Virus record (IMG/VR): IMGVR_UViG_2534681936_000011
DNA length: 47,026 nucleotides
Source of the DNA: a virus
Taxonomy: Duplodnaviria > Heunggongvirae > Uroviricota > Caudoviricetes
Direction: 5' to 3' (one strand)
Made by a program: the position numbers and the translations under genes. This document shows, in pieces, positions 1 through 47,026 of this stretch; positions within the stretch are counted from its first letter, which is position 1, and every line of letters starts with the position of its first letter. The notes beneath the pieces are model-generated. The model was not told the DNA's origin and did not search any database. It worked only from the letters and a program-made list of their open reading frames with translations.

Positions 1-120
1 TCAGTGTGGTACATGGATATCGATACCACGGCTAAGTATAAATCTGGTGTTACTACCGTGAAAGACTCGGTACGACTGGATCCGTGGGTGTTTATGTTCT
101 CCGCAGGATATCGTTTTTAA
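1..120 (+). CDS. ompW: 3' end of host outer-membrane protein gene (OmpW-like C-terminus), 5'-partial at window edge
   Basis: Frame 1 reads ...SVWYMDIDTTAKYKSGVTTVKDSVRLDPWVFMFSAGYRF then TAA at 118-120. The C-terminal Phe beta-barrel signature and the flanks match the recalled OmpW C-terminus; the middle differs, as expected if phage DNA rebuilds the gene end at attL. Confidence 0.55.
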   Translation, partial: SVWYMDIDTTAKYKSGVTTVKDSVRLDPWVFMFSAGYRF

Positions 121-1284
121 TTTTCTCTGCAAAACCTCTGCAAAACTGGTCATCAAATGACCAGTTTTTTTCCATTCCTTACCGCGTGCGTCGTTGTAAA
201 TATCGGTCATTTTTTGATTCGAATGGCCTAGCAAAATTTTGGTATCAACCCCCTGCTCTCTGAACAATCGCTCTGATAAAGATCTCTGCTCATGGAAAGA
301 GGGTGGGGTGCCATTAGCACGCCAGTTGTAATCCACAGAATCCCGGGCTTTTTTAAATGCAACGGTTAATGTTGCTGGCTTAACCATCCCGCCGCGCTTA
401 GCTGTCCCTTTCGCGTGATGGTGGTGCAATAGCCACGGACTAAGAACGCAATCGCGGCAGGATGACACCACATCATCTAGGGTGAGATTTAATTTATCGC
501 AACGCAGAGCCAGAGGGATGGCAATCCGGGTTCCTGTTTTTTGCTGTTCGACATGACGATAACCATCCCGGATATCCGAAAATTGCATTTTGCAAATATC
601 TGAAAGGCGCTGGCCTGTCATCAGTGCCAGCAGCATACCGCGCTGTAAAAAGTAACCATCCTTTTCCGCTGCGTTATAAATCATCATCCACTCATCAAAA
701 GTCAGTCGCTGTCTTGATATCCGCACCTGCGGTTTTTTTGCAGATTCTGCAGGGTTAAAGCCTGGCGGGACATCGCCCGTTTGCTGAGCTTCCCGGAAAA
801 CATCGATCAGTACTTTCCTGAAAATTTGTCCCATTCTGTTATGTCCTCTGGCCTTGTACTCTTCCAGTACTGATACCACATCTTTTACGGTTATGGCATC
901 TAACGGTCTGGTGCCAAAACGTTCATCAAATACCCTGAGAGGGGCCGCTTTCTGTTTCAGCGTGTTGAGTTTGATCTCGCCGTTTTCATATCTTTCCTGT
1001 TGAATTTTTCTGTAATTATTCAGAAAAATGGTAACGGTTGATGAACCGCCGGTATCACTAATAATTTTCTCCTGCAGACTGAGCATTTGTTCCATTTGCT
1101 GCCGGGCAAGACGGCTGTTCGCTTCTGCTGCAATAGTTTCTGCCAGTTTCTGGTCAATACTGCCGAGACCGTGATTTTTGCCTGTTATGGGATGCCTGTA
1201 ACGCCAGTAAACTTTGTTATTTCTTTTGTCAAAATACGGAGATAATCCCGGAACATCGGTTTTATATTTTCGCGGGCGCGCCAT
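1..1284 (-). CDS. int: Phage integrase (tyrosine recombinase); C-terminal extension runs antisense through the ompW 3' end
   Basis: 427-aa ORF with lambda-Int-like catalytic region (...LLGHSNQKMTDIYNDARGKEWKK). A tail of about 60 aa past the catalytic Tyr overlaps host sequence, suggesting attL lies inside the 3' end. Confidence 0.85.
   Translation of the reverse strand: MARPRKYKTDVPGLSPYFDKRNNKVYWRYRHPITGKNHGLGSIDQKLAETIAAEANSRLARQQMEQMLSLQEKIISDTGGSSTVTIFLNNYRKIQQERYENGEIKLNTLKQKAAPLRVFDERFGTRPLDAITVKDVVSVLEEYKARGHNRMGQIFRKVLIDVFREAQQTGDVPPGFNPAESAKKPQVRISRQRLTFDEWMMIYNAAEKDGYFLQRGMLLALMTGQRLSDICKMQFSDIRDGYRHVEQQKTGTRIAIPLALRCDKLNLTLDDVVSSCRDCVLSPWLLHHHHAKGTAKRGGMVKPATLTVAFKKARDSVDYNWRANGTPPSFHEQRSLSERLFREQGVDTKILLGHSNQKMTDIYNDARGKEWKKTGHLMTSFAEVLQRKLKTISCGEHKHPRIQSYRVFHGSNTRFILSRGIDIHVPH
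146..171 (+). terminator. Intrinsic terminator after the ompW-like gene
   Basis: 8-bp stem ctggtcat/atgaccag with a 3-nt loop, followed by T7 (165-171). Confidence 0.6.
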
Positions 1285-1510
1285 CTTCCAGTATCCTCTT
1301 CAAAGCAGGGTGATCTGTGGCGATCACCTCCGGCTTGTTTACCATTCCGACAAAGCGAGCTTGCGGATCCACTCGCCAGCGTCTTCCAACTTTTTTGGGG
1401 AGAGGAAATATCATTCCGGCTTTAGCGTATTTACTTAACGTACTCGGAGTAGGGACCGGTTCACTGAATTCCTCTTTTGCCCACTCAGTGAGCAGAATAA
1501 GTCTTGCCAT
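1262..1510 (-). CDS. xis: Excisionase (Xis-like winged-helix)
   Basis: 82 aa; overlaps the int start; LTEW...IFPLPKKVGRRWRVD resembles lambda Xis architecture. Confidence 0.7.
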   Translation of the reverse strand: MARLILLTEWAKEEFSEPVPTPSTLSKYAKAGMIFPLPKKVGRRWRVDPQARFVGMVNKPEVIATDHPALKRILEDGAPAKI

Positions 1511-1574
1511 GAGCGTCGTTCGCTAATCATGGTCGCCGCCACTATAGCTGGTGGGCAACGACCGGGGTTGAACA

Positions 1575-4046
1575 TTAAAAATCAGCCTGATTCGGGAGCA
1601 GTTTTTGCCAGATAGTTGAAACGTATTTTGCCTGGTAACGGGCATCATCCAGCGCATTGTGGCGCTCACCTTCGAATGGGATAGCAGTTCTGGCATCGAA
1701 GTCTACGGCTTTCCCCAGCTCAACGATTGTGCGTACATCGCGATCGTTGCAGTAGCGCCACGGGCAGGGGATACCCTGTCGTTCGTATGAACGGCGCAAA
1801 ATAGTGTTGTCGAAGTTGGCCCCATTACCCCAGACCTGAACAAAAAACTCACCGGAGTTTTCGTCGATAAATTCCCGCAATTGCAGTAGTGCATCATCTA
1901 ACGGGATTTCATCGGTCATAATGGCAGACTGCGCTTCACGTGATTGCTTCAGCCACCATTTAATGACGTCACGATCAATGACTCCGCCAGCAGTATCCAG
2001 ATCGATGGTCTTGCTAAATTCTGGTCCCATATCTCCGGTTTGCGGATCGAAAAATATTGCGCCTATTGAGATAATCGGGGCATCGGGATTTTTTCCCATG
2101 GTTTCAAGGTCGATCATCAGATGAATCCCCGCTCTGCTGGTGGATGTGAGATTATGATGACTGTTCGCCTTAATTAAGGGATCTGACGCCTCGCCAGTTT
2201 CACTATCGCTGGCATGATGCTGATTGCCGCCAGTGTTCTCCTTGTGCTGATGTGCAGTACCTTCCATTTCCTCCGGATCATTTTCCTGAACTTCAGGCTG
2301 ATTCTCTTCATCGAATATTTCCTGGTATGTTGCGTCGCCCATCACCGCGCCACAATCAGGGCAGTTGCCGCCGCCGGTCTGACCGCAGGCGGTGCAGACT
2401 TTTTCCACTTCCTGTTGCGCCACTGGTTCAGGCTGTTTCGTTTCTGGCTCGTTTTGTAACGCATTTGGGCTGTTTTGTTCCGCTTTCTGGTCGTTCTGTT
2501 CCGTTTCTTGCTGGTTCTGGTTCACAGAATCGCGGGTTTCAATCCCCTTCACCCATTTCGGATCATTCGGGTCGCTAATCCCTGCAACAAATTCACCACG
2601 TGATGCGGCGAGCAACTGATTGGCGTCAGGCTGGCTGATATTGGCTGCCTGCATAATTTTCTTTACTTCGTCAGCGGTAACTTTTACCGGTTCTGGTTGT
2701 TCAGAATTTTGTGCGGTATTTGCATTTTGCGGTAAGCCTGTGTATGTGCCATTTTTTCGGGCAAAATATTCTTCTTTTGTGATTTCAGTAGCCCCGGCAG
2801 CCAGCGCCTTATCCAGACCAGAAAGTTTGTTTGCGCGACCGTATTTTTCGCAATCCTTGTCGGTGAAGAGGAAGTAGAACGGCCCCTCACGCTCTACAGA
2901 TGGTTCGACTTCCACTTTGCATTCGGTTTTTTCGTTGTCCGGAATTGCCGTTTCCACTGCATCAGTTTCTGGTACTGGCGACGAGAGAGTGTCAGTTGCG
3001 CTCTGATTTGTTCCTTCATCTTCAAACACGCCCTTTGTAGTCAGGTATTCAGTAATGTATTTGTTCAGTGCCACAGGGTCTTTGTGAATGTCGATCGGAC
3101 GTTCACGGACAAGGCCAAAAATAGTCTGGCGGTCGTAGCGAAGGGCATCAGGCTGTTTGCGCATTGATGCCGAGATACGCTTCCAGTCTTCGCGGTCGTT
3201 GTCGATAACTTCATTTTTTGCCCAGCGATGGATGCTGCCGTCAATGTTTCCGGCATCCACATCACCAGGCCAGAGAGCGTAGGCCAGTTCGTCATCCAGT
3301 GTTTTCCATGTCTGCTTATATTCGCGACGAATGACTGCAGTGACAGGGGGGATTTTTTCTGCTGAGTTTTCAGTGTGCTGTCGGTGGACTCTGGCGCGGG
3401 CGAGATCAACAACAGACGTGTATTTTCCGGTTTCCTTGCGTTCACCTTCGCGACGTTTTTTCCAGATGCGCATTTCTGCCTGAATTTCGGGCCATTTGGC
3501 ACCAGGCTTACATTTATGCTTAACCCACCCGATGGCATGCAGCTTAAGCTCCGGATACATGGCGTTAACTTCTGGCATTTTCATCAACGCTTCAACGATA
3601 TGTCCGTCGAATGTTGCCATGTCTTCCTGCAACAATTCCTGCGCGCTAATCACCATATCAACGGTGATGTTTTCACATGTGTCGAACTTAACCATGACAG
3701 CGTTCTGTACTTCAGGGGCCAGCTTGTCAAAAGCGACGTTCATCGGATCTGATTCAGTCTCAACCGGGACAAAGGAAGCAGCCCCCTCATCCCAGCGGTT
3801 TTCCTGCATATATTCAGCATCCCAGGAATCGAGGGCAGGGCGGGGTATACCGGGTTTATCCTCGCAAACAAGAAATTTATAAGCGCAGTCCTGAGCAGCC
3901 GGATAATGCTCCAGGAATTGCCAGTGAAATTTTGCGCGGGCGCGACGTTCATCACCGGCTTCAATGGCAGTGGCTACAGCGACTGCACCTTCTTCCTTTA
4001 TTGCCTGTTCGTCCGGAATGGCGGCGCAAATAAAGACTTTACTCAT
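1575..4046 (-). CDS. Large phage exonuclease with C-terminal DnaQ-like DEDDh 3'-5' exonuclease domain
   Basis: 823 aa; C-terminal motifs MIDLETMG (Exo I) and HNALDDA (Exo III); central acidic Q/E-rich linker and a CxxC...CxxC zinc-ribbon-like motif (CTACGQTGGGNCPDCG). Sits where Qin ydfE lies; no recT/bet partner nearby. Confidence 0.7.
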   Translation of the reverse strand: MSKVFICAAIPDEQAIKEEGAVAVATAIEAGDERRARAKFHWQFLEHYPAAQDCAYKFLVCEDKPGIPRPALDSWDAEYMQENRWDEGAASFVPVETESDPMNVAFDKLAPEVQNAVMVKFDTCENITVDMVISAQELLQEDMATFDGHIVEALMKMPEVNAMYPELKLHAIGWVKHKCKPGAKWPEIQAEMRIWKKRREGERKETGKYTSVVDLARARVHRQHTENSAEKIPPVTAVIRREYKQTWKTLDDELAYALWPGDVDAGNIDGSIHRWAKNEVIDNDREDWKRISASMRKQPDALRYDRQTIFGLVRERPIDIHKDPVALNKYITEYLTTKGVFEDEGTNQSATDTLSSPVPETDAVETAIPDNEKTECKVEVEPSVEREGPFYFLFTDKDCEKYGRANKLSGLDKALAAGATEITKEEYFARKNGTYTGLPQNANTAQNSEQPEPVKVTADEVKKIMQAANISQPDANQLLAASRGEFVAGISDPNDPKWVKGIETRDSVNQNQQETEQNDQKAEQNSPNALQNEPETKQPEPVAQQEVEKVCTACGQTGGGNCPDCGAVMGDATYQEIFDEENQPEVQENDPEEMEGTAHQHKENTGGNQHHASDSETGEASDPLIKANSHHNLTSTSRAGIHLMIDLETMGKNPDAPIISIGAIFFDPQTGDMGPEFSKTIDLDTAGGVIDRDVIKWWLKQSREAQSAIMTDEIPLDDALLQLREFIDENSGEFFVQVWGNGANFDNTILRRSYERQGIPCPWRYCNDRDVRTIVELGKAVDFDARTAIPFEGERHNALDDARYQAKYVSTIWQKLLPNQADF

Positions 4047-4138
4047 TTTGTTTTACCTCATTACAGATTTAAGGGTGAACAAATCCCTGCCATTGCTGGC
4101 ATATAAGAATGAAATCGGATGTTTATTACGGAACTGTT

Positions 4139-4330
4139 TTAAAGACCTGCCGGGATTTCGTTATTATCCTGGTGAATAACTTTATCGACCGGGTAACAGT
4201 TACCGGGAATTTTCTGTTCGGTTGCTGCAGTCACACACTCCTGCATTGTCCTGTGAACACTGACTGCAATATCAACTGGCTCTCCGGAAACAAGAAAAAC
4301 TGTCAGAACAAGTGCAAATGCTGTATTCAT
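4139..4330 (-). CDS. ydfD: YdfD-like small protein with N-terminal hydrophobic segment
   Basis: 63 aa from an ATG overlapping the upstream stop (ATGA); MNTAFALVLTVFLVSGEP...; length and position match YdfD after dicB. Confidence 0.55.
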   Translation of the reverse strand: MNTAFALVLTVFLVSGEPVDIAVSVHRTMQECVTAATEQKIPGNCYPVDKVIHQDNNEIPAGL

Positions 4331-4515
4331 TGCCAGCATCCTTTTTGTATCGGACGTAAACGGGCCAGCATTGAAAGAATGCATATTTTATTTAATAACT
4401 CCCGTTCGTGTTTTCTCTTGTTAATGGCATCTTCAGTAAATACAGGGTTACTGATAGTGACACCAATTTCAAAACAACCTTCAGACGTATTAACGTTTGG
4501 TAATAACGTTTCCAT
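4327..4515 (-). CDS. dicB: Cell-division inhibitor DicB-like protein
   Basis: 62 aa: METLLPNVNTSEGCFEIGVTISNPVFTEDAINKRKHERELLNKICILSMLARLRPIQKGCWQ, near-identical to the recalled DicB sequence; immediately downstream of the DicF-like element. Confidence 0.7.
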   Translation of the reverse strand: METLLPNVNTSEGCFEIGVTISNPVFTEDAINKRKHERELLNKICILSMLARLRPIQKGCWQ

Positions 4516-4684
4516 TATCGCGTCCTCAACAATGAATTTTGTGATGCGGTGCCTGGTGCCTCCAGGTGACGTTAACCAGTTAACAATTAACGCCGGATAC
4601 AGTGAATCCCCCCATAACACTGTTTTTAGCTTTAACTGTTCCGCGTGCGCTTAGCCGCATTCACTGCATCACAAAATTCACTTT

Positions 4685-4740
4685 AAAAAGGGCGGACATC
4701 AGTTCATGGGCAAACAGATGCCGCCAAACGTCACCAGAAA
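4685..4740 (-). ncRNA. dicF: DicF-like small regulatory RNA
   Basis: Minus strand reads TTTCTGGTGACGTTTGGCGGCATCTGTTTGCCCATGAACTGATGTCCGCCCTTTTT: conserved DicF 5' seed, then a GGCGG...CCGCC hairpin and T5. Lies between the upstream ORFs and dicB as in the dicB operon. Confidence 0.7.
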
Positions 4741-5073
4741 ATTGATAACAGAGGGCGTTGCAGCGGGGTTGTCACTTAAGCGTATGGTCAACCTGACAAC
4801 CCGGTGTCCTCAACGGGGAAGGAATAACCCCGCCATACTTACCGCTGCGCCATTTCGCGGAGTGCCACAACCGGAAGCGCACGGTCGACGAAAATTTAAC
4901 GACAGGCTATCTATGAACCAGCAACCTCGCCGTGCGCTTTCGCGTTATGCTCTGACTTTTCAGAGAAATATCCTTTCAGTAAACTGTCAGTGCCGGATGT
5001 TCACCCGTGTCCGGCGCACGCACTCCACTTCACCCGTGGAGAACTCCTTAATTACCAACCCTCAGGAGGGTGA

Positions 5074-5307
5074 ATGTTAAAATCAACTCTTATTGCTAAA
5101 TGCCTTTATCAAAATCGCATGGTAAGCAGCATTTCAATAGGCGAGTCTGCAGTTAAAAGTATTTTCGAAGAGTACTTTCCCGGGCATGATTTTAATAAAT
5201 GGAATACCAAATTACCGCCAGCAGTTTCAACGCGTATTCTGAAAGCAACCGAAAGAGCAAGTACAATTCGCGTTAACTATTTCATTAAAGATTTGTGGGA
5301 TCTTTGA
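5074..5307 (+). CDS. Hypothetical 77-aa protein, opposite in orientation to the early-left operon
   Basis: ATG with strong SD (AGGAGGgtgaATG); AT-rich coding sequence; 3' end overlaps the convergent 135-aa ORF by 23 bp. Confidence 0.4.
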   Translation: MLKSTLIAKCLYQNRMVSSISIGESAVKSIFEEYFPGHDFNKWNTKLPPAVSTRILKATERASTIRVNYFIKDLWDL

Positions 5308-5692
5308 TATCCACAGAGCCTAAAGTATGTGCATATGGATGTGCTATTATGCGCCCTCGCAGATTTGCATCATTTTCTAAATTCACTGAACGAAACAGGG
5401 CATCAACAAGGCTCTGTACAATGCAAAGGCAATCGAAGACTGTCGCCGTTTCTGTTTTGATTGATGAAAGAACATGGCCATTCACGCAAACAGAAATTAC
5501 CCGTTTATTAACATCGCTTTCCTGCTTTTGATTATCAGAACCATATAGCCCAGAAAAAGCATTGCGCACATTACGAACCATATTATCGATGGTTTCTTTT
5601 TCTGCGGTACTAAGGTCAAGAGTAGCCAGTTGTGAACGAACTATATTCGATGCCATTTCCTGTAATGGCGTTGGTAAATCTTTAAATTCCAT
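5285..5692 (-). CDS. Hypothetical early-left protein (135 aa)
   Basis: ORF with GAGG SD 8 nt upstream; no recognisable family. Confidence 0.5.
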   Translation of the reverse strand: MEFKDLPTPLQEMASNIVRSQLATLDLSTAEKETIDNMVRNVRNAFSGLYGSDNQKQESDVNKRVISVCVNGHVLSSIKTETATVFDCLCIVQSLVDALFRSVNLENDANLRGRIIAHPYAHTLGSVDIKDPTNL

Positions 5693-5714
5693 TATTAGCC
5701 TCGTTGGTTAGCTA

Positions 5715-5933
5715 TTAACGTGGGTATGTAATCATTCTGGCAATGCTTAATGCCGCTGCTTTTTCCAGATTGGTGATATCCTGCTCCAGAGCGGACAGAT
5801 TTTCAGCCTGCTTAGCCCTGGCTTCATTGGCCCATTTCAGGTCCTGCACCGCCTTAATTTTCTGGTGCATCCACTCATAAAGTTCATCATCGGTATAGTC
5901 TGGCGCGATGATGACGGGGTCTCGTTTCTGCAT
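5715..5933 (-). CDS. Hypothetical early-left protein (72 aa, coiled-coil-like)
   Basis: ORF in operon context between dicA and dicF; length matches the YdfC slot. Confidence 0.45.
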   Translation of the reverse strand: MQKRDPVIIAPDYTDDELYEWMHQKIKAVQDLKWANEARAKQAENLSALEQDITNLEKAAALSIARMITYPR

Positions 5934-6005
5934 GTCGGCTCCTTGTGGTTAGCGTTGCCTGCTTTTTAACCACATCAGGCGAGGTGGTATCCTCTGAGGG
6001 GTCTG

Positions 6006-6362
6006 TTACTCGAGAGGAAATTGGTTATGAATACAATCAAGTTTTCTTGCCCAGAATGTGGTGGCTAAGTCTTTGACACATCCTTTAAGCCGCAGGGCTC
6101 TGACAGTTTCGCGGGAGCCATCTGCAAAAATTGTGGTCACCTTGTAACTGAAGATGAGTCCTCGCAGTTCGATGACGAAATCGTTGACAATATCTTCGGT
6201 GCACTCACCAGAGACTTTCTGAAGTAAAGGCGCATACCGCTTAGTTACCGCTCTGATAACTCTTACCTGTCCGGCAATGGCGCTGATATCAATATAAAGC
6301 GCCATCGCTGTTTCTTTGCTGATCCCTGGACGCCTTCCATTCTGATGTTTGACTTCGCCCAC
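6006..6362 (-). CDS. Hypothetical early-left protein (up to 118 aa; start uncertain)
   Basis: First ORF downstream of the repressor on the same strand. Confidence 0.4.
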   Translation of the reverse strand: MGEVKHQNGRRPGISKETAMALYIDISAIAGQVRVIRAVTKRYAPLLQKVSGECTEDIVNDFVIELRGLIFSYKVTTIFADGSRETVRALRLKGCVKDLATTFWARKLDCIHNQFPLE

Positions 6363-6569
6363 TGAGAAATCCTCTGCTTCCCCTTAACGCCGGGTAGCGG
6401 AACTGTTTGCTGAGAACACCGTGCGGTGTCTTGATGAGTAGAATTTAGAATAGCCTAAGAGTTATGGTCAAGCTTTTTGTGTAGAAAAACCTAAGCTTCT
6501 TGATGTAAAAAACACAAGTATTTGAAAGTTTGTGCTTTTTATTACAGAGAGTTGCGAAAAAAAGGGGGG

Positions 6570-6977
6570 TTATTTATTTGCGCTTCTTTTGCGAGCTTTG
6601 AGTAGTTCTTCAAAAAGTTTGTTGAAATTCTCAACTCGAGCACGCATCTCTGACAACAGAGCCTTTTGCTCTGACTCAGGCAGTGCGTCGAACAGTTGAA
6701 GCAACTCTTTTTGATCTTCTGTCAGATTGACTGGCTGATTATCTGGGATCGGTTCGCCTGGTTGCTTATCTTCATCTCCAAAAAGAAGCCAAGTCGGCGA
6801 GCACTGAAGCGCCTGGCTCAGTGCGAATAATCTCTTCCCCGCTGGCTGTGTTTCATCTCTTTCCCATTGAGAAATTGTTACGTGAGCCACTTTGACCAGC
6901 TTACCTAATGCGGCCTGAGACAGTTTTAATTTTTTTCGCCTGTATAAGAGGCGAGCACCGAAGGTTTCGTTTTTCAT
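6570..6977 (-). CDS. dicA: DicA-like HTH (XRE-family) prophage repressor
   Basis: 135 aa; MKNETFGARLLYRRKKLKLSQAALGKLVKVAHVTISQWERDE... HTH; length and C-terminus (FNKLFEELLKARKR) match recalled DicA; divergent from a cro-like gene. Confidence 0.85.
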   Translation of the reverse strand: MKNETFGARLLYRRKKLKLSQAALGKLVKVAHVTISQWERDETQPAGKRLFALSQALQCSPTWLLFGDEDKQPGEPIPDNQPVNLTEDQKELLQLFDALPESEQKALLSEMRARVENFNKLFEELLKARKRSANK

Positions 6978-7053
6978 ATTAGGTAATTCTAATTTTTCTT
7001 GACTTAGGTTTCTCTACGATCTAGTTTCCTTAGGAAAATCTAAGGGGTTCGAT
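6978..7053. promoter_or_regulatory. Divergent promoter/operator region between dicA and dicC
   Basis: 76-bp intergenic region with palindromic operator candidates: TTAGGTAATTCTAA (6979-6992) and CCTTAGGAAAATCTAAGG (7028-7045), plus a related element between them. Confidence 0.5.
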
Positions 7054-7281
7054 ATGTTGAAAATTGATGCTATAGCGTTTTTTGGCAGCAAAACAAAGCT
7101 TGCCAATGTCGCAGGAGTTAGGCTGGCAAGCGTTGCTGCATGGGGGGAACTGGTTCCTGAAGGTCGCGCGATGCGCCTGCAAGAGGCATCCGGCGGGGAA
7201 CTTCAGTACGACCCCAAAGTTTATGACGAATATCGTAAGGCAAAGCGGGCGGGGCGGTTGAACAATGAAAATCACCACTGA
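7054..7281 (+). CDS. dicC: DicC-like (Cro-like) regulator
   Basis: 75 aa; MLKIDAIAFFGSKTKLANVAGVRLASVAAWGELVPEGRAM...; divergent from dicA. Confidence 0.75.
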   Translation: MLKIDAIAFFGSKTKLANVAGVRLASVAAWGELVPEGRAMRLQEASGGELQYDPKVYDEYRKAKRAGRLNNENHH

Positions 7282-7816
7282 ACAGGTTTGTGAGGCTCTG
7301 GATACCTGGGTATGCCGACCAGGAATGACACAGGAGCAGGCGACGATATTAATCACGGAAGCATTCTGGGCTCTGAAAGAACGCCCGAACATCGATGTTC
7401 AACGCGTCACGTTTAATGATGGCGAGGTTGATCAACGGGCGCTGGGCGTTAACCGGGTGAAGATATTCGAACGCTGGAAAGCTATCGACACCAGAGATAA
7501 GCGTGACAAATTCACGGCGCTGATTCCGGCAATTATGGAGGCTATCCGGATCAGCGATTTCAGATTGTATTGTGAAATTACTGACGGAAAAAGCATTACG
7601 TACATGATCGCCGGGTTAAACAAAGAATATGGCGATGTGGTGGAGTCCGGGCTGCTTTTTGCGGATCCAGTTGTTGTGGAACGTGAGACTGACGAGCTTA
7701 TAGAAAAAGCTATTGCTTTCAAGCACGCGTATCGTCAGCAATACCAATATTACTTTGCAGATAAACAAATGTCTGCCAGGGGTTCGTATGAGTATCGATG
7801 CACTACGATGGGCTAA
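7265..7816 (+). CDS. Hypothetical early-right protein (183 aa), family uncertain
   Basis: ORF overlapping the dicC stop; second gene of the early-right operon. Confidence 0.5.
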   Translation: MKITTEQVCEALDTWVCRPGMTQEQATILITEAFWALKERPNIDVQRVTFNDGEVDQRALGVNRVKIFERWKAIDTRDKRDKFTALIPAIMEAIRISDFRLYCEITDGKSITYMIAGLNKEYGDVVESGLLFADPVVVERETDELIEKAIAFKHAYRQQYQYYFADKQMSARGSYEYRCTTMG

Positions 7817-8828
7817 AAAGGTGAAAACCGGCAGTTCATCCAGTAAGTCAGTATTGACCTGGCTTGCTGATATGTGCGGTGCCGATTTGTGTGCATACCC
7901 GTCTGTATCTGCACTGGCAGAAGTAACGGAACTGAACAAAAAGACTGTGCAGGACAGCTTACGACACCTGATGGAGATTGGGTTAATTGTTGATACCGGT
8001 GAGAGAAAAGGCAGAACAAAGCAAATTGTGGTGTACCGACTTATCGGTGTAGAAGAAAGTGTTGCCGAGCCTGAATACACCCAAAAACGGGAGTCTTTAA
8101 AGGTGGGTAAAATTGGTGCTGTTAATAAAAACAGTACCGAAAATGGTTATGTTTCAGCACAAAACAGACCCAAAAACAGAACTCTTAGCTGCATGGAAAA
8201 TAACCAAAGACACCCAAATTTTCCATCAAAGACACCCAAAAACGGATCACGGAACCCAAAGGAACCCAAAGATCTAAACCCCACACATAACGCACGCGAG
8301 AGTGCTCCGACCAGTGAGCAGGAAGTTTTGTCGTTACAGGCAGCCCCCCCTGTATTCCTGTATGGCCTGAGCGAACCCATCGGAAAATTCCCGATGAGCG
8401 ATAGCTGGTATCCGTCACGGGATTTTCGACGACGGGCTGCGTTGTGGGGGATGGCTTTGCCGGAGACAGAATTTACACCTGCTGAACTTGCCGCCTTCCG
8501 GGACTACTGGGCAGCGGAGGGGAAAGTGTTTACGCAGATTCAGTGGGAGCAGAAATTCGCCCGTCACGTAAATCACGTCAGGGCGCAGGTTAAACCAGTC
8601 AGCAAAGGGGTAAACCATGCAGCAGCACCAGGTGGCACCGCATCACGGGCAGTTCAGGAAATTCGGGCAGCACGTGAGCAGTGGGAACGTGAAAACGGAT
8701 TTATCAGCGACGGAAACGGCCTGGAAGCTGTGGGAACTCATGGGGGTGGTTTATTCGAACCGCTGGATCCAGAAGAACGGGGCCGCACCTTCGAAGCTCT
8801 GGATTGCACAGATTGGCGCGATGACTGA
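7788..8828 (+). CDS. Replication initiation protein (O-like, N-terminal winged HTH)
   Basis: ATG at 7788 with AGGGG SD; N-terminus MSIDALRWAKKV...LAEVTELNKKTVQDSLRHLMEIGLIVDTGE is HTH-like; lies upstream of a P-like gene. Confidence 0.6.
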   Translation: MSIDALRWAKKVKTGSSSSKSVLTWLADMCGADLCAYPSVSALAEVTELNKKTVQDSLRHLMEIGLIVDTGERKGRTKQIVVYRLIGVEESVAEPEYTQKRESLKVGKIGAVNKNSTENGYVSAQNRPKNRTLSCMENNQRHPNFPSKTPKNGSRNPKEPKDLNPTHNARESAPTSEQEVLSLQAAPPVFLYGLSEPIGKFPMSDSWYPSRDFRRRAALWGMALPETEFTPAELAAFRDYWAAEGKVFTQIQWEQKFARHVNHVRAQVKPVSKGVNHAAAPGGTASRAVQEIRAAREQWERENGFISDGNGLEAVGTHGGGLFEPLDPEERGRTFEALDCTDWRDD

Positions 8829-9282
8829 GCAGCAAATCCGGCAGGTCTGCCGCCAGTGCATGGACCGCTGCCGGGCGGGTGAAACATGGCCTCCGGACCT
8901 GGCTGAGTTTGTGGCACTGATTTCGAAAAGCGGAGCCAATCCATTCGGTCTGACGGTGGATGCTGTGATGGAGGAGTACCGCCGCTGGCGCAATGAGTCC
9001 TGGCGATACGACGGAAGTGATAAGTACCCGTGGTCTCAGCCTGTGCTGTATCACATTTGCCTCGAGATGCGTTCAAAGGGGATTGAGCGCCAGATGACCG
9101 AAGGGGAATTAAAACGGCTTGCAGAACGGCAACTGACGAAATGGGCAAAGCATGTTAGTAACGGCCTGAGCGTTCCGCCAGTCCGGCGACAACTGGCGGC
9201 CCCCAAACGCCCGTCGGGGCCAACGCCAATTGAGTTGCTGAAACAGGAATATGAACGCCGGAAAGCGGCTGGTTTTGTTTGA
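8821..9282 (+). CDS. Replication protein P-like helicase loader (C-terminal domain homolog)
   Basis: Start overlaps the upstream stop (ATGACTGA). YPWSQPVLYHICLEM...ELKRLAERQLTKWAKHVSNGLSVPPV aligns with recalled lambda P (YPWKSNAHYWLV...ELRRKAADELVHMTARINRGEAIPEPV). Confidence 0.65.
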   Translation: MTEQQIRQVCRQCMDRCRAGETWPPDLAEFVALISKSGANPFGLTVDAVMEEYRRWRNESWRYDGSDKYPWSQPVLYHICLEMRSKGIERQMTEGELKRLAERQLTKWAKHVSNGLSVPPVRRQLAAPKRPSGPTPIELLKQEYERRKAAGFV

Positions 9283-9315
9283 GTTGAGAAGTGATTTTTT
9301 ACCGGGAGGAAATTT

Positions 9316-10050
9316 ATGGAGACTGTTTTTGACGCACTGAAAGCGATGGGAAAAGCCACGTCGGTAGAGCTGGCTGCGCGACTTGATATCAGTCGTGAAG
9401 AAGTACTGAACGAGCTGTGGGAACTGAAAAAGGCTGGCTTCGTTGATAAAAGCGTATACACCTGGCGTGTGGCTGATAACAACGTTCAGCAGGAACAGCC
9501 AGCGCCAGAAGAAACCACCACGGCAACAGAAGCGAAAATCTCAGAGTGCGATTTAACCGCGACGATTGAACAACGCGGACCACAAACGGCGGATGAACTG
9601 GCTACGCTGTTCGGTACAACATCCCGCAAAGTTGCTTCAACGCTGGCAATGGCAATCAGCAAAGGTCGTCTGATTCGCGTAAACCAGAACGGTAAAATTC
9701 GTTACTGCATACCAGGTGATAATTTACCAGCAGAGCCGAAAGTTGAATCGGTAGCGGAAACCGATGGTAAAGCCTTTCCTCAGCCAGCCGGTGTTGCGTT
9801 ACCGGTACAGAAAGATGCAACACAGGAAGATATTAAAACAGAAACTGTGGCGGACATTGTGCAGTCGCTGCCATCGTTTACTGCAACGCGAGAAGATGAT
9901 TTGATTTTGCCATCGCTGCATATGGCAAATCGCGAACTGCGTAGGGCGAAGAATCATGTCCAGAAGTGGGAGCGAGTCTGCGCCGCGCTGCGGGAGCTGA
10001 ACAAGCACCGGGATATGGTTGCCGGGATTTGTCGGAAGTCCGGGCAATGA
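9316..10050 (+). CDS. Hypothetical phage protein with two tandem winged-helix-like segments
   Basis: 244 aa with GGGAGG SD; two similar segments ([30 protein letters not shown] and [30 protein letters not shown]). Confidence 0.55.
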
Positions 10051-10211
10051 GCGGATGGTGCAGGCCTGAAATCATGATACTAACAATGAAGGTAAAATGC
10101 ATCGGCAGTCTGATTGGTCGTAGTGAGGCGGCGGTCAGGATGAAAGCCCAGGTTAAGGGAATAAGCCTGATTCTGCGGGGTGATTTTCACCAGTCAACAA
10201 AATATCCGTAG
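10047..10211 (+). CDS. Small hypothetical ORF, translationally coupled to the upstream gene
   Basis: ATG overlaps the upstream TGA (ATGA); 54 aa; no family recognised. Confidence 0.3.
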
Positions 10212-10909
10212 CGCGATAACGGTCAAAAATTATGGCGCTGACACTTTTGTGCCACTGGAGATGACTGTACCTAAGTTCAGGGGAGAAGAACACGTCCGGT
10301 GGGATGGTCGGGCCAGATTTAAAGGGCAGGTCATGGCTCCAGCCTGTACGCTGGCAATGGAGGCTGCCTGGCGGGAAATTGATATGGGAACCACGCCACT
10401 CAGGGATTTACTGCCGGTCCAGAGAATAAATTCCTGTTACGGTTACACCACTGTGATCTTGCAAGTGCAGGAAAGTAGGTCTACACGGTAACGCGAGTGC
10501 GTGTAACTTTTGATGTCATTCCCGTAGAAACACCGGACAAATTTTCGCTGACAGGTCATGCAGAAGGTATAAATCTGCAGATTATGGACAATTACGGATA
10601 TCCGGCAAGAGCCGGAAAAAGCATGCCGCCTCTAATTCTCAGTGGAAGATGGACTTGATTATACTCATTGCATTGTCAGAAATAGTTATCCATTAAAGGC
10701 TGGCTATTCCAAACAGGATGTTGATTACAAAAATGTAATCAACATGTAAGGTTTATACTCTTCAATATGCGTATAATTTTCCTTATTTTGTTGACTTTAA
10801 ATAACAAGCTATGCACGAGGTAAAGTCGGATAAGTTTATCTGGATGTAATATATATTATTTGTAGTGTTTATAACTTTATTTCATGATAACCAATAAAAG
10901 GAGTTTTTT

Positions 10910-11668
10910 ATGAGGAACATAATGGCAGGTTTTTTAATATTCCTGTCTTCTGCTGCTTATGCTGATATCAATCTGTATGGTCCTGGTGGCCCGCATACAG
11001 CCTTGCTTGATGCAGCCAAACTTTATGCCGAAAAAACAGGTATTATAGTGAACGTTCATTACGGCCCACAGAACAAATGGAATGAAGATGCCAAAAAAAA
11101 TGCAGATATCTTGTTTGGCGCATCAGAACAATCTGCTCTGGCTATCATTCGGGACCATAAAGACAGCTTCAGTGAAAAAGATATTCAGCCTCTTTATCTG
11201 CGAAAAAGTATTTTACTGGTAAAGAAAGGTAATCCTAAAAATATCCGGAGTATTGACGACCTGACCAGACCTGGGATTGGCGTAATTGTTAATGATGGTG
11301 GTGGTACCAGTAATACATCAGGCACTGGCGTCTGGGAAGATATTGCCGGACGTAAAGGGAATATAGAAACTGTCGCCGCAATCCGAAAAAATATTATTTT
11401 ATATGCGCCCAATAGCGGAACTGCACGTAAGGCTCTTGAGAATCAGCCTGGAGCAGATGTCTGGATAACCTGGGCTGACTGGGCAGCCAGTAATCCAGAA
11501 ATTGGTGATGTCGTGGAAATAGCGCCAGACTACGTGATATGGCGTGATATGAACATTACAGTACGTCAGGATGCAAATGATGAAACCCGTCGATTTGCAG
11601 AATGGCTACAAACCGATGAAGCGGCGCCTGCATTCAAAAAATATGGCTGGACCAGGAAAGGCACTTGA
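10910..11668 (+). CDS. Orphan periplasmic solute-binding protein (ModA-like fold) with signal peptide
   Basis: 252 aa; AAGGAG SD; signal peptide MAGFLIFLSSAAYA; C-terminus ...AAPAFKKYGWTRKGT patterns like the ModA-type end (...AAEIFKRYGFTIK); AT-rich flanks; no transporter partners. Confidence 0.55.
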   Translation: MRNIMAGFLIFLSSAAYADINLYGPGGPHTALLDAAKLYAEKTGIIVNVHYGPQNKWNEDAKKNADILFGASEQSALAIIRDHKDSFSEKDIQPLYLRKSILLVKKGNPKNIRSIDDLTRPGIGVIVNDGGGTSNTSGTGVWEDIAGRKGNIETVAAIRKNIILYAPNSGTARKALENQPGADVWITWADWAASNPEIGDVVEIAPDYVIWRDMNITVRQDANDETRRFAEWLQTDEAAPAFKKYGWTRKGT

Positions 11669-11787
11669 CATCCTCGTCCTTCAGGACGTGGATTCTTTTT
11701 CCGGATGCCGCGCCAGCGGCATGTAGGGGCAGCTCACAAAACGGAAAAAATTGTACGCTAAGCCTCGCCAGGTGAACTGAATTCATT

Positions 11788-11811
11788 CCGATATGGGAAT
11801 TCCCATATCGG
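11788..11811. repeat. Perfect 24-bp palindrome CCGATATGGGAATTCCCATATCGG
   Basis: Exact inverted repeat about 190 bp upstream of the hok start. Confidence 0.9.
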
Positions 11812-12003
11812 GCGAAAACGGTTTGCTGTAACGGCAGAGTTAAGTAGGATTGCTGCGGGTGCTTGAGGCTATCTGCCTCGGGCATGAACACCAACGGCAG
11901 ATAGATAAAAGCCCCACCCGACTATAAATCGAAGTGAGGCCCCTATATGCTCGTCACATATAGATTGCCTCTTACGGACCGAAAGGTCAAGGAGAAGCAG
12001 GCT

Positions 12004-12159
12004 ATGAAGCAGCAAAAGGCGATGTTAATCGCCCTGATCGTCATCTGTTTAACCGTCATAGTGACGGCACTGGTAACGAGGAAAGACCTCTGCGAGGTAC
12101 GAATCCGAACCGGCCAGACGGAGGTCGCTGTCTTCACAGCTTACGAACCTGAGGAGTAA
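12004..12159 (+). CDS. hok: Hok/Gef-family type I toxin
   Basis: 51 aa MKQQKAMLIALIVICLTVIVTALVTRKDLCEVRIRTGQTEVAVFTAYEPEE, a canonical Hok sequence; an in-frame upstream extension (from 11947) occupies the mok position. Confidence 0.8.
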   Translation: MKQQKAMLIALIVICLTVIVTALVTRKDLCEVRIRTGQTEVAVFTAYEPEE

Positions 12160-12224
12160 GAGACCAGGCGGGGGAGAAATCCCTCGCCACCTCTGATGTG
12201 TCAGGCATCCTCAACGCACCCGCA

Positions 12225-12252
12225 CTTAACCCGCTTCGGCGGGTTTTTGTTT
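12225..12252 (+). terminator. Intrinsic terminator after hok
   Basis: CCCGCTTCGGCGGG hairpin followed by a T-run. Confidence 0.6.
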
Positions 12253-12332
12253 TTATTTTCAACGCGTTTGAAGTTCCGGACGGCGCCGGAATAGAATCAA
12301 AAATACTTAAGTAGCGCGCAGGGAGAAGAGGG

Positions 12333-12638
12333 ATGGACCCCGAACAGGGGGAGTGCTATTTATCTGGAAGGATTCTGTTGATGAAAATCGAAGAATTACG
12401 TGAAATTTTTAGTGAAGATGGCCTCTATACTGTGCGCGTTGAGAATGGCGCTATTGTCAGCCACTGCCGTATTAAATGTTTACAGTCTCTACATAGGAAG
12501 AGTGGAGCTGCGTTAATTTACTTTGTGGATGGGCTTGTGACGGATGGTTTTATTTTGCGTGCAAATGAATTTGTCACATCGTTGCCGTCTCTGAAAGAAG
12601 CTGGGATTAAGGCTGGTTTTTCTGCTTTTGAAGATTAG
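12333..12638 (+). CDS. Hypothetical protein (101 aa)
   Basis: ORF with GGGAGAAGAGGG SD-like sequence. Confidence 0.45.
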   Translation: MDPEQGECYLSGRILLMKIEELREIFSEDGLYTVRVENGAIVSHCRIKCLQSLHRKSGAALIYFVDGLVTDGFILRANEFVTSLPSLKEAGIKAGFSAFED

Positions 12639-12707
12639 TGAATTCATCTACAATTCAGCGCAGGGCTGAACCCCTGTTGAGTAACACTGTGCCACCGGAG
12701 AAAGCCG

Positions 12708-12986
12708 ATGGCGCAAAATTCCAGACTACACAATTCTGATAATTCAGCCGTCTTTGCCAGCAGGCACGGGCGGCGTTCTCATGCATTCAAATCTGACTGG
12801 TTCCGGCACGCCCCATGCACTGAAGAACAGGCCGAATGGCTGATTCAGAACTACCGCAGACGTGGGTATGAGTTTAGGAAAGCCCTCAGCCTCGATTATC
12901 GTCACTGGATAATCTACGTCAGGCTGCCGTACTCCGAGCGCCCACCGCGTCCGTCCCGCACATTCCAGCAACGCATCTGGAGGTAA
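12708..12986 (+). CDS. Hypothetical protein (92 aa), in the position of Qin rem
   Basis: ORF with GGAGA SD; immediately upstream of the DUF968 gene. Confidence 0.45.
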   Translation: MAQNSRLHNSDNSAVFASRHGRRSHAFKSDWFRHAPCTEEQAEWLIQNYRRRGYEFRKALSLDYRHWIIYVRLPYSERPPRPSRTFQQRIWR

Positions 12987-12987
12987 C

Positions 12988-14043
12988 GTGCGGGTATTAC
13001 TTCGACCTGTTCCGGTACCGGAACTTGGGTTGGTGGTCCTTAAACCAGGCCGTGAATCCATGCAGGTATTCCATAACCCTCGAGTGCTTGTGGAGCCGGA
13101 ACCGAAAAGCATGCGCGGTCTGCCGTCCGGCATCGTCCCTGCCGTTCGCCAGCCGCTGGCGGAGGATAAATCATTACTGCCGTTTTTCAGCAATGAGCGT
13201 GTGATTCGTGCTGTTGGTGGCGCTGGTGCACTGTCTGACTGGCTGTTGCGTCATGTCAAATCCTGCCAGTGGCCTCATGGTGACTATCATCACAGTGAAA
13301 CCGTTATTCACCGTTATGGTACCGGCGCAATGGTGTTGTGCTGGCACTGCGACAACCAGCTGCGTGACCAGACATCCGAATCACTCGAGCAACTTGCTCA
13401 TCAAAACCTGTCAGCATGGATGATTGACGTCATCGGTCACGCAATAAGCGGTACGCAGGAGCGTGAATTATCTCTGGCTGAATTATCCTGGTGGGCGGTC
13501 CGCAATCAGGTGGCGGACGCGCTACCGGAAGCGGTATTACGTCGTTCGCTGGGGTTGCGTGCGGAAAAAATCCGCTCAATGTACCGTGAAAGCGACATCG
13601 TACCGGGAGAGCAGACCGCCACCATCATACTGAAGCAGCGCACAAAAAATCTTGCGCCGCTGCCTCACGCCCACCAGCAAAACCCGCCACAGGAAAAGAC
13701 GGTGGTCAGCATTGCCGTTGATCCGGAGTCACCGGCTCAGTATCTCCAGCGCCAGAAACCACAACGGGAAGAGATGCCTGTATACACGCGCTGGGTAAAA
13801 ACGCAGAAATGCATGACGTGCGGTAATCAGGCAGATGATCCGCATCACATCATTGGTCATGGACTGGGAGGGATGGGAACAAAGGCTGATGATTTGTTTG
13901 TTATTCCGCTGTGCCGTAAATGTCATAACGAACTGCACGCTGGGGTAAAAGATTTTGAAGAAAAACACGGCAGCCAGCTGTTGTTGCTGATTCGTTTTTT
14001 AATGCACGCGAGAAATTCGGGTGTCCTGAAGTGGAAAGCATGA
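12988..14043 (+). CDS. DUF968 (YdfU-like) protein with C-terminal HNH/zinc-finger-like motif
   Basis: 351 aa from GTG with GGAGG SD; C-terminus CMTCGNQADDPHHIIGHGLGG...LCRKCHNELH. Confidence 0.6.
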   Translation: MRVLLRPVPVPELGLVVLKPGRESMQVFHNPRVLVEPEPKSMRGLPSGIVPAVRQPLAEDKSLLPFFSNERVIRAVGGAGALSDWLLRHVKSCQWPHGDYHHSETVIHRYGTGAMVLCWHCDNQLRDQTSESLEQLAHQNLSAWMIDVIGHAISGTQERELSLAELSWWAVRNQVADALPEAVLRRSLGLRAEKIRSMYRESDIVPGEQTATIILKQRTKNLAPLPHAHQQNPPQEKTVVSIAVDPESPAQYLQRQKPQREEMPVYTRWVKTQKCMTCGNQADDPHHIIGHGLGGMGTKADDLFVIPLCRKCHNELHAGVKDFEEKHGSQLLLLIRFLMHARNSGVLKWKA

Positions 14044-14409
14044 ATGACTGAACGGATAGAATTTGTTTTGCCTTACCCGCCGACGGTGAATACCTACTGG
14101 CGACGTCATGGCAATACGTATTTCATCTCGGAAGCCGGAAAGCGTTATCGCCGTGATGTGGCGCTAATTGTTCGCCAGCAGCGGCTGAAATTAAACCTGT
14201 CCGGAAGGCTGGTGATAAAGATTATTGCAGAGCCACCGGATAAGCGCCGTCGTGACCTGGACAATATCCTGAAAGCACCACTGGATGTGCTGACGCATGC
14301 CGGACTTCTCATAGACGACGAGCAGTTTGATGAAATCAATATTGTGCGCGGTCAGCTCGTTCCTGGTGGGCGGCTGGGGATAAAAATCACAGAACTGGAG
14401 TGCGCATGA
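14044..14409 (+). CDS. rusA: Holliday junction resolvase RusA
   Basis: 121 aa; ...PDKRRRDLDNILKAPLDVLTHAGLLIDDEQ... matches the recalled RusA signature ([23 protein letters not shown]). Confidence 0.85.
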   Translation: MTERIEFVLPYPPTVNTYWRRHGNTYFISEAGKRYRRDVALIVRQQRLKLNLSGRLVIKIIAEPPDKRRRDLDNILKAPLDVLTHAGLLIDDEQFDEINIVRGQLVPGGRLGIKITELECA

Positions 14410-15095
14410 ATAACCACTATTTACAGTTTGTGCGTGAGCAGCTCATTATCGCCACCGCTGATTTGAGTGGGGCAACAAAAGGTCAGCTTGAAGCCTGGCA
14501 GGAGAATGCCATGTTCGATACAGGGCGTTACAGGCGAAAAAAAATCCGGTACCGCGATGAAGTGACTGGAAAAATGATAACGCGGGATAATCCACCAATC
14601 CCGGGAAAGCAATCGCTGGCGAAGGTGACGTCAATTCCTCTGGTCAGTCCGGTTGAGTTTTCGACATCATCGTGGCGGCGGGCTGTTCTGTCTCTTGAAG
14701 AACATCATAAAGCCTGGTTGTTGTGGTGTTACAGCGGGAGTATTTGTTGGGAATATCAGATCGCGATAACACAGTGGGCGTGGAATGAATTTAATACTCA
14801 ATCCGGTACCAGAAAAATTGCTGGGAAAACGCAGGAACGCCTGAAAAAATTAATCTGGCTGGCGGCGCAGGCAGTAAAAGCAGAACTTTTTGGTGGGGAA
14901 GGTTATGAATATCAGGAGCTGGCATTACTGGCGGGAGTGACAACTAAAAACTGGTCCAAAACATTTACTCGTCACTGGGTTGCAATGAAACACATTTTTC
15001 ACCGACTGGATAGTGAGGCTTTATTATTTGTAATGAGAACACGTTCAAAACAAAAGGCGGCATTTTCAAAGCAAAGTGTTGCAAAAGTAGATTGA
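14406..15095 (+). CDS. Putative late-gene antiterminator (Q-like, QuuQ-type) by position
   Basis: ATG overlaps the rusA stop; about 229 aa; immediately upstream of a terminator and the tRNA/lysis region. Confidence 0.5.
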   Translation: MNNHYLQFVREQLIIATADLSGATKGQLEAWQENAMFDTGRYRRKKIRYRDEVTGKMITRDNPPIPGKQSLAKVTSIPLVSPVEFSTSSWRRAVLSLEEHHKAWLLWCYSGSICWEYQIAITQWAWNEFNTQSGTRKIAGKTQERLKKLIWLAAQAVKAELFGGEGYEYQELALLAGVTTKNWSKTFTRHWVAMKHIFHRLDSEALLFVMRTRSKQKAAFSKQSVAKVD

Positions 15096-15159
15096 AAGGC
15101 ATATATTTCATGCAAATCTGATATTTTGCCGATTTTGTACGTGATGGCAAAAGCAAACA

Positions 15160-15190
15160 AAACCCGCCCACAAGCGGGTTTTGTTGTGCC
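15160..15190 (+). terminator. tR'-like intrinsic terminator downstream of the Q-like gene
   Basis: CCCGC-CCACAA-GCGGG hairpin followed by TTTTGTTGTG. Confidence 0.45.
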
Positions 15191-15290
15191 ACTTATCTCG
15201 GATAGACATGGTGAATGCGCTGGTGGAGGAGATAAGGGTGATTTTTGTATGCTTGCAACATTGATTTCGTAACGTTATTATCCTGCGCCC

Positions 15291-15366
15291 GGCCCTTTAG
15301 CTCAGTGGTGAGAGCGAGCGACTCATAATCGCCAGGTCGCTGGTTCAAATCCAGCAAGGGCCACCA
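15291..15366 (+). tRNA. ileZ: tRNA-Ile (anticodon CAU, lysidine type, ileZ-like)
   Basis: Cloverleaf: acceptor GGCCCTT/AAGGGCC, D-arm GCTC...GAGC, anticodon loop CTCATAA, T-loop TTCAAAT, CCA end; close to the recalled E. coli ileX sequence. Confidence 0.85.
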
Positions 15367-15367
15367 A

Positions 15368-15443
15368 CCGCCACTAGCCATCAGGAAAGAGCGTCAACCC
15401 TTTAAGTTGAGTGTGCGAGGTTCGAGTCCCCGGTGGTGGTCCA
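15368..15443 (+). tRNA. tRNA-like element with degenerate D-arm; anticodon uncertain
   Basis: Acceptor CCGCCAC/GTGGTGG (one G-U), T-arm CGAGG-TTCGAGT-CCCCG, CCA end, anticodon stem TCAAC/GTTGA; loop CCTTTAA has C at position 33 and the D-stem is weak. Confidence 0.4.
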
Positions 15444-15456
15444 TTATCGGTATTCT

Positions 15457-15533
15457 GCGTTGTTAGCTCAGCAGGACAGAGCAATTGCCTTCTAAGCAAT
15501 CGGTCACTGGTTCGACTCCAGTACAACGCGCTA
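15457..15533 (+). tRNA. argO: tRNA-Arg (anticodon UCU, argO-like)
   Basis: Acceptor GCGTTGT/ACAACGC, D-arm TAGCTCAGCAGGACAGAGC, anticodon loop CTTCTAA, T-arm ACTGG-TTCGACT-CCAGT. Confidence 0.8.
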
Positions 15534-15702
15534 CACTTATTTTCCCGGCTCGCTTTTGCGGGCCTTTTTTGTATCTGCGCCACGCCCGGCGCATACCAAC
15601 CACAGAGCCTTTCGGGGGGGAGCTTACGGAGTGGTCAGTGTGACTTTCTCTGTGGGCAGATCGCTCCCGGGCGTTGGCTCACCCACCCAAAGGAACGTCA
15701 CG

Positions 15703-16135
15703 ATGTTTGGTATTTTTGGTAAAAAAAGCCCGCAGAGCGGCAACGGAAATTAAAAAGTTTGAAAAACGCGATCTGGCACAGGTGGTGATTAACGCCGCAT
15801 ACCTGGTGGCCTATGCAGATGGTGAATGTGAGGCTTCCTAGAAAGCGAAGATCGAACAGGTACTGCGTAATCAGCCTGCGCTGTCCGCGTTTACGTCAGA
15901 AATTAATGCGATTAGCGCAACCATTATCGGTCAGCTGGATACGAACTTTAAAACTGGTCGTCGTGCGGCGTTACGTGAGATCGAGGATGTGAAACACGAT
16001 ACGCGTGAAGCGGAAGATGTGCTGGATGTGGCGGTGGCCATTGCGGAGGCAGACGGCGAAATTGAGCCGGAAGAGCGCAAGGTGCTGGAAGAGATTGCCG
16101 GTGTTCTGGGTCTTCGTCTGGAGAATTACCTGTGA
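15703..16135 (+). pseudogene. TerB-domain gene disrupted by a frameshift in an A7 tract and an in-frame amber codon
   Basis: ATG 15703 with AAGGA SD; frame ends after 16 codons. Removing one A from A7 (15721-15727) joins it to ...VVINAAYLVAYADGECEAS-TAG(15839-15841)-KAKIEQVL...VAVAIAEADGEIEPEERKVLEEIAGVLGLRLENYL, with duplicated TerB-like ADGE...E motifs. Confidence 0.55.
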
Positions 16136-16299
16136 CGGTAAAACTGCGCCTGACTGTGGCTGCACTCCTGCTGTTTCTGGTGGTGATGGTGGATTTCACC
16201 AGCAGAATCATGTCGGTGCTGGCGGATGGGGGGCTGGTCTGCGGCATTATGGTATTGCTGTGGCCGGTGATAAAAAGAAACAGCCTGCATAATGCTTGA
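16132..16299 (+). CDS. Small hydrophobic (two-helix) membrane peptide, coupled to the TerB-like frame
   Basis: GTG overlaps the TerB-frame TGA (GTGA); 55 aa ...LRLTVAALLLFLVVMVDFTSRIMSVLADGGLVCGIMVLLWPVIKR...; intrinsic terminator-like hairpin and T8 at about 16500-16530. Confidence 0.35.
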   Translation: MTVKLRLTVAALLLFLVVMVDFTSRIMSVLADGGLVCGIMVLLWPVIKRNSLHNA

Positions 16300-16613
16300 T
16301 TTTTTTGTTTGCTGTTTATTAAAAACACTTCTGCATGGTGAATCCCCCTGTGCGGTGGGGCAATCAGCAAGAAGGAATATGGGGTAATCGCGGATTCAGG
16401 TGCTGATACTGAATTCACCGGGAGGCACCCGGCACCATGCTTTGCCACAAAAGTGTTATTTCTGTTTTTCTCAAACTATCATCGTTATCCCTTTATTTTC
16501 GGCTGCGCATGGCGCGGCCTTTTTTTTACGACCAGCCACTGGCAGATGGTCATCCTGTGATTTGATTCCGCTTCCGGCTTTTTAACTCTGTTCCTCTACA
16601 CGGGAGAAATTCG

Positions 16614-18464
16614 ATGTCGATTAAACATTACGATGTTATCAGGGCGGCGTCGCCGTCAGACCTTGCGGAAAAGCTGACACACAAACTGAAAGAGGGCTGG
16701 CAGCCATACGGCGGACCGGTTGCCATTACGCCGTACACACTGATGCAGGCGGTGGCTATTGAAGGAGAGCCACAGGTCGGCCCTTCATCTGAGCCGGATT
16801 GGTACTACGTCATCGTACTGGCCGGGCAGTCCAATGCAATGGCTTACGGTGAAGGGCTTCCGCTGCCGGATTCATACGATGCTCCGGATCCGCGCATTAA
16901 ACAGCTGGCGCGCCGCAGTACAGTGACGCCGGGTGGGGCTGCCTGCAGATATAACGATATTATTCCGGCTGACCACTGTCTGCATGATGTGCAGGATATG
17001 AGTACGCTGAATCATCCGAGGGCTGACCTGAGCAAAGGGCAGTACGGCTGTGTCGGTCAGGGTTTACATATTGCCAAAAAACTGCTCCCGTATATCCCGA
17101 ATAACGCGGGGATCCTGCTGGTACCATGCTGTCGTGGTGGTTCGGCATTTACCCAGGGCGCGGAGGGGACATTCAGCGAGTCCACGGGGGCCAGTCAGGA
17201 TTCGGCACGCTGGGGGGTGGGCAAGCCGTTATATCAGGATCTGATTTCCCGCACAAAAGCGGCATTGCAGAAAAATCCCAAAAACGTTCTGCTGGCCGTC
17301 TGCTGGATGCAGGGTGAGTTTGACATGAGCGCCGCCACCCACGCACAGCAACCTGCGCTGTTTACAGCCATGCTGACACAGTTTCGTGCTGACCTCTCCG
17401 TGTTTAACGCGCAGTGCCATGGTGGCAGTGCTGCAGATGTGCCGTGGGTTTGTGGTGACACGACGTATTACTGGAAAAATACATACGCTACCCAGTACGA
17501 CACCGTGTACGGCGGGTATAAAAACAGGGAGAGTGAGGGCGTTTATTTTGTGCCCTTCATGACAGACGGTAACGGCGTCAATACCGCCACTAACGCGCCG
17601 GCAGAAGATCCGGATATTCCGGCATCAGGATATTACGGTGCGGCATCGAGAACGAATGGAAACCAGGTATCATCAAACCGCCCGACACATTTCAGTTCAT
17701 GGGCGCGCAGGAGCATTATTCCGGATCGTCTGGCAACCGCTATTCTGAACGCAGCCGGGCGCACCTCAGCCTTCATCAGTGGTAAGGCACCGGAAATCAA
17801 ACCCTCGCCCGGCGGCAACACGCCATCGGGTCCGTCTGCAGATACGTCCGTTCGCACAATCTCCCTGCTGCCGGCAGCCGGAGAGGCTGCTGCGCAGGGC
17901 TGGAGCATTAAGGATGGCGGAATTCAGTTGTCAGATGGTGTATTTAAGATCACCAAGCAGAGCAATAAAACCTGGTCCCTGACGCATCCGGTGGATGACG
18001 CAATTACCCTGCTGACACAGGGCGGCAGACTGACCTGTAAGTTCCGCCTGTCAGGCGCACTGACCAACAATCAGTTCGGGCTGGGGATTTATCTGTATAC
18101 GGATGCTCCCGTTCCTGATGGTGTGGCGATGACGGGTACCGGTAATCCGTTCCTGATGTCGTACTTCACTCAGACCACTGACGGCAGAGTGAATCTGATG
18201 CATCACAGGAAAGCCGGAAACACGAAGCTGGGGGAGTTCGGCGATTACGGTAACGACTGGCAGACGCTGGAGCTGGTGTTCACCGCCGGCAGTGCCACGG
18301 TTACTCCGAAACTGAATGGAGTGGCTGGCCCGGCATTCCAGGTTATAAAAGACAGTCTGACACTGGGACTGAATGCGCTGACGCTGACGGATGTTACAAA
18401 AAATGCAGCGTATGGCGTTGAGATAGAAAGTCTGATGCTGGAGATAAATGCACCGGCAGCATAA
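16614..18464 (+). CDS. nanS-p: NanS-p-like sialate O-acetylesterase (N-terminal DUF1737, SASA-like esterase, C-terminal domain)
   Basis: 616 aa; N-terminus MSIKHYDVIRAASPSDLAEKL; esterase motif region LAGQSNAMAYGEG; same position as the esterase downstream of stx in Stx phages. Confidence 0.7.
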   Translation: MSIKHYDVIRAASPSDLAEKLTHKLKEGWQPYGGPVAITPYTLMQAVAIEGEPQVGPSSEPDWYYVIVLAGQSNAMAYGEGLPLPDSYDAPDPRIKQLARRSTVTPGGAACRYNDIIPADHCLHDVQDMSTLNHPRADLSKGQYGCVGQGLHIAKKLLPYIPNNAGILLVPCCRGGSAFTQGAEGTFSESTGASQDSARWGVGKPLYQDLISRTKAALQKNPKNVLLAVCWMQGEFDMSAATHAQQPALFTAMLTQFRADLSVFNAQCHGGSAADVPWVCGDTTYYWKNTYATQYDTVYGGYKNRESEGVYFVPFMTDGNGVNTATNAPAEDPDIPASGYYGAASRTNGNQVSSNRPTHFSSWARRSIIPDRLATAILNAAGRTSAFISGKAPEIKPSPGGNTPSGPSADTSVRTISLLPAAGEAAAQGWSIKDGGIQLSDGVFKITKQSNKTWSLTHPVDDAITLLTQGGRLTCKFRLSGALTNNQFGLGIYLYTDAPVPDGVAMTGTGNPFLMSYFTQTTDGRVNLMHHRKAGNTKLGEFGDYGNDWQTLELVFTAGSATVTPKLNGVAGPAFQVIKDSLTLGLNALTLTDVTKNAAYGVEIESLMLEINAPAA

Positions 18465-18910
18465 TAAAAAAAGCCAGCGACTGACCTGAAAAAGAAGACG
18501 CTGGCTAAAAGGCCTTATATGTTTGTAGAGACTTATTTTTCACAGACAGCAATGATGCCTGTCAATATATTATCAATATGCGGATTGTTTCAGTTACAGA
18601 TGCCTTATTAAGGAAAAAAACAGCCAGCACTGACTTTCGGTGGAGAGGTGCTGGCTCAAAAGGATAGATGTACTTCACATGTTGCTTCTATATGGCAGTA
18701 CATTTTCTGACAGACAGTGACGGATGTTGTCAAGATATTGTGTCATTTATAACCTGAATCAGGGGAGGCCGGAATGTTATCTGGCATTTTTAGCAGAGCC
18801 TGAATGCCATAATCACGGCTCCCGGCGTTGGCCGTCAGTGGGTGACACTGGCGGCTTTTTGTTTTTCTTTACTTTCATTTTCTGTCGGCGGTGACGGAGA
18901 CATACATCAG

Positions 18911-19117
18911 ATGGAAAAAATCACAACAGGTGTGTCATACACCACGTCAGCGGTGGGGACGGGATACTGGTTACTGCAGCTGCTGGACAAAGTCTCTCCG
19001 TCCCAGTGGGTGGCAATAGGTGTGCTGGGAAGTCTGCTGTTTGGCCTGCTGACGTATCTGACAAATCTTTATTTCAAGATTAAAGAAGATAAGCGTAAGG
19101 CTGCGAGAGGTGAATAA
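18911..19117 (+). CDS. S: Class II holin (phage 21 S-like pinholin)
   Basis: 68 aa [68 protein letters not shown], close to recalled S21. Confidence 0.8.
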
Positions 19118-19614
19118 TGTCGCCGTCATTACGCAAGGCTGTTGCAGCTGCTATTGGTGGTGGGGCTGTTGCCATAGCGTCTGTGCTCATCACTGGTCCA
19201 GGTGGTAACGATGGTCTGGAAGGTGTCAGCTACATACCATACAAAGATATCGTTGGCGTATGGACTGTATGTCACGGACACACCGGAAAAGACATCATGC
19301 CCGGTAAAACGTATACCGAAGCAGAATGCAAAGCCCTCCTGAATAAAGACCTTGCCACGGTCGCCAGACAAATTAACCCGTACATCAACGTCGATATACC
19401 GGAAACAACGCGCGGCGCTCTTTACTCGTTCGTTTACAACGTGGGCGCTGGCAATTTCAGAACATCGACGCTTCTTCGCAAAATAAACCAGGGCGATATC
19501 AAAGGCGCATGTGATCAGCTACGGCGCTGGACATACGCTGGCGGTAAGCAATGGAAAGGGCTGATGACTCGCCGCGAGATTGAGCGTGAAGTCTGTTTGT
19601 GGGGGCAACAATGA
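19117..19614 (+). CDS. R: SAR endolysin (lysozyme with N-terminal signal-anchor-release segment)
   Basis: Start overlaps the holin stop (TAATG); hydrophobic Gly/Ala-rich N-terminus [20 protein letters not shown], then a lysozyme-like domain. Confidence 0.85.
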
Positions 19615-20078
19615 GCAGGGTAACCGTTATTATCTCCGCTCTGGTTATCTGCATTATCGCCTGCCTGTCATGGGCTGTTAATCATTACCGCGATAACGCC
19701 ATTACCTACAAAGCGCAACGCGATAAAAAAGCCAGTGAGCTGAAGCTGGCGAACGTGACAATTACTGATATGCAGGTACGCCAGCGTGATGTCGCTGCAC
19801 TTGATGCCAGATACTCGAGGGAATTAGCCGATGCGAGAGCTGAAAATGAAACTCTGCGTGCTGATGTTGCCGCTGGTCGTAAGCGCCTGCGCATCAACGC
19901 CAACTGTCCAGGCTCCTTGCGTAAAGCCCCCATCACCTCCGGCGTGGGTAATGCAACCGGTCCCCGACTGGCAGAAGCCGCTGAACGGGATTATTTCATC
20001 CTCAGAGAACGGCTGATGGCAATGCAGAAGCAACTGGAAGGAGCACAGGAATATATCCGTACCCAGTGTATACCGTGA
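19611..20078 (+). CDS. Rz: Rz-like i-spanin
   Basis: ATG overlaps the endolysin stop (ATGA); N-terminal TM segment then coiled-coil; contains an embedded +1-frame lipoprotein gene. Confidence 0.8.
19831..20016 (+). CDS. Rz1: Rz1-like o-spanin lipoprotein, embedded in Rz
   Basis: [20 protein letters not shown]... with lipobox VVSAC and Pro-rich mature part, closely matching recalled lambda Rz1. Confidence 0.75.
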
Positions 20079-20543
20079 TGTTTTGTTATGAAGATGTTAC
20101 TGGTAACATTAAGGTAATTTAACAAAGAGTCAGTTCCGGACTTTATAGTGTGCTCAGTTCATGGCCAAAAACGATTTCTGTGATAAATATTTTGAATATT
20201 ATTTACAGGTAAATGGAGTGGGGCGCATGGATAGAAATATTACAATAGAGTATGAAGTATATGCCCGTATTGTATGGGCAGAGAAGGCAAAAACACGGTA
20301 AATCCGTGTGTTGCCATGATACCTGATTGGCAGAATAGTTGTTTGGTTTTGAGTATATAGTCAGCGTTTTTTGTTCAGTAATTGCCCCCTCAAAAAATAA
20401 TAAAATAAGGTGATTATTTTTGTTTATTATTTAGTTTTTTTTGTGTGTTATTTTATTGTTTTTGCGTGGTTTGTTTTTTATTGTTATTTCATTAAGGGAA
20501 GGTAAATTCAGGATGGCAGTCTGTAGATAATCGGAGGTCACTT

Positions 20544-20858
20544 ATGCTACATGATCACGTGGCAGAATGTCTGGAGAAAAAAGGACTGTACCGGAGAGCA
20601 GCTGAACGATGGGCAAAAGTGATGGTACAGCTAAGTGATGACCAGAAAAGAAAAGTGGCGGCACAGAAACGAGCAGAGTGTTTGCGTAAGGCGCGCCGGA
20701 CTCCGGTTTCACCGGTGAACCTGACCGAAATAAAACAAGCGGTCAACAGACTACATTCTGAGTTGGGAATGGGATTTGAAGAGCGGCGGGTATTCCGACG
20801 ATATAAAGGGACAGGAGAACAGAATACGTCCGGAAACGCGCGGTCAAAAAAATGCTAA
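20544..20858 (+). CDS. pch: PerC-family transcriptional activator (Pch-like)
   Basis: 104 aa; GGAGG SD; LEKKGLYRRAAERW matches the PerC family motif (LEATGLWRRAAARW); preceded by about 450 bp of T-rich, AT-rich DNA. Confidence 0.6.
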   Translation: MLHDHVAECLEKKGLYRRAAERWAKVMVQLSDDQKRKVAAQKRAECLRKARRTPVSPVNLTEIKQAVNRLHSELGMGFEERRVFRRYKGTGEQNTSGNARSKKC

Positions 20859-20939
20859 AAAATATCTGAGAGAGTTATTGCCTGTTACCATAAGAAAAAG
20901 CGACTTTAGTGGTCGCTTTTTGTGTCATATATAAGTCGT

Positions 20940-21164
20940 TTAAGTAAACCTGTCTGAACAGGTGCTCTGGTCGTGTTTGTCTTTGTTGGGTACAAATTGA
21001 GAATATTTTTCATTAATTAATCTTCTTCTGCAGGCTTCAATAACCCACGCTGAAAAATTACCTGAACCTTTCTGGTCAAGAGCGATGTTAATTTGTTCAA
21101 TCATCTGGTTTGGAAATCGGATGTTGCGGGTTGTTGTTCTGCGGGTCCGGTTTTTCGGTGACAT
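20940..21164 (-). CDS. Small putative ribbon-helix-helix DNA-binding protein
   Basis: 74-aa ORF; RNIRFPNQMIEQINIALDQKG...SAWVIEACRRRL suggests an Arc/CopG-like fold. Confidence 0.35.
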   Translation of the reverse strand: MSPKNRTRRTTTRNIRFPNQMIEQINIALDQKGSGNFSAWVIEACRRRLINEKYSQFVPNKDKHDQSTCSDRFT

Positions 21165-21205
21165 TTTCTTTCCTCTGGTGACAAGCTATATGGCGAGGAT
21201 TTTAC

Positions 21206-21736
21206 ATGGCCGTGCTTCGTACGTTACCGGGCAGAATCAAAACTCTGAATACCCGGCGGGTGAATGTCCTGAAGGGTGAACAGCGTCGGGTCAGTGGCAG
21301 TGCCCGGGTTTCCCTCAAGCGTCGTATCTGGCTGAGGGATGCCGGACAGTGCTGTCTCTGTGGGCGTGTGGTTGACCTTTGTGACAGTGAACTCGATCAC
21401 CGCATTGCACTTCAGTTCGGTGGTGGTAATGAGGAGACGAATCTCTGGACGCTCTGTACCGAATGCCATCGCCAGAAGTCAGTCAGTGAAACGGCGAGTG
21501 GTATGCCGGACCCGACGCTGCCGGAGGTCATGGCAGGGCAGACGATATCATCGGACTGTGACCCGCCCCGGGGGGGGGATCATCCGGCGAAAAAAACGAT
21601 CGCCCCGGACACCGCCCCCCGTCTCATGCAGAGAAAAAATTCCTGTTTCAGGCCAGTTAACATGTTAACTGGCTGCCCGGGCATTTTTTCGGTTTTTATC
21701 TTTATTATTCAGTTTGTTGTGCGAAAAAAATGTTAA
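21206..21736 (+). CDS. HNH endonuclease (terminase-associated), with low-complexity C-terminal extension
   Basis: Motifs CCLCGRVVD...ELDHRIALQFGGGNEETNLWTLCTECHRQKS; lies upstream of the terminase small subunit as in HK97-like cos phages; the last 70 aa or so read through GC-rich sequence and may not be native. Confidence 0.7.
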   Translation: MAVLRTLPGRIKTLNTRRVNVLKGEQRRVSGSARVSLKRRIWLRDAGQCCLCGRVVDLCDSELDHRIALQFGGGNEETNLWTLCTECHRQKSVSETASGMPDPTLPEVMAGQTISSDCDPPRGGDHPAKKTIAPDTAPRLMQRKNSCFRPVNMLTGCPGIFSVFIFIIQFVVRKKC

Positions 21737-21780
21737 CTGGCTTTTTCAGCAAATGTTAACCAGGCAGCAGTTAACATTTG
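21653..21780. promoter_or_regulatory. Cluster of GTTAAC-centred inverted repeats (candidate terminase-binding/cos-proximal sites)
   Basis: Perfect 20-bp palindrome CCAGTTAACATGTTAACTGG (21653-21672), AATGTTAACTGG (21729-21740), and inverted repeat CAAATGTTAAC...GTTAACATTTG (21750-21780), between the HNH and terminase genes. Confidence 0.4.
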
Positions 21781-21851
21781 CGGCATGAGACGCCGGGAAA
21801 AATGGGCTGAACCATACCCGGCTGAGTGCGTTATGGACCCGGGAGGAGGCT

Positions 21852-22415
21852 GTGCTGACAACGCAAAAACGAAAATTTGCGCTGGCGCTCATGTCCGGGA
21901 AAAACAAAACAGCGTCAGCCCTTGCCGCCGGTTATTCGGCGAAGACCGCCAGGATTAAAGGCTCGCAGCTGGCAAAAGATCCGGAGGTGCTCGCGTTTAT
22001 AGCCCGTAAACAGTGCGAAACGGTGGAGGTGGATGAGGTTCCTGTTTACCGGCAGAAAAAATCAGAGCAGGAGGATAAACCCCGTCGCCGTGAGGTGGCT
22101 GCAATACCACAGCCGGACGAAAAAAATCCGGAGATGCCTCCGCCCGCGGTGATATCTCATGGTATTGAATATATGGAGGATGGTCTTCCCGATCCGGTGA
22201 AAGCTATGGGGCAGATCCTGGTGGAAAACCTGATAATTGACCCGAAACTGGCACTGGATGCGGCCTGGCGACTGGCGCAGTTCACACACCATAAAAAAGG
22301 CGATGCCGGTAAAAAATCGGCAAAAGGTGATGCCGCGAAAAAAGCGGCTAACCGTTTTTCGGTGCCACCATCTCCCCGACTGGTGGTGAATAACCAGAAT
22401 GAGGAAAGCGGATGA
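21852..22415 (+). CDS. Terminase small subunit
   Basis: GTG start with GGAGGAGG SD; N-terminal HTH-like region; overlaps the large-subunit start. Confidence 0.7.
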   Translation: MLTTQKRKFALALMSGKNKTASALAAGYSAKTARIKGSQLAKDPEVLAFIARKQCETVEVDEVPVYRQKKSEQEDKPRRREVAAIPQPDEKNPEMPPPAVISHGIEYMEDGLPDPVKAMGQILVENLIIDPKLALDAAWRLAQFTHHKKGDAGKKSAKGDAAKKAANRFSVPPSPRLVVNNQNEESG

Positions 22416-24073
22416 TACCTGTATGGAGCACGGCATGTCCGGACTGGGCAGAGCGCCTGAAAAAGGGACTGTCGATTATTCCGGCTCCGATTTATCCGGA
22501 CCAGGCTGCACATGCACTGGCGATTTTTAAACAACTGCGGATTGTGGATGCACCGGGTAGCCCGACGTTCGGGGAGTCCTGCGCACAGTGGGTGTTTGAC
22601 CTGGTGGCGGCCCTGTTTGGCTCCTATGATGCGCAGACCGGTGTACGCCATATCAAGGAAGTTTTTATCCTTATCCCCAAGAAAAACAGTAAGTCCACGC
22701 TGGCCGCGGGGATCATGATGACGGCGCTGTTACTGAACTGGCGGCAGGCGGCGGGCTACACCATTCTGGCCCCGACCGTGGAGGTGGCGGCTAACGCCTT
22801 CAACCCTGCCAGGGATATGGTACGACGGGACGATGATCTGGATGACCTCTGTCAGGTGCAGACACATATCCGGACCATCACCCATCGGGTGACGGACACC
22901 ACCCTGAAGGTGGTGGCAGCCGATCCGAATACGGTGTCCGGTATCAAGTCCGTGGGGACACTGATTGATGAACTGTGGCTGTTTGGCAAGCAGTACAAAG
23001 CGGAAGACATGCTACGTGAAGCCATCGGCGGGCTTGCCTCCCGTCCGGAAGGATTTGTGGTGTACACAACCACCCAGTCGAATGAACCGCCTGCCGGGGT
23101 GTTCAGACAGAAACTGCAGTACGCCCGGGATGTCCGTGACGGCAAAATTCATGATCCGCACTTTCTGCCGGTGATTTTTGAGCATCCTCCTGAAATGGTG
23201 GAAAGCGGGGCTCACCTGCTGATGGAAAACCTCGCCATGGTTAACCCGAATCTCGGTTATTCGGTGGATGAGGCTTTTCTGTACCGGGAGTACCGTAAAG
23301 CCCGGGAGGCTGGTGAGGAAGCATTTCGTGGCTTCATGTCAAAACACGCCAATGTGGAAATCGGTCTTGCCCTGCGTTCTGACCGCTGGGCGGGCGCGGA
23401 TTTCTGGGAGCAGCAGGGCAGGCGCGTCAGCCTGGACGATATCCTGCAGCGCGCTGATGTGGTGACGGTGGGGATTGACGGCGGGGGCCTGGATGATCTG
23501 CTGGGAATGTACGTGATTGGCCGTGACAGGGAAACCCGCGAATGGCTGGGCTGGGGCCATGCCTGGGTGCATGAAACCGCGGTGGTCAGACGGAAGAGTG
23601 AGGCATCCCGGTTTCAGGATTTTGTGGCCTGTGGAGACATGACGATTGTCCGTCGGGTCGGGGATGACACGGCGGAAGTGGCGGAGTATGTGCGTCGTAT
23701 TCATGAGGCTGAGTTACTGGATCATATCGGTATTGACCCGTCAGGTGTGGGGCAGATTCTGGATTCACTGGCGGAAGCCGGGATCCCCGATGAGAGTGTG
23801 GTGGGGATAAGCCAGGGCTGGAAGCTGGGCGGGGCCATCAAAACCACCGAGCGCAAACTGGCTGAGGGAGTGCTGGTGCATGGTGGTCAGCCACTGATGG
23901 CCTGGTGCGTTGGCAATGCCCGGGTGGAGCCTAAAGGTAACGCCATTCTTATCACCAAACAGGCCAGCGGACGGGGAAAAATTGACCCGCTGATGGCGCT
24001 CTTCAATGCGGTGTCCCTGATGTCCCTGAATCCGGAACCGAAAAAGAAAGCGTATGAGGTTTTTTTCATATAA
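22412..24073 (+). CDS. Terminase large subunit
   Basis: 553 aa; position and size; ATPase then nuclease architecture. Confidence 0.85.
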   Translation: MIPVWSTACPDWAERLKKGLSIIPAPIYPDQAAHALAIFKQLRIVDAPGSPTFGESCAQWVFDLVAALFGSYDAQTGVRHIKEVFILIPKKNSKSTLAAGIMMTALLLNWRQAAGYTILAPTVEVAANAFNPARDMVRRDDDLDDLCQVQTHIRTITHRVTDTTLKVVAADPNTVSGIKSVGTLIDELWLFGKQYKAEDMLREAIGGLASRPEGFVVYTTTQSNEPPAGVFRQKLQYARDVRDGKIHDPHFLPVIFEHPPEMVESGAHLLMENLAMVNPNLGYSVDEAFLYREYRKAREAGEEAFRGFMSKHANVEIGLALRSDRWAGADFWEQQGRRVSLDDILQRADVVTVGIDGGGLDDLLGMYVIGRDRETREWLGWGHAWVHETAVVRRKSEASRFQDFVACGDMTIVRRVGDDTAEVAEYVRRIHEAELLDHIGIDPSGVGQILDSLAEAGIPDESVVGISQGWKLGGAIKTTERKLAEGVLVHGGQPLMAWCVGNARVEPKGNAILITKQASGRGKIDPLMALFNAVSLMSLNPEPKKKAYEVFFI

Positions 24074-24136
24074 CCCTGCTCACCCTGTAACCATCATGAA
24101 CCGCTGCGGCGGTTTTTTTATTTTCAGGAGGCTGAT

Positions 24137-26074
24137 GTGACTCTTAAACGGGCCTGTTCCCTGCTGACGGTGAAATCCTTCAGTGAGGATGAACGGGTGA
24201 TCACCGGGATTGCGTCAACGCCTTCTCCGGATCGGGATGGTGACATCCTGGAGCCGGAGGGGGCGGAGTTTGGCAGTACGATCCCGTTTCTCTGGCAGCA
24301 TGACCATTCCCGCCCTGTAGGCCAGTGTACGGTGCGTCGGGTCAGGGAAGGGCTGGAAATCACGGCAATGCTGGTGAAGCCGGAGCCGGGGATGCCCTCC
24401 CAGATGGCAGCCCGGCTGGATGAGGCCTGGGCTGCCATTAAGACCGGGCTGGTCAGGGGGCTTTCTGTGGGCTTCCGGCCCCATGAATACACTTATCTGG
24501 ACGGAGGCGGACTGCATTTTCTGCGCTGGGAACTGATGGAGGTGTCTGCCGTCACCGTGCCCGCGAATGCGGAATGCACCATCCGGACCATTAAATCTTT
24601 CGGCAGCCCGTTTTCTGCCGCGTCCGGCAACCGGAGACCGGTGGTGAAAATCGCATCTTCTGCCGGCGCTTCGGCACAGTCAATAACCTCTTTTCATAAG
24701 GAAAAGTCAGCAATGAATACTGGTGAACAGATTAAAAGTTTTGAAAACAAGCGTGCGGCGCTGGCAGCCTCCCTTGAGGAGATCATGAACAAAGCCGCAG
24801 AGGAAGGCCGCACACTGGATGTGGAAGAGGAAGAGCACTACGACAACACCGCAGCGGAAATCCGTCAGGTGGATGCGCACCTGAAGCGTCTGCGTGAACT
24901 GGAAACCAGTAAGGCCGCCACGGCACAGCCGGTGAAACAGGCCGGTAACGGGAATGTGGCCACGGTGGCTTCAGCGCCGGTGATCTGTGTTGAGCAGAAA
25001 CTGGAGAAGGGGATTGGTTTCGCCCGCTTTGCCAAATCACTGGCCGCGGCTAAAGGTGTCCGCTCTGAAGCCCTGGAAGTGGCCCGTCGTCAGTATCCGG
25101 ATGACAGTCGTCTGCATCATGTCCTGAAATCGGCGGTGGGGGCAGGGACCACCACGGACCCACAGTGGGCAGGCAGCCTGTCTGAATATCAGGAATATGC
25201 GCAGGACTTTATTGATTACCTGCGTCCGCAGACCATTATCGGGCGATTTGGTCAGGGCGGGATCCCTGCACTTCGTCTGGTGCCGTTCAATATCCGCGTG
25301 CATGCCCAGGTGTCCGGCGGTGCTGCCGGCTGGGTGGGGGAGGGTAAGGCCAGACCCCTGACGAAGTTTGATTTTGAGTCCATCACCTTCAGTCATGCGA
25401 AGGTGTCGGCCATTGCGGTACTGACGGAAGAGCTGATCCGCTTTTCCAGTCCGGCAGCTGATGCACTGGTCCGTAATGCGCTGGCAGAAGCGGTGGTGGC
25501 GCGTCTGGACACAGACTTTGTGGACCCGAAAAAAGCTGCAGTGGCAGATGTCTCCCCGGCGTCCATCACCCATGATGTGAAGGGCACGGCATCAACCGGT
25601 AACCCGGATGCGGATGCCGAGGCCGCGTTTGGCCAGTTTGTGACGGCAAATCTGCAGCCCACTGGTGCTGTCTGGCTGATGTCCAGCACGAATGCCCTGG
25701 CGCTGTCCATGCGTAAAAATGCGCTGGGTCAGAAGGAATATCCGGACATGACCCTGCTGGGCGGGACCTTTCAGGGGCTTCCGGTGATTGTCTCCCAGTA
25801 TGTGGGTGACCAGCTGGTACTGGTGAATGCACCGGATATTTATCTGGCGGATGACGGCGGTGTGGCAGTGGATATGTCCCGTGAAGCGTCACTGGAAATG
25901 CAGTCTGAGCCGGGCGGCGACAGCACCACACCGTCGCCGGTGGAGCTGGTTTCCATGTTCCAGACCGGCAGCGTGGCCATCCGTGCGGAGCGCTGGATCA
26001 ACTGGCGTCGTCGCCGTACTGCGGCGGTGGCTGTGATCACCGGTGTGAACTACGGCAGTGCGTCCGGCGGCTGA
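24137..26074 (+). CDS. Fused prohead protease, scaffold-like linker and HK97-fold major capsid protein
   Basis: 645 aa; N-terminal HK97-type protease signatures (ITGIAS...DRDGDI...FLWQHD...GLSVGF...EVSAVTVPAN), central coiled-coil segment, C-terminal capsid-like region; AGGAGG SD. Confidence 0.75.
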   Translation: MTLKRACSLLTVKSFSEDERVITGIASTPSPDRDGDILEPEGAEFGSTIPFLWQHDHSRPVGQCTVRRVREGLEITAMLVKPEPGMPSQMAARLDEAWAAIKTGLVRGLSVGFRPHEYTYLDGGGLHFLRWELMEVSAVTVPANAECTIRTIKSFGSPFSAASGNRRPVVKIASSAGASAQSITSFHKEKSAMNTGEQIKSFENKRAALAASLEEIMNKAAEEGRTLDVEEEEHYDNTAAEIRQVDAHLKRLRELETSKAATAQPVKQAGNGNVATVASAPVICVEQKLEKGIGFARFAKSLAAAKGVRSEALEVARRQYPDDSRLHHVLKSAVGAGTTTDPQWAGSLSEYQEYAQDFIDYLRPQTIIGRFGQGGIPALRLVPFNIRVHAQVSGGAAGWVGEGKARPLTKFDFESITFSHAKVSAIAVLTEELIRFSSPAADALVRNALAEAVVARLDTDFVDPKKAAVADVSPASITHDVKGTASTGNPDADAEAAFGQFVTANLQPTGAVWLMSSTNALALSMRKNALGQKEYPDMTLLGGTFQGLPVIVSQYVGDQLVLVNAPDIYLADDGGVAVDMSREASLEMQSEPGGDSTTPSPVELVSMFQTGSVAIRAERWINWRRRRTAAVAVITGVNYGSASGG

Positions 26075-26118
26075 GTCTGATGAGGAGGGCGGGAGGTGAG
26101 AGCGTCCCGCAGTAACTG

Positions 26119-26340
26119 ATGGCAAAAATCCGATATCTGCAGGGTACACATGATGCCCGGCCCGGGGATATCCGGGATGTCGCACAGCCGTGTGCGGAGG
26201 TGCTGGTTCGCCTGGGAAAGGCGGAGTACATCACAGCGCGACGTCCGGCGGGTCAGAAAAAGAAACATGATGCGGAGCATAGCGAATGTGGAACCTTTTG
26301 CGACGAACCCGAAAAAACCAGAAATCAGGACGTGATGTAA
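26119..26340 (+). CDS. Small hypothetical ORF between capsid and portal genes
   Basis: 73-aa ORF overlapping the portal start; weak RBS. Confidence 0.25.
   Translation: MAKIRYLQGTHDARPGDIRDVAQPCAEVLVRLGKAEYITARRPAGQKKKHDAEHSECGTFCDEPEKTRNQDVM

Positions 26341-47026: not shown

What the first reader, a model, noticed from the sequence alone, without database searches (positions are those of the whole stretch)
4685..4740. DicF-like sRNA with dicB and ydfD homologs in the early-left operon
The minus strand carries a near-canonical DicF seed (UUUCUGGUGACGUUUGGCGG) followed by a terminator hairpin, directly upstream of a 62-aa DicB-like ORF and a 63-aa YdfD-like ORF. This is the dicB-operon arrangement of Qin, but here inside a prophage that also keeps int/xis and full morphogenesis genes. 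DicF targets ftsZ and other host mRNAs, so it is a host-manipulation module. The terminator loop differs from the recalled K-12 copy, so targets may differ.
Basis: partly seen in the sequence, partly recalled or inferred. Interest (0 to 1): 0.5.

Follow-up and report, generated by a model that had tools for sequence, protein, structure and literature searches.

The report
Divergent DicF small-RNA allele in prophage
This is a real copy of the prophage small RNA DicF sitting upstream of dicB and ydfD, but the part of the RNA that normally silences the cell-division gene ftsZ has been rewritten, so it probably acts on other targets and is missed by standard RNA annotation.

Summary
Window 4685-4740 (-) encodes a 51-nt DicF-type RNA plus a U5 tail. 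Its first 20 nt are identical to K-12 DicF. It lies upstream of dicB (62 aa) and ydfD (63 aa), in the leftward operon of an ompW-integrated lambdoid prophage of the O55:H7/O157:H7 type.

It is a distinct allele, which I call B. About 260 nt upstream and 180 nt downstream are 96% identical to K-12 Qin. The 25-nt hairpin interior differs at 10 of 28 aligned columns (Fisher p = 3e-7). The Rfam DicF score is 43.5 bits, below the gathering score of 48; K-12 scores 76.7.

The changed segment is the experimentally mapped ftsZ, manX and pykA pairing region. Predicted pairing of allele B to all three is no better than shuffled controls. The xylR-type 5' seed pairing is unchanged.

Allele B is 100% conserved in 290 of 5426 complete E. 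coli genomes, occurs in several different flank contexts, and is present in E. albertii. A third, short allele (C) also exists. No A/B intermediates were seen.

The prophage keeps int and xis, but its portal gene is frameshifted and tail gene J is truncated by an IS.

Verdict: a known system carrying a probably undescribed allele whose target-recognition region has been replaced. Interest is moderate.

The parts
4685..4740 (-). dicF allele B: a 51-nt DicF-type sRNA (4740->4690) plus a U5 tail (4689-4685).
   Evidence: Sequence. RF00039 hit 4690-4739 at 43.5 bits, E = 5e-8. The ends are anchored on the curated K-12 dicF. Fold.
4721..4740 (-). 5' single-stranded seed, nt 1-20 (UUUCUGGUGACGUUUGGCGG), identical to K-12. 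nt 5-17 give 13 contiguous base pairs with xylR +8..+20.
   Evidence: dG -20.3, reached by 0 of 300 shuffles. The dicF3 mutation (G6G7U8 to CCA) abolishes xylR regulation in K-12.
4696..4720 (-). Rewritten hairpin interior, nt 21-45 (CAUCUGUUUGCCCAUGAACUGAUGU). It replaces the K-12 ftsZ/manX/pykA pairing segment UAUCAGUUUUACUCCGUGACUGCUCUG.
   Evidence: 10 of 28 columns differ, against 17 of 460 in the flanks; p = 3e-7. Loss of predicted pairing.
4691..4725 (-). Terminator-type hairpin. The base GGCGG/CCGCC is shared by alleles A, B and C. The inner stems are CAUC/GAUG and GUUU/GAAC, with loop GCCCAU.
4741..5000 (-). Conserved non-coding leader upstream of dicF. In K-12 this region carries the RNase III and RNase E processing sites. 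It is about 97% identical to Qin.
   Evidence: Alignments. Processing in K-12 is described in the paper read.
4516..4684 (-). dicF-dicB spacer, conserved across alleles. It contains the hairpin CACCUGGAGGCACCAGGCAC and gives a sub-threshold STnc100-like match.
   Evidence: 32-34 bits against a gathering score of 47.
4327..4515 (-). dicB, 62 aa.
   Evidence: Pfam PF05358 at 127 bits. 89% identical to K-12 DicB. RefSeq annotation.
4139..4330 (-). ydfD (DUF1482), 63 aa; its start overlaps the dicB stop.
   Evidence: PF07358 at 88 bits. 94% identical to K-12 YdfD.
1575..4046 (-). 823-aa exonuclease with a C-terminal Rv2179c-like 3'-5' exonuclease domain. It is the intact counterpart of the ydfE pseudogene of Qin.
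5285..6305 (-). Upstream ORFs of the operon: a 99-aa ORF (6006-6305), ydfC (5715-5933) and a 135-aa ORF (5285-5692). They replace ydfA and ydfB of Qin.
   Evidence: No Pfam hits.
6570..6977 (-). DicA-like HTH repressor, 135 aa.
   Evidence: HTH_3 and Phage_CI_repr hits. 63% identical to DicA.
7054..7281 (+). DicC/P22-Cro-like regulator, divergent from the repressor gene.
   Evidence: PF14549 P22_Cro at 49.7 bits.
6442..6471 (-). Candidate sigma-70 promoter (TTGACC-18-TAAATT) in the repressor-to-first-ORF gap. Possible dicBp/PL equivalent; a consensus match only.
   Evidence: The number of such matches in the region is not above shuffles.

Best explanation
This is an orthologous but divergent allele ('B') of the prophage sRNA gene dicF, in the dicBF operon of a defective lambdoid prophage integrated at ompW. 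By analogy with K-12, the operon is transcribed leftward from a promoter repressed by the DicA-like repressor. The RNA is then released by RNase E cleavage at the conserved UCAAU|UUUCUGG junction and by termination at its own hairpin plus U tail, which would also serve as the Hfq-binding module. These biogenesis steps are inferred, not shown. The 5' single-stranded seed is unchanged, so 5'-seed targets such as xylR should still be regulated. The hairpin interior has been rewritten at the positions that K-12 DicF needs to pair with the ftsZ ribosome-binding site, manX and pykA. This allele is therefore predicted not to block FtsZ synthesis. Any division inhibition from this operon would come from DicB. 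Allele B either has a reduced target set or has new, unidentified targets.
For: Homology and synteny: 20 of 20 seed identity and flanks 96% identical to Qin over about 440 nt. The DicF model matches at E = 5e-8. dicB and ydfD lie immediately downstream. Local rewriting: 10 of 28 columns differ in the interior against 17 of 460 in the flanks, p = 3e-7. The closest A-allele loci differ from the window at only 6 of 400 upstream and 5 of 400 downstream positions. Functional mapping from the literature: the 3' region of DicF pairs with ftsZ. The dicF9 mutation (C32U33C34 to GAG, primer O-DB408) abolishes ftsZ repression, and dicF21 (U30A31C32) and dicF23 (G36C) impair it. The 5' mutation dicF3 does not affect ftsZ. 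manX also uses the 3' end. Allele B changes A31, deletes U33 and changes G36. Pairing predictions: in co-folding with ftsZ -70..+45, allele A gives ddG -12.9 with 37 intermolecular pairs covering the SD and AUG; allele B gives -4.2, and 92% of shuffled-interior controls do at least as well. For the 3' module alone, A against B gives ftsZ -27.9 / -17.0, manX -37.2 / -23.2 and pykA -26.4 / -18.7 kcal/mol. A is reached by 1% or fewer of shuffles; B is reached by 74%, 24% and 15%. xylR pairing by the shared seed is -20.3, reached by 0 of 300 shuffles. Selection on B: the allele-specific 42-mer is 100% identical in 290 of 5426 complete genomes. B is also invariant across at least four different flank contexts, some with 16-23% divergence in the adjacent 200 nt, and in the E. 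albertii type strain. No A/B intermediates appear among about 300 loci.
Against: No expression or processing data exist for this copy. Pairing energies are predictions, and unconstrained full-length duplex energies do not single out even the validated A-ftsZ pair. Residual complementarity to ftsZ remains: nt 5-20 with +10..+25, and CCGCC with -25..-28. Conservation of the 5' seed alone is not evidence of selection, because the whole roughly 500-nt non-coding block is equally conserved. I could not read Melson & Kendall 2019, so the pchA pairing site and the identity of their four EHEC copies remain unknown to me.
Confidence: 0.65

Rival explanations
1. This is a canonical DicF that still represses ftsZ. 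The hairpin differences would be neutral, and repression would work through the remaining complementarity or through Hfq recruitment.
For: Identical 5' 20 nt and hairpin base. Residual pairing of nt 5-20 with ftsZ +10..+25 and of CCGCC with -25..-28. DicF can act by recruiting Hfq rather than by occluding the RBS, as on manX.
Against: In K-12 a 3-nt change in the loop (dicF9) is enough to abolish ftsZ repression, and the 5' region is dispensable. Allele B alters that motif and 7 other columns. Its net ftsZ binding is no better than shuffled interiors.
Confidence: 0.15
2. This copy is only a cis element: an intra-operon terminator or attenuator and processing site that sets the dicB/ydfD level. 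It would have no trans-acting role, and the interior could drift freely as long as a hairpin forms.
For: All three alleles keep the GGCGG/CCGCC base, a stable stem and a U tail at the same position upstream of dicB, while their interiors differ. In K-12, transcripts extending past dicF were not detected.
Against: Free drift predicts many interior variants and intermediates. Instead there are three discrete classes, each nearly invariant across divergent flanks. The first 10 nt, UUUCUGGUGA, lie outside the hairpin and are invariant in all classes.
Confidence: 0.15
3. The match is chance or an annotation artefact and not a DicF relative, because it fails Rfam's gathering score.
For: 43.5 bits against a threshold of 48. 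The hit is absent from the gathering scan.
Against: E = 5e-8. The match covers the model end to end. The copy sits at the orthologous position inside a roughly 500-nt block that is 96% identical to the K-12 dicF locus.
Confidence: 0.01

Closest known systems
DicF of the Qin cryptic prophage, E. coli K-12 (Rfam RF00039; b1574)
   Same: Orthologous position between ydfC and dicB in a DicA-controlled operon. Identical nt 1-20. The same hairpin base and U tail. Near-identical upstream leader and downstream spacer.
   Different: The hairpin interior (nt 21-45) is rewritten by 6 substitutions and 4 indels. The loop is 6 nt instead of about 9-11, and the stem is more regular (-17.3 against -15.9 kcal/mol). 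The anti-SD motif ACUCCG and the ACUGCUCUGC segment used for ftsZ, pykA and manX are gone. The model score is 43.5 against 76.7 bits.
Multi-copy dicF/dicBF loci of EHEC O157:H7 (Balasubramanian 2016; Melson & Kendall 2019, 'four copies')
   Same: Same lineage and the same type of prophage. In EDL933 the identical allele lies at NZ_CP008957.1 1,847,320 (-), in the ompW-proximal half of the CP-933O region. Strain 86-24 also carries it.
   Different: Published surveys used copies more than 99% identical to K-12 or Rfam hits. The four Rfam entries for EDL933 have lengths of 52, 52, 56 and 52 nt, and their positions fit the A-type copies. Allele B, which gives a 50-nt hit, is therefore probably an uncounted extra copy. 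This is an inference, not verified against the primary paper.
Short dicF allele 'C' (UUUCUGGUGAUUCGGCGG-AAAUGGAUAU-CCGCC-U5)
   Same: Same locus upstream of dicB, the same first 10 nt, and the same hairpin base and tail.
   Different: C is 34 nt plus the tail with a bare 8-10-nt loop. It is found in 442 of 5426 genomes and is not detected by the DicF model at all.
Processed 3'-UTR or intra-operon Hfq sRNAs with a conserved seed and a variable remainder (for example SdhX)
   Same: Derived from an mRNA by termination plus RNase E processing. A short conserved seed lies next to a fast-evolving segment.
   Different: In DicF the variable segment is itself a second target-recognition module embedded in the terminator hairpin, and it occurs as discrete alleles rather than as a continuum.

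Membership tests
DicF sRNA (Rfam RF00039) | Covariance-model score at or above the curated gathering score of 48 bits. | tested here: not met
   43.5 bits, E = 5e-8. No hit in the gathering scan. K-12 scores 76.7.
DicF sRNA (Rfam RF00039) | Orthologous genomic position: downstream of ydfC and upstream of dicB-ydfD in a DicA/DicC-type immunity region. | tested here: met
DicF sRNA (Rfam RF00039) | Single-stranded 5' seed UUUCUGGUGAC(G/A/U)UUUGGCGG. | tested here: met
   20 of 20 identical to K-12. Unpaired in the minimum-free-energy structure.
DicF sRNA (Rfam RF00039) | Rho-independent terminator hairpin plus U tail forming the 3' end and Hfq module. | tested here: met
   13-bp hairpin of -17.3 kcal/mol followed by U5. 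The simple consensus scan missed it because of a bulge and a mismatch.
DicF sRNA (Rfam RF00039) | Antisense complementarity of the 3' region or loop to the ftsZ ribosome-binding site (the founding function). | tested here: not met
   The nucleotides corresponding to dicF9, dicF21 and dicF23 are altered. This is a computational test only.
DicF sRNA (Rfam RF00039) | [quoted passage not shown] | not testable with these tools
   The processing region is about 97% identical to K-12. No transcript data are available.
DicB (Pfam PF05358) | Full-length match above the gathering score. | tested here: met
   127.4 bits against 27, residues 1-62 of 62. 89% identical to K-12 DicB.
YdfD / DUF1482 (Pfam PF07358) | Full-length match above the gathering score. 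| tested here: met
   88 bits against 25. 94% identical to K-12 YdfD.

The most novel reading that the evidence does not exclude
dicF exists as discrete, individually conserved 'hairpin cassettes' (A, B and C). They share one 5' seed and one terminator base but carry different second target-recognition modules. Allele B would be a naturally retargeted DicF that no longer recognises ftsZ, with its own as yet unknown targets. Together with C it would be an uncounted fifth or sixth DicF-like sRNA in O157:H7, so published 'delta-dicF1-4' strains may not be DicF-seed-null.
Probability: 0.35. Interest if true: 0.6.

Novelty: new variant of a known kind. Interest (0 to 1): 0.4.

Why it matters
DicF is the textbook prophage sRNA that blocks cell division, and in EHEC it has been linked to virulence control. 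If a conserved allele keeps the seed but has lost the ftsZ, manX and pykA module, three things follow. First, the several dicF copies in one EHEC genome are not functionally redundant. Second, Rfam-based annotation and copy counts ('four copies') undercount the family. Third, a terminator hairpin interior can act as an exchangeable target-recognition cassette, which is a clear natural case of modular sRNA retargeting and can be tested with simple reporter fusions.

Tried and rejected
1. Full-length RNAduplex-type scans of alleles A, B and C against the whole window and the dcw cluster. Energies are dominated by composition (mean -31, sd 6.7), and even the validated A-ftsZ duplex (-38.5) is not an outlier, so I dropped this measure. 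I used co-folding and module-specific duplexes with shuffles instead.

2. A possible allele B-specific target in the same prophage. The loop UUUGCCCAU has a perfect 9-mer complement in the PerC/Pch-family gene (20609), but three such 9-mers occur in the window and the energy is not above shuffles. A 13-nt complement lies in the SASA/NanS-p-like esterase CDS (17692-17704). Its chance expectation is about 0.02, but allele A also has a chance 12-mer, so I treat it as borderline. An 11-mer at 20154 overlaps an ATG that has no SD.

3. Reading Melson & Kendall 2019 and Murashko & Lin-Chao 2017: neither is held.

4. The old EDL933 record NC_002655.2 is not in the collection. I mapped copies on NZ_CP008957.1 instead.

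5. About half of the 18-specified-base (19-nt) seed pattern hits in genome contigs were chance matches in unrelated MAGs.

6. The absence of RefSeq PGAP annotation is uninformative, because dicF is unannotated even in K-12-like PGAP records.

7. A genome-wide target search for allele B was not possible, because no whole genome is available to the scripts.

Full report
**1. What is in the sequence**

On the minus strand, 4740->4685 reads UUUCUGGUGACGUUUGGCGG CAUCUGUUUGCCCAUGAACUGAUGU CCGCCC UUUUU.

- The curated K-12 dicF (NC_000913.3 1649382-1649434, 53 nt) begins with the same 20 nt and ends with the same CCGCCC.
- The RNA folds with nt 1-15 unpaired and a 13-bp hairpin of -17.3 kcal/mol (z = -2.4). 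The K-12 RNA folds at -15.9.
- The Rfam DicF model matches 4690-4739 (-) over its full length at 43.5 bits, E = 5e-8. This is below the gathering score of 48, so the gathering scan of the window does not report it. K-12 scores 76.7 bits.
- Downstream lie dicB (4327-4515, Pfam DicB 127 bits, 89% identical to K-12) and ydfD (4139-4330, DUF1482 88 bits, 94% identical). An 823-aa exonuclease follows.
- Upstream lie a 135-aa ORF, ydfC and a 99-aa ORF. Beyond them is a DicA-like repressor (63% identical to DicA), divergent from a P22-Cro/DicC-like gene.

**2. Where the window comes from**

The window is 99.5% identical to the ompW-integrated prophage of E. coli O55:H7 RM12579. The same early region is present in O157:H7, including EDL933. 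The prophage has int, xis, a replication module, paa, hok/sok, Q, tRNAs, lysis genes and a PerC/Pch-family gene. It also has head and tail genes. However, the portal is split by a 1-nt frameshift relative to the intact EDL933 gene, and tail-tip gene J is truncated at 39585 by an IS element. The prophage is therefore large but defective.

**3. The allele is distinct**

- Aligned with K-12 Qin, the 260 nt upstream (plus the seed) and the 180 nt downstream differ at 17 of 460 positions.
- The 25-27-nt hairpin interior differs at 10 of 28 columns: 6 substitutions and 4 single-base indels. Fisher p = 3e-7.
- Some A-type (K-12-type) loci have flanks that differ from the window at only 6 of 400 and 5 of 400 positions.
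- About 300 loci were collected from IMG/VR, GTDB genomes and RefSeq. The interior falls into three discrete classes with no intermediates:
  - A: the K-12 type, with only point variants.
  - B: this window.
  - C: a 34-nt short form with a bare loop.
- Each class stays invariant while the flanks diverge strongly. A-type loci show up to about 35-40% flank divergence. B is unchanged in at least four flank contexts, including contexts with 16-23% divergence in the adjacent 200 nt, one in which dicB is replaced by another gene, and the E. albertii type strain.
- In complete E. coli genomes, the A-specific 40-mer occurs in 3921 of 5426, the B-specific 42-mer in 290 (always 100% identical), and the C-specific 65-mer in 442. 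B is seen in O157:H7, O55:H7, O121 and O103, and in strain 86-24.

**4. What the changed segment does in K-12**

- Balasubramanian et al. 2016 showed that the 3' region of DicF pairs with the ftsZ RBS and with pykA, while the 5' end pairs with xylR.
- Their primers define the key mutations:
  - dicF9 is C32U33C34 to GAG and abolishes ftsZ repression.
  - dicF21 changes U30A31C32.
  - dicF23 is G36C.
  - dicF3 is G6G7U8 to CCA. It abolishes xylR regulation but not ftsZ regulation.
- Azam & Vanderpool 2018 mapped manX pairing to the 3' end as well.
- Allele B changes A31, deletes U33 and changes G36. It also replaces ACUGCUCUG with ACUGAUGU.

**5. Pairing predictions**

The ftsZ leader is identical in K-12 and O55:H7.

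- Co-folding with ftsZ -70..+45 gives a net -12.9 kcal/mol and 37 intermolecular pairs spanning -28..+25 for allele A.
- For allele B it gives -4.2 kcal/mol and 17 pairs. 92% of shuffled-interior controls do at least as well as B, and 2.5% do as well as A.
- Taking the 3' module alone:

| Target | Allele A (kcal/mol) | Shuffles reaching A | Allele B (kcal/mol) | Shuffles reaching B |
|---|---|---|---|---|
| ftsZ | -27.9 | 1% | -17.0 | 74% |
| manX | -37.2 | 0 of 300 | -23.2 | 24% |
| pykA | -26.4 | 0 of 300 | -18.7 | 15% |

- The shared 5' seed forms 13 contiguous pairs with xylR +8..+20, at -20.3 kcal/mol, reached by 0 of 300 shuffles.
- The best-supported reading is that allele B keeps the biogenesis signals and the 5' seed of DicF but has lost the ftsZ, manX and pykA recognition module. 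Whether it has acquired new targets is open. Candidate complementarities within the prophage (pch, and the SASA/NanS-p-like esterase gene) are at or near chance level.

**6. Relation to what is known**

- Multi-copy dicBF loci in EHEC prophages, including CP-933O, M and P, are published, and EHEC is said to have four dicF copies.
- In EDL933 (NZ_CP008957.1), allele B lies at 1,847,320 (-). An A-type copy lies 47 kb away at 1,894,338 (-), and the CP-933M copy is at 1,253,114.
- The four Rfam-derived EDL933 entries listed in PMC5331693 are 52, 52, 56 and 52 nt long, at 1.255, 1.881, 2.159 and 2.326 Mb in the old assembly. Allele B gives a 50-nt hit, and its position fits none of them under plausible assembly offsets. 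It is therefore probably not among the four.
- This is an inference. I could not read the primary EHEC paper.
- One O157:H7 genome (PV15-279) has five dicF-region places: two A-type, one B and two others.

**7. Verdict**

It is wrong, or at least unsupported, on ftsZ targeting for this copy, and it overstates prophage integrity. The system itself is known. The allele, with its target-recognition hairpin interior rewritten, conserved as a discrete class and invisible at Rfam's threshold, appears not to have been described in the literature I could search. It deserves a simple experimental test.

Noticed in passing
window 4496-4701 (-); also L002 3101-3310 and L182 2582-2799: The dicF-dicB spacer gives reproducible sub-threshold matches to Rfam STnc100 (32-34 bits; gathering score 47) in all three allele backgrounds. 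The matches centre on the conserved hairpin CACCUGGAGGCACCAGGCAC. A full STnc100 (100.8 bits) lies at 16304-16476 (+), after Q and the tRNAs.
   Followed up: partly
L182 2540-2580; 442 of 5426 E. coli genomes: A third, short dicF allele (UUUCUGGUGAUUCGGCGGAAAUGGAUAUCCGCCAUUUUU) sits at the same position upstream of dicB. The DicF covariance model does not detect it at all. O157:H7 genomes often carry A, B and C together.
   Followed up: partly
window 20544-20858 (+): A 104-aa PerC/Pch-family regulator gene with a very AT-rich leader is encoded in the same prophage. pchA is a published DicF target in EHEC. The shared 5' seed pairs at +150..+176 around an ACUCCGG motif (-20.2 kcal/mol), but 13% of shuffles do as well.
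   Followed up: partly
window 17692-17704 (+): A perfect 13-nt complement (UCAGUUCAUGGGC) to allele B nt 30-42 lies inside the SASA-family (NanS-p-like) esterase CDS of the late region. The chance expectation is about 0.02 per window, but allele A also has a chance 12-mer at 35501.
   Followed up: partly
window 26286-28870 (+) and 37685-40640: The portal gene is split into two overlapping ORFs by a 1-nt indel relative to the intact EDL933 portal. Tail-tip gene J is truncated at 39585, where an IS3-family element begins.
   Followed up: yes
window 40653-40775 (-): A full-length Rfam isrC match (150 bits) lies immediately upstream of the IS3-family transposase ORF (39594-40640, -). This suggests that the 'isrC' family corresponds to the leader of this IS.
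   Followed up: no
window 5074-5307 (+): A 77-aa ORF is annotated as hypothetical (WP_000920491.1). It lies antisense within the leftward operon and overlaps the 3' end of the 135-aa ORF (5285-5692, -) by 23 nt. It has no Pfam match and is absent from Qin.
   Followed up: no
window 11857-12159 (+); 10910-11668 (+); 15291-15530 (+): The prophage also carries a sok antisense RNA (103.9 bits) with hokD, the paa (AcfC-family adhesin) gene, and two tRNA genes downstream of Q, annotated tRNA-Ile and tRNA-Arg in the near-identical RM12579 region.
   Followed up: no
IMG/VR loci L236-L311: Within A-type alleles, position 12 of the 5' seed is polymorphic (G, A or U) at high frequency. This position lies inside the 13-bp xylR pairing stretch, so even the 'conserved' seed has functional variants.
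   Followed up: no
L185 (EDL933), L009, L126, L137: Some allele B loci carry an approximately 70-85-nt deletion in the conserved leader about 150 nt upstream of dicF. In K-12 that region contains the RNase III processing site.
   Followed up: no

Follow-up and report, generated by a model that had tools for sequence, protein, structure and literature searches.

Sequence comparison points to a folded RNA in the DicF spacer and a swappable two-gene cassette in the early-left region of an Escherichia coli prophage

DicF and DicB affect cell division, metabolism and phage resistance, as well as virulence in EHEC, and the amount of the small RNA relative to read-through into dicB depends on the events at the DicF terminator. 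The interval at positions 4741-5307 of the window (here the whole stretch of 47,026 nt of viral DNA that was analysed) lies next to this terminator and raises the question of which strand, and which genes, its parts belong to. The first-pass annotation treated it as one unit, an inserted moron composed of a plus-strand 77-aa ORF, antisense to the early-left operon, and of about 330 nt of hairpin-rich structured leader or co-transcribed RNA upstream of it, not present in the Qin dicB operon.

The stretch 4600-5400 of the window is 100% identical to E. coli O55:H7 prophages and about 99.8% identical to the same stretch in O157:H7 and O121 genomes. The minus strand is a typical early-left operon, in which the HTH repressor gene (6570-6977) is followed by a 118-aa ORF, ydfC (5715-5933), the gene of a 135-aa protein (5285-5692; WP_000394552.1, phrog_1363), a gap without a minus-strand gene, DicF and, in this order, dicB, the DUF1482 gene and the RecE-like exonuclease gene. 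The plus-strand 77-aa gene (5074-5307; WP_000920491.1, phrog_10348) has an ATG start and was found as it had been described, with an AGGAGG Shine–Dalgarno sequence at 5064-5069 and the 4-nt spacer GTGA before the start codon, and its 3' end overlaps that of the 135-aa ORF by 23 bp (5285-5307). Likewise, the gap holds no sizeable minus-strand ORF, as none longer than 36 aa occurs within 4741-5284. PGAP labels both the 77-aa and the 135-aa ORFs as hypothetical proteins.

The comparison with K-12 divides the interval into two parts. Judged by its homology, the stretch 4741-5060 was not inserted but is the conserved untranslated ydfC-dicF spacer of the Qin-type prophages; its identity to the corresponding spacer in K-12 Qin is about 96%, and the statement that this stretch is missing from the Qin dicB operon was mistaken. 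In MG1655, the distance from ydfC to dicF is 340 nt. A megablast search with 4741-5307 matched 4,083 of 5,426 complete E. coli genomes, and the typical match covered query positions 1-320 at 96-97% identity, was unannotated and was present in K-12 laboratory strains too. The whole query including the ORF was found in only 649 of the 5,426 genomes, and the presence or absence in relatives, the comparison that had been proposed as a check, thus differs between the spacer and the gene.

The boundaries of the second part were given by blastn. Window positions 5060-4100 correspond to positions 2563-3525 of the K-12 locus (94.7% over 964 nt), a match that covers the spacer, dicF, dicB and ydfD with the strand and order unchanged, while window positions 5933-5695, i.e., ydfC plus 20 nt, correspond to positions 2324-2562. 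As the two matching K-12 segments abut, the indel relative to K-12 Qin is exactly 5061-5694, a convergent two-gene cassette of 634 bp that comprises the 135-aa gene together with the 77-aa gene and leaves the ~330 nt outside. The idea of an inserted moron with a leader is thus supported in part, for the 77-aa ORF as a plus-strand gene that is absent from K-12 Qin and not for the supposed leader, which is not part of the inserted DNA. The presence/absence polymorphism among collinear prophages that is expected of a moron was found for the 77-aa gene.

The literature identifies the long untranslated region carrying dicF with the ydfC-dicF interval (Faubladier 1990, cited in PMC5069750; PMC9438474), and DicF is described as a derivative of the ydfC 3' UTR (PMC5069750; PMC9438474). 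The K-12 dicBF transcript runs leftward, RNase E makes the 5' end of DicF and its own terminator makes the 3' end (PMC5069750; PMC9438474). That the spacer instead encodes a protein, either by a plus-strand ORF of 124 aa (4706-5080) or by a degraded minus-strand gene, is very improbable. In this window, the frame is indeed open for 124 codons across the whole spacer, but copies that are 83-93% identical have 1-5 stops and several indels in it, K-12 lacks the ATG of the ORF, neither Pfam nor PHROG gave a match to the 124-aa ORF, and the longest minus-strand ORFs do not exceed the 36 aa given above. The 124-aa ORF was rejected as non-coding based on these stops and indels.

The 77-aa ORF, on the other hand, is a real protein-coding gene, as the first-pass annotation had assumed for an ORF antisense to the operon. 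The pairwise dN/dS values outside the overlap are between 0.04 and 0.34, with synonymous sites near saturation. There are 33 homologues with 55-72% identity, nearly all of exactly 77 aa, in Klebsiella, Serratia, Dickeya, Xenorhabdus, Salmonella, Morganella and Yersinia, and an exhaustive profile search gave 163 clusters at 50% identity, almost all of them stand-alone proteins of 74-79 aa. AlphaFold (AF2) predicted a five-helix bundle with a pLDDT of 96.9 and a pTM of 0.86. The possibility that the ORF is non-coding, a false call on the antisense strand, agrees with its annotation as only a hypothetical protein without family or function; the dN/dS values, the retained length, the 163 clusters and the confident model all argue against it and leave it with practically no weight.

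The profile searches that had been suggested for the 77-aa protein thus returned many relatives and no known family. No analogue was detected in Pfam, NCBIfam, PADLOC, the PDB or BFVD, a sequence-profile search of the PDB was negative too, and at E <= 0.1 Pfam gave no match, SieB (PF14163) included. The fold is, according to the model, confidently predicted and without a known relative, and a literature search for WP_000920491 found nothing.

The surroundings of the 77-aa homologues are conserved as well. In every locus examined from other genera and sources (eight), the homologue converges on a minus-strand gene of 77-191 aa, which directly follows the CI-like repressor gene in most loci and comes second after it in Xenorhabdus. 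The products of the partner genes in other genera align with residues ~63-135 of the 135-aa protein of the window, and the 3' ends overlap by 23 bp in Serratia, Dickeya, Klebsiella, Salmonella and Xenorhabdus and by 26 bp in Yersinia. In the Salmonella enterica locus (AANRUL010000053.1), a SieB-family gene (PF14163; 2195-2677, plus strand) lies directly upstream of the 77-aa homologue on the same strand, so that two plus-strand genes are embedded in the Salmonella early-left region.

The 135-aa protein consists of a conserved N-terminal module (residues ~1-55) and a C-terminal domain (residues ~63-135), and its AF2 model was poor (pLDDT 45). The N-terminal module M[EQ]FKDLP...GLY, in the window MEFKDLP...GLY, is common to E. 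coli prophage proteins of 121-208 aa whose C-termini are unrelated. The contig search with DicB as a query yielded only 7 loci. Seven C-terminal types were examined in DicB-type E. coli prophages, and all seven have their own convergent small gene: the 135-aa type is paired with the 77-aa gene, the 201-aa type with a 63-aa gene, the 133-aa type with genes of 27 and 64 aa, the 208-aa type with a 69-aa gene, the 126-aa and 187-aa types with a 73-aa gene each and the 121-aa type with a 66-aa gene. The 3' ends overlap by 0-68 nt in the seven types, and BLASTP comparison of the small proteins showed them to be mutually unrelated. This pairing pattern indicates that the exchanged unit is the C-terminal domain together with the convergent small gene, between conserved flanks, and by this comparison the region 5061-5694 is a polymorphic, swappable two-gene cassette.

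The searches of Pfam, NCBIfam and PADLOC with the 77-aa and 135-aa proteins, six other partner variants and five other small proteins gave no match, and no toxin, immunity or defence family was recognised among the cassette proteins scanned. A homology search with the C-terminal domain of the partner returned only near-identical fragments. In the locus of the 133-aa type, an extra ORF of 27 codons (MDKKQIEALQSIIEKQDEAIRILFISH; ~2057-2140) is located between the conserved Shine–Dalgarno sequence and the 64-aa gene, so this cassette may hold two small plus-strand genes. Moreover, the phages phiSTEC1589-Stx1c (locus ~1410-1600) and PhiR5_2 (~1710-1900) contain an unannotated plus-strand ORF starting with MTQEEKVMFLMRLAVDTYN, which is related to the 63-aa small gene and in both phages sits after the conserved upstream segment described below.

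It is possible, though not probable, that the 77-aa gene acts as a moron on its own, such as a SieB-like exclusion or anti-defence factor, functionally unconnected with the convergent gene, and that the co-variation of the pair results from recombination breakpoints only. The slot and the orientation are those of sieB in Rac, the Salmonella relative has its SieB-family gene directly upstream, and both K-12, whose Qin is without the cassette, and strain E30, which is without the small gene, manage without it. However, each of the seven C-terminal types has a small gene of its own, no match to SieB or to another family was obtained, and across genera, at 55-70% protein identity, the partner domain stays the same and so does the overlap of 23 bp. 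A shared breakpoint explains too little here, as the retention of both the overlap and the partner across genera goes beyond what it predicts.

The claim of a plus-strand leader could be retained for the last ~95 nt before the gene (4979-5073), which travel with plus-strand genes, and not for the whole of 4741-5060, which is found in K-12 without such a gene. A counterpart of the segment 4979-5073 precedes five of the seven unrelated small genes or gene sets (those of 77, 63, 73, 73 and 27+64 aa). Its features are the hairpins GCCGGA/TCCGGC and CTCCAC/GTGGAG, a duplicated TTCACCCGTG and the AGGAGG Shine–Dalgarno sequence, and it may be the promoter or the 5' UTR of these genes, including the 77-aa gene. 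The small gene of phage mEp460 has the upstream motif of the other genera instead of this segment.

In the other genera, the 77-aa homologue is preceded by 130-260 nt of unrelated DNA with its own -10 motif, and a promoter-like TT(C/A)ACC...GTGGTATCTT (extended -10) about 35 nt before the ATG is common to these loci. The E. coli copy lacks the extended -10 motif GTGGTATCTT, and no sigma-70-like promoter was detected on the plus strand of 4741-5073. Downstream of the gene, a consensus scan identified a terminator-like hairpin with a T run on the plus strand at 5738-5755, inside the antisense ydfC, which could possibly be the 3' end of a plus-strand transcript; terminator-like sites in the region were no more frequent than in shuffled sequences.

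The sequence TCACCC at 5001-5006 and again at 5030-5035, each copy in or beside a hairpin loop, is complementary to GGGTGA at 5068-5073, between the Shine–Dalgarno sequence and the ATG of the 77-aa gene. A pairing of this kind would be a possible translational control of the gene. The target GGGTGA is replaced by GAGTGA in phiSTEC1589 and PhiR5_2, without a compensating change.

The three hairpins named in the first-pass annotation were all located by sequence within 4741-5073: GGGTTGTCA/TGACAACCC at 4766-4774 and 4794-4802, CTCTGA/TCAGAG at 4950-4955 and 4960-4965, and GCCGGA/TCCGGC at 4992-4997 and 5010-5015. Two further ones can be added, a 13-nt stem (4872-4884/4930-4942) and CTCCAC/GTGGAG (5023-5028/5036-5041). 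The folding scan of the 333 nt, which had been recommended, gave better folds than dinucleotide shuffles on both strands (z of -3.0 for plus and -3.5 for minus), and none of 100 shuffles was as good. The part of the ydfC-dicF spacer at 4874-5060 contains the long hairpin (4872-4884/4930-4942) and three short ones, and its consensus folds are equally good in the two senses (-48.8 vs -47.8).

At 4690-4739, the minus strand has DicF, including the terminator hairpin of this small RNA; the stretch is homologous to K-12 dicF and matches Rfam RF00039 over the full length, though slightly below the gathering score of 48 (43.5 bits, E 2e-7). At permissive E-values, the Rfam 15 scan of 3500-7500 and 4680-5080 gave, besides DicF, only a sub-threshold STnc100 match, with other matches at E ~4. 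The STnc100-like match (4496-4701, minus strand) is full-length, with 32.1 bits, a gathering score of 47 and E 2e-4, and spans the DicF-dicB intergenic region. The covariance-model scan of the spacer, another of the proposed checks, thus added no Rfam family to DicF; it did give a match to a model built in this work.

This model describes a predicted four-helix RNA of 128 nt on the minus strand, just 5' of DicF (4746-4873), here called element X. In the minus sense, it comprises an outer stem P0 (GUUGUGGC/GCUGCAAC), a hairpin P1, a stem P2 enclosing a hairpin PA, the loop of which nearly always holds the motif YUCCUY, and a hairpin PB with a 19-nt loop; a pseudoknot joins GUAUGG with CCAUAC, the latter being located in the PB loop. 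Seventy-four distinct variants were collected, and 34 diverse ones were aligned (alignment A2). In A2, 94.1% of the cells are paired, and shifting the partners by 1-3 columns lowers this to 31-55%. Covariation was seen at 9 pairs, with 29 cells altered on both sides, whereas shuffles gave 6.0 +/- 2.0 such cells and none of 500 reached 29. There are 67 G.U and 24 A.C cells, and the paired fraction is consequently 93.1% in the minus and 88.8% in the plus sense. The wobble pairs prefer the minus strand, which carries DicF, by a modest but consistent margin. The covariance model built from A2 (R1) has one match in the window, 4746-4873 on the minus strand, with 147.6 bits, and element X matched none of the Rfam 15 families.

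Sensitive blastn showed that the stretch ~4749-4871 is conserved well beyond the Qin-type prophages, with homologues of X in phages P1, P7, cdtI and 2H10 and in Salmonella phage F1055. In cdtI, 2H10 and F1055, the element follows the repressor gene without a DicF seed, and in cdtI it lies ~280 nt downstream of a pL-like promoter. In P1 and P7, it is directly downstream of the C1-controlled Pban promoter, and the P1 record names its neighbourhood "dicF-like region". An intrinsic terminator, seen as a stable hairpin with a U run, is present 3' of X in 88 of 88 distinct variants, 52-99 nt past the PB-loop pattern; it is DicF in the Qin types and elsewhere a DicF-like terminator with the seed different or missing. 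As the IMG/VR copies were retrieved by a pattern located in the PB loop, the invariance of this loop among them is partly an ascertainment effect; the copies found by blastn (P1, P7, cdtI, F1055) have the same PB loop.

The 9-mer GTCCTCAAC (minus sense GUUGAGGAC) occurs at 4806-4814, in the junction strand of X, and again at 4522-4530, at the ribosome-binding site of dicB; for a 9-mer, a chance recurrence is possible. The UCCU motif of the PA loop is complementary to it in most X variants. The deposited annotations of cdtI, F1055 and 2H10 place plus-strand "hypothetical proteins" across X (1124-1579, 1265-1837 and 885-1079, respectively), and these ORF calls are probably spurious. Moreover, the minus strand of the cdtI locus contains an arginine-rich ORF of 29 codons (MCKSMMMLIRRLTSVAIRFDAWEETRVQR; 1700-1790) between the pL-like promoter and X.

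We propose tentatively, and with a rather low probability, that X represents an undescribed class of phage cis-acting RNAs, which occurs in lambdoid prophages and in P1/P7, in repressor-controlled early transcripts immediately before an intrinsic terminator, and acts either as a protein-independent antiterminator or attenuator unlike the put RNAs of HK022 or as a scaffold for small RNA processing. As an antiterminator or attenuator, X would set whether the polymerase stops, with the release of a DicF-type small RNA, or reads on into dicB/kil-type genes. As a processing scaffold, it would serve a family of small RNAs with interchangeable seeds.

These results also bear on whether the ~330 nt could be, as first suggested, the structured leader or a co-transcribed RNA of the 77-aa gene, transcribed on the plus strand from a promoter at or to the left of 4741; such a transcript would run antisense to DicF and X as well. 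The lack of a promoter-like site near the gene would fit a distant promoter, the plus strand folds well (z of -3.0), the proximal 95 nt do accompany plus-strand genes, and the GGGTGA at the ribosome-binding site is a possible pairing partner of the TCACCC repeats. However, K-12 and thousands of other genomes have 4741-5060 without a plus-strand gene, P1, cdtI and F1055 have X but not the 77-aa gene, the wobble pairs of X prefer the minus sense, and the upstream DNA in the other genera is unrelated, 130-260 nt long and has its own -10 motif. We therefore consider this leader unlikely. The overall interpretation of the first-pass annotation is thus supported with regard to a real plus-strand cargo gene and not supported with regard to a long structured leader absent from Qin.

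The explanation that we prefer, and consider probable, is that the interval combines two unrelated things on opposite strands, the untranslated DicF spacer with X on the minus strand and the swappable two-gene cassette. The spacer 4741-5060 with X would be transcribed leftward together with DicF as the DicF precursor, with RNase E forming the 5' end of DicF and the DicF terminator its 3' end, as in K-12. Element X would act in cis on its transcript, influencing read-through or processing at the DicF-type terminator; alternatively, it may be a second functional RNA with an anti-Shine–Dalgarno-like motif in a loop. The 77-aa gene would be expressed from 4979-5073 during prophage repression and silenced on induction by convergent leftward transcription, and its product may act on the oppositely encoded C-terminal domain as a cognate antidote or modulator. 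The negative promoter search on the plus strand of 4741-5073, the missing GTGGTATCTT motif and the equal folding of the two strands of 4874-5060 speak against this explanation, as do the poor model of the 135-aa partner, the negative search for toxin, immunity or defence families, the modest margin of the strand preference of X and the ascertainment effect on its PB loop.

As X is located before the DicF terminator and is common to P1 and other phages, it is an obvious candidate regulator of the balance between the small RNA and dicB. Between ydfC and the spacer, the pattern of exchanged gene pairs suggests cognate protein partners in prophages that are very common in E. coli, O157:H7 prophages among them. 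In the literature searched, no description was found of either the X RNA or the rule by which the cassette genes are paired. The 77-aa gene had already been annotated as a hypothetical protein.

Among known systems, the cassette can be compared with sieB, the exclusion gene of Rac, lambda and P22, which is a plus-strand gene in the early-left operon. The layout in Rac is a DUF1391 gene, the convergent plus-strand sieB, KilS and kilR; sieB is thus convergent with the gene that follows the DUF1391 gene, and its place is upstream of a small RNA resembling DicF and of a division inhibitor. The 77-aa gene, which K-12 Qin lacks, as had been noted, occupies in the same orientation the slot held by sieB in Rac. 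It differs in that SieB has 162 aa, whereas the 77-aa protein appears to be soluble and has no sequence or family relation to it, and a role in exclusion would be assigned by analogy only.

The cassette likewise resembles polymorphic toxin-immunity or toxin-antitoxin modules in its conserved N-terminal module, variable C-termini and one small gene set per type. Unlike in those modules, the small gene is convergent and not downstream on the same strand, and no known toxin or immunity domain was found in the cassette proteins.

The put RNAs of HK022 are cis-acting antiterminators in early phage transcripts, with two stem-loops and ~70 nt (PMC9378689). Element X is similarly predicted to fold and lies in an early transcript under repressor control, ahead of terminators, but it has four helices and a pseudoknot in ~128 nt, and antitermination by X would be an analogy with put. 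The comparison of X and the spacer with HK022 positions 24000-32000 gave no match longer than 13 nt (E >= 0.5).

KilS of Rac (K-12, NC_000913.3, 1418405-1418502) has an equivalent position, before kilR, and shares in its 3' half the DicF terminator hairpin and the downstream sequence (GGCGGCATCAG...CTGATGTCCGCCCTTTTTAAAGTGAATTTTGTGATGCGGTGAATGCGGCTAAGCGCACG). Its 5' part is unlike DicF, Rac is without the X element, and KilS has been reported to have its own promoter (PMC8175672). From this similarity, KilS appears to be a paralogue of DicF in which the seed has been exchanged.

Finally, the spacer of Qin dicBF, i.e., the DicF precursor, is the direct homologue of 4741-5060, with strand and order kept. 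The folded domain X inside the Qin spacer is not described in PMC5069750 or PMC9438474, and, of the two loci, it is only in this window that a 634-bp two-gene cassette parts the spacer from ydfC.

What the first reader, a model, noticed from the sequence alone, without database searches (positions are those of the whole stretch)
10910..11668. Orphan periplasmic solute-binding protein in an AT-rich moron island
A 252-aa secreted protein with a ModA-like C-terminus is encoded alone, with no permease or ATPase, between the replication genes and the hok locus. It has its own SD, AT-rich flanks and a downstream terminator-like hairpin. A lone binding protein on a prophage could act in nutrient scavenging or as a surface or receptor-masking factor.
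Basis: partly seen in the sequence, partly recalled or inferred. Interest (0 to 1): 0.5.

Follow-up and report, generated by a model that had tools for sequence, protein, structure and literature searches.

The report
Known prophage colonisation gene paa/adfO
The flagged gene is paa (also called adfO), a well-known prophage-borne colonisation factor of pathogenic E. coli that belongs to the AcfC/PEB3 family of stand-alone periplasmic binding proteins, so the finding is real but already described.

Summary
The ORF at 10910-11668 (+) is real and codes for 252 aa. It has an AAGGAG Shine-Dalgarno site 6 nt upstream, an 18-residue Sec-type signal peptide (…AYA|DINLYG) and a hairpin with a T-run just after the stop codon. 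The protein is 100% identical to RefSeq "AcfC family adhesin Paa" (WP_001449026.1). The same DNA is annotated "Paa/adherence factor AdfO" in 11 PPompW and Stx2a phage records and occurs in 611 of 5,426 complete E. coli genomes. It matches Pfam SBP_bac_11 over its full length. It is about 50% identical to the solved structures of C. jejuni PEB3 and V. cholerae AcfC, and an AF2 model superposes on them (TM 0.86-0.89). ModA and sulfate-binding proteins are the next-best folds. It missed that this is a named virulence gene, and only the upstream flank is AT-rich. No permease or ATPase gene forms an operon with it here or with the homologues checked in two plasmids and four other genera. How it promotes adherence is unresolved in the literature and here. 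Novelty: already known. Interest: low.

The parts
10244..10708 (+). Remnant of a chaperone-usher fimbrial subunit gene (pseudogene), directly abutting the paa cassette
   Evidence: RefSeq annotates 'fimbrial protein; frameshifted; internal stop' at the equivalent of window 10216-10749. The stretch is 85.8% identical over 480 nt to an intact fimbrial subunit gene of a chaperone-usher operon on IncF plasmid pGE3. The broken ORFs 10180-10491 and 10497-10658 give no Pfam hit on their own.
10706..10909 (+). AT-rich upstream region of the paa cassette; presumed promoter/regulatory region (inferred, not located)
   Evidence: GC is 27.5-35% here against 51.7% for the window. The region travels with the gene: homology to the plasmid-borne allele starts at 10706. 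No good sigma-70 consensus was found (best 8 of 12 matches).
10898..10903 (+). Shine-Dalgarno sequence AAGGAG, 6 nt before the ATG
   Evidence: Read directly from the sequence.
10910..11668 (+). paa / adfO coding sequence (252 aa plus stop); AcfC/PEB3-family binding protein
   Evidence: ORF. Pfam SBP_bac_11, E 5.5e-34. 100% identical to 'AcfC family adhesin Paa'. PEB3 at 1.2e-81 and AcfC at 3.5e-81 in the PDB sequence search. AF2 model pLDDT 90.7, TM 0.89 to AcfC 4jb7. dN/dS 0.07 against the plasmid allele.
10910..10963 (+). Signal peptide (residues 1-18, MRNIMAGFLIFLSSAAYA), predicted signal peptidase I cleavage before D19
   Evidence: Hydrophobicity profile and -3/-1 rule. The mature PEB3 crystal chain begins at the aligned residue 19. 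The leader is variable and the mature N-terminus conserved across 22 homologues. The leader has low pLDDT and is helical in the model. Cleavage itself was not tested.
11309..11329 (+). Codons for the invariant S134-N135-T136-S137-G138-T139-G140 loop, the predicted anion-binding loop
   Evidence: Invariant in all 22 aligned family members. It aligns to PEB3 S136-G142, which contains T138/S139. The role of T138/S139 as ligand-site residues comes from my recollection of Min et al. 2009, not from a paper read here.
11667..11702 (+). Terminator-like hairpin and U-rich tail just after the stop codon
   Evidence: Scan hit at 11675-11688. The extended stem folds at -13.3 kcal/mol, z = -2.25. It lies inside the segment shared with the plasmid allele, which ends at 11728.
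11857..12159 (+). Neighbouring hok/sok (hokD, also called 'ckf') type I toxin-antitoxin locus; context only, not part of paa
   Evidence: Rfam sok RF01794 at 11857-12006, 103.9 bits. hokD CDS is annotated at the equivalent of 12004-12159. The literature notes that adfO is always found together with ckf.

Best explanation
The gene is paa (also named adfO), the 'porcine attaching-and-effacing associated' colonisation factor carried as cargo by lambdoid prophages of EHEC and EPEC. Here the prophage is PPompW-like.

Proposed mechanism, step by step:
1. The precursor is made from its own ribosome-binding site and exported by Sec. It is probably cut after Ala18 (inferred).
2. The 25.8-kDa mature protein folds into the two-lobed type II periplasmic-binding fold of the AcfC/PEB3 family (shown by homology and by the model).
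3. It clamps a small anionic ligand between the lobes using the invariant S-N-T-S-G-T-G loop. Candidate ligands are phosphate-, sulfate- or carboxylate-bearing molecules, as in the PEB3 complex with phospholactate and the AcfC complex with D-aspartate (inferred).
4. It has no transporter of its own. The family is encoded as a single gene, outside any transporter operon, in every context checked.
5. In the lysogen it promotes early adherence and colonisation (published for Paa/AdfO; not testable here).

My preferred route for step 5 is indirect. The ligand-bound protein would act in the periplasm through a membrane partner encoded elsewhere (a chemoreceptor or an importer), as reported for AcfC and suggested for PEB3. 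I think this is more likely than Paa being a tethered surface adhesin, because the sequence has no lipobox, no membrane anchor and no Cys.

Confidence by step: identity as paa about 0.98; fold and anion-binding class about 0.9; indirect rather than direct adhesion about 0.5.
For: Identity:
- 100% DNA identity to 11 phage records annotated Paa/AdfO.
- Present in 611 of 5,426 complete E. coli genomes, annotated 'paa: AcfC family adhesin Paa'.
- The identical protein cluster P0001 carries that name.

Family and fold:
- Pfam SBP_bac_11 over the full length.
- PEB3 and AcfC at E about 1e-81 and about 50% identity.
- AF2 pLDDT 90.7; Foldseek TM 0.89 to AcfC and 0.86-0.88 to PEB3, then ModA and sulfate-binding proteins at about 0.7.

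Ligand site: the SNTSGTG loop is invariant in 22 homologues and aligns with PEB3 T138/S139.

Export: signal-peptide features. AcfC was shown to be periplasmic by cell fractionation (PMC5976639).

Still functional: dN/dS 0.07 against the plasmid allele.

Encoded alone: no permease or ATPase gene forms an operon with it here, on E. coli and Salmonella plasmids, or in Edwardsiella, Enterobacter, Francisella and Campylobacter.

Biology from the literature:
- Paa contributes to A/E lesion formation (PMC2749873).
- An adfO mutant adheres less to HeLa cells and secretes fewer proteins (PMC8565820).
- AcfC binds sulfated glycans, is needed for chemotaxis to mucin, and is not an adhesin on cell lines (PMC5976639).
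- The EDL933 gene is induced in rumen and rectum contents (PMC8524897).
Against: - No ligand of Paa is known, and none can be assigned from sequence.
- The published label is 'adhesin'. The AcfC paper says its orthologues PEB3 and Paa are considered adhesins. This argues against a purely periplasmic, indirect role.
- No promoter could be located in the AT-rich upstream region, so independent expression in the lysogen is inferred from published transcriptomics, not from this sequence.
- No candidate partner (chemoreceptor or transporter) was identified.
- The original Paa, AdfO and PEB3 papers could not be read here.
Confidence: 0.75

Rival explanations
1. Paa is a true surface adhesin. After Sec export it reaches the outer surface, for example by type 2 secretion and re-binding, and attaches the bacterium directly to sulfated host glycans or mucin.
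For: The RefSeq and phage annotations call it an adhesin or adherence factor. The literature treats Paa and PEB3 as adhesins (PMC5976639; PMC2749873). An adfO mutant adheres less to HeLa cells. Recombinant AcfC binds heparin, chondroitin sulfate and mucin in ELISA.
Against: The sequence has no lipobox, Cys, beta-barrel or anchor. The fold is that of a soluble periplasmic binding protein. The homologue AcfC is periplasmic and did not mediate adhesion to Caco-2 or HT-29MTX cells. The adfO mutant also shows reduced secretion of other proteins, which points to an indirect, pleiotropic effect.
Confidence: 0.3
2. Paa is the substrate-binding component of an ABC importer whose membrane parts are encoded elsewhere in the host chromosome. 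It scavenges a host-derived phospho- or sulfo-metabolite; this is the first reader's 'nutrient scavenging' idea.
For: The fold and the conserved anion loop are those of ABC-type binding proteins. PEB3 was crystallised with phospholactate and is listed as binding PEP and 3-phosphoglycerate (PMC8835900).
Against: No permease or ATPase gene is in an operon with it in any of the seven contexts examined across five genera. The only ABC system nearby, in Enterobacter, is separated by about 690 bp and has its own binding protein. A mobile gene that hops between prophages and plasmids cannot count on a matching transporter in each host. Scores against curated ModA, Sbp and CysP models are far below their cut-offs.
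Confidence: 0.15
3. Paa serves the phage rather than the host, for example by masking a receptor or excluding superinfecting phages.
For: Only its position as prophage cargo next to other accessory genes.
Against: The same cassette sits on non-phage IncF plasmids beside an enterotoxin gene, and as a chromosomal gene in Edwardsiella, Enterobacter, Francisella and Campylobacter. The protein is soluble and not membrane-associated. No such phenotype is reported in the papers read.
Confidence: 0.03

Closest known systems
Paa / AdfO of E. coli (porcine EPEC O45 Paa; Z2053 in O-island 57 / CP-933O of O157:H7 EDL933)
   Same: The protein is identical: 100% to the RefSeq cluster named 'AcfC family adhesin Paa'. 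The prophage position beside hokD/ckf is the same.
   Different: Nothing in the gene itself differs. Only the carrier prophage backbone differs in part: the PPompW records cover 75% of the first 25 kb of the window at 98% identity.
Plasmid-borne paa allele of ETEC-type IncF plasmids (WP_001257942.1, annotated 'substrate-binding domain-containing protein')
   Same: The same cassette, including about 200 bp upstream and the terminator, spans window 10706-11728 at 85.9% DNA identity. The protein is 93% identical with dN/dS 0.07. It is also encoded alone.
   Different: It is carried on a conjugative plasmid next to an IS1-flanked STa enterotoxin gene instead of in a prophage. It has no fimbrial remnant upstream.
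PEB3 (Cj0289c) of Campylobacter jejuni; PDB 2hxw, 3fir, 3fj7, 3fjg
   Same: About 50% identity over the whole mature protein (E 1e-81) and the same fold (TM 0.86-0.88). The SNTSGTG loop containing T138/S139 is identical. It is also a stand-alone gene.
   Different: PEB3 is annotated as a glycoprotein adhesin, and one structure is titled 'Glycosylated K135E PEB3'. The PEB3 segment DFNVS aligns to DSFSE in Paa, so Paa lacks that Asn. PEB3 K135 corresponds to T133 in Paa, at a variable column. PEB3 is a chromosomal core gene, not phage cargo.
AcfC (VC_0841) of Vibrio cholerae; PDB 4jb7
   Same: Best structural match (TM 0.89, rmsd 1.3 Å, 52% identity). It is exported, encoded alone, carried on a mobile pathogenicity island and linked to intestinal colonisation.
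   Different: AcfC was shown to be periplasmic, to affect chemotaxis towards mucin and not to mediate cell adhesion. Paa is reported to promote adherence and A/E lesions. Whether these are the same activity seen through different assays is unknown.
ModA and sulfate-binding proteins (Sbp, CysP, SubI) of ABC importers
   Same: Same type II oxyanion-binding fold (TM about 0.7). Weak local sequence matches fall around the anion loop and the C-terminus.
   Different: Only 11-19% identity. Scores are far below the curated family cut-offs. No cognate permease or ATPase is present.

Membership tests
AcfC/PEB3/Paa family (NCBI 'AcfC family adhesin Paa'; Pfam SBP_bac_11) | Full-length sequence similarity to the founding members PEB3 and AcfC | tested here: met
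   phmmer against PDB: PEB3 1.2e-81 (query residues 11-248), AcfC 3.5e-81 (16-248), both about 50% identical. Pfam SBP_bac_11 scores 118 bits against a cut-off of 25.
AcfC/PEB3/Paa family (NCBI 'AcfC family adhesin Paa'; Pfam SBP_bac_11) | Identity with the protein named Paa/AdfO | tested here: met
   100% identical to cluster P0001 'AcfC family adhesin Paa [Escherichia coli]'. 100% DNA identity to records annotated paa or Paa/AdfO.
AcfC/PEB3/Paa family (NCBI 'AcfC family adhesin Paa'; Pfam SBP_bac_11) | Two-lobed type II periplasmic-binding fold superposable on the solved PEB3 and AcfC structures | tested here: met
   AF2 model with pLDDT 90.7 and pTM 0.84. Foldseek: 4jb7 TM 0.89 at rmsd 1.3 Å; PEB3 TM 0.86-0.88.
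AcfC/PEB3/Paa family (NCBI 'AcfC family adhesin Paa'; Pfam SBP_bac_11) | Conserved ligand loop S-N-T-S-G-T-G (PEB3 T138/S139) | tested here: met
   Paa S134-G140 is invariant across 22 homologues and aligns to PEB3 136-142. That T138/S139 contact the ligand is recalled from Min et al. 2009; the paper was not read here.
AcfC/PEB3/Paa family (NCBI 'AcfC family adhesin Paa'; Pfam SBP_bac_11) | N-terminal Sec signal peptide; soluble exported protein | tested here: met
   Sequence features include an A-Y-A|D site after residue 18 and no lipobox. The leader-to-mature boundary is conserved in the alignment. This is a prediction only; cleavage and localisation need experiments.
AcfC/PEB3/Paa family (NCBI 'AcfC family adhesin Paa'; Pfam SBP_bac_11) | Contribution to adherence or intestinal colonisation | not testable with these tools
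   Known from the literature only: PMC2749873, PMC8565820, PMC5976639.
Canonical ABC-importer substrate-binding protein (ModA / Sbp / CysP type) | Encoded with, or demonstrably serving, a cognate permease and ATPase | tested here: not met
   No permease or ATPase gene lies beside paa in the window or on the plasmids. None forms an operon with the homologues in four other genera. An unlinked partner cannot be excluded.
Canonical ABC-importer substrate-binding protein (ModA / Sbp / CysP type) | Score above the curated threshold of a ModA, Sbp or CysP model | tested here: not met
   NCBIfam best scores are 22.6 bits (cut-off 288) for sulfate SBP and 18.3 bits (cut-off 62.5) for modA.
Canonical ABC-importer substrate-binding protein (ModA / Sbp / CysP type) | Type II oxyanion-binding fold | tested here: met
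   ModA 1wod TM 0.71, SubI 6ddn 0.68, Sbp 1sbp 0.69.
Phage moron (lysogenic-conversion cargo gene) | Lies between conserved phage modules and differs from them in base composition | tested here: met
   The gene sits between the replication/DUF1627 genes and the hok-rem-ydfU-rusA-Q block. GC is 43.9% in the gene (GC3 34.8%) and 28% upstream, against 51.7% for the window. The same cassette exists outside phages.
Phage moron (lysogenic-conversion cargo gene) | Own terminator | tested here: met
   Hairpin at 11667-11695 plus a U-run, -13.3 kcal/mol, z = -2.25. It is a consensus-level match; termination was not shown.
Phage moron (lysogenic-conversion cargo gene) | Own promoter active in the lysogen | tested here: inconclusive
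   No convincing sigma-70 match in 10660-10909 (best 8 of 12). Published RNA-seq reports induction of the EDL933 gene in bovine gut contents, which implies expression in the lysogen.

The most novel reading that the evidence does not exclude
Paa may not be an adhesin at all. It could be a prophage-delivered periplasmic sensor. Once loaded with a mucus-derived sulfated, phosphorylated or acidic small molecule, it would dock on a host chemoreceptor or other membrane partner and redirect the lysogen towards the epithelium. The 'adherence' phenotypes would then be secondary. On this reading, a phage or plasmid could give its host a new chemotactic or sensory specificity with a single 1-kb cassette.
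Probability: 0.25. Interest if true: 0.5.

Novelty: already known. Interest (0 to 1): 0.1.

Why it matters
paa is a routinely typed virulence marker of EHEC, EPEC and ETEC, so recognising it correctly annotates this prophage as a virulence-cargo carrier. The window also holds lom and an NleH-like kinase gene. This locus reveals no new biology. The real open question is an old one: how can a soluble, transporter-less binding protein promote adherence? The conserved anion loop and the 1-kb self-contained cassette (promoter region, gene, terminator) shared by prophages and enterotoxin plasmids make that question easy to test by experiment.

Tried and rejected
- Canonical ModA, Sbp or CysP membership was rejected. 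Only partial matches were found, far below the curated cut-offs.
- I looked for a linked permease or ATPase in the window, in two plasmids and in four chromosomal contexts. None forms an operon with the gene. The only nearby ABC system, in Enterobacter, already has its own binding protein and is separated by about 690 bp.
- I looked for a sigma-70 promoter in the AT-rich upstream region, with the scan tool and with a looser script. Nothing convincing turned up. The one 9-of-12 hit on the + strand upstream of paa, at 10636-10665, lies outside the cassette shared with plasmids.
- I tried to read the primary papers on Paa (PMC166039), AdfO (PMC2346697) and the PEB3 structure (PMC2206636). They are not held, so statements about them come from secondary citations or from memory and are marked as such.
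- A literature search for PEB3 ligands gave only a table entry.
- PHROGs places the protein in phrog_11834, 'unknown function', which adds nothing.
- Alternative start codon: the phage records start the CDS at ATG 10922. I prefer 10910, as RefSeq does. The Shine-Dalgarno site is correctly spaced for it, and homologues begin at the same alignment column with a basic residue at position 2-3.
- A non-functional remnant was rejected: dN/dS is 0.07 against the plasmid allele.

Full report
**What is there**

The window carries an ATG-initiated ORF of 252 codons at 10910-11668 on the + strand. AAGGAG lies at 10898-10903, six bases before the ATG.

The first 18 residues, MRNIMAGFLIFLSSAAYA, have the three regions of a Sec signal peptide:
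- a basic residue at position 2;
- a hydrophobic core, with a 9-residue Kyte-Doolittle mean up to 2.8;
- an A-Y-A motif before Asp19.

There is no cysteine anywhere, so this is not a lipoprotein. Twenty-two family members from nine or more genera are variable up to this point and nearly invariant from (D/E)-(I/V)-N-L-Y-G-P-G-G-P-H onwards. The crystallised mature PEB3 chain 2hxw starts at the residue aligned to position 19.

Seven bases into the 3' flank, a hairpin at 11667-11695 followed by UCUUUUU folds at -13.3 kcal/mol (z = -2.25).

The 250 bp upstream are 28% GC and the gene is 43.9% GC (GC3 34.8%). The window as a whole is 51.7% GC, and the 250 bp downstream are an ordinary 52.4%.

**What it is**

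Pfam places the whole mature protein in SBP_bac_11 (E 5.5e-34, residues 20-247 on profile positions 1-226 of 227). Curated NCBIfam models for sulfate, thiosulfate and molybdate binding proteins give only short matches far below threshold.

The DNA (10660-11760) is 99.9-100% identical to 11 phage records, the PPompW prophages and the Stx2a phages recorded together with them. There the gene is annotated [quoted passage not shown]. It also occurs in 611 of 5,426 complete E. coli genomes, where RefSeq calls it "paa: AcfC family adhesin Paa", WP_001449026.1. The protein is 100% identical to a cluster of 616 sequences with that name. This is therefore a known, named gene.

Against solved structures by sequence, it matches C. 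jejuni PEB3 (E 1.2e-81) and V. cholerae AcfC (3.5e-81) at about 50% identity over the whole mature chain. An AlphaFold2 model built on the 22-sequence alignment is confident (pLDDT 90.7, pTM 0.84). It superposes on AcfC 4jb7 (TM 0.89, rmsd 1.3 Å) and on PEB3 (TM 0.86-0.88). ModA, sulfate-binding and ferric-binding proteins follow at TM 0.5-0.73.

**Surroundings**

The gene sits in a lambdoid prophage. Upstream are dicA/dicC-type regulators, replication genes and a DUF1627 gene. Downstream are hokD/sok (Rfam sok at 11857-12006, 103.9 bits), rem, a DUF968 gene, rusA and Q. A review of O157 O-islands notes that adfO (Z2053, OI-57) is always found together with ckf (Z2054), the hok-type gene (PMC8565820). 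So the arrangement is also known.

Immediately upstream (10244-10708) is a decayed fimbrial subunit gene, annotated as frameshifted with an internal stop. It is 85.8% identical to an intact subunit gene of a chaperone-usher operon on IncF plasmid pGE3.

A diverged paa allele sits on IncF plasmids beside an IS1-flanked STa enterotoxin gene. Homology to the window runs from 10706 to 11728 at 85.9%. That segment comprises the AT-rich upstream region, the gene and the hairpin, a self-contained cassette of about 1 kb that begins exactly where the fimbrial remnant ends. The two alleles differ with dN/dS = 0.07, so the protein is under strong purifying selection.

**Is the lone status real?**

Yes, and it is a family trait. 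No permease or ATPase gene forms an operon with the gene here, on E. coli or Salmonella plasmids, or in chromosomal contexts from Edwardsiella, Enterobacter, Francisella and Campylobacter. In Enterobacter a complete ABC system lies about 690 bp upstream, but it has its own binding protein.

**How it most likely works**

Shown here by homology: an exported, soluble, two-lobed binding protein.

Inferred: it binds a small anionic ligand.
- The loop S134-N135-T136-S137-G138-T139-G140 is invariant in all 22 homologues.
- This loop aligns with PEB3 residues 136-142. I recall T138/S139 as the ligand-site pair mutated by Min et al. (Biochemistry 2009); I could not read that paper here.
- The solved relatives carry L-phospholactate (PEB3 3fj7) and D-aspartate (AcfC 4jb7).
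- PEB3 is tabulated as binding PEP and 3-phosphoglycerate (PMC8835900).
- Recombinant AcfC binds heparin, chondroitin sulfate and mucin in ELISA (PMC5976639).

Published biology:
- Paa contributes to attaching-effacing lesion formation and early pathogenesis of porcine EPEC (PMC2749873).
- An O157 adfO mutant adheres poorly to HeLa cells and also secretes less of several proteins (PMC8565820).
- AcfC is periplasmic, is not an adhesin on Caco-2 or HT-29MTX cells, and is needed for chemotaxis towards mucin (PMC5976639).
- The EDL933 gene is induced in bovine rumen and rectum contents (PMC8524897).

Paa has no anchor of any kind, its closest characterised relative works in the periplasm, and the adfO mutant phenotype is pleiotropic. 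I therefore favour an indirect route: ligand-loaded Paa acts through a membrane partner encoded elsewhere. I put this at about 0.5, a direct surface-adhesin role at about 0.3, and plain nutrient import through an unlinked transporter at about 0.15. None of these can be settled by computation.

**Weak points**

- No promoter could be located in the AT-rich region.
- Signal-peptide cleavage is predicted, not shown.
- The primary Paa, AdfO and PEB3 papers were not available.
- The start codon differs between annotations: 10910 in RefSeq and 10922 in the phage records. The Shine-Dalgarno spacing and the homologue alignment favour 10910.

**Verdict**

It is not novel, and interest is low. The only open reading of some interest is that this "adhesin" is really a mobile periplasmic sensor, which would need the experiments listed under next steps.

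Noticed in passing
window 10216-10749 (+): A decayed fimbrial subunit gene abuts the paa cassette. It is about 86% identical to an intact subunit gene of a chaperone-usher operon on IncF plasmids such as pGE3. This suggests the prophage cargo region was assembled from plasmid-derived pieces.
   Followed up: partly
L003 5078-7974 (plasmid pCFS3246-1, NZ_CP026930.2): The plasmid paa allele (93% aa identity) lies about 1.9 kb from an STa enterotoxin gene (sta1) bracketed by IS1 copies. It is also near an IncFII repA and a Hok/Gef gene. RefSeq names it only 'substrate-binding domain-containing protein', although it is clearly a paa allele.
   Followed up: partly
window 11857-12159 (+): A hok/sok type I toxin-antitoxin locus (hokD, also called 'ckf') lies immediately downstream of paa. 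Rfam sok scores 103.9 bits. The long ORF 11947-12159 is the mok/hok overlapping frame.
   Followed up: partly
window 15291-15531 (+): A cluster of three tRNA genes (Met-CAT, Lys-TTT, Arg-TCT) lies downstream of the Q antiterminator region, as is typical of Stx-type lambdoid prophages. Rfam detected only two of the three.
   Followed up: no
window 16304-16476 (+) and 40653-40775 (-): Two Rfam sRNA matches lie inside the prophage: STnc100 (100.8 bits) and the Hfq-binding isrC (150.2 bits). isrC lies between an IS transposase ORF and lom.
   Followed up: no
window 37685-40640: The tail-tip J-like ORF (638 aa, GpJ FNIII-A and Phage-tail_3 domains) ends at 39601. That is exactly where a minus-strand IS transposase ORF (rve integrase core, 39594-40640) begins. 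An IS insertion has probably truncated J, which would make the prophage defective.
   Followed up: no
window 40937-41464 (+) and 46106-47026 (+): There is further virulence-type cargo. One is an Ail/Lom outer-membrane protein gene. The other, at the right edge and cut by the window end, is an ORF with an OspG-type kinase domain, resembling an NleH-type type III effector.
   Followed up: no
window 16614-18464 (+): A 616-aa protein with DUF1737, a SASA (sialate O-acetylesterase) domain and DUF6645. It resembles the NanS-p esterases of Stx prophages, another mucus-related cargo gene.
   Followed up: no
window 44935-45528 (-): A 197-aa ORF with a phage-integrase (tyrosine recombinase) catalytic domain sits near the right end, in addition to the large minus-strand ORF at the left end (1-1284). 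It may be a fragment or belong to a second element.
   Followed up: no
L007 1313-11014 (Enterobacter bugandensis contig): The chromosomal paa homologue lies between an FbpA/AfuA-like ABC system (binding protein, fused permease, ATPase, preceded by a two-component system) and a BvgS/EvgS-like hybrid sensor kinase with SBP_bac_3 domains. This is a possible hint of a sensory context.
   Followed up: no
window 9316-10050 (+): The DUF1627 protein upstream has an N-terminal winged-helix/HTH-like segment (weak HTH_20 and TrmB-type matches at residues 4-46). Its function is unknown.
   Followed up: no

What the first reader, a model, noticed from the sequence alone, without database searches (positions are those of the whole stretch)
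15703..16530. Disrupted TerB-like gene plus coupled membrane peptide where Stx phages carry stxAB
Between the Q-proximal tRNA cluster and the NanS-p-like esterase, where Stx phages encode stxA/stxB, this prophage has a two-gene moron: a TerB-domain ORF overlapping (GTGA) a 55-aa two-helix membrane peptide, then a hairpin and T8 terminator. The TerB frame carries two lesions within 140 nt: one extra A in an A7 homopolymer (15721-15727) and an in-frame TAG (15839-15841). It could be a decaying cargo gene, a slippage-prone phase-variable gene, or a read error at the homopolymer. A TerB-plus-membrane-peptide pair at the highly expressed late-operon cargo site resembles stress-response or abortive-infection modules and is not a standard lambdoid gene.
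Basis: partly seen in the sequence, partly recalled or inferred. Interest (0 to 1): 0.65.

Follow-up and report, generated by a model that had tools for sequence, protein, structure and literature searches.

The report
Broken tciA/tciB prophage cargo genes
This is an already annotated, broken copy of a common phage cargo gene pair (tciA, a TerB-like protein, plus tciB, a tiny membrane protein), followed by a known small-RNA gene, in the prophage slot where related phages carry Shiga toxin; it is ordinary.

Summary
The window matches E. coli O55:H7 genomes at 100% identity. Between the Q-proximal tRNAs and the NanS-p-like esterase lies a TerB-family gene (15703-16135). It has A7 where intact homologues have A6, and TAG where they have GAG (Glu46). 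It overlaps by GTGA an intact 55-aa two-helix DUF3927 gene (16132-16299).

The pair is not new. It is the lambdoid version of phage P1 tciA/tciB (PHROG 632 and 1470). RefSeq already flags tciA here as a pseudogene with an internal stop. Phage JLK-2012 carries an intact copy in the same slot.

Alignment to a Stx2c phage and to an empty-site phage shows that tciAB and stxAB are alternative inserts, bounded by the tRNA cluster and an STnc100-family sRNA gene (16304-16476). The hairpin and T8 (16501-16527) more likely terminate that sRNA.

Both lesions are inherited, not read errors or phase variation. The exact A7 allele is in 554 complete E. coli records, against 8 for A6 on the same haplotype. 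The exact TAG allele is in 186. Other prophages in the same genomes often hold tciA copies with an intact N-terminal allele.

Verdict: a decaying, redundant cargo gene of a known family whose function has never been tested. Low interest.

The parts
15291..15531 (+). Q-proximal tRNA cluster forming the left flank of the cargo slot: tRNA-Ile2 (anticodon CAT) 15291-15366, a degenerate tRNA 15368-15443, and tRNA-Arg (TCT) 15457-15531.
   Evidence: ARAGORN. Rfam tRNA matches only for the first and third. PGAP annotates only Ile and Arg.
15547..15570 (+). Hairpin plus T-run just after tRNA-Arg. Homology with Stx phages and with the empty-site phage ends just beyond it (15568-15581).
   Evidence: Terminator scan; blastn boundaries.
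15582..16318 (+). Cargo (moron) cassette tciA'-tciB. Stx2c phage 2851 carries stx2A/stx2B in place of this segment, and phage phi296 has only about 80 bp here.
   Evidence: blastn of window 15000-17000 against L007 and L006, with annotations.
15703..16135 (+). tciA pseudogene (TerB family). The ancestral 143-codon frame carries two lesions.
   Evidence: Repaired translation. Pfam TerB 57.8 bits. PHROG 632 matched 1-143 of 143. PDB 2JXU E=3.7e-7. Intact 143-aa homologues at 97% identity. PGAP pseudogene 'internal stop'.
15721..15727 (+). A7 tract, one A more than the A6 of intact copies. It puts the ancestral ATG (15703) out of frame. The TerB frame is then reachable only from TTG 15707.
   Evidence: Alignment with JLK-2012 and Evi. 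Exact A7 67-mer in 554 complete E. coli records against 8 for A6 on the same haplotype.
15839..15841 (+). In-frame amber codon TAG replacing GAG (Glu46), the last residue of the first ADGxxxxxE motif of the TerB domain.
   Evidence: Exact TAG 61-mer in 186 complete E. coli records. Glu is conserved at this position in homologues and aligns with Glu of KP-TerB.
16132..16299 (+). tciB: an intact 55-aa two-helix membrane protein (DUF3927). Its GTG start overlaps the tciA stop (GTGA), and it has its own GGAG (16120-16123) 8 nt upstream.
   Evidence: Pfam DUF3927 58.6 bits. PHROG 1470 'TciB-like'. Alignment to P1 TciB and hydropathy profile. RefSeq WP_000216644.1.
16304..16476 (+). STnc100-family sRNA gene (Rfam RF02076), the constant right flank of the cargo slot.
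   Evidence: cmscan 100.8 bits against a gathering score of 47, E about 1e-22. The same family sits at the same position in phages 2851, phi296, Evi and JLK-2012. Literature: PMC12370729, PMC12711010, PMC4104026.
16501..16527 (+). Intrinsic terminator (8-bp stem with 7 G-C pairs, 3-nt loop, T8). It most likely ends the STnc100-family sRNA and any read-through from tciAB.
   Evidence: The fold keeps this hairpin. The terminator stem of the Rfam model is deleted in the window copy, and this hairpin lies 25 nt downstream of the match. Among the features annotated under the match to window 16498-16900 in phage 434 is a 'terminator' (H99).
16614..18464 (+). NanS-p-like esterase (DUF1737 + SASA + DUF6645), the conserved ORF downstream of the slot. 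Listed as context.

Best explanation
The interval holds a phage cargo (moron) cassette in the Q-dependent late operon of a lambdoid prophage of E. coli O55:H7. It consists of tciA (a stand-alone TerB-fold protein) translationally overlapping tciB (a 55-aa two-helix DUF3927 membrane protein). The pair is homologous to tciA/tciB of phage P1. It is inserted between the Q-proximal tRNA cluster and an STnc100-family sRNA gene, in the slot where Stx phages carry stxAB.

In this copy tciA is dead. A GAG-to-TAG change truncates it at codon 46, inside the first ADGxxxxxE motif. An extra A in an A6 tract separates the ancestral, well-spaced ATG from the TerB frame. Ribosomes starting at the ATG therefore make a 16-aa peptide. 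Starts at the poorly spaced TTG 15707 would yield at most 44 residues. No full-length TerB protein can be made.

tciB is intact and has its own Shine-Dalgarno sequence, so it may still be translated from the late transcript. That is inferred, not shown.

Both lesions are old, vertically and horizontally inherited alleles in EHEC/EPEC-type prophages. They are tolerated because tciAB is a non-essential accessory pair and these genomes usually hold further copies in other prophages.

For the intact pair, the most likely mechanism (inference only) is that the acidic TerB-fold protein works at the cytoplasmic face of the inner membrane, tethered or regulated by TciB. This is analogous to the membrane-anchored TerB-like domain of DjlA, and to what I recall (from memory, not verified here) of TerB associating with TerC in ter operons. 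The phenotype it produces (envelope or stress protection of some kind) has never been tested.

The hairpin/T8 at 16501-16527 is primarily the terminator of the downstream sRNA.
For: Source and annotation:
- 100% identity over 1,074 nt to nine O55:H7 and related complete genomes.
- PGAP annotation there reads 'TerB family, pseudogene, internal stop' plus 'DUF3927 family protein'.

Family:
- Pfam TerB and DUF3927 both score above their cut-offs.
- PHROG 632 aligns end to end (1-143 of 143) with the repaired frame; PHROG 1470 is 'TciB-like'.
- KP-TerB 2JXU, E=3.7e-7.
- P1/P7/D6 TciA at 51-52% identity, with tciB directly downstream.

Lesions:
- Intact 143-aa homologues begin MFGIFGKKARRAA... and have E at position 46.
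- 35 of 80 IMG/VR loci carry the A6/GAG form, and 69 of 80 have both genes intact with the GTGA junction.

Slot:
- Flanks are shared with Stx2c phage 2851 and empty-site phage phi296.
- STnc100 lies to the right of the insert in all five contexts examined.
- Tree et al. 2014 describe exactly this architecture: moron CDS downstream of PR', then sRNAs, then a conserved ORF (PMC4104026).

Inheritance and redundancy:
- Exact-allele counts are 554 (A7), 8 (A6), 186 (TAG) and 2 (GAG with the same flanks).
- Intact-type N-terminal alleles occur in 104 and 386 records, including genomes that also hold the A7 copy, such as E2865, E2863, E2855 and PV15-279.

Non-essentiality: P1 CRISPRi scores tciA, tciB and tciC as non-essential (PMC10695390). 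About half of one P1-like subgroup has lost the operon (PMC9603915).

Conserved pairing: TerB plus a DUF3927-type small ORF also occurs in an Erwinia jumbo phage, Salmonella N4-like SP-076, Pseudomonas phiK7B1, Pantoea LIET2 and Klebsiella 5 LV-2017.

DjlA analogy: NCBIfam DjlA matches residues 87-140.
Against: - No expression data were examined, so it is not shown that tciB or the sRNA is made from this copy.
- A7 alleles without the TAG are annotated by NCBI as intact 142-144-aa proteins starting at TTG (P0010, P0015). The A7 change alone may therefore only weaken expression rather than abolish it.
- The proposed biochemical role of TciA/TciB rests on homology and gene order only. [quoted passage not shown]
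- The exact-allele counts take only the best place per record and only exact haplotypes, so they are lower bounds and not a census of intact versus broken copies.
Confidence: 0.88

Rival explanations
1. Phase-variable (contingency) gene: slipped-strand changes in the A tract switch TciA on and off.
For: The lesion lies in a homopolymer near the 5' end. Other N-terminal indel variants exist in E. coli copies: P0013 and P0032 have frame-shifted N-termini, and two IMG/VR loci have a 1-nt deletion at ATGTTTG-TATT.
Against: The tract is only 7 nt. On this haplotype the A7 form is in 554 complete records and A6 in 8, so it is essentially fixed rather than a mixture. The TAG is a substitution that slippage cannot reverse. 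Restoring the frame would need a +1 shift.
Confidence: 0.03
2. Sequencing or assembly artefact at the homopolymer and/or the stop codon.
For: Homopolymer indels are a typical error of some sequencing platforms.
Against: The 1,074-nt region is 100% identical in nine independently sequenced complete genomes, all or nearly all O55:H7. The exact A7 and TAG alleles recur in 554 and 186 complete records from many laboratories and serotypes. Protein databases hold hundreds of entries that reflect the same lesions: the P0088 cluster has 462 members starting just after the TAG, and MVFLVKK... forms reflect the A7.
Confidence: 0.01
3. The locus still provides a function despite the lesions. TciB alone, a 44-aa N-terminal TciA fragment, or the C-terminal 48-aa ORF from GTG 15989 may be the selected product. 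Loss of full-length TciA may even be advantageous in hosts with other copies.
For: tciB is intact with its own GGAG/GTG start in every TAG-bearing copy examined. The TAG allele has spread to 186 complete records of several serotypes. Truncated and N-terminally altered tciA forms are numerous in the databases.
Against: tciB is only 168 nt, so its survival after a recent tciA lesion is expected by chance. Spread of the allele can be hitch-hiking with a successful prophage. DUF3927 was found with TerB immediately upstream in every lineage checked, which argues that the two act together. No expression or phenotype data exist.
Confidence: 0.08
4. The intact pair is an anti-phage abortive-infection or superinfection-exclusion module, and this copy is a disabled one.
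For: [quoted passage not shown] A cytoplasmic sensor plus a small membrane protein is a common layout for abortive-infection systems. The pair sits at a moron site.
Against: Neither protein has a meaningful PADLOC match: the best is E=0.007 over 35 residues to a candidate system. No terC, terD or other ter genes are nearby. Virulent phages (an N4-like Salmonella phage, jumbo Erwinia phages) carry the pair, which fits a role for the carrying phage better than classical prophage-encoded defence. No experiment has been reported.
Confidence: 0.1

Closest known systems
[quoted passage not shown]
   Same: Same two families in the same order and tightly packed: a TerB-family protein of 143-144 aa, then a DUF3927 protein of 54-55 aa. 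TciA is 52% identical. TciB aligns over 51 residues and shares the VDFTS..SVL.DG..V...WP..K motif. Both sit in a tRNA-gene region and both are accessory genes.
   Different: The host element is a lambdoid late-operon slot rather than a P1 plasmid-prophage. There is no tciC equivalent: the 31-aa ORF at 16292-16387 is unrelated. The junction is GTGA here and TAATG in P1. Here tciA is a pseudogene.
Intact tciA/tciB of Escherichia phage JLK-2012 (from O55:H7 DEC5E), phage Evi and PPyecE_EH1910
   Same: Same slot (Q, tRNAs, tciA, tciB, STnc100, and in JLK-2012 and PPyecE_EH1910 an esterase, before the lysis genes). About 91% DNA identity and 95-98% protein identity.
   Different: Those copies have A6 and GAG and encode the full 143-aa protein. 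JLK-2012 has a different Q and different tRNAs (Asn, Thr, Gly). In Evi the lysis genes follow STnc100 directly, with no esterase annotated.
stxAB cargo of Stx phages (for example Stx2c phage 2851), and the 'moron CDS plus sRNAs' architecture of Tree et al. 2014
   Same: Identical insertion slot and flanks: the tRNA cluster on the left, STnc100/EcOnc27-type sRNA and the nanS-p-type ORF on the right. Expression is presumably from PR' under Q antitermination.
   Different: The cargo is unrelated in sequence and function. No AgvB or AsxR-type convergent sRNA was detected on the minus strand here.
TerB of terZABCDE(F) tellurite-resistance operons (KP-TerB, PDB 2JXU)
   Same: Same fold family over essentially the whole length, with conserved acidic motifs.
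   Different: This is a stand-alone phage gene without terC, terD, terZ or other ter partners. It pairs instead with DUF3927. Sequence similarity to KP-TerB is low.
STnc100 (Rfam RF02076) / EcOnc27 / PasD prophage sRNAs
   Same: Window 16304-16476 matches the full model above its gathering score. It lies directly upstream of the sialate esterase gene, as described for STnc100 downstream of stx2B and for PasD.
   Different: The score is lower than in Stx phages (101 against 158 bits). There are internal deletions, and the model's own terminator stem is replaced by the 16501-16527 hairpin.

Membership tests
TerB family (Pfam PF05099) | Match to the family HMM above the curated gathering score | tested here: met
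   57.8 bits against a cut-off of 24.4, residues 31-138 of the repaired protein.
TerB family (Pfam PF05099) | Full-length similarity to a solved TerB structure | tested here: met
   2JXU (KP-TerB), E=3.7e-7, query residues 15-137 against chain residues 21-144. No structure prediction was run.
TerB family (Pfam PF05099) | An open reading frame able to produce the domain | tested here: not met
   TAG at codon 46 and the A7 shift. PGAP calls it a pseudogene. It is therefore a pseudogene of the family, not a functional member.
ter operon (terZABCDE) tellurite-resistance system | Presence of terC, terD or terZ partners next to terB | tested here: not met
   The neighbours are Q, tRNAs, DUF3927, an sRNA and an esterase. 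No other ter genes are annotated within about 4 kb on either side.
P1-type tciAB(C) module (PHROG 632 + PHROG 1470) | TerB-type TciA immediately followed by DUF3927-type TciB on the same strand | tested here: met
   PHROG 632 E=5e-69 (1-143 of 143) and PHROG 1470 E=7e-29. GTGA overlap. Pairwise alignment to P1 TciB.
P1-type tciAB(C) module (PHROG 632 + PHROG 1470) | A third small gene, tciC | tested here: not met
   No similarity between the only candidate ORF (16292-16387) and P1 TciC. That ORF also runs into sequence shared with Stx phages.
P1-type tciAB(C) module (PHROG 632 + PHROG 1470) | [quoted passage not shown] | not testable with these tools
   The name is by analogy only. The papers read state that the function is untested.
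DUF3927 (Pfam PF13064) | Match above the gathering score, with two hydrophobic helices | tested here: met
   58.6 bits against a cut-off of 25. Hydropathy maxima at residues 5-22 and 33-47.
STnc100 sRNA (Rfam RF02076) | Covariance-model match above the gathering score on the late-operon strand | tested here: met
   100.8 bits against 47, model positions 1-206. The same position is occupied in four related phages.
STnc100 sRNA (Rfam RF02076) | Transcription as a discrete small RNA | not testable with these tools
   There are no transcript data for this strain. Hfq-bound EcOnc27 and RT-PCR detection were reported for homologous loci in other strains (PMC12711010, PMC12370729).
Known anti-phage defence systems (PADLOC-DB v2) | Match to a defence-system protein model | tested here: not met
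   The only hit is a 13.5-bit, 35-residue match of TciA to candidate PDC-S48. TciB has none.
Phase-variable contingency locus | Tract-length polymorphism among close relatives that switches the frame | tested here: not met
   A7 in 554 records against A6 in 8 on the same haplotype. The second lesion is a substitution.

The most novel reading that the evidence does not exclude
tciA may be recurrently inactivated in EHEC/EPEC lambdoid prophages while tciB is kept. That would imply either that TciB has a function of its own, or that full-length TciA is counter-selected in lysogens that already carry other copies. Separately, the repeated placement of tciAB inside tRNA-gene clusters of unrelated phages (P1-like, lambdoid, jumbo Erwinia, Klebsiella, Pseudomonas) could reflect a functional link with phage tRNA genes rather than a shared hot spot for accessory genes.
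Probability: 0.08. Interest if true: 0.4.

Novelty: already known. Interest (0 to 1): 0.1.

Why it matters
It matters little as a discovery. RefSeq already marks the gene as a pseudogene, the family has been named since the P1 genome annotation, and the slot architecture (cargo CDS, then sRNAs, then a conserved ORF downstream of PR') has been published.

Its modest value is as a clean illustration that stxAB and tciAB are interchangeable inserts between the same tRNA and sRNA flanks.

It is also a reminder that tciAB is a widespread phage gene pair with no experimentally tested function. It occurs in at least 14% of complete E. coli genomes and in many virulent and temperate phages. If anything deserves follow-up it is the intact pair, not this broken copy.

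Tried and rejected
- **Amber-suppressor tRNA.** I checked whether the adjacent tRNA cluster could read the TAG. It cannot. The anticodons are CAT, TCT and a degenerate TTT-loop tRNA that fails the Rfam tRNA model.
- **tciC equivalent.** None was found downstream of tciB.
- **AgvB/AsxR-type convergent sRNAs.** None was found on the minus strand between tciB and the esterase at E<=1.
- **Defence-system models.** PADLOC gave nothing meaningful.
- **A shared tRNA-tciAB block between P1 and JLK-2012 at the DNA level.** Only generic tRNA similarity and the tciA 3' half align.
- **P1 genome paper (PMC523184).** It is not held in the library, so the P1 annotation is cited through later papers.
- **IMG/VR loci.** The 80 returned were the best-scoring ones and so are biased towards intact copies. 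They cannot give the fraction of broken copies.
- **Allele-specific short queries.** They count only exact haplotypes and only the best place per record.
- **Structure prediction.** I did not run it. Sequence evidence for TerB membership was already decisive, and a model of a natural TciA-TciB fusion (P0007) would have had too shallow an alignment to be informative.
Full report
**1. What is in the sequence**

The region was read directly and re-translated.
- An ATG at 15703 follows AAGGA (15690-15694) with an 8-nt spacer.
- Read from that ATG, the frame stops after 16 codons. Deleting one A from the A7 run at 15721-15727 opens a 143-codon frame. That frame is interrupted only by TAG at 15839-15841 and ends at TGA 16133-16135.
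- GTG 16132 overlaps this stop (GTGA) and begins a 55-aa ORF ending at 16299. GGAG at 16120-16123 lies 8 nt upstream of the GTG. The ORF has two hydrophobic segments.
- An 8-bp G+C-rich hairpin with T8 lies at 16501-16527.
- Upstream are Q (14400-15095) and three ARAGORN tRNA calls at 15291-15531. Downstream is a 616-aa DUF1737/SASA/DUF6645 esterase.

**2. Where the window comes from and what is already annotated**

The 1,074 nt from 15540 to 16613 are 100% identical to nine complete genomes, all or nearly all O55:H7 (CB9615, RM12579, the DEC5 series and others). They are at least 99.5% identical to many other STEC genomes.

In RefSeq the locus reads Q, tRNA-Ile, tRNA-Arg, 'tellurite resistance TerB family protein' (pseudogene, internal stop), 'DUF3927 family protein' (WP_000216644.1), then SASA family esterase, holin, lysozyme. 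Strains MBT-5 and O103 ML775 have the same arrangement.

PGAP starts the pseudogene at TTG 15707, which lies in the TerB frame. It therefore reports only the internal stop and no frameshift.

**3. Family**

The repaired protein matches:
- Pfam TerB at 57.8 bits against a cut-off of 24.4;
- PHROG 632 'tellurite resistance' from end to end, 1-143 of 143, E=5e-69;
- the solved Klebsiella TerB structure 2JXU, E=3.7e-7 over residues 15-137.

The 55-aa protein matches Pfam DUF3927 at 58.6 bits against a cut-off of 25, and PHROG 1470 'TciB-like'.

In the phage collection the closest relatives are annotated tciA/tciB in phage JLK-2012, which was isolated from O55:H7 DEC5E. More distant relatives are tciA/tciB of P1, P7 and D6, at 51-52% identity.

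P1 has the order tRNA-Asn, tRNA-Thr, one annotated ORF (two in the P1 gene table), tciA, tciB, tciC, tRNA-Ile, ban. P1 TciB aligns with the window protein over 51 residues, while P1 TciC has no counterpart here.

[quoted passage not shown] The genes are non-essential in a P1 CRISPRi screen (PMC10695390). They lie in a variable region that about half of one P1-like subgroup has lost (PMC9603915). In D6-like plasmids they are regarded as untested morons 'in the tRNAs region' (PMC6799933).

**4. The lesions are real and inherited**

Intact 143-aa homologues at 95-97% identity begin MFGIFGKKARRAA... or MFGIFKKKTRRAA... and have Glu at position 46. Nucleotide alignment with JLK-2012 and Evi shows GGTAAAAAAGCC (A6) and GAG at the two sites. 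Glu46 is the last residue of the first of two ADGxxxxxE motifs, and it aligns with Glu in KP-TerB.

Exact-allele searches of 5,426 complete E. coli genomes gave these counts of records:

| Allele queried | Records with an exact match |
|---|---|
| A7 67-mer (window type) | 554 |
| A6 on the same haplotype | 8 |
| TAG 61-mer (window type) | 186 |
| GAG with identical flanks | 2 |
| JLK-type intact N-terminal allele | 104 |
| Evi-type intact N-terminal allele | 386 |

Intact N-terminal alleles often occur in the same genomes that hold an A7 copy, for example E2865, E2863, E2855 and PV15-279. At least 777 genomes (14%) carry the gene, with a median of about 3 matching places per genome.

These counts exclude a read error. 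They also argue against phase variation: the tract is short and almost invariant on its haplotype, and the second lesion is a substitution.

A7 alleles without the TAG are annotated as intact proteins starting MVFLVKK... (P0010, P0015). The likely order of events is therefore A6 to A7 first, weakening expression, and GAG to TAG later, ending it. That order is inference.

No suppressor tRNA is present. The middle 'tRNA' has a CCTTTAA anticodon loop and a 1-nt D-arm deletion relative to the tRNA-Arg(TCG) of Stx phages, and it fails the Rfam tRNA model.

**5. The slot**

blastn of window 15000-17000 against Stx2c phage 2851 aligns 15241-15581 with the tRNA region and resumes at 16319. In phage 2851 the interval between holds stx2A and stx2B. 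Phage phi296 has the same flanks with only about 80 bp between them, so it is an empty site.

**6.

Rfam finds an STnc100-family sRNA (RF02076) at 16304-16476: 100.8 bits against a gathering score of 47, covering the full model. It begins 5 nt after the tciB stop codon.

The same family lies to the right of the insert in every context examined:
- 75 nt after stx2B in phage 2851;
- 104 nt after the last tRNA in phi296;
- 5 nt after tciB in Evi;
- 66 nt after tciB in JLK-2012.

This agrees with published descriptions:
- STnc100 lies 75 nt downstream of the stx2 operon (PMC12370729).
- It overlaps the Hfq-bound sRNA EcOnc27 (PMC12711010).
[quoted passage not shown] 2014, PMC4104026).
- A 2026 preprint places PasD/STnc100 directly upstream of the sialate esterase and lists TerB among the genes conserved near PasA/PasC.

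In the window copy the Rfam model's own terminator stem is deleted. The next hairpin is the one at 16501-16527, and the minimum-energy fold keeps it. The features annotated under the phage 434 match to window 16498-16900 include a 'terminator' (H99). I therefore assign this terminator primarily to the sRNA, although it would also stop non-antiterminated read-through from tciAB.

**7. How the pair probably works when intact**

This section is inference. TerB followed at once by a DUF3927-type ORF of 46-59 aa recurs in very different phages:
- P1;
- the Erwinia jumbo phage ChrisDB, where the DUF3927 match is below the Pfam cut-off but RefSeq annotates the ORF as 'TciB-like';
- Salmonella N4-like SP-076 (45.7 bits);
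- Pseudomonas phiK7B1 (29.4 bits);
- Pantoea LIET2 (27.4 bits);
- an unannotated ORF in Klebsiella phage 5 LV-2017.

In 69 of the 80 IMG/VR loci both genes are intact, with the GTGA overlap preserved. This conserved adjacency argues that the two proteins act together.

TciB has basic termini and two hydrophobic helices. TciA is a soluble acidic helical protein. TerB-like domains also occur next to a membrane anchor in DjlA; NCBIfam DjlA matches residues 87-140.

The most economical model is a TerB-fold protein held or regulated at the cytoplasmic face of the inner membrane by TciB. It would be expressed with the late operon, and possibly from the promoter-like site at 15253-15281 upstream of the tRNAs. 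What it achieves is unknown. Neither protein matches a known defence system.

In this window full-length TciA cannot be made, so any function needing it is lost. tciB keeps its own ribosome-binding site and may still be translated.

**8. Verdict**

But the element is a RefSeq-annotated pseudogene of a named, widespread phage gene pair, sitting in a published slot architecture.

Novelty: already known. Interest: low (0.1).

Two residual questions remain. Are tciA losses recurrent and selected while tciB is kept? And does the repeated association of tciAB with phage tRNA clusters mean anything? tRNA genes lay within about 2 kb of tciA in 7 of 12 lineages sampled. I give that combined reading a probability of about 0.08.

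Noticed in passing
window 15368-15443: The middle 'tRNA' of the Q-proximal cluster is degenerate. ARAGORN calls it tRNA-Lys(ttt), but it has C at position 33 and a 1-nt D-arm deletion relative to the tRNA-Arg(TCG) of Stx phages 2851 and phi296. It fails the Rfam tRNA model even at E<=1, and PGAP does not annotate it. Phage Evi has the same TTT loop but keeps the D-arm base and still passes Rfam (37 bits).
   Followed up: partly
window 15291-16299; L005 (P1) 1915-3785; L004 (JLK-2012) 5599-6593; L089 (Erwinia ChrisDB) 586-2814; L091 (Klebsiella 5 LV-2017) 738-1780; L095 (Pseudomonas phiK7B1) 552-1532; L092 (Vibrio K479) 35-2447: tciA(/tciB) lies within about 0.1-2 kb of tRNA genes in 7 of 12 phage lineages sampled, including unrelated virion types and different tRNA identities. 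The pair may simply share an accessory-gene hot spot with tRNAs. I know of no explanation.
   Followed up: partly
protein P0008, an E. coli TciA variant of the A7 haplotype: One database protein (MVFLVKK...EASWKAK...) has Trp (TGG) exactly where the window has TAG. It shares the neighbouring AQVV and ALYAF substitutions of the TAG lineage. This looks like a TAG-to-TGG pseudo-reversion that reopens the frame. It is a single sequence and could be an error.
   Followed up: no
proteins P0007 (197 aa) and P0062 (170 aa) (P0007 sequence): Database entries carry both TerB and DUF3927 in one protein. P0007, from E. coli O157:H7 PA11, is TciA fused in frame to TciB through changes at the GTGA junction. 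P0062 has both Pfam domains but was not inspected. These show that the two parts can occur as a single chain.
   Followed up: no
window 15100-15620, compared with phages PPompW_* and Stx2a-converting phage records (LC5678xx, H85-H95): These prophages are 100% identical to the window up to about 15620, and an IS110-family ISEc20 is among the features annotated under the match. An IS insertion between the tRNAs and tciA is my inference from where the identity stops.
   Followed up: no
window 16494-16637 (minus strand): PGAP annotates a fragmentary 'hypothetical protein' pseudogene antisense to the terminator and the esterase start. JLK-2012 has a similar minus-strand ORF annotation. Tree et al. 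place convergent sRNAs (AgvB/AsxR class) in this kind of interval, but Rfam finds none here.
   Followed up: partly
window 11857-12006 (+) and 40653-40775 (-): There are Rfam matches elsewhere in the prophage: sok antitoxin RNA (103.9 bits), next to the hokD gene annotated in CB9615, and isrC Hfq-binding RNA (150.2 bits).
   Followed up: no
L091 (Klebsiella phage 5 LV-2017), about 1620-1780: An unannotated TciB-like ORF (...LLFLVVAIDFTSKMMSILADGVLVAGVIALLWPLIKSSD) overlaps the end of the TerB gene, between a late antiterminator and the endolysin. This is the same slot logic in a Klebsiella lambdoid phage.
   Followed up: no
window 16232-16234 (TciB residue 34): The window's TciB has Gly (ADGGLV) where the other E. 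coli copies examined have Val (ADGVLV) and P1 has Ala. The change lies at the start of the second hydrophobic helix. Its significance is unknown.
   Followed up: no

Follow-up and report, generated by a model that had tools for sequence, protein, structure and literature searches.

The closest described relative of the locus analysed here is PasA (pathogenicity-associated sRNA A) of EPEC E2348/69, encoded in prophage PP2 (Pearl Mizrahi et al., 2021; PMC8550237). It lies on the minus strand of NC_011601.1 between E2348C_0688 and E2348C_0689, starts at position 743499 and was assigned, by northern blotting and RNA-seq, a major end at 743415 (85 nt) and a minor one at 743264 (236 nt) (PMC8550237, Table S6). 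Northern blots showed that its stability depends on Hfq (PMC8550237), and RIL-seq recorded 41 partners, with PasA as RNA2 in at least 94% of the fragments (PMC8550237, Table S5). Its seed, GCCAGCACCU, is in the 5' arm of the terminator, and its target motif is CUGAUGCUGGA (PMC8550237, Fig. S5 and Table S7); Table S7 also pairs pasA with E2348C_0688_743175_743305_+, at the site CUGAUGCUGGA. The synteny and distribution of pasA have been described by Zhu, Shabalina and Storz (2026; bioRxiv 10.64898/2026.05.13.724894), who inferred a common origin of PasA and PasC, reported the pasA copies to be distal and not tandem duplicates, and derived the mature 5' end of PasA from cleavage of a longer transcript. 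In EHEC O157:H7 Sakai, EcOnc51 and EcOnc52 were recorded as Hfq-CRAC peaks in prophages Sp12 and Sp4, respectively, both flagged with predicted terminators (Tree et al., 2014; PMC4104026, Table S2), and a table in PMC8550237 cites the two as EHEC homologues of PasA.

Here we examine a gap between an esterase gene and a holin gene that very probably holds two tandem paralogous minus-strand sRNA cassettes, pasA and an EcOnc52-type unit that we call unit 1. Both sRNA loci are already catalogued (PasA at 85 and 236 nt; EcOnc51 and EcOnc52), so that the finding is real and mostly known. The residual novelty is modest and lies in the diverged tandem pair, in a possibly independent second sRNA and in the modular relation of the pair to PasC.

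Two hairpins with U7 tails in the esterase-holin gap

The window, by which we mean the whole stretch of DNA analysed, is the 47,026-nt Caudoviricetes record IMGVR_UViG_2534681936_000011. The TAA stop codon of a SASA esterase ORF occupies 18462-18464 and the ATG of a class II holin is at 18911, which leaves a gap of 446 bp; a reading made earlier from the sequence alone (the sequence-only reading) had put it at 380 bp, a length that fits only the 377 bp between the esterase and the longest GTG-start holin ORF. The same reading had placed two tandem hairpin units with plus-strand A7 runs in this gap, and every hairpin and A7 coordinate that it quoted was verified. It had sized the units at about 140 bp; the spacing from unit to unit is 150 bp between the terminators and 168 bp between the upstream blocks. 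The hairpins are as follows.

18466-18472, plus-strand letters: A7 of unit 1, followed by stem arms GCCAGCG (18473-18479) and CGCTGGC (18499-18505), read from the sequence
18614-18620, plus-strand letters: A7 of unit 2, followed by stem arms GCCAGCAC (18623-18630) and GTGCTGGC (18648-18655), read from the sequence
18466..18505, minus strand: intrinsic terminator of unit 1, stem GCCAGCG/CGCUGGC then U7, adjoining the esterase stop codon
18614..18655, minus strand: intrinsic terminator of unit 2 (PasA), stem GCCAGCAC/GUGCUGGC then U7

Folded as minus-strand RNA, the hairpins reach -16.5 kcal/mol in unit 1 and -16.3 kcal/mol in unit 2 (z scores of -4.3 and -3.4 against dinucleotide shuffles). Termination at both is strand-specific, because the plus strand past the hairpins reads TAAAAGG in unit 1 and TCAAAAGG in unit 2, with no U-tract. 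A simple terminator scan flags part of unit 1 only, since both loops are longer than its 8-nt limit. The GenBank record of phage 434 (OL657226.1) contains the same gap at 99.8% identity and annotates two minus-strand terminators and one plus-strand terminator at exactly the equivalent positions. No minus-strand gene reads into the units, and the only minus-strand ORF that touches them is a mechanical 38-aa ORF with a GTG start at 18562-18678.

Directly 5' of each stem is a U-rich stretch, CCUUUUGA in unit 2 and CCUUUUA in unit 1. The 3' module of Hfq-dependent sRNAs reportedly consists of a terminator hairpin with a long U tail and a U-rich stretch upstream of it. We take such a module to be present where a GC stem is followed by at least seven U residues and directly preceded by a U-rich stretch, and the U7 tail, the GC stem and the upstream stretch are found together in both units.

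Unit 2 is pasA

With E2348/69 coordinates equal to window coordinates plus 724801, the published ends of PasA run on the window from 18698 to 18614 (major form) and to 18463 (minor form).

18614..18698, minus strand: pasA, 85-nt Hfq-dependent sRNA (unit 2), 5' end at 18698, end of the U7 tail at 18614
18463..18698, minus strand: minor 236-nt isoform of PasA, which passes the first terminator and ends at the terminator of unit 1
18431..18441, plus strand: CUGAUGCUGGA motif, which complements the PasA seed, in the 3' end of the esterase ORF; a recorded RIL-seq target site of PasA

Between 18420 and 18920 the window is identical to the pasA locus of E2348/69 except for one T in a T-run, which sits upstream of the holin and outside both units. 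The PasA northern probe GCCAGCACTGACTTTCGGTGGAGAG (25 nt) matches 18623-18647 exactly, and the seed is found on the minus strand at 18646-18655, in a terminator that has its U-tract. Location agrees as well: judged by the ORF list, E2348/69 and phage 434, the unit lies antisense between the sialate esterase and the holin/lysozyme operon. By sequence identity, then, unit 2 is pasA. Hfq-dependent accumulation and pairing in trans have been published for the identical EPEC sequence. The sequence-only reading had proposed minus-strand sRNAs transcribed against the late operon and ending at 18466 and 18614; the published RNA-seq, northern, RIL-seq and CRAC data agree with this, and the RNA-seq and northern data from E2348/69 place minus-strand ends at window positions 18614 and 18463.

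Units 1 and 2 are old tandem paralogues

The sequence-only reading had also noted a downstream block common to the two units. The block exists, and its shared sequence is corrected here to ACAGACAG, which appears as TCACAGACAG in unit 1 and as TGACAGACAG in unit 2. Pairwise alignment of the units shows three conserved islands in the same order.

Island 1: AATAT-TTGACA
Island 2: CTGTCTGT-A-AAAAT
Island 3: UUUUAGCCAGC...GCUGGCU-U7

Of 2000 shuffles, 1 reached the local alignment score of the terminator block and 7 reached the score of the upstream block. An nhmmer profile built from unit-2 variants only finds unit 1 end to end in the 47-kb window at E=2e-4, and the reciprocal profile finds unit 2 at E=1.3e-3; the next matches after both units have E values of at least 0.8. 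Units 1 and 2 are true tandem paralogues, adjacent and on the same strand. Their paralogy is old, the bodies being scarcely alignable, and the body of unit 1 is shorter than, and unlike, that of unit 2.

We aligned the stems of nine distinct terminator variants: PasA, the Sp12 variant, that of one further related locus (L023), three of PasC and three of unit 1, one of them plasmid-borne. Among these, 93% of the stem cells pair, compared with 22-53% when the alignment is slid to other registers, and compensatory changes occur in 4 of the 10 pairs, for example G-C to A-U between the units and C-G to U-A in L023. Three stem cells are U-G; their plus-strand counterparts would be A-C mismatches, and this speaks for the minus-strand RNA as the fold under selection. 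In the plasmid copy of unit 1, one stem change gives U-G in the minus-strand RNA only. These stems bear on a further reading, in which the hairpins once terminated a minus-strand gene that has since been lost, or are palindromes that arose by chance and yield no RNA. The absence of a minus-strand gene there and the empty RefSeq annotation under both units fit such relics, but Hfq-bound minus-strand RNAs end at the hairpins (northern, RNA-seq, RIL-seq, CRAC), the stems carry compensatory changes, and the units are kept in 677 of 5426 complete E. coli genomes. We consider relics or chance palindromes extremely improbable.

PasC and the variety of elements at the junction

PasC, from prophage PP5 of E2348/69, is a minus-strand sRNA that follows directly on an esterase stop codon, as unit 1 does. 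Its A7, its GCCAGCG...CGCTGGCTAAAA terminator and its TAAAA flank match unit 1, and its body and upstream block match unit 2; it differs from the locus described here in being a single unit and not a tandem pair, and its loop is unlike that of either unit. Allowing up to 3 mismatches, the PasC probe matches nowhere in the window, and what PasC shares there with unit 1 is the terminator stem and flank only. By sequence, PasC looks like a unit-1-type terminator joined to a unit-2-type body. Exchange between the GCTGGCT(A/C)AAA repeats by recombination would convert the two-unit form into the PasC form and back.

Across 80 IMG/VR loci that have this holin, the content of the gap varies, as follows.

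Two units: the window, E2348/69 PP2, phage 434 and Sp12
Single PasC-type unit
Single PasA-type unit abutting the esterase: L023
166-bp gap with a hairpin remnant only: 16 IMG/VR loci, for example L052
Unrelated cassettes with the same architecture, including the tandem pair in L044

The pair in L044 (IMG/VR contig 2529293141_000008, about 2610-2990) consists of two other tandem minus-strand cassettes in the esterase-holin gap, with A6-7 runs, hairpins GCCGCCAGT...ACTGGCGG and TCCACCA...TGGTGGA, and TTGACA about 90-100 nt upstream. Since these are unrelated in sequence to PasA, the junction shows the tandem antisense-cassette architecture more than once. In the class of L007 and L035 (about 2760-2960) and in L040, a further minus-strand cassette lies after a diverged esterase; it combines A6 with a long GCCAGCGCAGA...TCTGCGCTGGC stem, is preceded by TTGACA-16-TATAGA and matches no Rfam family. 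In holin loci that lack the esterase (L022 at 2268, L049 at 2325, L061 at 2286, L041 at 2284 and others), related minus-strand hairpins, CCGCCAGC...GCTGGCGG then U7, are found upstream of the holin, at a distance of about 700 bp, and suggest a wider prophage RNA family with the GCCAGC stem that serves as the PasA seed.

Unit 1 itself is present in 677 of the 5426 complete E. coli genomes (about 12%), at a median of 3 copies per carrying genome. When the pattern of the shared promoter block was scanned against 185,579 species-representative genomes, the tandem pair was found only in Escherichia albertii (one true pair); 16 single matches in non-Escherichia genomes are about what chance would give for 18 specified bases.

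Promoter-like blocks and the direction of transcription

Upstream of each unit, a block in the minus strand resembles a promoter, and paralogue alignment puts the two blocks in the same register.

18705..18733, minus strand: putative promoter of unit 2, -35 TTGACA (18733-18728), 17-nt spacer with CTGTCTG, weak -10 TCAGAA (18710-18705)
18537..18565, minus strand: putative promoter of unit 1, TTGACA (18565-18560), 17-nt spacer with CTGTCTG, TGAAAA (18542-18537)

The mapped 5' end of PasA is 7 nt downstream of TCAGAA, and the mapped 5' ends of PasA and PasC are a homologous C, in each case 7 nt past the -10-like hexamer. A standard promoter scan misses both blocks (18537-18565 and 18705-18733); it passes over them because the -10 hexamers TCAGAA and TGAAAA lack the usual T at position 6. 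Among ten unit-2-type variants, the 68 nt upstream of the PasA 5' end are nearly invariant, and the first ~45 transcribed nt, from the mapped 5' end on, are highly variable. The near-invariance runs on as far as the holin, and may thus mark where recombination has joined sequences instead of selection for a promoter. If the PasA 5' end arises by cleavage, as Zhu et al. (2026) report, the promoter would be elsewhere. The assignment of minus-strand promoters to both units is an inference.

The shared block also reads as a sigma-70-like promoter on the plus strand, overlapping the minus-strand TTGACA.

18543-18571, plus strand: promoter-like sequence in unit 1, CAGACA-17-TATATT, 9/12 matches in the promoter scan
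18711-18739, plus strand: promoter-like sequence in unit 2, CAGACA-17-GATATT, read from the sequence

One may read the ACAGACAG...TGTCAA-ATATT block as a plus-strand promoter, CAGACA-N17-TATATT/GATATT, that points toward the holin, the units then being bidirectional modules; transcripts from unit 1 would be antisense to PasA and would end at terminators at 18768-18785 and 18830-18856. The scan does flag 18543-18571 (9/12), the same arrangement recurs at 18711-18739, and a strong plus-strand terminator stands ahead of the holin. RIL-seq also recorded a plus-strand RNA, pasA.E2348C_0689.IGR (743494-743512), in chimeras with PasB, an unrelated prophage sRNA (PMC8550237), and this fragment (18693-18711 on the window) can be counted in favour of plus-strand transcription. 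However, its position is upstream of the plus-strand site in unit 2, esterase or late mRNA could be its source, and promoter-like matches are not enriched in the region (2, against 1.5 expected from shuffles). As plus-strand promoters would leave the observed minus-strand RNAs unexplained, they could be an addition at most, and we regard them as improbable.

The plus-strand fragment at 18693-18711 overlaps the 5' end of PasA in antisense. The strong plus-strand intrinsic terminator occupies 18830-18866 (GGCCGTCAGTGGGTGACACTGGCGGC then TTTTTGTTTTT), about 45 nt before the holin ATG, and a weaker one lies upstream of it at 18768-18790. A hairpin with a T-run is found at the pre-holin position in every holin locus examined, whatever the upstream gene, with stem sequences that vary; the phage 434 record annotates a plus-strand terminator there. 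One role of this terminator may be to keep moron transcription out of the lysis cassette in lysogens.

Unit 1: an sRNA gene or a second terminator

18466..18530, minus strand: unit 1, EcOnc52-type paralogue, giving a predicted RNA of ~65 nt if its own promoter-like block is active
CUCUACAAACAUAUAAGGCCUUUUAG: sequence specific to unit 1

The 3' end of this RNA has experimental support, and its 5' end at 18530 is placed by homology to PasA. The EcOnc52 peak (Sakai Sp4, 1181998-1182075, minus strand) is identical to unit 1 save for two indels, a U-run in the loop that is two residues shorter and an extra C ahead of the U-tail. EcOnc51 (Sakai Sp12) is a unit-2 variant that differs from PasA across its 5' half, a divergence that fits Zhu's description of PasA-2, the comparison being with that description only. 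Of the known EHEC prophage sRNAs with which the sequence-only reading had thought comparison worthwhile, EcOnc51 and EcOnc52 thus turn out to be the counterparts of units 2 and 1, respectively.

In E2348/69, the RIL-seq entity pasA.E2348C_0688.IGR (743267-743294) is on the minus strand, always in the RNA2 position and with a U-tract of 7 (PMC8550237); its reads map to 18466-18493, the 3' half of unit 1. The terminator of unit 1 is used in vivo, and RNAs that end there bind Hfq and sit in the sRNA position of RIL-seq chimeras. Whether these RNAs have their own promoter is where two readings part. According to the first, unit 1 is a decaying duplicate that serves as a fail-safe terminator for PasA read-through and shields the 3' end of the esterase gene from antisense transcription, all RNA ending at 18466 being the 236-nt isoform of PasA or its fragments. 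The published annotation of PasA, with a major 85-nt and a minor 236-nt form, is of this kind, and the read-through accounts for unit-1-terminated RNA with no second promoter. The body of unit 1 is short and unlike that of unit 2, its RIL-seq fragments are few, and its partners number 5, compared with 41 for pasA. Its Sakai reads are moreover multi-mapping: unit 1 has the same sequence in Sp4 as in Sp12, and so CRAC reads are not assignable to the Sp4 copy, which an IS element isolates.

Set against this, the CRAC signals of EcOnc52 and EcOnc51 are equal (AUC of about 1.0M and 1.1M), and the ratio of unit-1 to pasA chimeric fragments shifts about 20-fold between conditions, from 2.4% in activating to 47% in non-activating ones. 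The promoter-like block of unit 1 holds the register of PasA and is the best-conserved part of the diverged plasmid copy on pO145-13514, with 0/41 differences there compared with 15/112 elsewhere (Fisher p=0.012, post hoc). Intact unit 1 is also kept where unit 2 is missing, both in Sp4 and, at ~91% identity, on about 100 plasmids. A purely fail-safe role is a possibility that we take seriously and hold to be less than probable. Because the promoter-like block has been kept and unit 1 survives alone on plasmids and behind IS629, unit 1 may be an independent sRNA; for an RNA of ~65 nt made from the retained block we see roughly even odds. The predicted unit-1 RNA pairs with the RIL-seq partner escD no better than shuffles do (duplexfold; a fraction of 0.47 at least as good), the sole feature of the pairing being a 7-bp AAGGCCU match.

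The settings in which unit 1 stands alone can be described as follows. In Sakai Sp4 (L084 1131-1816; NC_002695.2 1182130-1182815), IS629/IS1203 lies directly upstream of the promoter-like block of unit 1, after ...ATATGCGGATTG, in place of unit 2. The E. coli plasmids with unit 1 only are 80-95 kb in size. On the one plasmid inspected, pO145-13514 (NZ_CP006028.1; L086 2412-2650), unit 1 adjoins an 87-bp esterase pseudogene fragment, and the two lie between IS elements, near uilS.

Annotated RNA families in and around the gap

Searched against Rfam at E<=1, the gap gave nothing but a spurious U12 match on the wrong strand (E=0.32). The AgvB and AsxR models (RF02702 and RF02703) had no match at E<=1 between 17800 and 19400, and the gap elements of 7 related loci matched neither these nor other Rfam families. 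A minus-strand CA-rich sequence, CACAAUAU...ACAACAUC, had suggested that unit 2 might be the anti-GcvB sRNA AgvB; we rejected this identity, as the CA-rich stretch is in the promoter region, outside the 85-nt RNA, and the gap is free of Rfam matches to it. In L023, the AgvB model matches at 639-700, adjoining STnc100 and not in the gap. Size and copy number had likewise suggested that unit 1 might be HnrS, a 66-nt multicopy prophage sRNA (PMC13502914). HnrS was ruled out: it equals EcOnc10-12, about 3 kb away in Sp12, and of the 351 bp of Sakai sequence that surround it, the window matches just the first 81 bp, which fall outside the EcOnc10 interval.

Elsewhere in the window, Rfam places STnc100 (100.8 bits) at 16304-16476 on the plus strand, just upstream of the esterase, where E2348/69 has PasD2. 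We rejected the identification of this match as PasD, the PasD northern probe having no match in the window within 3 mismatches. At the Rfam gathering score are also isrC (40653-40775, minus strand, 150 bits), the sok antitoxin RNA (11857-12006, plus strand, 104 bits) and, upstream of the esterase region, two tRNAs on the plus strand (15291-15363 and 15457-15530).

A model for the locus

The arrangement that we favour has two cassettes, antisense in orientation to the phage late operon. In each, a promoter-like block is followed by a short body of variable sequence, then by a U-rich stretch and last by a GC hairpin that carries a U7 tail; the 3' end is a classic Hfq-binding module. Published experiments on identical or near-identical sequence supply the strand, the 3' ends and the Hfq binding at both units, and for PasA the Hfq dependence and the partners in trans. 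PasA, stabilised by Hfq at 85 nt, would base-pair in trans through GCCAGCACCU in the 5' arm of its terminator, and among its recorded partners are core genes, LEE genes and the adjoining esterase ORF, at the 3' end of the latter. Unit 1 acts at least as a second terminator for the 236-nt read-through of PasA, and could also yield its own sRNA of ~65 nt. From the present analysis we infer the promoters, the independent expression of unit 1 and a history of duplication or recombination, in which PasC would have combined a unit-1-type terminator with a unit-2-type body.

A bolder version of this model, to which we give slightly less than an even chance, is that pasA is half of an ancient tandem pair; that unit 1 (EcOnc52) is an independent Hfq sRNA of ~65 nt, with its own promoter and a PasC-like seed, GCCAGCGUCU; that the junction is a recombination hot spot at which promoter, body and terminator modules are swapped; and that action in cis is possible. 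If so, module swapping would yield PasA, PasA-2, PasC, the single-unit forms and the solo unit 1 on virulence plasmids, and the pair could act in cis during lytic growth on the Q-antiterminated late transcript just upstream of the holin.

Through PasA-family sRNAs, the carriage of prophages in EPEC and EHEC is tied to how core genes and virulence genes (LEE, bfp) are regulated. Our findings leave the broad view of prophage sRNAs as it was, and their practical value is in annotation, the locus being unannotated in RefSeq and absent from Rfam. A BLAST query with PasA would miss the diverged unit 1. If unit 1 is an independent paralogue, published surveys of pasA copy number and evolution undercount the family, and the claim that pasA did not arise by tandem duplication needs qualifying.

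Comparison with known sRNA systems

Compared with PasA of E2348/69, unit 2 has the same sequence, strand, position, terminator and seed, and we find no difference between them. Published work on PasA treats the 150 bp downstream as a 3' extension only, whereas here they are a diverged tandem paralogue. Similarly, Tree et al. (2014) listed EcOnc51 and EcOnc52 separately, as orphan peaks of two prophages, with no northern blot and no mention that the two kinds stand in tandem or are paralogues. AgvB and AsxR resemble the units described here in being prophage-borne, Hfq-bound, 50-60 nt in length and antisense to the late operon in the lambdoid moron region; they lie upstream of the esterase, however, and not downstream of it, and share no sequence similarity with the units.

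As an arrangement, the pair resembles tandem duplicated Hfq sRNAs such as OmrA/OmrB of E. coli and PrrF1/PrrF2 of Pseudomonas. For each copy in those pairs, a promoter and independent expression have been demonstrated, whereas here the promoter of unit 1 is putative and read-through from unit 2 is documented. Both of our units have TTGACA-N17-T(C/G)A(G/A)AA in the same register, with a weak -10, and their homology as neighbours on one strand is borne out by the reciprocal nhmmer matches (2e-4 and 1.3e-3) and by the shuffles. Like OmrA/OmrB and PrrF1/PrrF2, they are adjacent same-strand paralogues with conserved 3' terminators and diverged bodies.

Follow-up and report, generated by a model that had tools for sequence, protein, structure and literature searches.

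The open reading frame positioned after the lysis cassette of an E. coli O55:H7 prophage is very probably a functional pchA-type gene of PchABC group 1, carried as a moron unit with three likely layers of expression control. The window, i.e. the whole stretch of 47,026 nucleotides which was analysed, represents one complete lambdoid prophage adjoining ompW. By its sequence the gene is pchA itself, which is already known, and it is neither a new member nor a variant of the family. It differs from the copy in O157:H7 Sakai only in the host prophage (at ompW, with nleH), in its native orientation and in its single-copy status in the closest genomes.

Identification of the pchA gene

The gene is located as follows.

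20544..20858, plus strand: pch coding sequence, ATG start, 104 aa; pchA allele, PchABC group of PerC-family regulators

An earlier note, made from the DNA letters, had described a 104-aa product with the PerC signature LE..GL.RRAA.RW. The open reading frame was found at this position on the plus strand, and the signature is present as CLEKKGLYRRAAERWA at residues 9-24 of the product. The profile search for the PerC family proposed in the same note gave a full length match. Pfam PF06069 (PerC) scored 149.3 bits against a cut-off of 22.6 (E 3.8e-44), with residues 1-89 of the pch product aligned on positions 1-89 of the 90 profile positions. PHROG families labelled 'transcriptional activator' were further matches. 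UniRef lists this very protein as 'PchABC family transcriptional regulator', and it occurs on at least 1000 contigs.

The protein is the same as PchA (ECs_1091) of prophage Sp4 in O157:H7 Sakai at 104 of 104 residues, and the coding DNA is the same as Sakai pchA at 315 of 315 nucleotides. The terminator and the neighbouring Rz gene are also shared with the Sp4 locus. The differences between pchA, pchB and pchC are confined to nucleotides 16, 172 and 183 (PMC5931665). As the coding DNA in the window has the pchA bases at these three positions, it represents the pchA allele, unlike PchB and PchC of O157:H7, which otherwise share with it the same 315-bp gene, the ler function and the prophage slot.

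Pch proteins possess no recognisable DNA-binding domain. The 104-aa product is probably all-helical. The AlphaFold2 single-sequence model composed of four helices and a disordered tail was of low confidence (pLDDT 51, pTM 0.33), and it was too poor to be used for a fold search. A sequence search of the PDB with the pch protein found no relative at E up to 1.

Prophage context and distribution of the pch module

The prophage begins with the integrase (1..1284), followed by xis, exo, dicB, repressor/cro, replication genes, paa, hok/sok and Q. The middle part contains two tRNAs, a SASA esterase, the lysis genes, pch, a convergent ylcI-like gene, HNH and terminase. Head and tail genes, an ISEc31 insertion, a lom-like gene, tail fibres, an integrase remnant and nleH form the end. 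In DEC5A the prophage is decayed, with a frameshifted portal, J cut short by ISEc31 and a partial HNH. The features which define the surroundings of pch are given below.

18842..20078, plus strand: lysis cassette (holin, endolysin, Rz/Rz1), from Pfam and PHROG matches; co-directional with pch and directly upstream of it
18842-19117, plus strand: P21-type holin (Pfam, 111 bits)
19117-19614, plus strand: phage lysozyme, the endolysin (Pfam, 156 bits)
19599-20078, plus strand: Rz (Pfam, 158 bits)
19831-20016, plus strand: Rz1-type lipoprotein ORF embedded in Rz (from the ORF list)
20940..21164, minus strand: gene of the YlcI/YnfO family (DUF3950; PF13132, 70.6 bits; NF041551), convergent, forming the right-hand module boundary
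46115..47026, plus strand: nleH, T3SS effector kinase (NCBIfam NF041316 equivalog, 581 bits, cut-off 450)

The holin, lysozyme and Rz profiles matched immediately upstream of pch, in agreement with the position after the lysis cassette claimed before. The gene is followed by terminase downstream, and the integrase and nleH are on the same prophage. The nleH gene of the window is annotated as nleH1-2 in DEC5A. Its presence indicates that the host is a strain of the attaching-and-effacing type; O55:H7 is presumably a lineage of atypical EPEC which carries LEE and from which O157:H7 arose. The pch genes on lambdoid prophages are typically accompanied by T3SS effector genes (PMC3378721).

An 821-bp region with the spacer and the gene is 100% identical in E. 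coli O55:H7 DEC5A and FDAARGOS_946, and it is the sole copy in each. When at least 90% identity to this region was taken as the cut-off for presence, 673 of the 5426 complete E. coli genomes carried the spacer-plus-gene module, and the median copy number was 3. O157:H7 carries 3-4 copies of the module compared to one in DEC5A and FDAARGOS_946. Among the matches listed, the serotypes were O157:H7, O26:H11, O111:H8, O103:H2, O121, O145:H28, O45:H2 and O55:H7. The spacer alone was found at 1878 places and the spacer with the gene at 1880 places in the same 688 records, showing that spacer and pch are inherited as one unit. Only two unannotated fragments in the phage database matched the module, hence it is known essentially from prophages in genomes. 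With their sole group-1 pch copy, the closest genomes would offer a less complex genetic background than O157:H7, which has three. For annotation, the O55:H7 ompW prophage can now be described as having a native-orientation pchA allele together with nleH and a DicF-like sRNA.

Terminator and probable moron organization

The unit is closed on its right side by a shared terminator.

20895..20921, both strands: bidirectional intrinsic terminator AAAAAGCGAC-N7-GTCGCTTTTT, common to pch (plus) and the ylcI-like gene (minus)

The terminator is a perfect 10-nt inverted repeat situated between A5 and T5. Its RNA is predicted to fold in an 11-bp stem, and the 77-nt segment around it gave -17.3 kcal/mol with a z of -2.3. 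It is 100% conserved in Sakai and in strain A25. The consensus terminator scan missed this hairpin, perhaps because the A/T arms lengthen the stem, so that no T-run follows.

The moron concept, known from the work of Hendrix and colleagues, covers lambdoid accessory genes like bor and lom, which are of deviant composition, possess their own terminator and lie between conserved modules. The bor genes of DLP12 and lambda sit in the post-Rz slot, as does pch. However, bor is on the opposite strand and encodes a surface protein, whereas pch runs in the direction of the late operon and encodes a regulator of host-island genes. The pch unit would be composed of the 465-bp AT-rich upstream region, the gene and the bidirectional terminator, forming a moron between the lysis cassette and the terminase genes. 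The inter-module slot, the deviant composition and the strong terminator are present, and a promoter is predicted.

Function of pch at LEE and comparison with related regulators

The pch genes are the route of lambdoid prophages into the control of LEE type III secretion and are relevant to the virulence of EHEC and EPEC. Their role at LEE was established between 2004 and 2016, and the copy in the window is identical to the one which was studied. PchA activates the LEE1 promoter by displacing H-NS, and this activation by Pch is observed only under repression by H-NS, StpA, Hha and YdgT (PMC4764244). With Pch, less H-NS is bound at LEE1 in vivo, and Pch keeps H-NS out of reconstituted complexes; the genomic Pch sites are of the most AT-rich class, with ~450 bp on average (PMC4764244). 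In K-12, PchA raised the expression of ler::lacZ from 1,577 to 9,087 Miller units, ~6-fold (PMC5931665). As related in PMC4456613, Iyoda and Watanabe (2004) found pchABC to be required for full LEE expression and adherence. The link to LEE control suggested in the earlier note is firmer than its reader could know, because the protein is 100% identical to Sakai PchA, for which activation of LEE1/ler is published; NleH is also encoded in the window.

For the identical protein the literature shows the following course. Pch binds DNA of very high AT content, both at effector genes and at the LEE1 (ler) promoter, and the bound Pch loosens the nucleoprotein complex of H-NS, StpA and Hha there. Ler is then made, and together Ler and Pch activate the type III secretion island as well as effectors encoded on prophages. 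Ler, the LEE1-encoded anti-silencer of the H-NS family, resembles Pch in relieving H-NS silencing at AT-rich virulence promoters, and both co-occupy many sites (PMC4764244). Unlike Pch, Ler possesses an H-NS-like DNA-binding domain, and the two show no sequence relationship.

PerC of EPEC E2348/69 (pMAR2), the founding member of the family, shows 47% identity and 70% positives with the pch product over 87 residues (E 1e-27), and both share the LE..G(L/F).RRAA.RW motif. Like Pch, it activates the LEE1 promoter (PMC4332760). PerC has 89 aa and is plasmid-borne as the third gene of perABC, right after perB, while Pch has 104 aa and is monocistronic on prophages. PerC is dispensable for LEE expression in many conditions, whereas Pch is essential in EHEC (PMC4764244).

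Several other PerC-family members of E. coli act on ler weakly or not at all; in the assay used for PchA, PchD left it unchanged and PchE changed it less than 2-fold (PMC5931665). Plasmids of bacteria outside the A/E group, among them Salmonella, Klebsiella and Pantoea, are a further widespread location of the family. PchD, PchE and YfdN of K-12 are found on prophages or islands and are set apart by their descriptions as shorter or diverged proteins, which show little or no ler effect, with PchE repressing curli and flagella (PMC5931665, PMC6265319). That the gene in the window is an inactive or differently acting homologue of this kind, without LEE activation, is nevertheless scarcely credible: the protein is PchA in sequence and in length, PchA was active in those assays, and the coding DNA has the pchA allele at all three distinguishing positions.

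Composition and conservation of the upstream spacer

The region between the Rz gene and pch contains a T-rich core.

20079..20543, plus strand: spacer from the Rz stop to the pch ATG, 465 bp, 33.1% GC, 38% T
20367..20490, plus strand: T-rich core with six T/A homopolymer tracts, GC 23%, T 53%; fastest-evolving part of the module

The GC content of the spacer compares to 51.7% in the whole window, and only 1.1% of the 465-bp windows are as low. It shows 98.3% identity to the upstream region of Sakai pchA, with 8 of 465 positions different. The left 300 bp of the spacer are only moderately AT-rich (60-67% AT), while over 20324-20536 the AT content stays at or above 70% without break in 100-bp windows. 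The most T-rich stretch of the window is a part of ~130 bp (20370-20500) with 22.9% GC and 53.4% T. Its fraction of T or A was reached by 0.05% of the 131-bp windows, and the T maximum of the whole window starts at 20363. The AT content of the core is 77% compared to 48% in the window. The tracts in the core are T6 at 20367, A6 at 20392, T5 at 20417, T8 at 20435, T5 at 20459 and T6 at 20474, and degenerate direct repeats of a T-rich 27-mer were also found in it. Of the ~450 bp of very AT-rich and T-tract-rich DNA described in the earlier note, the length holds (465 bp), but the composition holds only for the promoter-proximal third.

The copies from the window, Sakai, strain A25, a phage-derived fragment and a plasmid paralogue were aligned. 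Strain A25 represents the most diverged chromosomal copy, with 87% identity to the window in the spacer. In this alignment the T-rich core shows 70-79% identity with indels against strain A25 and keeps its T-richness, while the Rz end and the region of orf46, a small open reading frame in the spacer, show 92-100%. The 5' half of the pch gene shows 87-93% identity and everything downstream 97-100%. The last 50 nt before the pch ATG are kept, with the blocks TATTGTT, GGTAAAT, TCTGTAGATAA and GGAGGT. The plasmid paralogue, on pDEC5B-4 near an nleG gene, encodes a protein of 78.6% identity. Its upstream DNA has a different sequence, again AT- and T-rich with 35% GC, which argues that the core retains composition and not sequence.

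On the minus strand, the segment 20280-20392 has a fold z of -3.5 and is flanked by promoter-like and terminator-like sites. Its long-range helix is lost in other copies.

Possible silencing by H-NS

Judging from base composition, the chances that the pch promoter is silenced by H-NS are about even. The stretch 20324-20536 is as AT-rich as would be expected of an H-NS-silenced promoter. The 10-mer TCGATAAATT is reportedly a high-affinity nucleation motif of H-NS, described by Lang and co-workers in 2007. In the whole window it gave 35 matches compared to 38.5 expected. Within 20079-20543 the sole match has 2 mismatches (20116-20125, minus strand), and none was found in the T-rich core. H-NS can bind without this 10-mer, so its absence weakens the silencing idea without excluding it. 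In the accessible part of the literature no report of H-NS occupancy at a pch upstream region was found; the supplements of the Sakai ChIP-chip study contained no pch-specific H-NS data, and PMC4720273 no pch data.

Candidate promoters and probable transcriptional control

Two candidate promoters were found in the spacer.

20481..20508, plus strand: candidate proximal promoter TTGTTA-N16-TAAATT, 8/12 consensus, read by eye; leader of ~28 nt
20311..20339, plus strand: candidate distal promoter TTGCCA-N17-AATAGT, 9/12 consensus, sole plus strand scan hit

In the first layer of control, a promoter belonging to pch itself would lie in the promoter-proximal third of the spacer, answering to host regulators and plausibly damped by H-NS, as its composition suggests. 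The published inputs of pch are LrhA, Lrp/butyrate/LeuO, NtrC/sigma-S and ppGpp (PMC4456613, PMC13012123, PMC10714755). The proximal candidate lies under the scan threshold, and its hexamers are within the conserved blocks TATTGTT and GGTAAAT of the four chromosomal/phage copies. The distal candidate is kept in these four copies and not in the plasmid paralogue. The consensus promoter and terminator scan gave a hit count no higher than chance.

It is possible, though rather unlikely, that the core is transcribed from the distal candidate and acts as RNA, in a U-rich 5' leader of ~200 nt with a role, for instance, in Hfq/sRNA binding or stability, instead of serving as promoter DNA for bound proteins. 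The distal candidate is the only plus strand consensus hit and is conserved in the four copies, the leader from it (~197 nt) is U-rich and unstructured (z +1.38), which suits Hfq, and pchA is under known sRNA control (PMC7769764, PMC7873438). Against this, the hit is no better than chance, and the published action of DicF is on an SD/anti-SD pair near or inside the coding region and not on a long leader (PMC7769764). The conserved blocks closer to the ATG are equally compatible with a proximal promoter, and a sub-threshold Rfam scan of 19900-21300 on both strands found no family at E up to 1.

In addition to its own promoter, pch may receive read-through from the Q-dependent late promoter upon prophage derepression, as a third layer. 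This is suggested because pch and the late operon point the same way and the scan found no terminator-like site on the plus strand between Rz and pch. In the window the block keeps its native orientation and is read in the same direction as Q, the lysis genes and terminase, whereas the lysis-pchA block of Sakai Sp4 lies inverted relative to Q and terminase, flanked by IS629 and ISEc8. This inversion would uncouple Sakai pchA from late transcription. In strain PA20, pchC went up 8-fold after SOS induction while pchA did not (PMC5931665). We infer that this contrast fits late read-through, assuming that PA20 shares the Sakai Sp4 inversion.

The same arrangement of pch with the lysis genes, with no plus strand terminator between them, would also suit a reading in which pch is mainly a passenger of the Q-antiterminated late transcript and the spacer is low-complexity filler at a module junction instead of an H-NS-silenced promoter. 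The rise of group-1 pch transcripts at 12 h under an SOS-inducing antibiotic (PMC5931665) points in this direction. For the spacer as filler, the core is the fastest-evolving part with indels, as in slippage-prone and weakly constrained DNA, and the H-NS motif shows no enrichment. However, pch is expressed and required in uninduced lysogens in DMEM (PMC4764244, PMC4090186), and LrhA, Lrp/butyrate and NtrC all affect its transcription, a response for which a dedicated promoter is needed. The T-richness is found in every diverged copy, including the plasmid paralogue with its otherwise different sequence, and the 50 nt preceding the ATG are strongly conserved. Considering these points, the passenger and filler reading is improbable, and a dedicated promoter with added late read-through is preferred.

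Probable translational control and a DicF-like RNA

Besides the dedicated promoter and the late read-through, a layer at the level of translation is predicted from the following features.

20533..20537, plus strand: Shine-Dalgarno GGAGG, 6 nt upstream of the pch ATG, unchanged among five diverged copies
20633..20643, plus strand: predicted anti-SD segment AAGUGAUGACC in the coding sequence, best partner of SD/start (P ~0.6)
4690..4739, minus strand: DicF-like sRNA gene (Rfam RF00039, 43.5 bits, gathering score 48, E 1.4e-7), just upstream of dicB

By partition function, most of the Shine-Dalgarno would be paired in the mRNA, with P of 0.8-0.95 for G20533, G20534 and G20537. An alternative anti-SD partner is predicted at 20699-20706 (P ~0.3). 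When oxygen is low, the sRNA DicF opens an SD/anti-SD structure in pchA mRNA (PMC7769764, PMC7873438), and the pairing predicted in the window appears to agree in kind with the published structure (PMC7769764). In this second layer the SD/anti-SD hairpin would gate the translation of pch, and DicF would open the hairpin as described in the literature.

The DicF-like RNA matches the model over its full length. Its 5' single-stranded region UUCUGGUGACGUUUGGCGG and the terminator stem are conserved, and the centre is off consensus. The score is under the gathering threshold, and the RNA is therefore named DicF-like and not DicF. An exact-pattern search with a K-12 DicF sequence found no match within 3 mismatches; the variant was found by the covariance model. 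The pairing of the DicF-like RNA with pch mRNA in RNAduplex was not significantly above that of shuffled sRNA (fraction 0.08), with two alternative sites.

In a bolder and quite unlikely scheme, the core, with its constant composition and freely changing sequence, would be a silencing platform for H-NS nucleation. Given the high AT content of the genomic Pch sites, Pch would bind its own upstream region, displace H-NS there and so activate its own gene, and the DicF-like RNA from the same prophage would unlock translation. If true, host virulence would be under a two-key switch contained entirely in this element.

A small open reading frame in the spacer

The left part of the spacer contains the small open reading frame orf46.

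20161..20301, plus strand: orf46, 46 codons, within the spacer (phrog_2157, E 2.3e-37)

It is annotated as hypothetical protein in many records and is without PGAP annotation in DEC5A. No Shine-Dalgarno was seen before it. Among the substitutions in orf46, 2 of 3 are non-synonymous. It shows 97-100% identity even in the most diverged copy; this conservation does not decide whether orf46 is coding, because the flanking non-coding DNA and Rz also show 92-100% identity, which fits mosaic recombination. As a lesser variant, either orf46 or the structured minus-strand segment 20280-20392 could be a real product modulating pch.

Putative DicF-like RNA and pchA in the same prophage

A match to the DicF family and the dicB gene were located in the same region of the prophage, together with a weaker match to another small RNA family.

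4690-4739, minus strand: DicF-like small RNA gene (Rfam RF00039)
about 4326-4514, minus strand: dicB
4496-4701, minus strand: STnc100-like match, sub-threshold (32 bits)

The RF00039 match scores 43.5 bits (E 1.4e-7), below the gathering score of 48; the 5' region and the terminator are retained while the central loop differs. According to published work, translation of pchA is activated by DicF (PMC7769764, PMC7873438). On the basis of this sub-threshold match, the activator RNA and its target pchA would thus be linked within one prophage. The STnc100-like match overlaps the start of dicB and the DNA upstream of it.

Features of the pch spacer

The 465-bp spacer between the Rz stop and the pch start codon (20079-20543) contains an open reading frame on the plus strand and a segment of about 100 nt on the minus strand, within 20280-20392, which is flanked by a promoter-like site and a terminator-like hairpin.

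20161-20301, plus strand: 46-codon ORF, MAKNDFCDKYFEYY... (phrog_2157, E 2e-37)
20426-20397, minus strand: promoter-like site
20309-20293, minus strand: terminator-like hairpin with T-run

The 46-codon ORF travels with pch in essentially every copy, and its region shows 97-100% identity even against the most diverged copy. Three substitutions were seen in it, two of them non-synonymous. No Shine-Dalgarno sequence was seen ahead of the ORF, and it is absent from the PGAP annotation. The fold of the minus-strand segment is better than that of all 200 shuffled sequences (z -3.5), and its closing helix is not kept in strain A25, which carries the most diverged chromosomal pch copy, and in the ECO95 fragment compared alongside it. 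No Rfam family was found for this segment, which might possibly represent an antisense or small transcript. The best 300-bp window of the spacer has 31.0% GC and is less extreme than the three AT-richest windows of the prophage.

44308-44607: 22.7% GC, near the right end, beside a degraded second integrase
10649-10948: 29.0% GC, just upstream of paa
46706-47005: 30.0% GC, within nleH

pch loci in Sakai Sp4 and pDEC5B-4

In Sakai prophage Sp4 (NC_002695.2, locus L003, 32131-39827), the holin-endolysin-Rz-pchA block is reversed with respect to Q, the tRNAs and the terminase, and the inverted block is bordered by IS629 and ISEc8. This inversion would uncouple pchA from late-operon read-through. 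In strain PA20, SOS induction was reported for pchC but not for pchA (PMC5931665), and an Sp4-type inversion may explain this missing response of pchA. A 104-aa Pch paralogue with 78.6% identity is encoded at 2501-2815 of locus L006, which comes from pDEC5B-4 (NZ_CP038392.1), an IncF plasmid of O55:H7 DEC5B, with an nleG effector gene nearby. The DNA upstream of this paralogue is of other sequence and is again T-rich (35% GC).

Virulence cargo, prophage integrity and other small RNA matches

The prophage carries virulence cargo, nleH and Paa, along with pchA, and a toxin-antitoxin locus is situated immediately downstream of paa.

46115-47026, plus strand: nleH, complete gene for a type III effector kinase (NCBIfam equivalog, 581 bits), at the right end of the prophage
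10910-11668, plus strand: Paa, AcfC-family adhesin in the DEC5A annotation, early region; no NCBIfam match above cut-off
11857-12158, plus strand: hok/sok type I toxin-antitoxin (Rfam sok, 103.9 bits; hokD in the DEC5A annotation)

The prophage looks defective from the annotation of the identical sequence in O55:H7 strain DEC5A, in which the portal gene is frameshifted (structural genes 26286-39601), an ISEc31 insertion (39594-40807) cuts gene J (host specificity) short, and the HNH gene listed at 21206 is labelled partial. Two further small RNA matches were found.

16304-16476, plus strand: STnc100 family (100.8 bits), in the late-promoter leader region, with the Q/tRNA region on one side and the SASA esterase gene on the other
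40653-40775, minus strand: isrC Hfq-binding small RNA, full-length match (150 bits), in the tail region adjoining the ISEc31 insertion and a lom-like gene
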